DNA of 64,000 bases from positions 35,216,001 through 35,280,000 of the forward strand of contig JAGIQG010000013.1 of NCBI GenBank assembly GCA_024679065.1, read 5' to 3'. Positions within the stretch are counted from its first letter, which is position 1. Each line of letters starts with the position of its first letter. Shown one piece after another: positions 1 to 64,000 of the stretch. Below the pieces are notes generated by a model. That model was not told where the DNA came from. It worked only from the letters and a program-made list of their open reading frames with translations, and searched no databases. A program made the position numbers and the translations under genes. Source of the stretch: Sphyrna mokarran. Lineage: Eukaryota.

Positions 1-12060: not shown

Positions 12061-12591
12061 CAAAGGGAAATGATCAGGCAGGGGATAAGGGGGTCAGTAT
12101 GTTGAGGGGATAGGGCAATGTCACTGCAGGCCAGGAGGAAACATTATCCGGTCTGGGAGGAACGTCGCAGGGGAGCAGCATTCTATCAAAAAATACTACA
12201 ACCACTGCAAACTGATGAATAATCCCATGTCACTTATTATAGTTTCTTCTTGCAGTTCTAAACACAATGTTTCTTCACTGTTTGGACTCTTTCTGGATGT
12301 CCAGCCTTTGTGCACATCTCCCTGGTCTCACTGAAATGAATACCAAAGATGCAAAATGTTGTTTGCTCAGGATTACCTATTTGGGTTCATGAGTATTTGC
12401 TGTACCCAGTTTGCATTTCCAGGTTAGATCCCTTGGGCAATGTGCATCACATTGACAGCAAGTAGCACATTGGGATAGGATTGCACAATGAGGCAGGTGG
12501 TACAACAGGGCAGGGTACTCTATGAAATCCATTTCTGCTTGGATTTGAAATATATGCTGTAATATTTTATGTTTCTATCAAGCATGTAACA

Positions 12592-12955
12592 TCAAAACAT
12601 AGAAAATAGGAGCACAAGGATGCCAGTCGGTTCTTCAGGCTTGTTCTGCCATTTATTATGATCATAGCTCAACAGCCTGATTCTGCCTTCCCTTCCACAT
12701 TCTTTGAACCCTTTAACCCCAAGAGCTATATCTAACTCCTTCTTGAAAATATTCACTGTTTTGGCCTCAACTACTTTCTGTGATAGTGATTTCCACAGGC
12801 TGAGCACTCTCTGGGTGAAGAAATCTCTCCTCATTGCCATCCTAAACTGCCTACCCTGTAGCCTTAGATCCATTTCTGGACGTCCCCCCACCATCAGGAA
12901 CATCCTTCGTGCATCTACCCTGTCCAGTCCTGTTATAATTTTTTAGGTTTCAACG
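12592..12955 (-). mobile_element. CR1 LINE 3' fragment
   Basis: MRRDFFTQRVLSLWKSLSQKVVEAK; tail ...ttttctatgttttg. Confidence 0.9.
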
Positions 12956-13494
12956 AGCTGATAATTGGAACCTGGGTGAATTGGGTAAACAACTGCACAT
13001 CTCCTTATTCCATTTGATTGAAGGGTTATGAAAAGCAATGCAAATTAACAGTGGATAAATTCAATCCCAAATCAGTACAGAAAGAAAACTAAATGAGGGG
13101 GAAAGAAAGATTGGATTAAAAGGGAGATTGAAAAAGTGACAAGGAAAAAGCAAGAACATGTTTGATTTACAATGTTGCATCTTCAAAATCGCAATCAATT
13201 AAAACCTGAAAGAATGAGGCTTTATGCTTGTAATAGTTCAATTTTCAATGGCAGATAAGTTGTTCAGCTGTAATTAAAACATATCACATTGTTAAAAAAT
13301 CCTTAAACTGACAACGACAAGATTTAACTTTAGTTTGCATCTACTGTACATGCATAACAATTTCAAGTCATTCATTGCATTTGAATAGTGAGGCCAATAG
13401 ATGTTTTTTTTAATGAAACTAACTGGAAAGATACAACTGAGACAATAACTTTTGGATTTCTGTTTCAAACTCCAACTCCGCTCCAACTTAATTT

Positions 13495-14340
13495 TCAAGT
13501 TTGCTGATGATATACCATTATAATGGGTCAGATCTCAAACAACGACTAGACGGAATATAGGAAATAGACAGAGAATCAGATGAACTGGTGCAATGAAAAT
13601 AATCTCTCCTTCAGTGTCAGTAAAATGAAGGAGATAGTTATCGACTTCAAGAAGCATAGTGAGGACATGCCTTTGTCTACATCATTGGTGATGATGTGGA
13701 GATAGTCAAGAGCTTCAAGTTTCTAGGTTTTCAGCACCTACAATCACCTACAATCTGTCCTGATCCCTCCTTGCACACACTATGTTTAAGAAAGCCTACC
13801 AACACCTCTACTTTCTCAAAGCCAAAGGAAATTTGGCATGTCCACTTTAACACAATTTTTATAGATGCACTTTAGAAAACATCCTATTCAGACGTATCAC
13901 AGCTTGGTATAACTCCTCCTCTGACCAAGACTGCCAGAAACTACAAAGGGTTGTGAACAAAGCCCAGTTCATCATGCAAACCTGCTTCCCATCCAATGAC
14001 TCGGTCTACACTTCCTGCTGTCTCAGGAAAGCAGCCAGCATAACCAAGGACCTCACGCATCCTGGACATACTTTCTTCCATCTTCTTCCATTGGGAAAAA
14101 GATACAAGAGTCTGAAAATATGTTCCTACAGACTTCTTCCTTGCTGTCATTAGACTTTTGAATGGTCCTATCATATATTAAGCGGACCTTTCTCTTTATT
14201 CTACCTGCAACTGCAACGCAATATCCTGCACTCTATTCTTTCCTTCTCCCTTATGTATTCTATGGATGTTATATTTTGACTGTATGTGTGCAAGAAACAA
14301 TACTTTCCACTGTACCCCAATACATGTGACAATAAAAAAA
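13495..14340 (+). mobile_element. Rex1/Babar-clade LINE, 5'-truncated, decayed
   Basis: KFADD..., WCNENNLSFSVSKMKEIVIDFKK, KLQRVVNKAQ, HPGHTFFHLLPLGKRYKSL; tail catgtgacaataaaaaaa. Confidence 0.85.
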
Positions 14341-15193
14341 GCAATCAGCATCTAACATTTTCTGAAGCTGGTATAATTTTTGCACATAGTAGTGAAAACT
14401 GCTATCCTCATGATTATTTTGACAGCAAAGTATGGACCTTTAAGACATGCTAGAAATATATTTTTTTAAATGATTAAATCAGGTCATCAGTAATGGGATG
14501 CACCAAGTGCAGGCCCAGTATAAGAAAATAAATATCCAAGGGGAAAATTAAAATTAGAAGCGTCAAGTTTTTAATTGAGATGATCTTTGTCGATTATGTG
14601 AACTGCTTCTAGGGATCCAGGTCAGTCAAATAGTGAAATCAATGTGACAATTAATGTTGCTCAGTTTTTACACAGAACTGATAAATCCTAATGCGGTCCT
14701 TCCAAGCTGCATTAAATGAATCCATTCTTTTATCCACACAACACTGCCTTTTCTCTTAAACTTTTATTAACTTGGAGCAGGTAGTCCAAATAGGGCTACC
14801 CATCAGTTGCAGAACTGATCTGCAATAAAATACTAGAATTAGTAGAAATGTGTTTGATTTCCCAGCGGTGAACTGCTCAGAATTCCTGCATTCCAATGTA
14901 ATAATCCTATAGTAGCTCGGGTCAGGTGTGCATCTATTTATCCATCAATCTCCATCCCTGATAAGATGTTTAGTGTATGATTATCTGCTGACTTCCCCTG
15001 CACTTGCTTGCTAGCCAACTTCTAGCAGAAAAAAACGCAACAATCCAGTGGCAACAGGAAATTGAAGTAACATTAAATACTTAAAAGCTCTGACTGGAAA
15101 TATTAGCTTAGTTAAATTAATCATTTAGATTTAAAAGTTTATATCGCAACTGAAAGTTTAGCAGAAGACAAGCCATATGGCCGTCTGAAAGAA

Positions 15194-15569
15194 GATACGA
15201 GATGCTGGCATTGGACTGGGGTAAACACAGTAAAAAGTCTCACAACACCAGGTTAAAGTCCAACTGGCTTATTTGGCAGCACTATCTTTCAGAATCTCAA
15301 GCTCCTTCATTATGTGAGTGAGGACTTGTGTTCACAAACAGGGCATATAAAGACACAAACTCAATTTATAAGATATCTTCTTGTAACTCTTGACTCGCCT
15401 GTAACTCACCTCTTGACTCTGCTAGAACCTGTAAACTCTTGCGTTTCAACCATTATCTTGTAAATTGAGTTTGTGAACACAAGTCCTCACTCACTTGATG
15501 AAGGAGCTTGAGACTCCGAAAGCTAGTGCTGTCAAATAAACCTGCTGGACTTTAACCTGGTGTTGTGAG
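15194..15569. mobile_element. Penelope-derived non-autonomous insertion with long inverted arms
   Basis: 15239-15375 is the reverse complement of 15454-15569 apart from a ~22-nt gap; each arm holds a hammerhead-like motif. Confidence 0.85.
15492..15528 (+). ncRNA. Minimal hammerhead ribozyme motif (C3>T variant)
   Basis: CAC-TTGATGA-A-GGAG(cttgaga)CTCC-GAAA-GC-TA-GTG: stem I CAC/GTG, stem II GGAG/CTCC, palindromic AGCT in place of stem III. Confidence 0.7.
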
Positions 15570-15950
15570 GCATCTGTAAGAATGCCAGACCCTGCAGAAC
15601 TGAAACTCTAATATTGGTCATTAAATCAGACTAGGAGGAAGCACGTCCTGAGATTAGTCAGAAGTTAAGAGCACAACAGTGCCTCGGTTCATCCCCCACA
15701 TTGTCCCCCTACCCCACCTCCCTCCCCAGCCCACCATGGAAGATCAATTAATAATCTACAGATTTATCTTATTCCTTCTCTAGAATTCAGTTTTGGTCTT
15801 TGGGAAACAGCTGGAAATGAAACAAATGATCACAAAAGTGCTGTAGATGCTGAACATCTGAAATGAAAATGTCCTTGACAAATACTAGACCTGCTGAGTT
15901 TACCCAGTATTTTCTGTTTTTACTATCTATGTATGACCACTCTGATGGTT

Positions 15951-16114
15951 AGAACTCAGTAAGAATTTAGCAACACCAAGGCATTTGCCTGACAAAGACA
16001 CAGTGTCGAAAGCTTGCAATTTTACTATCAAATAAATCGGTTGGATTTAAAATTCGTGTTGCTAAATTCTTACTGAGTTCTTACTACCCCAGTCCAACGC
16101 CGGCATCTCGACAT
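15951..16114 (+). mobile_element. 164-bp Penelope-derived mini-element with 13-bp TSD
   Basis: TSD cactctgatggtt at 15938-15950 and 16115-16127; perfect 26-bp inverted repeat 15951-15976/16056-16081; tail ccccagtccaacgccggcatctcgacat. Confidence 0.9.
15985..16019 (+). ncRNA. Minimal hammerhead ribozyme motif (G8>A variant)
   Basis: TTGC-CTGACAA-A-GACA(cag)TGTC-GAAA-GC-TT-GCAA: stem I TTGC/GCAA, stem II GACA/TGTC, AAGCTT palindrome. Confidence 0.72.
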
Positions 16115-16859
16115 CACTCTGATGGTTGCCAAGGACTTTTCAACAATGCGAGACATTATGTATTGAATCTCAGTGGCCATCCCAATAGTGTTGCACATTG
16201 CTCCAGACATTCTCTGTCCAGTTTGTGCTTCAATTTCTAAACCCAAAGCTTTCCTCTTTCCAGGTTATTTCCACCCTGGTCTCTTTCCCACCAGTGTTTA
16301 TCTCCCTGCCCACTCTTTCACAGTCCACACTAAACTGACAGTGTCCTTCCTGTCTCATCAATAAAATACTGTTAACCTTGGAAAGAAAGGAAAATGATCA
16401 CATAAAAATAAGTAAATGTTTTATTTTAATATACATTTTTACAAAATTTAAGTTTGCATGTGAACCCCTATTTCTTCATAGGGATATATTAATGCCAGTT
16501 TCCAGCTGATGTTACTTTTAACAGTTTCCTCAATATTTATTTCACAAATCACAGTGCAAACTCCTTTCCAGATCTGTGTCCAGACCGTCCTGACTTTAAT
16601 GCTTCTTCCAAGATTCCTGGCACATGAATCCCAGCTTTTACTCTCTGAGGTCACAGCTTTCCCATTTGTCTCTCACTCACATGTTGTGTATCAATCTGTG
16701 GATGTACTAATACCAGTTGAGGGAATGACTCCGAGTACTAGAGCAACGGAAAGTCCACACAGTCTAGGGCAAAAATTCATTCTACCTTAAATGCAAGCTC
16801 TGCTATATATCACCTTACCCTCCATCCTGCCTCTTCTTAAAGCAAATATGCATGAGAGA

Positions 16860-17300
16860 TGAGAATGGCTTGTGGGACAAGGAATGTGAGTAATGTGATA
16901 GATTGGCAAAACTGTAGGCCTGTCTCCTTGAAGAAGATAAGTTTAAGAGGAGATTTGATAGAGATGTTCAAAATCGTGAGGGTCATGCCACAGTCGATTG
17001 GAGAAATTGCTTCCATTGACAGTAGGATCCAGAAATAGAAGATTTGAGATTTTGTCAAATAAAGTAATGATAACATAAAGAAAACTATTTTTAAGTAGCA
17101 AGTTGTTAGGATTTGAAATACACAGCCTGGGATTGTGGTGGAGGCAGATTCAATCGTGATTTTCAAAAGAGAATTAAACAATTATGTGAAGAGAAAAGAT
17201 GTTCAGGGCCAAAGGGAAAAAACAGAAGATGAGGGCCAGGTGAGTGGCAGAAAGATGGGCTGAATGGCTTCCTTCTGTTACTATAATCACTCTCTGATTC
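16860..17300 (+). mobile_element. Old CR1 3' fragment
   Basis: Decayed [12 protein letters not shown] and VVEADSI motifs plus a tail like gatgggctgaatggcttccttctgt. Confidence 0.75.
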
Positions 17301-18244
17301 TAGGGTCATTTAGATGTCAATTTGAAGATTGCAGAAATACAGATTGATGTCCATCCTTAGCAGTTCAATGAACTTTCCCAAGGAGTAGCTGTGCCACACA
17401 TAACAGAAAGACCCTAGGCTGTACCTTTAGTTAATGCCCAATTAGTAGTTGGCAGTAAATTAGCCTTAATATCTGTCTAAATAAAACCAGCTAGACAACT
17501 GTCATGACCGTGATCCCTCTGAAGTCAAACAGTCATCAATATTCACTGTCGAAGCTCACACATAACTAATGGAAATGTTACTGAAGGTTGTCTTTGAAAC
17601 TGTGTTGCAAGAAATAGTTAAAGCTCACAGTGAGAACATTAGCAAGTCATTTTAAAAGGTAGAGGAAAGAAGTGCCATTTTTTGGAATTCCATTTTTGCA
17701 CTTTTGTTGAGAATGTGGTGAACACAGGAATTTCAATACAAGCTGGAAAACTGCATCACCCAAAGCTATTATTGTGATTTCTATGACTTATGAAGGGACA
17801 GTTGGGCAGGAATTGAACAGCAAGGGCAGTAAGTGGCCCACAGTGACCGCCCCTACCCAACCACCACCACCAATAAACCCTTTCGAAATTAGTCCCTCAA
17901 TCAGGCACTGAGTGTCTTTGAAAGAGGGGCCTGTCTAGGAGCTCATAACAGGCTTTATTTTGTTTCCCACATAGAGTCCCTACCTAGGCTTGGATGAATA
18001 CCAGTGGTGATGGTTGAGGCCCTTAAATGAGCATGAAGGATCTCATTTGGTGGCTGGCAGGAGAATGTCCATAGCCTTAATTGGGGCAAAGTTGAAATGG
18101 TGGCAATGTCTCTATTTGCTACTCTCACTCCTGATTAAATGCACTCTCTGCCACCAAACTCGCCATTGAGAAAAACACTAAGTTTGCCCATAAGATGTAA
18201 TTTGTTAAGTTGATATGAGCCATTTTGGTATAGAAGCAGGGGCA

Positions 18245-18690
18245 GAAACCTAATTGAAGGGAATGAAACACAGAGTTGAGGGAAAGATGAGCGTGGATTT
18301 GCGAGGCACAACATGTTCAAGGACTTGGGGAGAAAAGAGAGGTCGGAGATGTGGGGTGGTTTGCAAGGATGATGGCGAAGTCAAGGGTCCATTTTTAAGA
18401 AGAGTAATTAATGGCAGATTCGAAGGTAATTGGGACTGTTCCTGAAGAGTTAGCACCTCAAAAACAACTAACATAAAGAGCAGGAAGGGAATTTTGATAT
18501 TAGCGATTTTGTGCAAATAGGGTTGAGGAAGGTGAATCTTGTGGATCAGATGAGTTCGGATAGAAGAGAAAGTAGAGCAAGACATGAGCTCAGGGCTTGC
18601 GCAGAGGGGGATCTTTAGAGGAAGTTTGGCCGGATAGGCTAGTGGAAGAGAGATGGTAAAAGCAGCAGATCAGATGTTCTGAAGTTTAAT
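18245..18690 (-). mobile_element. L2-clade LINE RT fragment
   Basis: Minus strand ...ITLLKNGPLT / PHLRPLFSPQVLEHVV are frameshifted remnants of ITPLLKKPTLD-NYRPISNLPFLSKVLE. Confidence 0.65.
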
Positions 18691-18699
18691 GAAGTCCAA

Positions 18700-18935
18700 A
18701 ACCATAGAACCATAAAGTGCAGAGAGAGGCCCTTTGGCCCATCGAGTCTGCACTGACCACAATCCCACCCAGTCCCTACCCCCATATCCCTATATATTTT
18801 ACCTGCTAATTCCTCTACCTACGCATCTTAGAACACTAAAGGGCAATTTTTTTAGTGTGGCCAATCAATCTAACCCGTATATCTTTGGATTGTGGGAGGA
18901 AACTGGATGACCCGGAGGAAACCCACGCAGACACA
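18700..18935 (-). mobile_element. HE1-like V-SINE, 3' part
   Basis: V-domain (gtgtctgcgtgggtttcctccggg) and CR1-type tail on the minus strand. Confidence 0.85.
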
Positions 18936-19679
18936 AATTCTTTGAACTTGCTACACTATGATGTCACTGAGACTGAAGTGGTTTCAATGTGTAAAACTGA
19001 TTATAATTGATTAGAAATGTAAAGTAAAAGTATTTCACAGTAACTTTCAACTCTACTTCTTGAAAGAGATGATTATCCAATTGAAGTGAAAAGCAGTGCA
19101 CCAGCATTTCCCCTTGGGAAGTGTATTAAATTAATCCATATATACATAAGGGATTGCAAAAGTTGAAATAATAACTTGCCACCATTCCCTGCTATTTGCA
19201 TACTATGCTCTGACTCCATTAGTGTTCAGCTTAAGTGCCTTTCTGTAGTCCCTTTAGGGATCAGAACTAAAACTCAACAGAGTTTTAGTTGGAAACACTA
19301 ATGACTTATATTGTCAAGACTAAAGCAAGATCCTGCCCCCGAGTGAGGGAGGAATTAAACAAAGCACTGCGTCCATTGTTCTGCTGAACATAACTGGGGA
19401 AAATGATACATGCTAATAAGTGTTAGGTAACCTGATCTTAGGTAGAATGATGATCTGTATGGAAATTGCAAATTCAATATTTAATAGTTTATAAATAATT
19501 TATAAGATATGAAAAAATATTTTTAATTAAATGTTCAATTCAGATTCTATTTTAATTTAGAACAGAAACTGTGAGTAACTCCCAGCAGGAGAGGCTACAG
19601 CTGTGGAGATGGCAGACAAGTTAGTATTTTGGGTACAAATCCATCATGAGAACCGGAAGCTACTACAGATAAACAACAT

Positions 19680-20080
19680 TGGCAGCACTCTTGCCTTTTG
19701 TATCAGATGGTTGTGGGTTCAAGTCCACTCCTGAAGGTTAAACATGTAATCTAAGTTGACATTTCAGTTCAATTTGAGGGAGTGCTGGAGCCATCTTTTA
19801 GCTGAGATGTTAAACTGCGATCTATCTATCCTCTCAAGTGGATAGAATAGATTCCATGGCACCATTCATAAAGTAAGAAGTCTCACAAATTAAAGTCTAA
19901 CAGGTTTATTTGGTAGCAAAAGCCATTCACAGAGGAACAGGAGACTACTCCCAATGACCTAGTCAATATTTATCGCTCACCCTCTGCCCAAAATAGATAC
20001 TATGGTCGTTAACTTATTTCAGTCAGTAGGAACTTTTTATATGCAAATTAGCTTGTAATTTCCTAAATTACAACAGTTAT
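19680..20080 (+). mobile_element. Deu-domain SINE (SacSINE1/AmnSINE-like), decayed
   Basis: ggcagcactcttgcc...ggttgtgggttcaagtcc head, gagatgttaaac, aatatttatc, tgcaaattagct...attacaacagt; second copy at 30110-30480. Confidence 0.7.
19869..19922 (-). mobile_element. Penelope terminal-repeat micro-fragment inserted in the Deu-SINE
   Basis: gtaagaagtctcacaa...ttaaagtctaacaggtttatttggtagc, flanked by duplicated ccattca (19862-19868, 19923-19929). Confidence 0.7.
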
Positions 20081-20101
20081 GTCATCATGTCCTGTGTGTT
20101 T

Positions 20102-20163
20102 AGATATTAAACTGATAAGAACAGATACCACACTTGATTTTAGCCAAAAGGCCAAGAAGCAAA
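20102..20163 (-). pseudogene. 3'-truncated U2 snRNA retrocopy (U2 nt ~1-62)
   Basis: Minus strand tttgcttcttggccttttggctaaaatcaagtgtggtatctgttcttatcagtttaatatct vs U2 ATCGCTTCTCGGCCTTTTGGCTAAGATCAAGTGTAGTATCTGTTCTTATCAGTTTAATATCT. Confidence 0.93.
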
Positions 20164-20231
20164 GGATTAACTTCAGAAGCACATGATGCTGATGTAATCA
20201 TGAAACAATGATATAATCCTTACTAACAGAG

Positions 20232-20535
20232 ATCATAGAATCGCTGCAGTGTAGATGGCCATTCGGCTCATCTAATCTGCACCGACAACAATCCCACCCA
20301 GGCCCCTTATCCCTGTAATGCCCCGTATTTACCCCGCTAGTCTCCTTGATGCTAAAGGTCAATTTAGTATGATCAACCCAATTAAAGCGCACATCTTTAG
20401 ATAATGGTGTACCTGGAGGAAACAAAGACACAGGGAGAATGTGCAAACTCCACATAGGTAGTCACCCGAGCCCGGAATTGAACCTGGGTCCCTAGCACTG
20501 CGAGGCAGCAGTGCTAATTACTGTGCTGCCATGCT
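20232..20535 (-). mobile_element. HE1-like V-SINE
   Basis: Head, V-domain and tail on the minus strand. Confidence 0.85.
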
Positions 20536-21099
20536 GCTGCCCCGATCTGGAGGATGGAGAAGTCCAAACTTGTGCAGACTTCCTAAGATGTAAGATGTAA
20601 GAGAGCTGAAAATAAATAATAATGGTTTGCATAGCTTACTTAGGGAAAATAAGCCAACCTCAAAGAACCCCATCTAGACCCTGAACACAGGACAAAACAG
20701 TATGTACTGCCTGAAGGCAGGTTTGTGGCTCACTGTCTGCTGGTGCTCTATCCTAGGCTGTTTTTATGGCAGTTTTTGCCAATGGTGTTTTGACAATGCT
20801 TTCCACTCTTAAGGCCAGAGTGAGGAGGCAGGTCCCAGACCGGCTCAGCTGGCATGGGAATTGAACTCACTCTGTTACCATTAATCTAAATTACATATGG
20901 GCGATGTAACCAAGCGAGCTAACTGACTCCCATTACAATGATAAAAATAATCAAATTAAGGGAAAAATTAAATAATAACCATAGTAAGACCACACAAGAA
21001 GGAAATGAAATGGTGTAACTTGGAAAGCACTCAGGTTGAAAACTGCTACAATAAAATGGAAGTAACATAAGCATAAGAGTTGCATGTTCTTGATTTTGA

Positions 21100-21545
21100 G
21101 GGACAGCAGTGAAAGTTCACCAGCCTGATGGCAGGAATGATGTATGAGGAGAGATTGACTAGGTTAGGATTATTTTCACTAGAGTTCAGACAAATGAGAT
21201 GGGGGAATCATATAAAAACATATAAAATGCAGGGAAGATGTTCCTGATGGCGGGAGTGCCCAGATTTAGGGTAGACCATTTAGGACAAAGATGAGGAGAC
21301 AGTTCTTCACCCAAAGAATGGTGAGCTTGTGGAATTCATTACCACAGGAACTGGTTGATGCCAAAATTGAACATATTCCGGAGACCGCTGGACATAGCAC
21401 TTGGGGTGAATGGGATCAAAGATTATGGGGAAAAAGCAGGATTAGGCTACTGAGTTGGACGATCAACTATGATTGTGATGAATGGTGGAGCAGGTTCGAA
21501 GGACCAAATGGCCGCCACCTACTCCTTTTTTCTATGTTTCTCTGT
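21100..21545 (+). mobile_element. CR1 3' fragment, decayed
   Basis: MRRQFFTQRMVSLWNSLPQELVDAK; tail ttctatgtttctctgt. Confidence 0.85.
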
Positions 21546-21859
21546 ATACAAGACACAAACATTGTGAATGTTACATGACAGAAAAGTATTGCTGAAACTG
21601 AAAAGAAGAATCTACAAGTCAGATATGGAGACCGGTCTTGTTTTTTAATACAGAAACTCGGGCAACATCAGGAAAACAGGAACAATAATTGAATACTTCT
21701 AAGATGTGAAAGAGGTATGAAGTAACGCAAAAGGACAAAATCAGGAATCAGCACATCAAGAAATTAGTGATGGCCATGGGAGCATTGAAGAAAGTAGCAT
21801 AGAAAAAGTGGAAATGGTATGGTCAATGTCGCAGGAGATAGAGAGAGGAAATGTGGTAA

Positions 21860-22095
21860 TAGAACATAGAACATTTCAGCGTAGAACAGGCCCTTCAGCC
21901 TTCGATGTTGCGCCGACCAATTAGGAAAAAGCAATGACCCTCTAACCTAAACCATTCCCTTTTCGTCCATAAACTTATCTACTAACCTCTTAAACGCCAC
22001 CAAACTTGGCGCATCTACAACTGCAGCAGGCAGGGCATTCCATACCCTTACCACCCTTTGGGTAAAGAACCTACCTCTGACATCCGTCCTATAAG
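21860..22095 (-). mobile_element. CR1 3' end
   Basis: Reverse complement of the 3' end of the CR1 at 23991-26393, with an (agaacat)n tail. Confidence 0.85.
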
Positions 22096-23990
22096 GTGAG
22101 TGAAAGAGATGAGAGTGACAGGGACAAGGAAAATCTAAGACCAGATGAAAGGATGCAGTGGTGAGAGATGCGGAGAAGGGTGAAGAACCAGCATCGTGGT
22201 GACCATTGTAAATTGGGAGAAGACAACAAATAGTGCGTGGCTAGCTGAAAGGGTAAGGTTAGCATGATGGAAAGGCAACAATGCCCCAAGAGCCTGGCAG
22301 AAAAAAAAAGGCAGGTTAACATGAAAGAGTAGTTTGCACTTTCACTATTAGGGCAATAAACCTGTGAGATGAAGCAGCTGCCTATTAGAACTGCTGCCCA
22401 ATTTCCATTTCCATTCTTCTATCAGGCTCATGGTTGCTGCAACTTGTTCAATTTGCCAGTTTTTTATGCTGTTCTTTTCGGCAGTCTAACCTCACCTCAT
22501 TAGCAACTCATATTTTCACTATACCTTACGTGCCTCTTAGTTCTTTATTCCCTGTTTGCTACTTGAGCAATTTAGAAGCTATTTCTTTCCCTGTGCCTAT
22601 GTGCTTACATTTTTAATTCTTTCAACTTTCCTTTGCTTTGTTCCCTTTGAAATACTCCTTATCTGTAATAGATCTCTGGTAGGAATATATTCTTCTGCCT
22701 CCATTAGGCTTATGGCTAAAGCAGATTCTGGTCCAGTTTTGCCTAGTGAGAGGACTCCAGGCAATCCCAAGTTGATGCTATCAGAGGAAAGACCAGATAT
22801 AAAAGGGCTTCTTGCCCAATTTCCCCTCCTCACCACACACAGCAAAGAAGAAAAGATACATCCATGTCTCTTAAGCAACAGCTTTATTATTTTGAGGAAA
22901 TTTTGGGGGAGTAGGAATAATTAGATAGTCCTTGCAATCAGCCAGCCCAGGACTGGCTTCCACCATCACTATATCACTTTATGATTTTTACCTTTTCATC
23001 ACAGAAGAGTGTCATATTTGTGAGCAAGGAAGGCTGTTGCATAATGTCAAGGATCATCCTTGGCTTGTGATAGCTAACCATATAAAACAAAAGACCTTAA
23101 ATTTCATTGAGTTTGTGCCAATTTAACTGGCACAATTAAATGTGCCAGTTCAAAATTGAACTCAATGATAGTGATTTGTGTAATAATCTTGTCAAGGTCA
23201 GTCTTTCATCACCACATTCATAACATGTTTGGAGTACCACTTCTGCGGTTACAATGTACAGATCGAATCCTGCAGTTCTTTGACTACCAGCCTGAGCAGA
23301 ACCAGTTTAGTTTTTTCTCAGCATAATTGACAATCAAATTTTATTTACAAAATGGAGCATAACAAATGTTTGCTTCTTCCAAGTGAAGACAGTAGAAAGT
23401 TGTTTTTTACTGCTCTTTCCCTAATGGGTGAGCCTCCACTCACTTAGTAGGGGAGCTGGTATTCTACGAGGCCCAGGGGGACATCTATGGACGATCCTCT
23501 GTAGCCATCATAACAAGTTGGGAGAGGAGAAATCCAGTTTGAGATCCTGCTCCTGATTATAATCCCATGATTCCCACTAATAAACATGCATTTGAGTTAG
23601 CTGTTCCCTGTGAAATACAGGGGAATGCTGAATCGTAAGATAATCCATGTCTGCTGGCATTCACTGTGTGGGTTTAACGGTAATTAGTAGGACATTGAGT
23701 GAGAAAAGAAAGATTACCAGTCCTCACAACAAGGGAAGCGAATTACAAAGCTAGTTCCTACTGCACAGGGAATTCTTGTAACTTTTGTAATGTTTCCAGC
23801 TTCTGTCCTACCTTTTATTGATAATTTTGAAAATGCTAAGCTGACTCCAGGTCAGCTTTTAAAAATGTTCACCTAAAACAACATTTTCAAAGACACAAAT
23901 TCTGAAATGTGGCTCTTGGGGTTTCCTTTAGATTTGTGTTCCTTTATTCCCCCCAAAAGCTTCAGTTGTACTGTATTATATTAACCCACA

Positions 23991-26393
23991 ATGGGGTCTG
24001 TTTTCGTACAGAGTGTGCAGGAAGGTTTTTTGACTCAGTATGTAGATAGGCCAACTAGAGGTGAGGCTACATTGGATTTGGTGCTGGGCAATGAGCCAGA
24101 CCAGGTGTTAGGCTTGGAAGTTAGTGAACATTTTGGTGATAGTGACCACAATTCGGTTACGTTCACCTTAGTGATGGACAGGGATAGGCATGAAGCTGGG
24201 GGCTGTAGTTATAGCTGGGGGAAGGGTAATTATGAGGCCATCAGGAGAGAATTAGGGTGCGTAGATTGGACTAGGGAACTACAGGGACTGGGAACATCTG
24301 GAATGTGGTGCTTATTCAAGGAGCAGCTGCTGAGAGTCCTTGATAAGTATGTCCCTGTCAGGCAGGGAGGACATGGACGAGTAAGAGAGCCTTGGTGTAC
24401 GAAAAGAGTTGATTTGCTGGTTAAGAAGAAAAAGGAGGCTTATGTCAGGATGAGGCTTGAAGGCTCAGGTAGTGCAATGGATAGCTATAGATTAGCTAGG
24501 AAGGAGGTAAAAAGTGAATTGAGGAGAGCTAAGAGGGGACACGAGAAGATGTTGGCTGATAGGATTAAGGAGAATCCTAAAGCTTTCTTTCGATATGTTA
24601 AGAATAGAAGATTGGTTAGGGCAAGATTAGGGCCAGTCATAGACAGCAGTGGGAAGTTGTGCGTGGAGCCTGAAGAGATTGGTGAGGCACTGAATAAATA
24701 TTTCTCTTCGGTATTCACGCAGAGTGCTGGAAATGTAGCTGTGGAGAGCACTGAGGTACAGGGTTGCAAATTGGGAAGTATTGTAGTAGATAGGGAGGAT
24801 GTGTTAGAAATTCTCGAGGGTTTGAAGTTGGATAAGTCCCCTGGGCCGGACGGGATTTACCCTAGGATTCTCTGGGAGGCAAGAGAGGAGATTGCAGAGC
24901 CTCTGGCTCTGATCTTCAGGTCCTCGTTGGTTACGGGTGTGGTTCCGGAGGACTGGAGGATGGCGAATGTGGTCCCATTGTTTAAGAAGGGGAAGAGAGA
25001 CCTTCCTGGGAATTATAGGCCAGTGAGTCTTACTTCTGTGGTGGGCAAGGTATTGGAGAGAATTATTAGGGATAGGATTTATAGTTATTTAGAGAGAAAT
25101 GAATTGATTGGGGATAGTCAGCATGGTTTCGTGAAGGGTAGGTCATGCCTTACTAACCTCATTGAGTTTTTTGAGAAAGTGACCAGAGAGGTGGATGGGG
25201 GTAAGGCGGTTGATGTAGTATATATGGACTTTAGTAAGGCTTTTGATAAGGTGGCCCATGGAAGACTTCTACAGAAAATGCAGATGTGTGGAATAGAGGG
25301 TGATTTAGCTAATTGGATTAGAAATTGGCTGGCAGATAGAAGACAGAGGGTGGTGGTTGATGGGAGATATTCATCGTGGAGTTCGGTGACGAGTGGTGTG
25401 CCTCAGGGGTCTGTTTTGGGGCCCCTGCTGTTTGTAATTTTTATAAATGATCTGGATGAGGGTATTGAGGGATGGATCAGTAAATTTGCAGATGATACTA
25501 AAGTTGGTGGTGTGGTAGATAGTGAAGAGGGGTGTTTTAGTTTACAGAGTGACTTGGACAAGTTGCAGAGCTGGGCCGAGAGGTGGCAAATGGAGTTTAA
25601 TGTGGAAAAGTGTGAGGTAATGCACTTTGGCAGGAACAATAAATGTGTAGAGTATAGGGCTAATGGTAGGGCTCTTAATAGTGTTGAGGAACAGAAGGAT
25701 CTTGGTGTATGTGTCAATAGATCCCTGAAAGTAGGCAGTCAAGTGGATAAAGTTGTTAAGAAGGCTTATGGAGTCTTAGCTTTTATTGGTAGGGGGATTG
25801 AATTTAGGAGCCGCAGCATCATGTTGCAGCTGTACAAAACTCTAGTGCGGCCGCACTTGGAGTATTGTGTGCAGTTCTGGTCGCCACATTATAAGAAAGA
25901 TGTGGAGGCATTGGAGAGGGTACAGAGGAGGTTTACCAGGATGTTGCCTGGTATGGAGGGCAGGTCCTATGAAGAGAGGTTGAAGGATTTGAGGTTGTTT
26001 TCGTTAGAAAGGAGGCGGCTAAGGGGGGATCTTATTGAAGCATATAAGATAATTAGAGGTTTGGATAGGGTGGACAGTGATAGCCTTTTTCCTAGGATGG
26101 AGAAAGCTAGCACGAGGGGACACAACTTTAAATTAAGGGGTATGAGTTATAGGACGGATATCAGAGGTAGGTTCTTTACTCAAAGAGTGATTAGGGAGTG
26201 GAATGCCCTGCCTGCAGCTGTTGTAGATGCGCCAAGTTTGGTGGCGTTTAAGAGGTTAGTTGATAAGTATATGGATGAGAAGGGAATGGTTTAGTTAGGA
26301 GGGGCATTGCTTTTTATTTTGGTCGGCACAACATCGAAGGCCAAAGGGCCTGTTCTGTGCTGTATTGTTCTATGTTTCTATGTTTCTATGTTT
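23991..26393 (+). mobile_element. Young 5'-truncated CR1 LINE with uninterrupted 767-codon ORF2 segment
   Basis: End of APE endonuclease (TLDLVLGN...SDHN) and complete RT ([42 protein letters not shown]); ORF 23991-26294; (ttctatgt)n tail. Confidence 0.98.
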
Positions 26394-26584
26394 AATCTTG
26401 TCTGGTAAAAAAAGTCTAAATTAGAAAGTTAAATTAAAAAAATTTAAACTGGTAAGATATTTTCTGCTCCTTGTTCATTTTAAAAAAACCACCTTGCTTT
26501 ATAGCGATATGGGGATGGTGGCAGTGATTAGAATCAGGATGTCAATGTAATGTTTAGGATGGGGGATTGATAGGTAGAGATAAA

Positions 26585-26800
26585 GTTTTAAAGTTTATTT
26601 ATTAGTGTCACAAGTAAACTTACATTAACACTGCAATGAATTTACTGTGAAAATCCCCTAGTCGCCAAACTCTGGCACCTGTTTGGCTACACTGAGGAAG
26701 AATTTAGCATGGCAAGTGCACCTAAATCGGACTGCGGCAGGAAACTGGAGACCCAGAGGAAACCCACACCAACATGGGGAGAACATGCAGACTTCACACA
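26585..26800 (-). mobile_element. V-SINE, alternative-tail subfamily
   Basis: Reverse complement of cattgcagtgttaatgtaagtttacttgtgacactaataaa plus V-domain. Confidence 0.8.
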
Positions 26801-26862
26801 AGGAGTAACGCAACTGGGAATTGAAAGGATGGACAACTCAAGATAGCAATTGGACAGGGAAT

Positions 26863-27407
26863 GGGACATGGTGAGGGCTTGAGGCAGTGATGGGGATGGT
26901 GAGGGCTTGAGGCAGTGATGGACATGGTGAGGGCTTGAGGCAGTGATGGACATGGTGAGGGCTTGAGGCAGTGATGGACATGGTGAGGGCTTGAGGCAGT
27001 GATGGACATGGTGAGGGCTTGAGGCAGTGATGGACATGGTGAGGGCTTGAGGCAGTGATGGACTGGTGAGGGCTTGAGGCAGTGATGGACATGGTGAGGG
27101 CTTGAGCAGTGATGGACATGGTAGGGCTTGAGCGTGAGACAGGAGGGCTTGAGGCAGTGATGGACATGGTGGGGCTTGAGGCAGTGATGGACATGGTGAG
27201 GGCTTGAGGCAGTGATGGACATGGTGAGGGCTTGAGCTGATGGACTGGAGGGCTTGAGGCAGTGATGGACATGGTGAGGGCTTGAGGCAGTGATGGACAT
27301 GGTGAGGGCTTGAGGCAGTGATGGACATGGTGAGGGCTTGAGGCAGTGATGGACATGGTGAGGGCTTGAGGCAGTGATGGACATGGTGAGGGCTTGAGGC
27401 AGTGATG
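26863..27407. repeat. 28-bp minisatellite (GGACATGGTGAGGGCTTGAGGCAGTGAT)n, ~20 units
   Basis: Period 28 read directly; a degenerate continuation (gagacagtgatggg) runs to ~27640. Confidence 0.97.
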
Positions 27408-28729
27408 GGGGATAGGGGGTTTGAGACAGTGATGGGAGAGGGGATGGTGGGGATTGAGGGGATGGTGGATATTGAGGTAGTGAAGGGGGATAGGAAGTTT
27501 GAGACAGCCATATGATGGGAGTTTGAGACAGTGAAGAGGATGGGGGTGAGTTAAGGAATGGTGGGGATTTGAGACAGTGATGGGAATGGTGGGGATTTGA
27601 GACAGTGATGGGAAGGGGGATATGGATTTGAGATAGTGGCTGAAATAGGGCTGGTTCTTATTGGAGATTGGTTGTGGCCAATGCTTTGTTACAGATCTGG
27701 GAGAAGCACTCTTGTACCTTCTAGTTCCAAGCTGTCACCATTTTTTTTTTAGAAGTGCACTTTTTGGCTGCGATTGTAAATTGGTTCCTTTAAAGACCTA
27801 CTGATTGCCAGAATGGAGACCTGGTTTTCCTAAATACAGTTAGCCCAGCAGCAGCTGTGTTCAAGGCAACTAATCTGTTAAAAGTTTACCAAATAGGCAT
27901 CTTGCTGCTCAGTTACATGCACTAAGGGTAAACATCAGCTTCTGGTAATAGAAACCAGATAAATTTTTTTATATATCAGTAACAATTGCCTGCTTTAGAG
28001 GATGCTTTGGTGTCAACTTTACATCTCTAACTGCTGCCATTTTATCAGATTTCTGAACCCATCAATGTATTGGAAACTGATGTCTCTCATCTCCTTTCTT
28101 CTCTGCAGTATATTTCTAATATGCTGAGCTTGTGCATTACTTTGGAGGAGAATGTCTTCAGATCAAAATAAGACCCATTTAGCATCATGAATAAACATGC
28201 GTTATTTAAAAGATGATTTGCAAATATTTGAGGCATGCCTCAGAATATCTAACGAAAATGATTGAAGATCTGAAAGTTGAAAGACAAATCCACCATTCCA
28301 AGTGATTCTGGAGAGTGACTGAGGGAAGAACACTCATTGCTACTACAGCACAGTGATTCTAATTAGTGCTGTGAAAGAACAGCCAGAACATTAATGGCCA
28401 TCGGCTCCATTCAATCCCACTTGCAAGAAATGAGTTTTGGCACAAAGATGACTCAAGGACCTCGAGGGACAGCTATGTTTGACGCTGAAGTAGATGATGG
28501 AAATAGGAATGAACGGAAAGAGAGAGATGAAATCTAAGCTATAGAGTGTAGGGAAAGACAGAGAGTCTAACCAACCCATAAAAATTAAGGTTTGATCTTC
28601 TTTTTAAAGAATCTTTTTTACAGCAGTAAAGGAAAGATAACTGGATGGTATTTACTGATGCAGTGCAAATGAACCAATGTCATCTGTGCGAAGTAGTAAT
28701 CTTCTGAAACAAATTGTTTTTTTATGAAG

Positions 28730-28950
28730 GTAACAGAGGATGGTTAGTGTCTGGAATAAGCTGCCAGAGGTAATAGTAGAGGCGGGTATAATTTTGCCTT
28801 TTAAAAAGCATTTAGACAGTTACAAGGGTAGGATGGGTATAGAGGTATATGGGCCAAACGCAGCAAGTGAGACTAGCTTAGTGTTTAAAAAAAAGGCAGC
28901 ATGAACAAGGAAGGCCGAAGTGCCAGTTTTCATGCCGTAAATCTCTAAAA
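28730..28950 (+). mobile_element. CR1 3' end fragment
   Basis: cagaggatggttagtgtctggaataagctgccagag...; 3' UTR similar to 59070-59215. Confidence 0.75.
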
Positions 28951-28996
28951 GTTTACGTTGGAAAAAAATGTAGGCATGTTCAATCAACAAAGAAAC

Positions 28997-29973
28997 GGGG
29001 AAATTCTTCTTTCTGATTCGTGAGATTCATGCATGCGTTCCTGAGACATGCGCGTCTCCCACTGCCCGAAATCGGCATGGTCGGGACCACGCTGGAAACT
29101 GGCAGGAAGATCAGGTTAGTTATTTTAATTCATTTCTAATGTTATTTAAATGTCATTATTGGGCCTGGGACTGAATTCTCCAGGCCCAATAGCATCTCCC
29201 ACACCGCCAGGAGTATTTCACTCCAGCGAGGTTCAGACTTGCTCCCCACTTTTGAGGAACAAGATGAAACCCCAGTGGAGTAAAGGGAGGTAGGCAATCA
29301 GGGCTCCCAGGGGGTCAGGAGGTGGGGTGTTGGTGCCCTCTGGGCACAGGCACCCTGGAAGTGCTAGCCTATGCCCTGGCACTGCTCAACTGGCAAAGTG
29401 CCAATGCCCAGGGCCACCTTGGCACTGCTCAGCGGGCATCAGGCAATGCAAAGGGGCAGGGCCGAGGGGGCAATCGGTGGGGTAGAGGGGACCTGCTGCC
29501 AATCTGCATTAGGATCTGGTCAGAGCTGGAGGGAAGCCAGTGATCGAGGTGAGCTAAGGGTGGGGGGGGGTGGCGGGACTGGAAATAGGGGTGCTCCGTG
29601 TTGGGGGCAATCGGGGTAGCCCCGGAATGCTTATGGAGACCAAATAAGGCTGTGGCAGAGGAAGGAGGGTGAATGTGGGGGGCGGGGAGGGCTGCACTGC
29701 AGGGATCTGGGCTGGTCAGCAATCAAATTGGCCAGCAAACCAGAGGCTGACAGATTGCGGTCACTGCGCATGCGCAGAGTTCCTGAACTGTTGGACTCCG
29801 GTGTGAATAGGCCACGCCCCTCCCAAACTTCTAATGATATTTCCGATTGTGACCTCTGCATTGCACAGACTGTGGGAGATTTGAGTCTGAAGTTGCTCTG
29901 AAAAATAATTGTGATTTACACCACTTTTCCTGCAAATTTAGCACTTAGAATTTTTTTGGGGAGAATCGCCCCC
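28997..29973. mobile_element. ~1-kb MITE (Harbinger-type TIR family)
   Basis: Ends ...gggagaatcgccccc; interior collinear with 35657-36648. Confidence 0.8.
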
Positions 29974-30109
29974 ACAAAGTGTATGGCTTTCTAATAGCTC
30001 AGCACATTTACCTACAAAATAACTGAGTCACAGAAGGCTGAGACATGACACACAGTTGTGCTGTGTAAGCTGACTTCAGTAGTGTGGAGGTAAGAGCTCT
30101 GTGTGTCAG

Positions 30110-30480
30110 TCTTGCAGTGCTCTTGCTTCTGAGTAAGAGAGTTGTGGGTTCAGGTCCAAGGCTTGCACTCTCTTGTGACATTGTGGGGGTGCTGCACTGT
30201 TAAAGGTTCCTCCCTTTTAATAAGATGTTAAAACAAGGTCTTGTCTATGCTCTCAGCTGAATATAAAAATTAAGCGGGGAACTTATCAATGATGGCCTGC
30301 ATAATATTTATTCTTCAATCAATAACACTGAGATAAATAATCAGTGTTGTTTGGGAGAGCTTGCTGTGCAGAAATTGGCCGCTGCTTTTCTTATATTACA
30401 ACAGCTGGATTTCAAAAGTACTGGCTGTAAAGGAGAAGGTTGTGAAAGGTGCCATATAAATGCAAGACTTTCTTCTTTTA
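30110..30480 (+). mobile_element. Deu-domain SINE, decayed
   Basis: gttgtgggttcagg head, gcttgctgtgcagaaattggccgctgc...attacaacag, tail tataaatgcaagactttcttctttt. Confidence 0.75.
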
Positions 30481-30772
30481 TATGTAGTCTTTGTGTCCGT
30501 GTGCTACAGAAGGGAAAATAACAGAAGTTTTTTTGCCTATTGTTATCTAAATTATGCTGCGAGTATGTATGTATAGAGGAAGATAAGGTTATGAAAGTAA
30601 ACATGCAGGAAACATGAAACTGGCTATAAAAGTTTTTTTGGATGTGTAAGGAGAAAAAAATTGACAAAAATGAAAGTAAACCCTTTACAGTCAGAAAAGG
30701 AGAAATTCATAACAGGGATCAAAAAAATGGCTGATGAGCTAAATTCATACTTTCCTTCTGTCTTCACAAAGG

Positions 30773-31052
30773 GATGATGTGGAGATGCTGGTGTTAGACT
30801 GGGGTAAGCACAATAAGAAGTCTCACAACACCAGGTTAAAGTCCACTCACATTGTCTGTACCTTTAAAACTTGATTACCTGTAAAGACTCGCATTCTAAC
30901 CATTATTTTGTAAATTGAGTTTGTGTCTTTATATGCCCTGTTTGTGAACAGAACTCTCACTTACCTAATAAAGGGGCAGCACTCCAAATGTTTGTGGCTT
31001 GTGCTATCAAATAAATCTGCTGCACTTTCATCTGGTGTTGTGAGACTTCTTA
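30773..31052. mobile_element. Penelope-derived mini-element with 11-bp TSD
   Basis: TSD cttcacaaagg at 30762-30772 and 31053-31063; inverted 5' arm (30773-30845) plus terminal repeat with a decayed hammerhead (~30959-30997). Confidence 0.9.
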
Positions 31053-32004
31053 CTTCACAAAGGAAGACATGAATAATGTAACAGAAGTTTTAAGAAACAT
31101 AAGTTTTAGCGAGGAACTGAAGGAAATCAATATTAGTAGAGAAATTATTTTGGAGTAATTAATGGGATTGAAAGCAGATGAATCTCTAGGGCCTGATCAT
31201 TTTCATCCCAGAGGACTTAAGAAAATGGCCCATTTTCCAAAATTCTTTGGATTGTGAATGGTTCCTACAGATTTAGGTAGCTCAGCCGTGATTCAAAAAG
31301 GGAGGTAGAGAGAAATATAGACCAGTTAACCTAATGTCAGTACTGGGGAAGTTGCTAGAATCCATTTTCCAGAATTTCATAGCTCAGCATTTGGAAAGCA
31401 GTGGCATAATCAGACAAAGTCAGCATGGATTTACAAAAGGGAAATCATGCTTGACACATCTACCAGAATTCTTTGAGGATGTAACTAGTATTGTTGGCCA
31501 GGGAGAACCGGTTTATTTAAACTTTGAGAAGGCTTTTAACAAGGTCTTACATAACAAATTACCATGTAAATTAGAGCACCTGGGATTGCAGGTAGTGTCT
31601 TGAAATGGATAGAAAGCCAGTTAACAGATAGGAAGCAAAGAGTTCATACAAATGGGTATTTTTCCAATTGGCAGGCAATGATTAATGGAGTATTGCAGGA
31701 ACATATGCCAGGGCCCCAAATGTTCACATTACATATACTGAAGATTTGGATGAGGAAACTAAATGTATTATCTCATAATTTGCAGATGATACAAAGTTGG
31801 GTAGGAACTAAGTTGCGAGAAGGATGCAGAGATGCTTCAGCATTTGGACAGGCTGAGTAAGTGGACATATGAATGGCAGATGCAGTATAATGTGGATAAA
31901 TCTGAGGTTACCCACTTCAGAGCAGAGAATAGGAAGGCAGATTATTACTTGATTGAGTTTAAATTGAGAGAGGTGAATACTCAGCAAGACCTTGTATCCT
32001 TGTA

Positions 32005-33119
32005 GAACATAGAACATAGAACAATACAGCACAAACAGGCCCTTCGGCCCACGAGTTGCGTCGATCACATCTACCAATCCACAGGCCTATCTATAACCCC
32101 CTATCCTATTCTTTTGCGTATACTCATCCAGAAGTCTCTTAAAAGACCCCAGTGAGTTTGCCTCAACAACCTCCGATGGCAGTCAGTTCCATTCACTCAC
32201 CACCCTCTGAGTGAAAAACCTACCCTGACATCTCCTTTGTATTTGCTTCCCTGCACCTTAAATCTGTGTCCTCTCGTAGTGACCATTTTAGCTCGGGGAA
32301 ATAGTCTCTGAGAGTCCACCCTATCTATTCCTCTCAACATTTTATAAACCTCTATCAGGTCGCCTCTCAACCTACGTCTCTCCAGTGAGAAGAGTCCCAG
32401 CTCCCTCAACCTATCTTCATAAGGCCTGCCTCCCAATTCAGGCAGCATCCTTGTAAATCTCCTCTGAACCCTCTCAATAGCCTCTACATCCTTCCTATAA
32501 TGAGGTGACCAGAACTGAGCACAATACTCCAACTGGGGTCTGACAAGAGTCTTATAGAGCTGCATCATTACCTCCTGACTCCTAAACTCTATTCCTCGAT
32601 TAATGAAGGCCAGTACACCGTACGCCTTCTTGACCACTTCCTCCACCTGTGAGGCCAATTTAAGAGTCCTATGGACCTGGACCCCAAGATCCTTCTGCTG
32701 TACAACACAGCTAAGACTCCTACCCCTTATATTGTACTCCTTCATCCCATTATTCCTGCCAAAATGGACCACTACACATTTATCTGCGTTAAAGTCCATC
32801 TGCCACTTCTCCACCCAGTCTTGCATCCTGCCTATGTCCTGCTGCAACTTTTGGCATCCCTCCAGACCATCCACAACACCACCGATCTTTGTATCGTCGG
32901 CGAACTTGCTAACTCCACTTGCTCATCCAGGTCATGTATGAAAATGACAAACAGCAGAGGTCCCAGAACAGATCTCTGGGGCACTCCACCGACCTCCATG
33001 CAGAACAAGACCCATCCACAACCACTCTCTGCCTTCTGCTGGCAAGCCAGTTCTGGATCCACGAGGCCAAAGCCCCTTGGATCCCATGCCCTCTCACCTT
33101 CTCCAAAAAGTGAGAGGGC
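32005..33119 (-). mobile_element. Younger CR1 LINE (5'-truncated) nested in the old CR1
   Basis: ORF 32197-32874 (LVRPQLEYCAQFWSP...); (agaacat)n tail at 32005; tgta duplicated at the junctions; same subfamily as 62292-62715. Confidence 0.95.
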
Positions 33120-33499
33120 ATGTACACCAGTCACTGAAAGTAACTGCACATGCACAACAGGCAGTAAAGAACACAAATGCTGGCCTTCTTAGTCAGAGGA
33201 TTTGTGTCTAAGAATAGGGATGTTTCACTGCAATTGTATAGGGAATTGGTGAGGCTGCACCTGGAATATTGTGTGCAGTTTTGGTGTCATTATCTGAAGA
33301 AGGATGTTTGTGCTACTGAGAGAATGCAGTGAAGGTTGACCAGGCTGATTCCTAGGGTGGCAGGATTGTCATATGAGGAGACACTAAATTGGTTAGGGTT
33401 ATATTAATAGGAGTTTAGAAGAGTGAGAGGGGATCTCATAGCAACTTATAAAGGATTAAATAAGGTAGATTCAGAAAGAATCTTCCCAACATTTGGGGG

Positions 33500-33790
33500 T
33501 GACATAGCGGGACTGTGGTTAGCACTGCTACTTCACAGTACCAGGGACCCATGTTTGATTCCTGACTTGGGTCTATGTCTGTGTGGTATCTGCACATTCT
33601 CCTTGTGTCTGCATGGGTTTTCTCCGGGTGCTCTAGTTCTCTCCCACAGTCCAAAGGACGTTATGTGCTAAATTCTTCCTCAGTGTTCCTAAACTGGTGC
33701 CAGATTGTGATAACTGTGGGATTTTCACAGTAACTTCATTGTTATCGTGTTAATGTAAGCCTACTTGTGACACTAATAATAAACTTTAAA
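33500..33790 (+). mobile_element. V-SINE, alternative-tail subfamily
   Basis: Head, V-domain and gtgttaatgtaagcctacttgtgacactaataa tail. Confidence 0.85.
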
Positions 33791-34683
33791 ACAATGGTGG
33801 GGCGTCCAGAACTAGAGGTCACAGGACTGAGATGAGAAGAAATTTCTTCACTCAAAGAGTGGTGAATTTGTGAAATTCGCTATAACAGAAAGTAGTTGAG
33901 GCTAAAACATCTGAGTTCATTTCGGAATTAGATATAGCTCTTGGGACTAAAGAAATCAAGGGATATTGGGGAGGGGAGGTGGTGATGGAGATCAGGCTAT
34001 TAAACCATGATCATGATGACGGCAGAGCAGGCTCAAATGGAAAAATGGCCTACTGCTGCTTCTATTTTCTATGTTTTTATGTATTCATTCCCATGTTGGG
34101 TAATCATGGGACTAGCCTTGGAATTCCATACAACTACCTGCAAAGGCTCACTGTCAAGATTCACACATGTTTAATGGTCAAGATACCATAGTGCAATCCA
34201 GCACCAGTCGAACTACTTCTGCAAGGAATGGACGCCTTCAAGATAGAGGAGGAGAAGGATCTGTCATTAGTAAATTATACATATTTAAAATGCAAATTGC
34301 CAACCAATGTGTCAGTTCAATAAATGTAGGTGAAAAGCAGCAAATTCAGACTGCTGAATTTCTTAAATTGAAAGATTAAAGCACTATGTTCCTCAGTAAT
34401 CACAAGGAGATTGCTGCTTAAAATTTAATAAGAATTCTTGCAACTCATAATAGTCTATCCAAATACTGTAAAGCAAAATATTCTGGGCTGTAAGCTAATA
34501 AGGCATTAAGTAAATTGCTTGGGAACTTAAGTAGCTTGTTTAACCACAAAGAATTGAAAAGGACGACTAAAGGATGAGATTCCAGATCGACAGACATATT
34601 GATGTATTGAACAAAGACATTTGTTCGGCTAACCAGGCTGACAGCTATATTTACTTGTATTGACCGGATGGGCCTTCACTTAC

Positions 34684-35085
34684 CGGGGGGTTTAACCTTT
34701 ACCTCCAGAATATTTGAAGATTTATTGGCTTTCTTCACCCATTGGTGCATTTGGTTTTGGTGCCACAATTCAGCGATGCATTGGTATTTCCCTGCCTCCA
34801 AGTCACTGGCTTTGGAGATGACCAGACGGACAATATTGGACATTGTCTTTATTATCATTGTTTTATTTGCGAAATCTATCGCTTTGTCCCCCCAAGATAT
34901 GGATGTGTCATGTGCAAAGGTGACAATGTCATAGTTGTTCCTCGATCCAGCTGGCTGGAATTTCCACTTTACAGCGACTGATACGCGGGAAGGATAGATG
35001 GGTCTGATGAAACACTGGAGCTCAAATGCATTGTCGTAGATCACGGATGGTGTTCGTGTTATTGCTGTAACACTGAAGCCTGTTT
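34684..35085 (-). CDS. IGSF3: IGSF3 coding exon (Ig domain 5)
   Basis: (E)TGFSVTAITRTPSVIYDNAFELQCFIRPIYP...WKFQPAG...ASDLEAGKYQCIAELW...SNILEVKVKPP; ttcacAG acceptor, GTAAGT donor; 402 nt. Confidence 0.95.
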
Positions 35086-35656
35086 CTGTGAAGTAACCCA
35101 AAAAAAAACTGTGTGTCAATTTAGATGATCTAAACAAAACTTCCCAAAAATTGTTACAACACAGAAGGTTTCCAGGATCTTTTCCTGCTCAACCTTCTCC
35201 TACCCACTCATACTGGGGTATTGTTTCAGAGATGTTGCCCATCCTGTAATATCTTAGCTGTATGACCAATCTTTGTATGTAAACTCAGCCATTAGATCTT
35301 ATTTGACCATGGGAATATCTTAGTTTAACCAAGTTAGATTTTGGATTATCAAATAATATACAATCTGTTGATTTGGTTACAATACCTGCATCTCCAGGAA
35401 TTCCACACCATCTTGGAAGTGCTCTGAAAGATTATATTTACATCTGTCCCACCAACAAACATCATTGCACCCCAACTCCCCCCCTTAACCTCATGGATGA
35501 TCGAGTCCAAGCACAAATCTACTCTAATCCCATTTCCAATACTTGGTCCTTAGCCTTTAGTTAGTCACGTAATAGCTATCAAGCATGGACTAGACCATAT
35601 TTGTACCAGGAAAACCTAAGGAGTGACATTGAATACCTCAACTTAGCAAACAATAT

Positions 35657-36648
35657 GGGGATGATTCTCCCATTGTGACCCACAAATTTTCTGGTGGGTC
35701 CAAGTCGGGAGAATTGCGCATGCTGGCCATTTTATGGGAATGGTGTATGCGCCCTTCATTTCGCGAGTTCACACATGTGCGTCTCCCAGAGCCAAAGAAC
35801 AACCGCAGTAGATACCACACCGGAAACCAGCAGGATGAGAGGTAAATGATTTAAACATATTAATGTACTTTAAATCTATTTTAACTGTGATTATCGGGTC
35901 TGGTATGGAACTTGCCGAGCCCAATAGCATCCCCCATACTGCCAGGATTATTTCACTATGGCGGGGTTTAGGATAGTTTGGGATCCTAGCAAGAGACCTC
36001 ACTGGAGTAAAGGGAGGCATGATTGGGGCCTCCCAGGTCTCAGGTGTAGGGGATGGGGAGGTGTCCCCTGGCCATGGGTATCCAAGGCAATGCCAGCCTG
36101 TGCCCCCATGCCCAGGGGGCAACTTGCCAATGCCCACCAGACAGGGCAGTGCCAAGGTTTGGGGACAGGATCGGGCCTAGGGGGCCATCAGTGGGGGTGG
36201 AGGATCCCGCTGCCACTCTGATTGGAATCAGTGGGTGTTGGAGGGAGGCCAGTGATCGGGGCGACTAGGGGATGAGGTTGGTCTGCCGGGGTGGGGGTGG
36301 TCAGTGTGGCAGTCCGGGATGGAGGAGGTGAGTTGTGGTTGTCCCAGGAATGTTGGGGGTTGCCATAATCGAGCCATCGGGAGGATCTGGAGGGGAGACA
36401 GTGTGAATCTGGCCAGCAAACAGGGAGACTGACAGATTGAGGTCAGTGCGCACGCACAGAGTTCTGAAACTGTCAGACTCCGGCACGAATAGGTCCCACC
36501 CTTCCCCCAGATTTTTAGTGAGATTCACGATTGTGCTCTCTGTATTGCATAGAATGTGGGAGATTCAGTTCTGAAGTTGAACTGAAAAGACGATCAGGAT
36601 TAAGACGTGTTTCCTCGCCAATTCAGTGCTTTTGGGAGAATCATCCAC
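35657..36648. mobile_element. ~1-kb MITE with 16-bp TIRs (Harbinger-type)
   Basis: ggggatgattctccca (35657-35672) / tgggagaatcatccac (36633-36648), 15/16 complementary; flanks tat/tgt may be a decayed 3-bp TSD. Confidence 0.88.
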
Positions 36649-37030
36649 TGTACGTAAGTGAGCTAGCATTGTTCCCCTTATTACAGTATATCCCAACAGC
36701 CAGTTTCCACCAGTTGGAGATGCAGAGTTTCAGAAGATGCTTGCTGGTCTCTCCACAACTCAATCTGCTGGATCCAATCCAATGAGCTCCTCACATTGAA
36801 AACATCTTGCTACATTAGTTTTTTAACTGCCTGGTATCCTCCTCCCCATTACATACTTCATAAGTTGAGATTCCAGCATTACTACTTTGTTTCAACAATA
36901 CCGCAATGACCATAACATATCCAGTGTTAATCCAGTCTACAGAAAATGTTCCTTTTAGATAATAGGCGGGAAATAGACTGGATACGGGAACAATTTACAG
37001 TCCTCGGGCTTTTCTGATGCAAGTACTTAC

Positions 37031-37432
37031 CCAATGGTGTTACCGTCGCTACAATATGAGCAGACTTCTCTCCGATTCGTTGCCAATCTCCACCCACGTT
37101 CATGATCCATTCACCCACTGTACAACCGTATTCGCCATCGTCCAATATCGCTGAGTTATGAAGCTGCAGCACAAAAGAATCTGGCCGTGGTTTGGTCAGC
37201 CTGATATCTCCATTAGCGACACGCTTACGGTACAGTGTACCAATGACCTGAGTGCCATCCTGTTCCAAGCTGATAATATCAGTGACCTGTTTCTGTTTGT
37301 TGATCAACTGCCAAGTGACAGAAAGACGACTGTGGCTCCTGACGGCCGAACGAACCTCACAGTTGAACTGGAGCGAGTTGCCCTCCAAAACCTTGGTAGT
37401 GTTACTGGTAATTGTTGTACTCAGGCTACTTT
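37031..37432 (-). CDS. IGSF3: IGSF3 coding exon (Ig domain 4)
   Basis: (K)SSLSTTITSNTTKVLEGNSLQFNCEVR...DDGEYGCTVGEWIMNVGGDWQRIGEK; ttcctgcAG acceptor, GTAAGT donor; 402 nt, phase 1-1. Confidence 0.95.
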
Positions 37433-37929
37433 CTGCAGGAAATAAAATACATGTAGTGAAATTGGTAGTTCTGTGGAAAGACAATTATACCAGAGCCAAG
37501 GATCTATCCAGTTTTGGATGATAAGAATCATTATATTTTTTGTTTCATAAGAATTTGTAGCAATGCCAATGAGTAAACCTTTTACAGATAGCTCTTATGA
37601 ATGTTTTTGGATGAGATTTTAATTCTCTTTGAAACAGACAGTAGAAGTAATAGCATATATTATTTGATTAATGTTATTTTCATACTAACAGAAACCTAAT
37701 TATTTTTATTGCTATAAATCTAGGGTAAACTGCTTGGGATTAACATCAAATGTGGCAGAGGAAGGGAACAGAATGGTAGTTAACTGATTTGTTTTGTCTT
37801 TATCCACAGGTTATCTATGATTGACTCTAGATTGGTTGACCAGACGCCACAAGTAATATATCATAGTCCTACTGTGAGAAGAAACACTATTATTTAGTTG
37901 AACCACCAAAATAAAATTTCATTTTTTCA

Positions 37930-38435
37930 AAAGCGATCTACTTCAAACACTGTTTCCCAACTACTGACTCCATCTTTTGTCCTGACAACAATTTGAAATT
38001 AAGTTAGTATGTTGGCAACCTTGGTGCCATATTTGATTCCAAGATGAGCTTCCAATCTTATATTTGAATCCATCACATACTGCCAATTTACACCTCTATA
38101 ACTTTGTCTGACTGCCTGTCTCAGCTCATCTGTTGCTGGAACCCTCATTCTTGTCTTCATCACCTCCAGACTCCTCTATTCTATTGTATTCTTGGCTGGT
38201 CTCCCACATTCTACCCTCCAAAACATGAGATCATCCAAAACCCAGCCATTATGACCCATTCCTCTATCATTCCTATGCTTATTGATTTACATGGGGTTCT
38301 GTCAAACAAGTTCTTGACCTGAAAATGCTCATCGCTCTTTTTAAATCCTCGAATGGTCTTGCACCTCTCTATCTGCAATCTCCTCTAACCCACAACTGTC
38401 TGGAATATCCGTGTTCCTTTAATTCTAGTCACTTG
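37930..38435 (+). mobile_element. L2-clade LINE 3' coding fragment
   Basis: NLGAIFDSKMSF, TLILVFITSRL, LAGLPHSTL, IIQNPA match the L2 C-terminal motifs NLGVIFD / LIHAFITSRLDY / IQNAAA. Confidence 0.8.
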
Positions 38436-38445
38436 TGAATTCCTA

Positions 38446-38830
38446 CGGCACAGTGGTTAGCACTGCTGTCTCACAGCAGCAGGGACCTAAGTTCGATTCT
38501 CCTTGGATGATTGTCTGTGTGCAGTTTGGTGGGTGGGTGGGTGGGTGGGGGGTAGGGGGTGGGCGCCAGGGAGGTGGGGGGGGGGGGGGCGTGTGGGGGG
38601 GGGGGAGTGGGGGGGGCGGGGATGGGCGGGTGTGGGAGCGGGGGCAGGGGTGGGCGAGGGGGGGGGCGGGGTGGAGGGGGGGTGGGGGTGGCAGGGGTGG
38701 GAAGGGAGGACTGAGCAGCTGGAGGAAACATGTAGACATAAGATGAACGTGAAGACTCTGCACAATGACCCAAGCTGGGAACTGAACCCAATTCCCTGAC
38801 ACTGTGAGACAGCAGTGCTAACCACTTTGC
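38446..38830. mobile_element. Two V-SINE 5' halves in inverted orientation separated by a ~180-nt G-rich tract
   Basis: Plus-strand head 38446-38527, G-runs 38528-38707, minus-strand head 38708-38830. Confidence 0.75.
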
Positions 38831-39862
38831 TGCTCTTGACAACACCATCCAAATTATTTTCCGAGGTAAAGTGAAACTTCAAATCAGAAAAAATATCCAG
38901 TTACCTATAGATGCTGACTGCTGTATTGACCATAAATAACAACAGTTACAGAGAATATATTCACGTTATACTTGAGTAAACTGTTTTGATTGGGCTTGCT
39001 GCTGCATAGGAACAGTTCCTTTTGCAATTCTTACATTTAATCAAAGAGAAGAGACAAGCCTGGAAGCTAATGTGCACAATGTTACTGTAATATGTTCATG
39101 CCAAATTCTATTTTAAATGGAGAGATCAACTCACAAAAGGGGGCATGCTGTGGATGGCATAAAAGCTTGGTGCAAGCAATTAAGAGTAAAAATGATCAGA
39201 AATGCAGTTGCTGCCAAATCATTTCTGACTTTTAAATGGCGAATTTGTGAAGCTAGCTCTTTAAAACATAATAATTGGACTTCAGTGAGATTTGGTTTTG
39301 ATTTGAACTGCAATTACAGCATAAATGATAAATCTGGAAACTAAATTTCAAATTTTCAGCAACTGAATAGGGACAGATAGAAGTTCTGATGGGGAAGAGG
39401 TCAGGAGCTCTCTTTATTCCTCCTCTTCATTCTCAGCACATTGCTTTAATGTTGCTGTCTAAATTATCCATCTAATCGTTTTGAAAACCTGAAGCCAATG
39501 TACTTCCAGTGAAAGCACGTCAGTGTGAAGTACTTTCATGATCCTTTTCATTACTTCACAGAAGAAGCACATACTTTCATGCAAAAGAAATTAAAAATCT
39601 GACATTAATACCGTAATGTTTTGCTGCTTTTGTGAAAGTAAAGCTTCCATCACTTTTAGTGGGGGGAAAGATGAAAGGCAAAAACATCAAAGGGAAATGT
39701 TCTCAATAATAACACTGACTAATGATTTCCAGACAACCATTCTGGTCGGACTTTGTTTGTGTTTATTTGAGTAATAAACTGACATCAGAGGCTGTAGGTG
39801 GATCAGCAAGACCTTGCACACTGGGTTGCCACTACAGTGTCTATTTGATGAGCAAACAACTA

Positions 39863-42500
39863 TGGGTGTAATTTACCCAACAAAAAATGACAAGATGTCA
39901 TTTTTGGTGAGAAAATTGCTGCAATTCCCTGCTGGCCCTGGCAGAGCAATCCAGGCCACAATTTTCAGGCACTTAAACAATTTTTTTTCATTTGAAAAGT
40001 GCCACGCTTGAGACGCAAAGCATCTGATTCACCCATCCCGAGGGTCATCTGAGCACTTCAATGAAGGGGGCATGATATTTAAACAGTTCCACAGCATTTG
40101 CTGTCATTGAATCCAAAAGGAAACCAATTCCTTGATTTACGGAAAAGGCTCTCAGCAGTATGCTGTGTGCCCTAGAGGAGAGGCGGGCTACAATCTACCA
40201 TTGGACTGGCAGGTGGACCTCTGGCAAAATAATGAGTCGTACCTGGGAGATGATAAGGTGCAACACTGGCCACTGTCAGTGGCCTGCTCAATGGGGCAAG
40301 TTTGCAATTCAGGGAAAAAAAGATGAATGACCTACTCCAATCAGTCAGAGTAAGTTCTCCCTGTCTCCTCTCTGTACTCCACCTTTCCATCACTCCCCTC
40401 ATTGTCACCTCGATCCTACTGCTGCCACCTTGCAGTGCCCCAGTATCCAACCTCCCACAAGCATCCAAGAGATCGATGATCTAGTGGTATTATCGCAGTG
40501 ACCATTAATCCAAAAACTCTGCTAATATTCTGGAGACCTATGTTTGAATGCTGCCGTGGCACATAGTCGAAATTGAATTCAATTAAAACTACCTGGAATT
40601 AAGAATCTGTTGATGACCATGAAACCAATGTCGATTTCCAGGAAAACCCATCTGGTTTATTAACGTCCTTTAGGGAAGGAAATCTGCCATCCTTATTTGG
40701 TTTGACCTACATGTGATTCCAGAGCCATAGCAATGTGGTTAATTCTCAATTGCTCTCCAAGGACAACTAGAGATGGGCAGTAAATGCTGACCAGCCAGCA
40801 ATGCTCTCGGTATGGACATCAAATCTTGCAAGAGGCCAAAAACAGGACTGTCCCACAAATGAATAACCCACACCCCACCCCAAACTCCGGCACTTCTCAG
40901 GCCCCTCCCTGCTTATGAGCAGATTTCATCAAACTCTGACCCCACCAGGCATTCAGTTCACATTATCCCCATTTATGTTCCTGCAGGAGAAGCTTGCCCC
41001 CAATTGCTGCAAGTGGGAGAAGATGGGCGGTGGGATCCCTGAGCTAGCAACGCTGCCTCCTTTTGAGGAGAGAGCCCTGGAGTTTACAGGGAAGGAGCAG
41101 GGATACGCTTGCACTGAGACAGAGGTGTGCCTCTGGGAGAAAAGTGAGGAGTCCTTGCACCTTCATCCAAATGGCCAAACTCAAGTGGGTTCTGTGTACT
41201 AAATTCATGTCCTTTGCCATGCAGGAACATTATCTGAAGAGCCTGGCTCATCCACTAATAGTATCCCATCATCTACCCTCAACACAACTCAAAGAAGAAC
41301 ACAGATAAAGCATCACAGCCATTACCTGCACCATCCACCGTGCAGTGACTCACACTTTGGTTGGTGAAGTTAGCAGCAGGCTTCTGGGGCACTATCTGGT
41401 GAGCACCACGCAGCTTCTGATGCACATCAGATGGAGGCAGGAACATCCTAGGGATCAGACAGTTGGAGGTCTGCTGGATTGCGGAACACAGCTGTGCCCC
41501 AGCCAGGTGCTGTGTCTCCAGATATGTTTGTCTCTCAGCAGATGTAGATGCAAAGGCAGAGCCAGAGAAAGCAGAAGGGAATGTCAGCTACATTCCTGAG
41601 ATTACTGTGGGATGAATCCCAAAGCCTTTTATCACAGAGAATTTGCTGACACTGCACGGCACCCAGGCCAGCTGTGCAATAGTGGTCTCTATAGAGGAAA
41701 CCCTGGGGCAAGAGGTCAGATCAATGACGGGAGAACTCTGAAAGACTGGGTTAGTCCTTGGGACCATTGCTGTCCCATCTCCAGACAGGATTGGCCCTGG
41801 CCTGTTCCCTTGCCCATTTAGACTCACTCTTAGCCTCCCATCTGGTTCTGTCCTCCCTTCTGCTCTCTAACAGTAGTGGTTTTGACAGGGGATGAGATGC
41901 TCACACATCGCCAATGGGCACGGTAAACTGAACGTGATGACCCCCTTAGGAATAATGGTTCCTGAATGGCAGGCATAGAGTCTGACATAGATGCCTCTTG
42001 ATGCTGTGCAACCAAGCATTGAACCCTGAATAATCTTTGACATTGAGGTTGCAGACAGCTGATATTGTTCAGTATTGTCTCTTGATGGCCAATTGTTTCA
42101 TGAGCAGAAGCCTCAGGAATGTTAGAGGGCATAATCTCATTCAGGCTGCATCATTCCAAGATCTCATTGCTGTCATTGCCTCTATACTGAAGACTCCAGG
42201 ACAGCTTCTCCAGAATTGTGCCCCTCCCTAGCCTGTATTTATAACTCCTGTCAGGAGTTATGGCACTTGGTTTCCATTTTTAAAGAGCAGTAGCAATTTG
42301 CACTGGCTGAAGATGTGAAATTAACAATGGTAATAGATTCAAATTCATGCAAATCATGTTCGCACCCTTCCTGAGTGTGAAATTGATCACGTCATTGAGA
42401 AGGGCCTGGGAAGATCGTGATTGAAAGCTCGCTGGCACAAATCCCGTTTTTGGTCTCTTGCGAGATTTGGCAGCGATGTTGAAGGTGGTCAATAAATCCC
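39863..42500. mobile_element. Decayed, internally deleted Harbinger element
   Basis: Plus-strand Myb/SANT exons ...QFREKKMNDLLQSVR|gtaag (donor 40350) and cag|EKLAPNCCKWEKMGGGIPELATLPPFEERALEF (from 40987); weak transposase remnants on the minus strand ~41820-42150. Confidence 0.72.
40483..40810 (+). mobile_element. tRNA-SINE 'family B' inserted in the Harbinger Myb intron
   Basis: agtggtattatcgc...taatcc head, gaccatgaaacc, tttagggaaggaaatctgcc, gatgggcagtaaatgctg tail. Confidence 0.8.
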
Positions 42501-42519
42501 CTGTGCCATCACTCAGAAA

Positions 42520-43055
42520 CAAAAGAACAAAGAAAATTATAGCACGTGAAAGGCTCTTCGGCCCTCCAATTCCGCATGGACCATTATGCATGCCTGAATT
42601 AAAATCCCCTACCCTTCCGGGGACCATATCCCTCTATTCCCATCCTATTCATGTATTTGTCAAGACGCTCCATAAAAGTCACTATTATATCTGCTTCCAT
42701 TACCTCCCCCAGCAGCAAGTTCCAGGCCCCCACCAGTCTCTGTGTTAAAAAACTTGCCTTATACATCTCTTTTAAACCTTGTCCATCGCACCTTAAACCT
42801 GTGCCCTCTAGTAATTAATTCTTCCACCCTGGGAAAAAGCTTCTGATTATCCACTCTGTCCATACCCCTCATAATCTTGCAGACTTCTATCAGGTCACCC
42901 CTCAACCTCTGTCATTCCAGTGAGAGCAAACTAAATTTCTCCAGCCTCTCCTCATAGCTAATGCCTTACATATCAGGCAACATCCTGGCAAATCTTTTCT
43001 GTACCCTCTCCAAAGCCTCCACATCTTTCTGGTAGTGTGGTGACCAGAGTTCTTA
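42520..43055 (-). mobile_element. CR1 3' fragment
   Basis: Reverse complement of WSPHYQKDVEALERVQKRF...RLRGDLIEV and 3' tail. Confidence 0.9.
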
Positions 43056-43650
43056 CAAACACATGCTTTGTAATACGATTGCTGCATAACAGCAAAACTC
43101 AAGTGATAAGAATGAGTGGGTGAGCTTTTAGCCCCTGTGACATTGGTTGTGTTTCATTCCTCTCTCTAAAAAGGTCCAAATTACCCCCTTCCTTTAATTA
43201 TACATCTGTTTTTTAAGTATGTTCTGGATCTGATAACTGGGCCTTACTAAACCCAGATTCCTTTGCGAAGAGTTATTAAAAACAAGCAGACCCTTATGTA
43301 ACCATGGGAAAGTTTTTTTAACAGTTTCTTTCTGTACTGATAAGAGCTGCGTCACTAAGCAACAGTATTTCCACACAGCCTGAAGCAGCCTTGACAGTAT
43401 GATAACTGCAACTTAACTCTGATTAGATACTTTAGTTTAAAATATGAGACAACATTAGTTGCAAAGAAAGACCGCCTGTGCCGAAAAGCACCCTAACTAG
43501 AGGCACTACTGCCTCAAATCAATTTCTTTGTCTGACTGAAAATGTACACAAAAGAATGCTGGAATTGCTCTGCAGTTATTCCAAGCTATCAAAAGATCAC
43601 ATAACGTCAATTCTTCAAGGGAGAGAAGCAATTTTTGGACAGTTACTTAC

Positions 43651-44040
43651 TGACAGGTTGGACATTGATTAAAACTTTAGTAGATTTGTTGGTGTGCCTG
43701 GCAATGAACTCTCCTGTCACCGTTTTCTCATGCTCAGTGGCTCGACAATGGTATTTGCCACTGTCCTCCAGCTGAACATGGTAGATTTTCAGTAGGTAGG
43801 TTGTATCTGTCTCCTTTGCAAACCTCACGTATCCCAGATGATCTCTGGCTGTGTATTCAACTTTGACTGTCGGTACAGCATTGCGGCCAATGTTGGCAAT
43901 TGGCGTGCCGTTAAAAATCCACAGCACAGAGAAATATCGTTCCTGTATGTTTTGAGCTTCAATGACGCATCTTAATTCCATGGTGTCTCCAGCTGTGAAA
44001 ACTCTCCTTTCATTCTCCAGCTGAACACTGAAGCTCTTAT
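43651..44040 (-). CDS. IGSF3: IGSF3 coding exon (Ig domain 3)
   Basis: (D)KSFSVQLENERRVFTAGDTMELRCVIEAQNIQERYFSVLWIFN...EDSGKYHCRATEHEKTVTGEFI; EKTVTGEFI is as in human IGSF3. ttacAG acceptor, GTAAGT donor; 390 nt, in frame with neighbouring exons. Confidence 0.95.
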
Positions 44041-44254
44041 CTGTAACAGAACGTGAATATGCAGATAAAATTAGAGCATGGGAATTCAGCAGTGAAGAAT
44101 TGCAACCAAAAGCTGGTTTGTTATTCCCCGGACTGTCTCAGATTGTTCCCCATATCAGCAGACTGCAGTTTGTCCTCCAAAGCCTCTTTGCCTCCATTCA
44201 AAAGATTCTGAGTCTTGCTGGGATATTATACCTCTCCAGTGTAGCACTGCCATA

Positions 44255-44800
44255 GAGTCATAGACATAATGGCACAGAAGGAGGCCATTCAGTCCATTGA
44301 GTCGATGTCAGCTTTCCAAAAGAGCAATCCGCTCAGTCCATTCTTCCAAGTGTCTACTCAATTTCCTTGTGAAGTCATTGATTAAGACTTCCACCAGCTT
44401 CATAGGCATTGAGTTCAAATAATTACACTTGCTCCATAATAAAGTTCCTCCTCGCATCACACTCCTGCTCTTCCCCCCTCCCCCAGCCACCGTATCTCTT
44501 GCACAAAACATTAGATGTGTCCACTTATCCTCGTACCATCAGCTAGTTGGAACCGGTTTTGTTATTTTATTCAAACCTGTCATAATCCTGTACACCTCTA
44601 TCAAAAGTCCCTTAATTTTCTTTTGCTCCAAGGAGGATAATGCCAGCTTTTCCCCCCTGACCTTGTCACTAACATCGCAGGAATCATGGTGGTAAATCAT
44701 CTCCTTCCTAAAGTGGGATGACCAAAACGGATGCAATACTCCAGTTATGGTCTAATAAAAGCTTTATGAAGATTCAACATGTCTTCTCTGCAGCACTTCT
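44255..44800 (-). mobile_element. Old CR1 3' fragment
   Basis: FWSSHFRKE...SLEQKKIKGLLIEVYRIMTG. Confidence 0.8.
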
Positions 44801-45605
44801 ATTTTTATGAAGTACAAGATCTCATTTGCATTGTTATTGGAATGGTCATTCCGGCTGAATCAGCCAAACAGCAAGTGCGAACTAACAGGCCTAAGCTTTT
44901 CCGATTAGGCAGATGGCCTGATGTAGGCAGGAACTGCATGGTGCCTGCACATAGGGGTGGTTGGTGAGACCACCCTCTGACATCACAGGTGGCCTGTGCA
45001 GCGGCACCAGGAATGTGGACATGTCTGATGAAGTTAAGGGCCTTGCAGCCTACATGAGATAGGCATAAATATATTTTTAAAAAGACAGTACTGAGTACTC
45101 CAGGAAGATTGATAGGACTGCAGGAACTGCCTATCCTGCTTGTGACCCCTGCCTCTTTTGCTTTAACAAAGTGACTCAACACTCACTCTTCCCCTCTAGC
45201 CCCCAGCCCTCAGCCCCTAGGAAGTTGCATCTGTTTAGCCTCTTAAAACAACAGGAAGTCAATTCATTCACTTACATACACATCAAAAAACCAGTGTCAC
45301 TGAAACAGCAATGAGATACAGAACCCTTCCCTGAGCTGTTGAATGAATACAGTTGAAACTGGCTGCCAAATTGGCAAGTGCGTTACCATCTCAACCAAGC
45401 ATTTGTTTAAGCAACTGAACTGGACTCATCCTCCAATATTTCTTCTCCAGCCTCTTACTTAGCCTTTGCTTGGCATCAATGGCCACCACAGTTTGAATTT
45501 CAGAACACACAACCATCAGGAGATAACCATCCTTTGCTGCTCTGGAACCCTTACTTTGACCTGCTAGCTTTGCCCTTTTCACAACTTATATGCTAATAAC
45601 ACACT

Positions 45606-46117
45606 GGACTGGAGTTTTTGGGTGGTAGGGTGTTCTGCCCTGCCAACTAAAGCGTCAATGCTGCAGCCATTTAAACATTCAGTGGGGCACTAATTGGCTA
45701 AGGTCAAGACTTCTGTCCCCATCTTCGAGGAGAAGTGTCATCTTAGGGAATAGTCCCAATATATTCCCAGCAACTTTGGGCATGAGTGGTGGCCACAGCT
45801 GGGACTGCAGCCAATCCCTGAAAAAGAGGAGCTAACAGAAACCTAGCTGAAAATATGTTTGTCATATTGGCGAGGCCCAGATAGAGGAATAAGTGGAATG
45901 CGAGGCTGGGCTTGACAACCTGGGGTGACAGGGAGAAGAAAGTGTGAAAGCGGTTGCCTTTGATGGGTACAAGGGACTCCAGAAGGAGGTACAACACCTC
46001 TCCCCTTGCCCGACACCAGCTGCTGCAGCTAAAGCTGACACTTAAGGCCCTCAGATCAAGGCCAGCCAGGTAGGTAGGCGGACCATGTGCTGCTGGAGAA
46101 GGATAAAATTCTGCCCA
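45606..46117. mobile_element. Decayed MITE-like element
   Basis: Ends ggactggagtttt / aaaattctgccc are imperfect TIRs; similar GC-rich relics at ~4400-4950 and ~17803-18170. Confidence 0.45.
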
Positions 46118-46180
46118 TTATTCTCTATAAATTAATTTAATAGCTATACTGGTTACTACCTTTGAGTGGTAACTACTTAC

Positions 46181-46588
46181 CAGTAGCTTTTATATTCACC
46201 ATGGTTTTGTCAGTGCGTTTGGTAGCTATGGTGTACCAAGACCTGTCCGGATCTTGGATCCATTCTCTAGCCTCACAATAGAACTCTCCTTGATCAGATG
46301 CTTGCAGTTGGTAGATGGTGAGCTTGAACGAGGTCACTCCAATCTTATCCAGTCGTATATCTCCTGATGTCTGTCTCTGCTTAAATGACTCTCCAGAACG
46401 TAGGATAAAATCTCGTGTTAGAGCGATGACCTTGAGATTCTGATCTCCCTTCTGTAGGTACCATGCGACAGCCACGTGCGTGTGCTGGAATGTTTGCTTG
46501 GATACTTCACAGACCAGTTCCAGGGAGTCACCTTCTACTTTATTCAGGGTCTGTGGTACCGATACTGCACTCAGCGTGTCTGGAATGA
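46181..46588 (-). CDS. IGSF3: IGSF3 coding exon (Ig domain 2)
   Basis: Translation VIPDTLSAVSVPQTLNKVEGDSLELVCEV...RLDKIGVTSFKLTIYQLQASDQGEFYCEAREWIQDPDRSWY matches IGSF3 Ig2 as recalled, including the EWI motif. Acceptor tttctcttccAG, donor G|GTAAGT; 408 nt, phase 1-1. Confidence 0.95.
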
Positions 46589-47042
46589 CTGGAAGAGAAA
46601 GAGACAAAAATGAACAATAGGGTGCACACATACTCAACATTAATTTTAAAAAATGAAGTTAGTGTCAGAGTACCTGAAAATTTGATTCCTAATAATTTGA
46701 GTATAAGGTTTGTTTAATTTCTCAGATGATCAATTTAATACACTTTGCAAGCCTGGGGAAGTAAAACCAGGAACTGCCTGTCTCATAACTCTGAAATATG
46801 CTGAATTCTAAAGCCCCTGGAGATTGGTTATAGGACACTGTTGATCCTCAGCATGGAAGTGCTCACAGATTAGTACTCTTCTTTACAGTTAAGGAATGTA
46901 ATAGCTGGGATATGAAAGTTGAGTGAGAAAAATACATTGAGTGAGAAACTAGAGAAGGAATGGAGGTTTGCATTATTCACTGTTTGGTGGGAAGTGGAGG
47001 CAGTGAAATTAGCCAATGGACTTTTTTAATAGTGGTATTAGA

Positions 47043-47279
47043 TTCATAGAATCCCTGCAGTGCTGGAGGTGGCCATTCAGGCCCTAAACCCATAAAACCC
47101 ATTCACTAAGAGGCAATTTAGCATAGCCAATCAATCTAACCCACACATCTTTGGTCTGTGGGAGGAAACCCACGTAGACATGGGAAAAATGTGCAAACTT
47201 CACACAGACAGTGATTCAAGCCTGGATTTGAACTCAGGTCCCCAGCACTGCAAGGCAGCAGTGCTAACCACTGTGCCGC
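47043..47279 (-). mobile_element. HE1-like V-SINE
   Basis: Head and V-domain on the minus strand. Confidence 0.85.
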
Positions 47280-48939
47280 TCATACTCATATTCTTTCACT
47301 TTCTAAGGATTACAGCATTAATGTTGACACATGCGTGAACTGGTCTGAAACTATCAGGAGATATTAATACATTTTCTGAAATGAGAGAGAGAAATTTCAG
47401 ACAAATGCATTAAGCATTTGTTATTTTTATCTAATGCTGTAATTCCAATACACGACTAAGTAAAAAGCATTAAGTTCCAGATGGTCACGGCAGCTTTCCA
47501 GGACATTTTGTTACCTAATGTCTATGTGTTATGGATCACTGAGGCCCAGCAAGATTTTAAAACTGCTAAGTCCCAGATCTAAGCAGATGCTCTGCTGAAA
47601 GGAATAGACATTAGTTTCAGCAATGTCATGCAAGTGTTCTATTGATTTCCAGGGCTAACCGGAGTTTGCAAATTTGACTGAAAATGTCCATAGGCACATC
47701 TTTGTCACCTGCTTCTTCCATGTAGATCAGGTTCTTACTCTCCACTGTGTGTGAGGTTATGGTTGCCTGGAGGCAATCTCCATCACTTCTCATCATCCCC
47801 CAGAATCAACGATGCCCCTCTTGTCTACTTGACCCTTTGTGCAATCTTTTAAAAACCTCACCCTTGCTTCAGAGATCCAGCTATTTCTGTCATGTATTGG
47901 GATAAAGTGAAAAGTATTTTATCTTGCACCGTATACAGACAAAGCATAACATTCATAGAGTACATACGGGAGAAGGAAAGGAGAATATGGTGCGGGTGCA
48001 GAATATAGTGTTGCAGTCATAGCTAGGGTCTAGAGAACATTATTGGAAAATTTAAAAGAGTTAGAATGCAGTTTTAAAAGCATAGAACGAGAGTAAAAGA
48101 TAAGATTAGACTGTTTGCTGGGGACAGCAAATCAATCAGTTTTTTTGATACATTCAAGATGGTGAAGTTGCCATACTGTGACTTCTTTAAATGATCGTTA
48201 AACTCTAGGATAAGTACACAAGGAAACTAGAGTGCCATCGTGGTCACTGGGATTATTTAATTTCTTATTATGAACATGTTAGAAGAAATATTGTATTTAA
48301 TTCAAACGGCTTCAGTTGTGTTCTTTTTGCTTGATACTAAATTCATTAGCTCAAATTATTCTAACAATTTACACTATCAATAATTTGTAATTATAATTTT
48401 TTTTAACACTTAACATGCAAATTGAAATAGAAAAGTTGTTCATGGGATGTGGGCATCACTGGTCAGGCCAGTATTGATTATCTATCCCTAATTGTCACTG
48501 AGAAAGTGGTGGTGAGTTGATTTCTTCAACCATGTGCTGCAGTCCATTTAATGTAATACATCCACAGTGCTATTAGGAAGGCTCATGAATTTTGATCCAG
48601 CTGAGCTGCAGGAACAGAGATAATAGTACCAAGTGAGGAGAGTATGTGGCTTTGAGAAGAGCTTGGAGGTGGTGGTTTTCCTATTTGTCTGCTGTCCCTG
48701 TCCTTCTGAGTAGTGGTTGTCATGGGCTTGGAAGGTGCCGTGGATAGAGACTTGATGAGTTGCTGCAGTGCGTCTTGTAGATGGTATACCACTGTATGTT
48801 GGTGGTGGAGGGAGTCATGGTCATAGAGTCATAGGGTGGAATTTTCCTGTCCTGCCCACCACGGAAATCGTAGTGGGTGGGAGACAGACCATACAAAGAT
48901 GGGTTGACCTTGGGTGGGATTTTCTGGTCTTGGGGCGAT

Positions 48940-49492
48940 ACTTTTAAAGGTTGTAAGGCTTCCAGCCTCCACTACCTTCCCAGGCAGTGCATTCCAGATT
49001 ATCACCACCCTCTGACTGTTTTTTCTCAAATCCTCTGAATCTCTTGCCTCTCACACTAAGACAATGATTGACCTCAAGCAAGGGGTGTAGTTAATTCATA
49101 TTCACTCTAATCAAACCCCTCAATCTTATACACCTCAATCATGTCTCCCCTCAGCCTTCTCTGCTCTAAAGAAAATAAGCCAAGCCTATCCAGTTTTTCC
49201 TTATAGCTCAAATAGTCCATCCCAGGCAACATCCTTGTGACTCTCTGTACCCCCTCTAATGCTATCACATCCTTCCTAGTGTGAGGTGACCAGAACTGTA
49301 CACAGTTTTCCAACTGTAGCCTAACCAACATTCTATAAAGTTCCAACATAACCTCCTTTTTCTTATTTTCTATGTTACAACTAACAAACGGAAGTGTCCC
49401 ATATGCCTTCTTAACTACCATTTTGACCAGCTCGGCAACTTTTGGGGATCTGTGAATAAGTACCCCAAGATTCATCTGTTCCTCTGAGCTTC
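48940..49492 (-). mobile_element. CR1 fragment nested in the old LINE
   Basis: KKAYGTLPFV...LVRLQLENCVQFWSP...RRLRGDMIEVYKI. Confidence 0.9.
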
Positions 49493-49841
49493 AAGGATAT
49501 GGAGTGGATGTCATGGGGTGCCAATCAAGCGGTCTTGTTTTTTGTGCTGAATTGTGTCAAGTTTCTTGATTGTCGATGGAATTGCGCTCATCCAGGCAAG
49601 TTGAGAGTATTCCATTACACTCCTGATTTGTGTTTTGTAGATGATGGGAAAGCTTTGGGGAGTCGGGCAGTAAGTTGTTCGCTGCAGAATTTCTTATCTC
49701 TACGCTGCTTCCGTAGCCACAGTATTTATTTGGCCGATTAAGCTCAGATTCTGGTCAATGGTAACCATAAAATGTCGATAGTTGAGGATTTGGCAATGAT
49801 AACGCCAGTTTCAAGGAAAGATGGTGAGACTGTCTTGTTGG

Positions 49842-52219
49842 TCATGGACTTGGTCATGAAGAAGCAGGAGGCGTATGTTAGATCTAGGGGACAGAGACAG
49901 CGCTGGAAGAATATAGAGAGTGTAGACGGGATCTTAAAAGGGGTGTCAGAAAGGCAAAAAGGGGCCACGAAACGGCTTTGGCAATGAGATTAAGGAAAAT
50001 CCTAAGGCATTTTACTCCTATGTAAGGAGCAAAAGGATGGTTAGAGGGAAGATTGGACCTCTCAGGGACAGAGGAGGGGAACTATGCTTAGAGCCTGAGG
50101 GAATGGGGGAGAACCTGAATGAATACTTTGCGTCGGTATTCACGCAGTAGAGGGACCTGATGTCTGGTGCTGGCTTTGAGAAATTTGAGGACCCGTTAAA
50201 AGGAAATAATCATTGCGAGGGAAGAGATGTTGGGGCTTTTAGGCAGCATAAAGACTTATAAAGCTCCGGGGCCTGATGGCATTTACCCCAGGCTGCTAAG
50301 GGAGGTGAGAGATGACCTTGCTGGGCCTCTGACGCAAATCTTTGTCTCTTCTTTGGACACAGGTGAGGTCCCAGAGGACTGGAGGATTGCAAATGTAGTA
50401 CCGTTGTTTAAAAAGGGTCAGAGGGATAACCCAGGGAACTATAGGCCGGTGAGCTTGACTTCAGTTATAGGTAAGCTAATGGAGAGGATCCTCAGGGACA
50501 GGATGTATGAGCATCTGGAGCGCTGCAATCTGATCAGGGATACGCAGCATGGCTTCGTTACGGGGAGGTCGCGCCTTACGAATCTAGTGGAATTTTTTGA
50601 AGAGGTGACAAAAATGGTTGATGAAGGACAAGCCGTTGATGTCGTCTACATGGATTTCAGTAAGGCGTTTGACAAGGTTCCTCATGGTAGGCTGATAGAA
50701 AGGTTTAAGGCGCATGGGATACAGGGCCAGGTATGTAGATTGGTTGAAAACTGGCTTGGGAGGAAGAGACAGCGGGTAGTAGTGGAAGGCTCTTTTTCCA
50801 ACTGGAAGTCTGTCACTAGTGGTGTGCCACAGGGCTCAGTACTAGGACTTCTTCTATTTGTGGTTTATATAAATGACTTGGAAGAGGGGGTCGGTGGTGT
50901 GATCAGCAAATTTGCTGATGACACTAAGATGCTTGGATTGGCGGGTACTGAGGAGCAGTGCCAGGCAATACAACAGGACATAGATAGGCTGGTAGATTGG
51001 CAGATAGATGGCAAATGGAATTTAATCCGGATAAATGCGAGGTGATGCATTTTGGCCGGAATAATGTAGAGGGGAGTTATAGGATAAAAGGTAAAACTAT
51101 CCGGAGTATAGAGACGCAGAGAGACGTGGGGGTGCAGGTTCACAAGTCTCTGAAGGTGTCAGTACAGGTGGAGAATGTGATAAAGAAAGCATATGGTATG
51201 TTAGCCTTCATAGGAAGGGGTATAGAATACAAGAGTAGGAGTCTGATGTTGCAGGTGTATAGAACGTTGGTTAGGCCTCATCTGGAGTACTGCGTCTAGT
51301 TCTGGTCGCCGTACTACAGGAAGGATGTAGAGGCCCTGGAGAGAGTGCAGAGGAGATTTACCAGGATGCTGCCTGGTATGGAAGGGCTGTCTTACGAGGA
51401 AAGATTGAACACACTGGGGTTGGTTTCCCTTGAAAGACGTCGGCTGAGAGGGGATCTATTAGAGGTATATAAGATTATGAGGGGTATAGATAGAGTAAAT
51501 GGTGGTAAGCTTTTTCCACCATTAGAAAAGGATAGAACGAGGGGTCACGGCCTTAGGGTGAGGGGGGCTATGTATAAGACGAATATTAGAGGGCAGTTTT
51601 TCACACAAAGGGTAATGGGGGTGTGGAATGCACTGCCGAGTAAGGTGGTGGGAGCAGGCACGCTAGGGTTGTTTAAGGGTCTCTTGAACAGCCACATGAG
51701 CGGTCTGCAGATAGAGGGATATAGCAGGACTGTCTAAATATCTTATTTGTTTCCACAGGCAATTCGGTTCACCTTGTTGACCAACAAGGTGCATGCATTC
51801 GGCAGGTCGTGCGAGGGCTGCTCTTGGATGTTGCTTCAGGAGTGGCCTAGTGCTTCATGTCGTTAGTGTATGCTTAAACTGGACCATCTGATGGGCAACA
51901 TGACAGCTCAGGGACTATCGCTGTTGCTGTGCAGACACATGGATTTGGGCCTGTGTCTGCGGGAGTTTGCGCGTTCTTCCCGTGGTTGCGTGGGTTTTCT
52001 CCGGGTGCTCCGGTTTCCTCCCACATCCCAAAAATGTGCTCTTAGGCTGATTGGGTAACAAATTGTCCCTATATTGGTCCCTATATGGGAATCTTCCACA
52101 ATAGGCATAGCCTAAAGTCATGGATATGTCATTAAAACGTTAGGACGCGGCGCGGGCTCGTTGGGCCGAAGGGCCTGTTTCCCGTGCTGTGTTGATCTTT
52201 GTTCTTTGTTCTCTGTTCT
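49842..52219 (+). mobile_element. 5'-truncated CR1 LINE, same subfamily as 5183-6629, with a few frameshifts/stops
   Basis: ORF pieces 50227-51045, 50997-51299 and 51345-51737; same long 3' UTR; tail (ttctttg)n-like. Confidence 0.97.
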
Positions 52220-52479
52220 TGGAGATGACCATTGCCTGGCACTTCTGTGATGTGACTGCCACTTATCAACGTATGGACATGAATGATTCAGTGTCAGAAG
52301 AGTCTTGAACATTGTGCAGTCATTTACAGAATTTTGACCACACGATGGAAGGAAGGTCGTTGATGAAGCAGCTAAAAATGCTGAAAAGGCTCAGGACACT
52401 ACCCTGAGGAAATCCTGCATCAGTGTTCCAAGACTGAGAGGACTGACCTCCAATAACCACAACCATCTTCCTTTGAATA

Positions 52480-52809
52480 GTAGAATCATACAATCCCCAC
52501 TGTACAGAAGCAGGCAATTCGGCCCATTGAGTCCGCACCGATCACAATCCCACCCAGGATCTTTTCCCATAACCTCACACATTTACCTTGCTAATCCCCT
52601 GACACTAGATTCAATTTAGTATGGACAATCATCTTAACGCGCAGAACTTTGGAGTGTGGGAGAAAGCCAGAGCACCCGGAGGAAACCCACATAGACATGG
52701 GGAGAATTGCAAACTCCGCACAGTGACCCAAGCTGGGAGTTGAATCCAGTGCTGTGAGGTAGCAGTTTAGCACTGTGCTACCTCAAACCACTGTGCCACT
52801 GTGCCACCC
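52480..52809 (-). mobile_element. HE1-like V-SINE
   Basis: Head, V-domain and tail on the minus strand. Confidence 0.85.
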
Positions 52810-53554
52810 TTTGCTCTAGGTATGATTCCAATAAATGGAGAGTCCGTCCCTCCCCCCTCCACCGATTTCCATTGACCTCAGTTTTGTTCGAGCTCCTTGA
52901 TGTTACACTTGGCCAAATTCTGCCTTGATGTCAAGGCAGTCACTCTCATCTCACCTCTGGTGTTCAGCTCTTCTGTCCATATTTGGATCAAGGCTATAAT
53001 GAGGTCGGGATCTGAGTGGTCCTAGTGGATCCAAAACTGAGCAGGTTGTTGCTAAGTAAGTGCCACTTGGTAGCATGGCCCGTGATACCATCCATTACTT
53101 TGCTGTTGATTGAGAGTAAACTGATGAGTGGTAACTGGCTGAGTTAGATTGTCCTTTTTTAATCAACAAGACGTAGCTGGGCAATTCTCCATAGTGATGG
53201 GTAGGTGCCAGTGCACTGGAGCAGCTTGGCTGGAAGTGCAGCTAGTTTTGGAGCTCGTTCTTAAATACTATTGCCAGAATGTTGTCATGGCCCAAGTGGC
53301 TAATCTATACTGAATTAAAGATATAGGACTTCAAATGTGCCTTGCCCTGTTTCAGAGATGGAGATATGACGGGCAGGACTTTGAATTGCTGGTACAACAG
53401 GAGGTTGATTTTGTCTGTGTCCTGAGGTTAGCTTATTTAAATAACTGTGTTGGACTGGATCATTGAAAATGCTGACCATCAACAGGAGTGCAGTGAAGTG
53501 CGGGTAGGTGCAGGGATGCTGAAGGAAGATCACAAGCAGACTCGGAGTAGGAAT

Positions 53555-53900
53555 TATTTTTATTCATTCATGGGACATGGTCATTTCTGGCTGGCCAGCA
53601 TTTATTATCCATTTATTGCCCAAAGTCAGTTGAGAGTTAACCATATTGCTGGGGCTCTGGAGTCACACGTAGACCAGAACAGATAAGGATGGAAGATTTC
53701 CTTCCCAAAACATTCGTGAACAGATATGTTTTTCTGACAATGAACAGTGGTTTTATTGTCATCATTAGGTTCTTAATTCCAGTTTTTTTTAAATGGAATT
53801 CAAATTCCACCACCTGCTACAGTGAAATTTGAACTGAGGTCATCAGAACATTTGCTGAGTTTCTGGATTAATAGTCTAGCAATAATACCACCAGGCCATT
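53555..53900 (-). mobile_element. tRNA-SINE 'family B'
   Basis: Reverse complement of the 40483/54910 family. Confidence 0.8.
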
Positions 53901-53939
53901 ACCTTTAAACCCCTCTGCATATGGTTCATAAAGGGGAGA

Positions 53940-56215
53940 GGAAGATGGCTCCTTACAAAAGAATATGAGAGTTTCAAACATTGTAGACTACACTGTGGAA
54001 GTGGTGATTACTGAAAGGAGGGTTGGGGTCTTGCCATGTCATGTGAAAGAAGCTGGAAAGGCAAATAACAGCACCTTCATAATAACAAGAACCATCACCC
54101 CTCCAACCCGAATACATAGGAAGAAATTTAACAACCTCACTGTGACAGCAAGGGAATGTGACCTGCCAATTAAATACATTGCCAACTTGCTGATGCCCTC
54201 AGAGAAGATACAACACTGTCTGTGCTCAAAGTTGAGATTCAGCATTGTTGGGATTACAAAGAATACATATTGTTCCCTCTATGAGTCAGCTTGTCTGTCA
54301 TAGACCCTTCTGTTTAACATTCCCTCACATCTTGCAATACATGCTCGCCCTTTGAAGCTCATCTCCAATGTTACATCCTTCTATTTCACTACATACTGAC
54401 AGTCAAATGTGATAAACATCAAAGAATGTTGCTGCTATTTAACATTCATGAATTCTTCTTCCATTAGAGGTTGGCACAGAGAGTTGTCAGAGAGCAGCAG
54501 GTCACAGGTGGAAGCTGTTTGTGAGCCAAGCAAGTGACCCAGTTAGAGGAAAATGCTAAGCCCATCCAAAGAGTAAACTCCTTGGGAGCTGGAAAACCTG
54601 AAGGCTTTGAGGCATAATATCAATTTGTGATGCAGAATTCTTCTAATGGAGACTGTAGTTATGGAAACAGAGACATGCATCACAGAACTATGACTAAATG
54701 ATGATAAAGATAGCAATGAGTGGCAGCAGAAAACTGATAAAGAAAGCTTTCCTTTTTGTTTTTTCCAAATTATAAAGCCAAGAGCTAAGAAATGAGGCAG
54801 TAGAAAAAGGAATTTTAGGCCCTTCCAGAGCTGACAGTGGCCTTAGAATTTCACCCATCCCATTACTTACACCCTCACTTGTCCAGATGAAGTGACTGGC
54901 GATTAACAATGTAATATTGATGGTGAAATGTTCCCACCACAACCAATGGTGAAATACGAATTCAATAAAATTTTTGAATTAAAAGTCTTATCATGATCAT
55001 GAAACCATTGCCAAATATGGTAAAAACTCATCTGGTTTATTAATCTCCTTTAGGGAAGGAAATCTGTTGTCGTTAATTGGTCTGGCCTACACGTGACTCC
55101 AGAGTCATAGCAATGTAGTTGACTTTTAAATGCTCTCAGGGATGGGTAATAAATGCTGGCCGAGGCAGCAATTCCCACGTCCCATGAATGAATAAATAAG
55201 AAAAGGTAAGTCAGAGAGCACAAAGAATTCAGAAGTTTAAAATTTTGACAGTAGGGCCTGATATTACAGAATGGAGTTCAAAGTATTGTTGCTGCTAAGC
55301 AAGTGGCTGATAATCTCAAGATTTTGACAGCTTCACAGACATTTAGCTATTGACTGTCCTACAACCACCCACTAAACCTTCTCCCACCATACCCCTCCCC
55401 CGACTGTCCCAAGAATTCTTCACAAGTGAAATGCTCCAAGCAGAGCCAGCCTTTGGCTGAGCTGATGTTCAATACACAGCCCACTGCAATCTACTGTAGA
55501 CCTCAGCATTCATTGCTACCTTCATCCCACGAGGTTCTCAATTTTCCTGAGGTGCCTGTCACACCCAGAGTCTTGGTTCCTCAGATTGCACTTAAATAGA
55601 ATGTTTGATACAGGTCTTCAAAAAAAATGGGAAATTCACCAGAATACAGTGAAGCATCATTATAAAACACACAGTAAATGGCTTTTTTTGTTTGGGTAAT
55701 GATTCATGCTGTTTTCTGTCTTAAGGAAATAGTAAATATGATGTTATACTTTGTACTTACTAATATAGTGACTTTGAGCACTTTACTAATTCCTATTCTT
55801 GAAGAGTTTTGAATGGAATTCACATAAAGGTTTGTTATGCGGCACAAAGGTTCTCTTTGTAAGTATGTGTTGACAAGCAGTGCTTTTATGCTTCAGTGAA
55901 TGAGTCCTGAATAAAGCAGTCACATTTCTCCAGTTGTGTTGGATCATCTGCTTTTGCTTAGCCTGAAATTCATTCTCCAAAGTCAGCAGCCTTCTGCGGC
56001 ACGAAAAATTTGATGTCCTTTTGGATTGCAGAATGTTGCAAGATGCAACAGGCTATCAAAATCAGTGATATCACATGTGAAGCATACTTGAGAGACCCCT
56101 GTGAGTTATCCAGAGAACCCTTCCGTACTCCTGTACTCACGTGAGTTTCACTATGTTTCTCCTCGGTTGCATTGTATCTCTTCAGGAGAGGCATCAAGAA
56201 CATGGAAAGCCATGG
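53940..56215. mobile_element. Very old Harbinger relic (Myb on +, transposase C-terminal part on -)
   Basis: Plus strand RKKFNNLTVTAR (~54118-54153) and REQQVTGG (~54488-54512). Minus strand LMPLL...SQGSLKYASHVISLILIACCILQHSAI (55970-56203) resembles the HARBI-type GGxLQYSP..V..II.ACC.LHN. Confidence 0.62.
54910..55200 (+). mobile_element. tRNA-SINE 'family B'
   Basis: Body plus tail gatgggtaataaatgctggcc...cccacgtcccatgaatgaataaa. Confidence 0.8.
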
Positions 56216-57331
56216 GCAGAATTTGTTTTCAAGAAATCATCCAAAAAAATACTGCCTTCCCAGAATAAATTAGAGCTGTTGTTTTACTCAAAGCAAAATC
56301 TGAAGTCATCGTAATAAATAGAGTATAACAGGATGAGAAGGAAGTGAAGCAGTTGCACATATGAAGGCATTTGAAATGACAGATATTTAGGGGCACTAAA
56401 TCAAATGATCCAACTTTAGATTCCATCTAATGTTCATTACCTCTATTTATTTGTTTCTTCCCCCCCGCCCTCCCCATTAATATTACAAAACCTTGTTTTT
56501 AATATAACACTGTTGCATGATTAAAATAGAACAAATTATTTGATACTGCAAATTAATGATCAGTAACTCTTCAATACATATTCTGTGTACAATATGAACA
56601 CCTTGTCCAGAAATAGCACTCCAGGATGCATTGACAACTGCCTCACAAATTAGACTGTATAAATAATTGAGAGCATACTCAATTGCTAATGTTAATCCTG
56701 ATGCTGAACTACAGTGAAAACACTACAGTTGGGAATGAAGTGAGCTATGCACAGCTGCAATTCTGAATTTCTTTCTCCAAGAAATCACTGTTACAGAGAG
56801 TCACGCACATCCGGCAGTGATCTTGGGTGACATCCCATTAACTTCAAGCACAGCTGAGTAATTTGCTAAAGAAAAATATAAATGAACCAAGTGTCCAAAT
56901 CAAGCCTGCTTTCCAAATTTCAAAGCTGCATGGTTGACTGAACAGGGTTTAAAGAGCTGTGAGACATTTCCCTGTAACAGGCCATTATGCTTGGATTTCC
57001 TGATTGGATCTGTGCCCAACTAGAAGGAACGCGGGTTGATAGTCCATCTGACCAAGGTGACGAGTGCCAACATTGATATCATTCCCAAAGTTAGCCTTAG
57101 AAATGGTCAGCGTCAGATAAACCTTTTTCTGTAATTCCATCCAGTTCAGGGCAGGCAAAAGCAAACCTCTAGGATTTAGGGGTTTACTGTAACTTAAAGG
57201 GATAGGGACCATCATTACGTCAGCTGTTCAGCTAAATATACGATCTTATAGGAAGGTGGCCAGATTTTCAGGAGGGTAAAGAACCTTGTTGTCCTTTGTT
57301 GGGTGTAATGAAAATATTATTATATGATGAT

Positions 57332-57333
<2 letters not shown>

Positions 57334-57402
<69 letters not shown>
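57334..57402. repeat. Perfect (TG)n microsatellite, ~34 units
   Basis: Read directly. Confidence 0.98.
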
Positions 57403-57406
<4 letters not shown>

Positions 57407-59069
57407 AACTAAACTAAGCTGTGGATTTGACACCATCAATGAGGCAAAGTATGAAAAGCAGACCTTTGAAATGAAAAGAACCAAGGTGGTTGCCCTACAA
57501 GTAAACACAACATGGGTAGAAATTTGCCTTAGGAGACAAGTGAGAGTTTGAATTTTTAGCAGTTAAGTTTCAAAAAGAAGAAGGAGGAGCTTACAACATA
57601 AGGAACGGTCATAAGTAAAATTGGGGAAGGTTATTAAGTTTTAAAATTTACCCAAGAGTGGAGGCAGTAGAGAATGTGAAAGGTTTTTAAATTTTGAAGA
57701 CAGTTAAATTTAGAGAGATGTTGTGAGCAATGGTTTTAAAGATGAAAAACATTTAAACACATGTCAGAGCTCTGTTGAGGAAAATGGCTATGTAAATGCT
57801 GGACGGTGTTCTGCACTGGGTCAGAACTGTGAAATGAAGCAATCTTCAGCCAGTCACAAGAGTGCATGTTATCTCCAGAAAGCAGAGTTTTGTTGTAAAG
57901 CTTTCAGAATTCTCCATAGAGTAGGAGTGAACGTGAGAGAAAGAAGCTCTGTAATATATCTTCCCTTTGGCAATACTGGATGCATTTTGGTAATACAACT
58001 GTAATTTGTATAGATTAAATATCCATAGGGATTGTTGCCTAAAAGGGTGTTTACTTGTGAGTCTAACCAAGAAAAAGTCTTTTTGGATATAGATTTTGCG
58101 AGGTTAATGTTAACTGTGTAAATGTAATCAAGAATTTAAAGAGTCCTTTCTTTTGTTAATAAATGTTTTCATTTACTATTTAAAACCTCCAAAAGTGAAT
58201 TGGAATTTGTGATCCCTGATTTCAGCACACATATCCTCTCGTAGTAAAATATAATTTGAAAATTATCATGGCAACATGTCCAAGTTTCTTTTTGGAGCTT
58301 GGTTAGAATGGCATATAAAATGGGAAAATAGAAATACTGTTATATAAAATAAGACATAGGTAGGTAATAATACTTTGATGTTGAATGCTGCAAGTTCCCA
58401 GGAAAGCTTCGCTCAAGAAATGGTTGAAGATTGGAAGAGCAATGAATATCAATTCTATAACATGCTCGTCAATCAGTCTTTTCTGAGGTTGATGGCTTTA
58501 GTCCATTGATCAAATAAAAGGAGGCTCTAACATCTTCCAAGAATGTATTGTAATGTGCATGACCATCACTCATAATGATTTCTCCACCTCACTCTAATAA
58601 GCATTTTCATAACCTATAAATGTTCACGAGGTGAAGCAGTACATGACAGTCCCAACCATAACTGACAATTTCTCTTTAACTCAAATCATATGCACTCTGC
58701 AAAACCTGAATGGTATGCTATTGCTTGTATGCACCCATCTTCAAATTACAAGACCTATGTTGCACTGCATATTATAATAATATTGGAGAATTTGAACCTT
58801 TTCCACTCTTCTTAAAATGCAGTCTACACATAATGTTACAGTGAGCTGCAACAGATGGCAACCCTGCACTATCATATTTGATATGCTAAAAGTGCAGCAA
58901 TTCATTACAAGGGAGCCCATACTAGGTTTCAGAGACTGGGAATTAAAAGGGGATGTGGCAGCTGTGGGTTCAGAATAAAAACCTGCTTCTTTTCATTCTC
59001 ATCCTATTGTGGCCCATTTTAACTGTCAGCAAACCACATCATGAAAGTCTCAGACAATTCCTACTATTA

Positions 59070-59215
59070 TACATCAAATGGCATTTGGATAAGATTGGTA
59101 TAGAGGGATATGGGCCAAAGGTGGGCAATTATGACTAGCTTAGCGGTAAAAACTGGGCGGCATGGACAAGTTTAGCCGAAGGACCTGTTTCCATGCTGTA
59201 AACCCCTATGACTAT
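59070..59215 (+). mobile_element. CR1 3' UTR fragment
   Basis: ggcatttggataag...gagggatatgggcc...gccgaaggacctgtttccatgctgtaaac. Confidence 0.75.
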
Positions 59216-60290
59216 GTGAACTTTATTCACAACAAAACCACGTGGGCCTCATTGTTTTTTTTATTTCTTAATGTTGCTGAGAATGAGCAAGTTCCAACAC
59301 ATCTAGCTTTGGCAGCACTTCTGAGCACTAACCATCTAAACGTAGTGAAGGTTTACATCAAGAGAGCTAAAGAACTCCTGAGGGAGTGTAGAGGTATGCA
59401 GAACAAATGCAACTGAGCAGGAGACACTACTGATGAAACTAGAAAGACAACATTGACAGAAGGAAGGTCAGGTAGTAGTGTGTCTTGAGTGAAGAGATTT
59501 TGTGAGTCTAGCTGTTAAAAACACATTGTGCAAGTGGGTGGCTTTTGAATCAGCTGCAGTCAGGTTTTTTATTTCTAAAGTTTCAAACATTAATGCTGAC
59601 AGTCATAGTAAAGTCAGACGGGAACTGCAAGTGGAGTCCTCCCAACAGTACATACAAAACCACTCTGAAACTTTGCATGTACTGTTAGACCACATGGCTT
59701 TCGAAGGAGTAGTAACTCAGAGGAGCGCCAAGCCTTTCTACTCTAACAAAATGCAACTATCAGCAAAGGTCTGGCCCGTCTGGCACAGCTATTGACTGAA
59801 CAAACGCACAAAGCGCCAAGAGATCTATTTGCGTATTCTAAATGTAAACCAAAAGTCATCAGCCGAGACCCTCTATGCCTTTCAAGCTGCGGTCATTGGT
59901 TGACATGTTGGACAGTTAGAAATGGACATTTCCGTCCAGATCAGATTCAGTTTTAGGGCAGGAATTTGACTAACCATTCAGACAGCTCACTTCAAAATCC
60001 TCCTTGGTTTTGTGGCATTTTCATTCTGCAGTGGACAGGGACAGGATGAAATCAGTCCCACTGACCCTGGAACTAGATGCTGAGAGGATATAGAGGCAGG
60101 CAGATACAGAGGTGGGCTGGTTAGAAGGCCTGCCTCACTTCTCTGGGATTTGATCCCAGTTATTTTAGAAGTTTGTAGGCCCTCATACCCTCATCCAGTC
60201 CGCATGGATCTTCATACCTTTCATGCTAACTCAATACCAACTCACCCAATATTCACTATGTACAGTCCTCAGGAGCCTTGTGGAGACAAT

Positions 60291-60686
60291 GATATGGAGA
60301 TGCTGGCATTGTATTGGGATAGGCACAGTAAGTAGAATCGTAGAAACTGATAGCTAAGTTCTGCAGACATGAGGACGGCCTCAACCGGGATCTTGTCACA
60401 CTATCCGTAATCCCCACAACTGGCCTGGGCTGGCAAAATCTCACTAACTGTCCTGGCTTGAGACTATGCATTCCTCTTTAATTTATGCTTAACCCTCTTT
60501 CCACTTGCATTGTCTGCACCTGTAAAGACTTGATTAGAATTAAAACTCGCATTCCAACCGTTATCTTGTAATTGAGTTTGTGTTTGTATATGCACTGTTT
60601 GTGAAACAAATACTGCACTGACCCAATAAAGGAGCGGTGCTCCAAAAGCATGTGCTATCAAATAAACCTGTTGGACTTTAACCTGG
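60291..60686 (+). mobile_element. Penelope-like element 3' end with inverted 5' tail
   Basis: Encodes KLIAKFCRHEDGLNRDL (GIY-YIG C-terminal GLN motif), followed by the same terminal repeat as 15454-15569 and 30846-31052, with a decayed hammerhead ~60620-60655. Confidence 0.85.
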
Positions 60687-61299
60687 TATGGAGATTAAAA
60701 AAGTAAACTTCTAAAAATCTAATATTGCTCCCACTATGCAGACTTGGCTCCAATTCATGAAGTCTTGAAATCTCAAGTGGTTAATCTCTCATAAAAACAA
60801 ACTTCAGTTCAAAAGTCTTAGATGTTCTTTTAAGCTGTCAATTGAATTGAATTCAGTACATCCTGCTGAGATAATTTCAGATTTTGTCATTTGATAAGAT
60901 CATGGCTGATCTGATTTTGGCCTCAAACTTGCTTTCCTGTCTGCTCATTACAATCTTTGTCTCCCTTATTAGTCAATGATCTATTTAACTCAACCTTAAA
61001 AATATACAGTGATCTTGACTCCATTGTCTTCTGTGGAATTCCACCAGAATCTCGGAATAAAATGTTCTCTTCATCTCCATCTTAAAACGGGAGACCTGTT
61101 ACTTTTACATCGTGGCCACAACTTCCTGGCTATTCACACTGGCAGGATCTTCCAGTCCCACCATCGGTGCACCCCCGCTGTAGATTTCCCGACACTGAAG
61201 GGTGCATTCAACAGGAAACCCCGTTTACTGGTGAACCTATCAACTGCCAATACACTGAGAAGCTAGCTTCTCATTGGACAAAGAATAACCAGTGACTCA

Positions 61300-61600
61300 G
61301 TATTAGCACTATTGCCTCAAATTGCCAGGGACCCAGGTTCAATTCCTGGCTTGGGTCACTGTCTGTGTGAAGTTTGCACATTCTCCCCGTCTCTGTATGG
61401 GTTTCTTCCAGATGCTCTGATTTCCTTTCACAGTCCAAAGATGTGCAGATTAGGCAGATTGGCTATGTTGAATTGTCCATTAAGTGTCAGGCAGATTAGC
61501 AGAGTAAGTACGTGGGTTTACAATAGGGTCTGGATGGGATTGTGGTCAGTGCAGAGTCGACGAGCTGTGTGTCTTCTTTCAGCAGTATAGGGATTCTATG
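61300..61600 (+). mobile_element. HE1-like V-SINE
   Basis: Head, V-domain and tail ...gggattctatg; followed by a (GA)n/(TG)n run at 61601-61677. Confidence 0.85.
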
Positions 61601-61677
61601 AAAGAGAGAGAGAGAGAGAAAGAGAGAGAATGTGTGTGAAAGAGCGTATGTGTGTGTGAGAGAGAGAGAGAGAGAGT

Positions 61678-62291
61678 GGCCGTGATTCTCCCAAAAATAT
61701 TCTAAGAGCTGAATTTGCATAAAAACTGGAGCAACTCCTGCTTTTTTTTTAAGCTAGATTTTCAAAATGAATCTCCCACAGTCTGCGCACTGCAGAGTGT
61801 CTCAGGGAGATTGATGTTGAATATCAGTGGGAAGGGCTTATTCTCACTGGAGAGGGCAGCAGCATACTGCTGACAGGCCACTGCACATACACCAATTTGT
61901 CAGTGCTGAGATCAGCACATGTGCAGTAGCCCCACAATGCTGGCTTCCTGGTCATTGACCAGCACAACAGCCCTCCATCACGGTCCATGCAACCCCCACA
62001 CTCAGCCCCCCGCCATTCCCCGCTTGCTGGATTCCCAGACCTGCCAGGCTAGCTTGATCTCTCCCCCCCGCAACCCACATTCCCTCCCTCCAACACTCCA
62101 CCGATGCCCAGTATCGACCAGTTCCTGCCCACCCTATTGCCACCTATCCCAAGTGCAGAATGACATTGGGCCTCCCCACGCAGGCTGGCATTGCCCAGGA
62201 GGCACCATCCCCTTACTCCTGACCTCCTGAGGGGATGGGTGTCTCCTTAGCCTGGAGAACGGGAAGCTGTATAAATCCCATTGGAGTGGCA
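61678..62291. mobile_element. Partial MITE of the 35657 family (opposite orientation)
   Basis: Begins ggccgtgattctcccaaaaatattctaag, the reverse complement of the 29973 end; truncated by the CR1 at 62292. Confidence 0.75.
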
Positions 62292-62715
62292 TGCCTTATG
62301 AAGATAGGTTGAGGGAGCTGGGACTCTTCTCCCTGGAGAGACATAGGTTGAGAGGCGACCTGATAGAGGTTTATAAAATGTTGAGAGGAATAGATAGGGT
62401 GGATTCTCAGAGGCTATTTCCCTGAGCTGAAATGGTCACTACGAGAGGACACAGATTTAAGGTGCAGGGAAGCAAATACAGAGGGGATGTTAGGGGTAAG
62501 TTTTTCACTCAGAGGGTGGTGAGTGAATGGAATCGGCTGCCGTCAGAGGTGATAGAGGCAAACTCGCTGGAGTCTTTTAAAAGACTTCTAGGTGAGTATA
62601 TGGGAACTAATGGGGTAAGGGGTTATAGATAGGTCTGTGGATTGGTAGGTATAGATGTGATCGGCGCAACTCGTGGGCCGAAGGGTCTGTTTGTGCTGTA
62701 GTGTTCTATGTTCTA
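62292..62715 (+). mobile_element. CR1 3' fragment
   Basis: MVTTRGHRFKVQGSKYRGDVRGKFFTQRVV; nearly identical to the 3' end of 32005-33119. Confidence 0.95.
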
Positions 62716-63500
62716 CGAACCACTTCTGGTGGGAGTGTGGAAGGCTAAGAGACTTGGAGACTTTAGTCCCAGTTCTGCTGCTTGAGCAGCACAGCGGGCT
62801 GGGAGAATCAAGCATAGTGAGTGTGTCTGAGAGATTGTGTGTGAGAGTAAATTTGTGTGTGACTAATATGAGAATCCAGCTCTCTAGCAGCACTCCTAAT
62901 ATTGAAAAAATGTGTGAACAAAAGCAACAGCATCACTCCTCCCAATGAAAATGACTTAAGCACTTTGTTGAATAAGGGAACTTTTCAATTATAATAAATG
63001 GACATAAATAAGAAATAGAAAATACTTTGATGTATAAAATTGTCTTTTTTGTATGTTGATACCAATCACACAAAAACAACCCTTTTTTGTGGTTTAACTC
63101 TTCAACACAATTAGAATGTTTCTCATGAGTTCTGACAGTACACTTGAGAGGTCAAAAGTGTTGTGTGGTTGGAAAGGTTTGTGAAACCCTGTCAAAAAAA
63201 GTTCATTCTGTGATATGCCCTTGGTTTGAAGTGCAGTCATTGCTTTTATGTCGATAAAAGGAGGAAGTCAACTTACTCATAGCAAAATTGCAAAGAATGG
63301 GAGATGAATGACTGGTTAACTTGTTTCCATGGCATCTGTTCAAGACGGAATGTTAGTCAGGCCACTCAATTTTTTTTTCAAATCACGCGATTGGATTTCT
63401 TAAAATGCCTATTAGAACAGGTGGAACATGCCTGGTTTAAACTTTGTGCCTTAATTTAAACTCTCATACAAAAGAAAACAGCGGTCATTTGAACGCAACT

Positions 63501-63520
63501 CACGTGGTCAGGTTGACCAC
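63501..63520. promoter_or_regulatory. Perfect estrogen-response-element palindrome overlapping an E-box (candidate only)
   Basis: CACGTG GTCA ggt TGACCAC: GGTCAnnnTGACC at 63506-63518, E-box at 63501-63506. Confidence 0.3.
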
Positions 63521-64000
63521 TCATAATTACATCTTGCCCAAAATCCATGGAATGTAATATTTGCTGGTGTGTAAAATGAACAGCTTATTCAACCGCTTTC
63601 CTTTCTCACGACGCAGCCAAAGTTAAATGCAGCTCTGACTGGTACAATTCTTTGAAAGTGCTACATGAAGTGAAAGGTTTGAACACAAAAAATTCTCACT
63701 CTAAGACAAAACTGTCAAACGAGAGAAGAATTAAAGAGAAAGAAAGTACAGCACTGTTGGGGCCAAACAGGCTGTGAGCAATGCCACTGCAAATCAAAAG
63801 AGTTATAAAAATATCTAAACTTACAATGGCATGTGCTATACCTACACAGATCTCAGTTCGTTACTAAATAAAATAGAATGATTACTTTCCTCAACAGACA
63901 TCAACACATTAGAGCAAGCTGGTAATAACTAGAGTAAAACTCATTGTTGGGAAAGGGATGTAACAGCAGGTGTCCAAATGCAGCATTACCCTGTTGTACG

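What the first reader, a model, noticed from the sequence alone, without database searches (positions are those of the whole stretch)
15938..16127. 164-bp self-contained ribozyme-bearing retro-insertion (retrozyme-like): TSD, inverted repeat, minimal hammerhead with covarying stems
Seen: a perfect 13-bp TSD (cactctgatggtt), a perfect 26-bp inverted repeat, a hammerhead-like core and a conserved ~30-nt tail. Compared with the copy at 15492, both helices change sequence but keep pairing (stem I TTGC/GCAA vs CAC/GTG; stem II GACA/TGTC vs GGAG/CTCC). The core (YTGAnRA-A...GAAA) and the palindromic AGCT are kept, which is covariation evidence for a real fold. Each copy has a single core transition (G8>A at a CpG; C3>T). 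Established: minimal type-I hammerheads lacking stem III occur in Penelope-like elements. Inference: a family of non-coding, ribozyme-bearing mini-retroelements mobilised by a PLE, with five insertions in this window (15194, 15951, 19869, 30773, 60291; four retain the hammerhead region). This is the best candidate for an under-described system here.
Basis: partly seen in the sequence, partly recalled or inferred. Interest (0 to 1): 0.8.

Follow-up and report, generated by a model that had tools for sequence, protein, structure and literature searches.

The report
Truncated Penelope-like insertion carrying hammerhead motif
The 164-base insert is a dead, shortened and partly flipped copy of a very abundant Penelope-type jumping element whose end carries a minimal hammerhead ribozyme motif, which is a known kind of element and so an ordinary case.

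Summary
The sequence observations hold. There is an exact 13-bp TSD, an exact 26-bp inverted repeat, a minimal type-I hammerhead (HHR) motif with one core change, a 33-nt tail, and four more family insertions in the window.

The motif has the sequence hallmarks published for Penelope-like element (PLE) minimal hammerheads. Across family contigs of three coded organisms, the majority letters restore the catalytic boxes.

The 164 bp is not a self-contained element. All four TSD-bounded insertions share the published PLE architecture: a 5'-truncated direct copy, a head-to-head inverted copy, and a tail on one side only (33 to about 53 nt). Their inner breakpoints all differ, and one arm runs 366 nt upstream. 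The focal 26-bp arm fits a snap-back at a 5-nt microhomology (AACAC).

It is not a retrozyme. It is not in tandem, it lacks a canonical HHR, and no circular RNA evidence could be obtained.

I could not link the family to an RT/GIY-YIG ORF. None lies in this window.

First readers of this scan noted the same kind of fold-back Penelope mini-elements on other pieces of this genome (unchecked).

Verdict: a real feature and a new member of a known kind. Interest is low.

The parts
15938..15950 (.). left copy of the 13-bp target site duplication
   Evidence: exact repeat of 16115-16127
15951..15976 (-). head-to-head inverted arm: exact reverse complement of 16056-16081. Its inner 5 nt (AACAC, 15972-15976) can equally be read as the start of the direct part
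   Evidence: (26 of 26); upstream letters of relatives
15972..16114 (+). direct, 5'-truncated copy of the 3' end of the parent element (143 nt including the tail)
   Evidence: about 75% identity to other window copies over 83 nt; alignment
15985..16019 (+). minimal type-I hammerhead motif. Helix I 15985-88/16016-19; box 15989-95 (A at position 8); extra A 15996; helix II 15997-16007; GAAA 16008-11; AGCT 16011-14; H17 16015. The predicted cut lies after 16015, 99 nt from the 3' end
16082..16114 (+). one-sided 33-nt tail, absent from the inverted arm; keeps 3 CpGs
16115..16127 (.). right copy of the TSD
15194..15375 (-). insertion 2, direct part with tail (182 nt); decayed HHR (ATAATGA ... GAAAGAT)
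   Evidence: majority letters restore the boxes
15385..15569 (+). insertion 2, inverted part, lacks the last 45 nt; HHR at 15495-15528 with T at C3. The arms are 101 nt at 91%. TSD-like TCTGAAAGAA 15184-15193 and TCTGTAAGAA 15573-15582
30773..30845 (-). insertion 3, direct part with tail (73 nt, no HHR)
30846..31052 (+). insertion 3, inverted part with decayed HHR, lacks about 40 nt of tail. 11-bp TSD CTTCACAAAGG at 30762-30772 and 31053-31063. The insertion splits a LINE ORF whose frame is continuous without it
60290..60331 (-). insertion 4, direct part, little more than the tail (42 nt)
60332..60691 (+). insertion 4, inverted part, the longest view of the parent (about 366 nt), decayed HHR. 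The outer end is uncertain within 60687-60697 and the TSD is unclear
19869..19935 (-). tail-less fragment that ends where inverted arms end (35 nt before the family 3' end). It starts inside the HHR 3' half

Best explanation
What it is. The 164-bp insert is one dead-on-arrival retro-insertion of the 3'-terminal, hammerhead-bearing region of a much longer and very abundant Penelope-like (PLE-type) element. It is not an element in its own right.

Shown here:
- It is bounded by a 13-bp TSD.
- It consists of a 143-nt direct 3' part ending in a conserved tail, preceded by a 26-nt head-to-head inverted copy of a stretch that ends 33 nt before the 3' end.
- Three other insertions in the window have the same plan with different breakpoints.

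Inferred mechanism:
- The element RNA was copied by target-primed reverse transcription from its 3' end.
- At about 143 nt the new cDNA end (...GTGTT) folded back on the complementary AACAC of its own strand and was extended for 21 more nt. It stopped 33 nt short of the target junction, which leaves the tail on one side only.
- In the other three insertions the inverted part reaches further upstream than the direct part. That needs a second priming event at the other nick, at a semi-fixed internal site 33 to about 53 nt from the RNA 3' end (twin-priming-like), rather than a simple fold-back.

The hammerhead. It belongs to the master element. Established knowledge places such minimal motifs in the flanking repeats of PLEs, where two copies can pair through the AGCU palindrome to cut the precursor RNA. 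In this truncated single copy, with A at position 8, it is most likely inert.

Open. Whether the parent is an autonomous RT/GIY-YIG element or a longer non-autonomous derivative was not settled here.
For: - TSD, arm and tail are exact.
- The plan is shared by 4 of 4 TSD-bounded insertions: a direct part with tail plus an inverted part lacking the last 33, about 40, 45 and about 53 nt.
- Arms within one insertion are 91-100% alike. Different insertions are 73-78% alike, so each pair of arms arose at insertion.
- Insertion 3 is a single event. The LINE frame reads through once the insert and one TSD copy are removed (compared with the intact ORF).
- Inner breakpoints differ in all four, and the parent is at least 366 nt long.
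- Junction microhomology AACAC: relatives in organisms B and C carry (G)AACAC 2-3 nt upstream of CATTT, as does the main subfamily.
- HHR features match the four listed in PMC4209133 (read). [quoted passage not shown] The G10.1-C11.1 pair is GC in 4 and GU in 1 of 5. The palindrome AGCT and compensated helices are present.
- Majority letters restore the boxes (X1 depth): 15311 T>C 83%, 15313 T>G 88%, 15495 T>C 90%, 15285 T>G 90%.
- The architecture (5' truncation, adjacent inverted truncated copy, 30-40-bp tail at one end, TSD, overlap at the inverted junction) is described as typical of PLEs in PMC8557442 and PMC3846280.
Against: - No RT or GIY-YIG ORF is joined to the family in this window. 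The two RT ORFs present are L2/CR1-like LINEs.
- The 45-aa frame at the upstream end of the longest arm gave no PLE match: 2 hits, both repetitive unrelated proteins, and 0 Pfam families.
- Rfam reports no hammerhead, either at gathering score or at E up to 10.
- All 5 window copies of the motif have at least one broken core base.
- The claim that the focal arm is private to this insertion rests on thin data: loose-end consensus of 3 contigs (X2) and 17 contigs (X4), plus 13 unaligned letters of one 101-nt contig.
- Unchecked notes of this scan speak of fold-back mini-elements with a 'fixed' breakpoint. If the inner junction is also shared, that would favour a replicating fold-back unit.
Confidence: 0.78

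Rival explanations
1. A separate family of short, non-coding, ribozyme-bearing fold-back mini-retroelements, with the 164-bp unit as the mobile entity, is mobilised in trans by a PLE, retrozyme-like.
For: - The insert is perfectly bounded, and its arms and TSD are exact.
- No coding sequence is attached to any copy in the window.
- The literature shows that pLTR sequences alone can be mobilised in trans (PMC3846280) and that retrozymes derive from PLE repeats (preprint 10.64898/2026.07.22.740005).
- Unchecked notes of this scan describe mini-elements with a fixed arm/tail junction.
Against: - No second copy with this arm or junction exists in the window.
- The four insertions differ in every inner breakpoint.
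- The parent is at least 366 nt.
- Relatives continue upstream where the arm begins.
- A 26/26 stem with no wobble looks like a copying product, not a conserved RNA stem.
- There is no tandem arrangement: 0 of 19 TRF rows touch a copy.
Confidence: 0.12
2. A non-autonomous but longer (at least 400 nt) PLE-derived element, made of pLTR sequence only, is the parent. The insert would then be a truncated copy of that element rather than of an autonomous PLE. This is a sub-case of the best explanation, kept apart because it changes what the 'family' is.
For: - The copy number is very high: 85,775 contigs laid from one DNA run.
- No ORF remnant was detectable in the 366-nt arm.
- Non-autonomous PLE derivatives sharing 3' ends are known (PMC8557442).
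Against: Heavy 5' truncation alone gives the same picture. A 45-aa decayed frame has little search power. Unchecked notes report GIY-YIG remnants next to the same hammerhead family elsewhere in this genome.
Confidence: 0.3
3. The family is an ordinary SINE or LINE 3'-tail repeat unrelated to PLEs, and the hammerhead likeness is chance.
For: Rfam finds no hammerhead. All window copies have broken cores. No PLE protein link was found.
Against: - 2 descriptor hits against 0.04 expected, both at the homologous place in the family.
- Majority letters restore both boxes and the palindrome.
- Helices are compensated.
- The extra nucleotide and the G10.1-C11.1 pair are as in PLE motifs.
- The inverted-copy-plus-one-sided-tail plan is described for PLEs, not for LINE/SINE insertions.
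- There is no poly(A) or microsatellite 3' end.
Confidence: 0.05
4. A MITE-like DNA transposon with 26-bp terminal inverted repeats and a TSD.
For: Exact inverted repeat and exact TSD.
Against: The 3' arm is not terminal, because 33 nt of tail lie between it and the TSD. Homologous copies have arms of quite different length and content.
Confidence: 0.01

Closest known systems
Minimal hammerhead ribozymes of Penelope-like elements (Cervera and De la Pena 2014, PMC4209133; text read)
   Same: - Type-I topology with short helices I and II.
- No real helix III, but a palindrome at 15.2-16.2 (AGCU).
[quoted passage not shown]
- Families within a genome that differ by compensated helix changes.
- Mostly single, widespread copies 'probably related to truncated PLEs', and pairs on opposite strands 100-700 bp apart.
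   Different: That paper names bony fishes, coelacanth, Xenopus and reptiles among vertebrates, not a cartilaginous fish. Here no copy was shown inside a full PLE, and no cleavage was tested.
Typical PLE insertion architecture (Pen2a_Av and others in Adineta vaga, PMC3846280; Naiad, Penelope and others in PMC8557442; passages seen)
   Same: TSD of about 8-13 bp, strong 5' truncation, an adjacent inverted truncated copy, an inverted copy shorter by a 30-40-bp 'tail' that is present at one end only, and overlap or palindrome at the inverted junction.
   Different: The present copies are miniature (164-407 bp) and hold no ORF and no direct pLTR pair. The tail offset ranges from 33 to about 53 nt.
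Metazoan non-LTR retrozymes (Cervera and de la Pena 2020, PMC7229834, passages; Li, Clavereau and Pollet 2026 preprint, abstract and Results part 1)
   Same: Non-coding, low-GC repeats with type-I hammerheads. They co-occur with PLEs and are proposed to derive from PLE repeats.
   Different: Retrozymes are head-to-tail tandem units of 150-450 bp with canonical hammerheads (loop-loop contacts), expressed as circular RNAs. Here there is no tandem, the motif is minimal, and there is no RNA evidence.
L1 twin-priming inversions
   Same: A 5'-inverted plus 3'-direct structure within one TSD, with microhomology at the inversion junction.
   Different: In L1 the two parts usually do not overlap. Here the two parts overlap by 26 to more than 130 nt, and the second start lies at a semi-fixed site near the 3' end.

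Membership tests
PLE minimal hammerhead (min-HHR) | Catalytic boxes CUGANGA and GAAA intact | tested here: inconclusive
   0 of 5 window copies are intact: focal CTGACAA, 15495 TTGATGA, and three with 2 or more changes. At family level the majority letters restore the boxes at 15311, 15313, 15495 and 15285, in 83-90% of X1 depth. For the focal subfamily the only evidence is a loose-end consensus of 17 contigs reading CTGACGA.
PLE minimal hammerhead (min-HHR) | [quoted passage not shown] | tested here: met
   An A is present in 5 of 5 aligned copies (column 16).
PLE minimal hammerhead (min-HHR) | G10.1-C11.1 pair closing helix II | tested here: met
   GC in 4 and GU in 1 of 5 copies (pair 17-31).
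PLE minimal hammerhead (min-HHR) | No stable helix III; palindromic 15.2-16.2 that would allow a dimer | tested here: met
   GAAAGCT is present in 2 of 5 copies and decayed in 3. The majority letter restores C at 15285 in 90% of X1 depth.
PLE minimal hammerhead (min-HHR) | Lies in the flanking repeat (pLTR) of an element with an RT plus GIY-YIG ORF | tested here: inconclusive
   There is no PLE ORF in the window. The 45-aa upstream frame gave no PLE hit. Unchecked notes claim the link elsewhere in the genome.
PLE minimal hammerhead (min-HHR) | Self-cleavage, as a dimer | not testable with these tools
   Cofolding gives extended self-duplexes and cannot speak to catalysis.
PLE-type insertion | TSD plus variable 5' truncation | tested here: met
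   TSDs are 13/13, 11/11 and 9/10; the fourth is unclear. Direct parts are 143, 182, 73 and 42 nt.
PLE-type insertion | Adjacent head-to-head inverted truncated copy | tested here: met
   Present in 4 of 4 TSD-bounded insertions.
PLE-type insertion | 30-40-bp tail present at one end only | tested here: met
   The inverted parts lack the last 33, about 40, 45 and about 53 nt.
Metazoan non-LTR retrozyme | Head-to-tail tandem units of 150-450 bp | tested here: not met
   0 of 19 tandem-repeat rows overlap any copy. Copies are single or inverted.
Metazoan non-LTR retrozyme | Canonical type-I hammerhead with loop-loop contacts | tested here: not met
   No Rfam hammerhead model matches at gathering score or at E up to 10 on 15100-16300. 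Helix I is 3-4 bp with no loop 1.
Metazoan non-LTR retrozyme | Circular RNA of unit length | not testable with these tools
   All four runs were contigs only, and one is only guessed to be RNA.
MITE / TIR transposon | Inverted repeats at both termini next to the TSD | tested here: not met
   33 nt separate the 3' arm from the TSD.

The most novel reading that the evidence does not exclude
The outer end of the inverted part lies at a semi-fixed site 33 to about 53 nt from the element's 3' end in all 5 events seen here. The focal TSD also partly matches the first 12 nt of the tail (7 of 12). If that site is a defined second-strand initiation point, where the other target nick primes on the element RNA, then the unexplained one-sided 'tail' and the head-to-head repeats of PLEs come from twin priming at a fixed internal site. 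This genome may hold on the order of 100,000 miniature copies in which both junctions lie within 400 bp. Those that are TSD-bounded would be a natural data set to work out the still undefined PLE integration cycle.
Probability: 0.3. Interest if true: 0.5.

Novelty: new member of a known kind. Interest (0 to 1): 0.2.

Why it matters
It mainly corrects an over-reading. The ribozyme-bearing 'mini-element' is a by-product of how Penelope-type elements insert, and the ribozyme class and the insertion plan are both in print.

Two things have modest value. First, the family is extremely abundant and is shared by at least three coded organisms. Second, each miniature copy records both junctions, the tail offset and the junction microhomology of one integration event. 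A genome-wide census of such copies could test models of the PLE integration cycle, which the literature still calls undefined (PMC8557442).

Tried and rejected
- Rfam. At gathering score and at E up to 10 on 15100-16300 there was no hammerhead. The only hits were weak hairpin-type matches caused by the 26-bp arms. This is expected for a motif without helix III.
- Exact-pattern scans for more copies. A 23-nt 3'-module word gave 0 hits in metagenome contigs and 0 in viral contigs. A degenerate 21-nt tail pattern gave 9 loci in metagenome contigs and 9 in genome contigs. In all 18 the match reaches only 15-30 nt. These are chance matches in bacterial DNA and were dropped.
- ORF remnant. The 45-aa frame at 60344-60478 gave 2 hits, both unrelated repetitive proteins, and no Pfam family. 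My recalled likeness to the end of GIY-YIG domains therefore stays untested.
- RNA cofolding of the two best motifs. Homodimers fold as extended duplexes, which says nothing about a hammerhead dimer.
- Depth step. Summed contig depth rises 20- to 50-fold near the predicted cut site: 44K to 2.15M at 15519/15520, and 222K to 5.0M at 16000/16001. I considered that most copies start at the cleavage site and rejected it for three reasons. The tool warns that contig depth cannot rank parts. In the window, 5 of 7 segments that hold the 3' module also hold the HHR region. None of 9 segment 5' ends lies at the cut site.
- An RNA dimer as an obligatory double template. I rejected this because strand displacement on one RNA suffices, and because PLE clades without canonical hammerheads show the same architecture (abstract of PMC8557442, seen).
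- MITE reading. Rejected on anatomy.
- Print search. 'Penelope' + 'shark' + 'hammerhead ribozyme' gave 1 paper, a review that uses 'shark' only for the shape of the motif. I found no description of this family in the searched library. Repeat databases could not be consulted.
Full report
**Observation.** The stretch is as described.
- CACTCTGATGGTT occurs exactly twice in the window, at 15938-15950 and 16115-16127. None of 100 shuffles gave 2 matches. The two copies enclose 164 bp.
- 15951-15976 is the exact reverse complement of 16056-16081, 26 of 26. The pairs just outside and just inside fail.
- Between the arms lies a hammerhead-like motif at 15985-16019. It has helix I TTGC/GCAA, the box CTGACAA, one extra A, helix II GACA-CAG-TGTC, GAAA, the palindrome AGCT, and T at position 17.
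- After the 3' arm come 33 nt of tail. The 21-nt core of the tail recurs at 15199-15219 and 30782-30802 on the other strand. None of 100 shuffles gave 3 matches.

**Is the motif more than chance?** I ran a descriptor modelled on the published minimal hammerhead. It requires helix I of at least 3 bp, CUGANGA, an optional extra nucleotide, helix II of at least 4 bp, GAAA, a palindromic 0-4-nt insert, U, H, and at most one core mismatch.
- It finds 2 motifs on both strands of the 64 kb: the focal one and 15495-15528. No further motif appears when two mismatches are allowed.
- Fifty dinucleotide shuffles gave a mean of 0.04, and 0 of 50 gave two or more.
- Both hits sit at the homologous place of one repeat family.
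- Rfam reports no hammerhead at gathering score or at E up to 10. That fits a motif that lacks helix III and loop contacts.

**The family in the window.** blastn finds five sites: 15194-15569, the focal insert, 19869-19935, 30773-31052 and 60290-60697. Read in the sense of the hammerhead, each of the four TSD-bounded insertions has the same plan. There is a direct 3' part ending in the tail, and in front of it, head to head, an inverted copy that lacks the tail.

| Insertion | Direct part | Inverted part | Tail missing from the inverted part |
|---|---|---|---|
| Focal (15951-16114) | 143 nt | 26 nt | 33 nt |
| 15194-15569 | 182 nt | about 185 nt | 45 nt |
| 30773-31052 | 73 nt | 207 nt | about 40 nt |
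| 60290-60697 | 42 nt | about 366 nt | about 53 nt |

- The lone fragment 19869-19935 ends 35 nt before the family 3' end.
- Arms within one insertion are 100% alike (26 nt), 91% (101 nt) and 91% (32 nt). Copies from different insertions are 73-78% alike. Each arm pair therefore arose with its insertion.
- TSDs are 13/13, 11/11 (CTTCACAAAGG) and 9/10 (TCTGAAAGAA against TCTGTAAGAA). The fourth is unclear.
- Insertion 30773-31052 splits a LINE ORF. The left flank ends ...LNSYFPSVFTK and the right flank begins FTKEDMNNV.... This parallels ...LNKYFSSVFTQ... in the intact LINE ORF at 23991-26294. The whole inverted pair is therefore one event.

**The 164 bp is not a unit.**
- No inner breakpoint is shared among the four insertions.
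- The longest arm shows that the parent runs at least 366 nt. Its upstream part is shared at about 77% by two other insertions.
- The inner 5 nt of the focal arm, AACAC, are also what the parent carries at that place. The main subfamily reads ...GTGAACACAAG... upstream of its hammerhead. Relatives of the focal subfamily in organisms B and C read (G)AACAC two to three letters before CATTT. That comes from loose-end consensus of 3 and 17 contigs.
- One 101-nt contig of organism B matches 15981-16068 with 5 differences, and its remaining 13 letters do not fit the arm.
- This evidence is thin, but it points to an arm private to this insertion, joined at a 5-nt microhomology.

**Family-level view.** Contigs of four coded runs were laid on 15150-16250 at 80% likeness or more.
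- The numbers laid were 85,775 (X1, DNA, organism A), 3,349 (X3, guessed RNA, organism A), 11,300 (X4, organism C) and 123 (X2, organism B, a run of under 1 million letters).
- The family is therefore very abundant and present in at least three coded organisms.
- Summed depth on the 3' module reaches 4.8-6.9 million, against 14-25 on single-copy bins. That suggests on the order of 100,000 copies. The tool warns that this is no copy number.
- The window's own count agrees in order of magnitude: 7 segments with the 3' module in 64 kb.
- Majority letters repair the decayed boxes of the window copies. The changes 15311 T>C (83% of X1 depth) and 15313 T>G (88%) turn ATAATGA into CTGATGA in sense. 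The change 15495 T>C (90% in X1 and X4, but only 18% in X3) turns TTGATGA into CTGATGA. The change 15285 T>G (90%) turns GAAAGAT into GAAAGCT.
- At position 17 of the focal copy, C is read in 55% of depth. Both letters are allowed there.
- For position 8 of the focal copy no row was shown, since 23 rows were hidden. Relatives in organism C read CTGACGA and those in organism B read CTGACAA. Whether A8 arose after insertion by CpG decay or was inherited is open.

**Compensated helices.** On an alignment of the five motif copies, 89.5% of cells pair, against 31-50% in registers slid by 1-3 columns. Three of 8 pairs change on both sides. Ten of 500 shuffles reach this. All three double changes separate the focal copy from the other four, so this is one contrast. 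It agrees with the 'consensus families full of covariations' described for these motifs (PMC4209133).

**Comparison with print.** PMC4209133 describes minimal type-I hammerheads in the flanking repeats of PLEs.
- They are widespread as single motifs 'probably related to truncated PLEs', sometimes as pairs 100-700 bp apart on opposite strands.
[quoted passage not shown] All four are met here.
- PMC3846280 and PMC8557442 describe the typical PLE insert: TSD, frequent 5' truncation, an adjacent inverted truncated copy, a 30-40-bp tail at one end only, an inverted repeat shorter by about that amount, and overlap or palindromes at the inverted junction.
- The window's four insertions are that plan in miniature.

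**Not a retrozyme.** Retrozymes as defined in PMC7229834 are tandem units of 150-450 bp with canonical hammerheads, expressed as circles. Here no copy is in tandem: 0 of 19 TRF rows touch a copy. The motif is minimal, and no RNA evidence could be had because all runs were contigs. A 2026 preprint already argues that animal retrozymes derive from PLE repeats.

**Mechanism.**
- Shown: the anatomy described above.
- Inferred for the focal insert: target-primed reverse transcription starts from the RNA 3' end. At about 143 nt the cDNA end (...GTGTT) anneals to AACAC of the same cDNA and is extended 21 nt. It stops 33 nt before the target junction. This gives exactly the observed order of letters.
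- Inferred for the other three: the inverted part reaches further upstream than the direct part, so fold-back on the first cDNA cannot explain them. A second priming at the other nick, at an internal site 33 to about 53 nt from the RNA 3' end, fits. It would need strand displacement or a second RNA molecule.
- The focal TSD matches the reverse complement of the first 12 nt of the tail at 7 of 12 positions. This is the 41-nt, 85% arm, and it hints at annealing there. One case proves nothing.
- The hammerhead would act in transcripts of the master element. In this single truncated copy it is most likely inert.

**What is missing.**
- No RT/GIY-YIG ORF is linked to the family here. The two RT ORFs of the window are L2/CR1-like LINEs.
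- The 45-aa frame at the far end of the longest arm gave no PLE hit.
- Scans of metagenome, viral and genome collections gave only chance matches.
- First-stage notes on other pieces of this genome report the same hammerhead family next to GIY-YIG remnants, and fold-back mini-elements with a one-sided tail. These are unchecked leads, and I did not count them as support.

**Verdict.** This is a new member of a known kind and of low interest. Its one useful angle is that these miniature copies could serve as a large natural record of PLE integration events.

Noticed in passing
window 19869-20163: A U2 snRNA pseudogene (20003-20163, minus strand, Rfam 61 bits) lies 67 nt upstream, on the same strand, of the tail-less family fragment 19869-19935. 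It could be a chimera made by template switching, like U6/L1 chimeras, or a mere neighbour.
   Followed up: no
window 23991-26294 and 26864-27408: An intact 767-aa L2/CR1-like LINE ORF with a reverse transcriptase domain sits in a strongly G-skewed stretch. It is followed by a 28-nt minisatellite of 20 copies.
   Followed up: partly
window 34676-35137, 36927-37484, 46173-46640 (minus strand): Three ORFs give immunoglobulin V-set or I-set matches. The best is 8.7e-12 at 46173-46640; the other two are weak and below Pfam's cut-offs. The window may lie in a cluster of V-type exons.
   Followed up: no
window 15887-15922: The left flank of the focal insert is itself part of another high-copy repeat. 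Summed depth is about 55,000 against 14-25 on single-copy bins, with loose ends at both edges.
   Followed up: no
window 15387-15428: Inside the inverted part of insertion 15194-15569 a 19-nt stretch is duplicated at 79% identity. The two arms also differ by a 21-nt deletion between two GTTTGTG words. Both look like slippage after or during insertion.
   Followed up: no
window 60290-60301 and 60684-60695: A 12-nt direct repeat (11 of 12) joins the end of the tail at one edge of insertion 60290-60697 with the other edge. Either the TSD resembles the tail or a short piece of tail was copied at both ends. The true boundary is unclear.
   Followed up: partly
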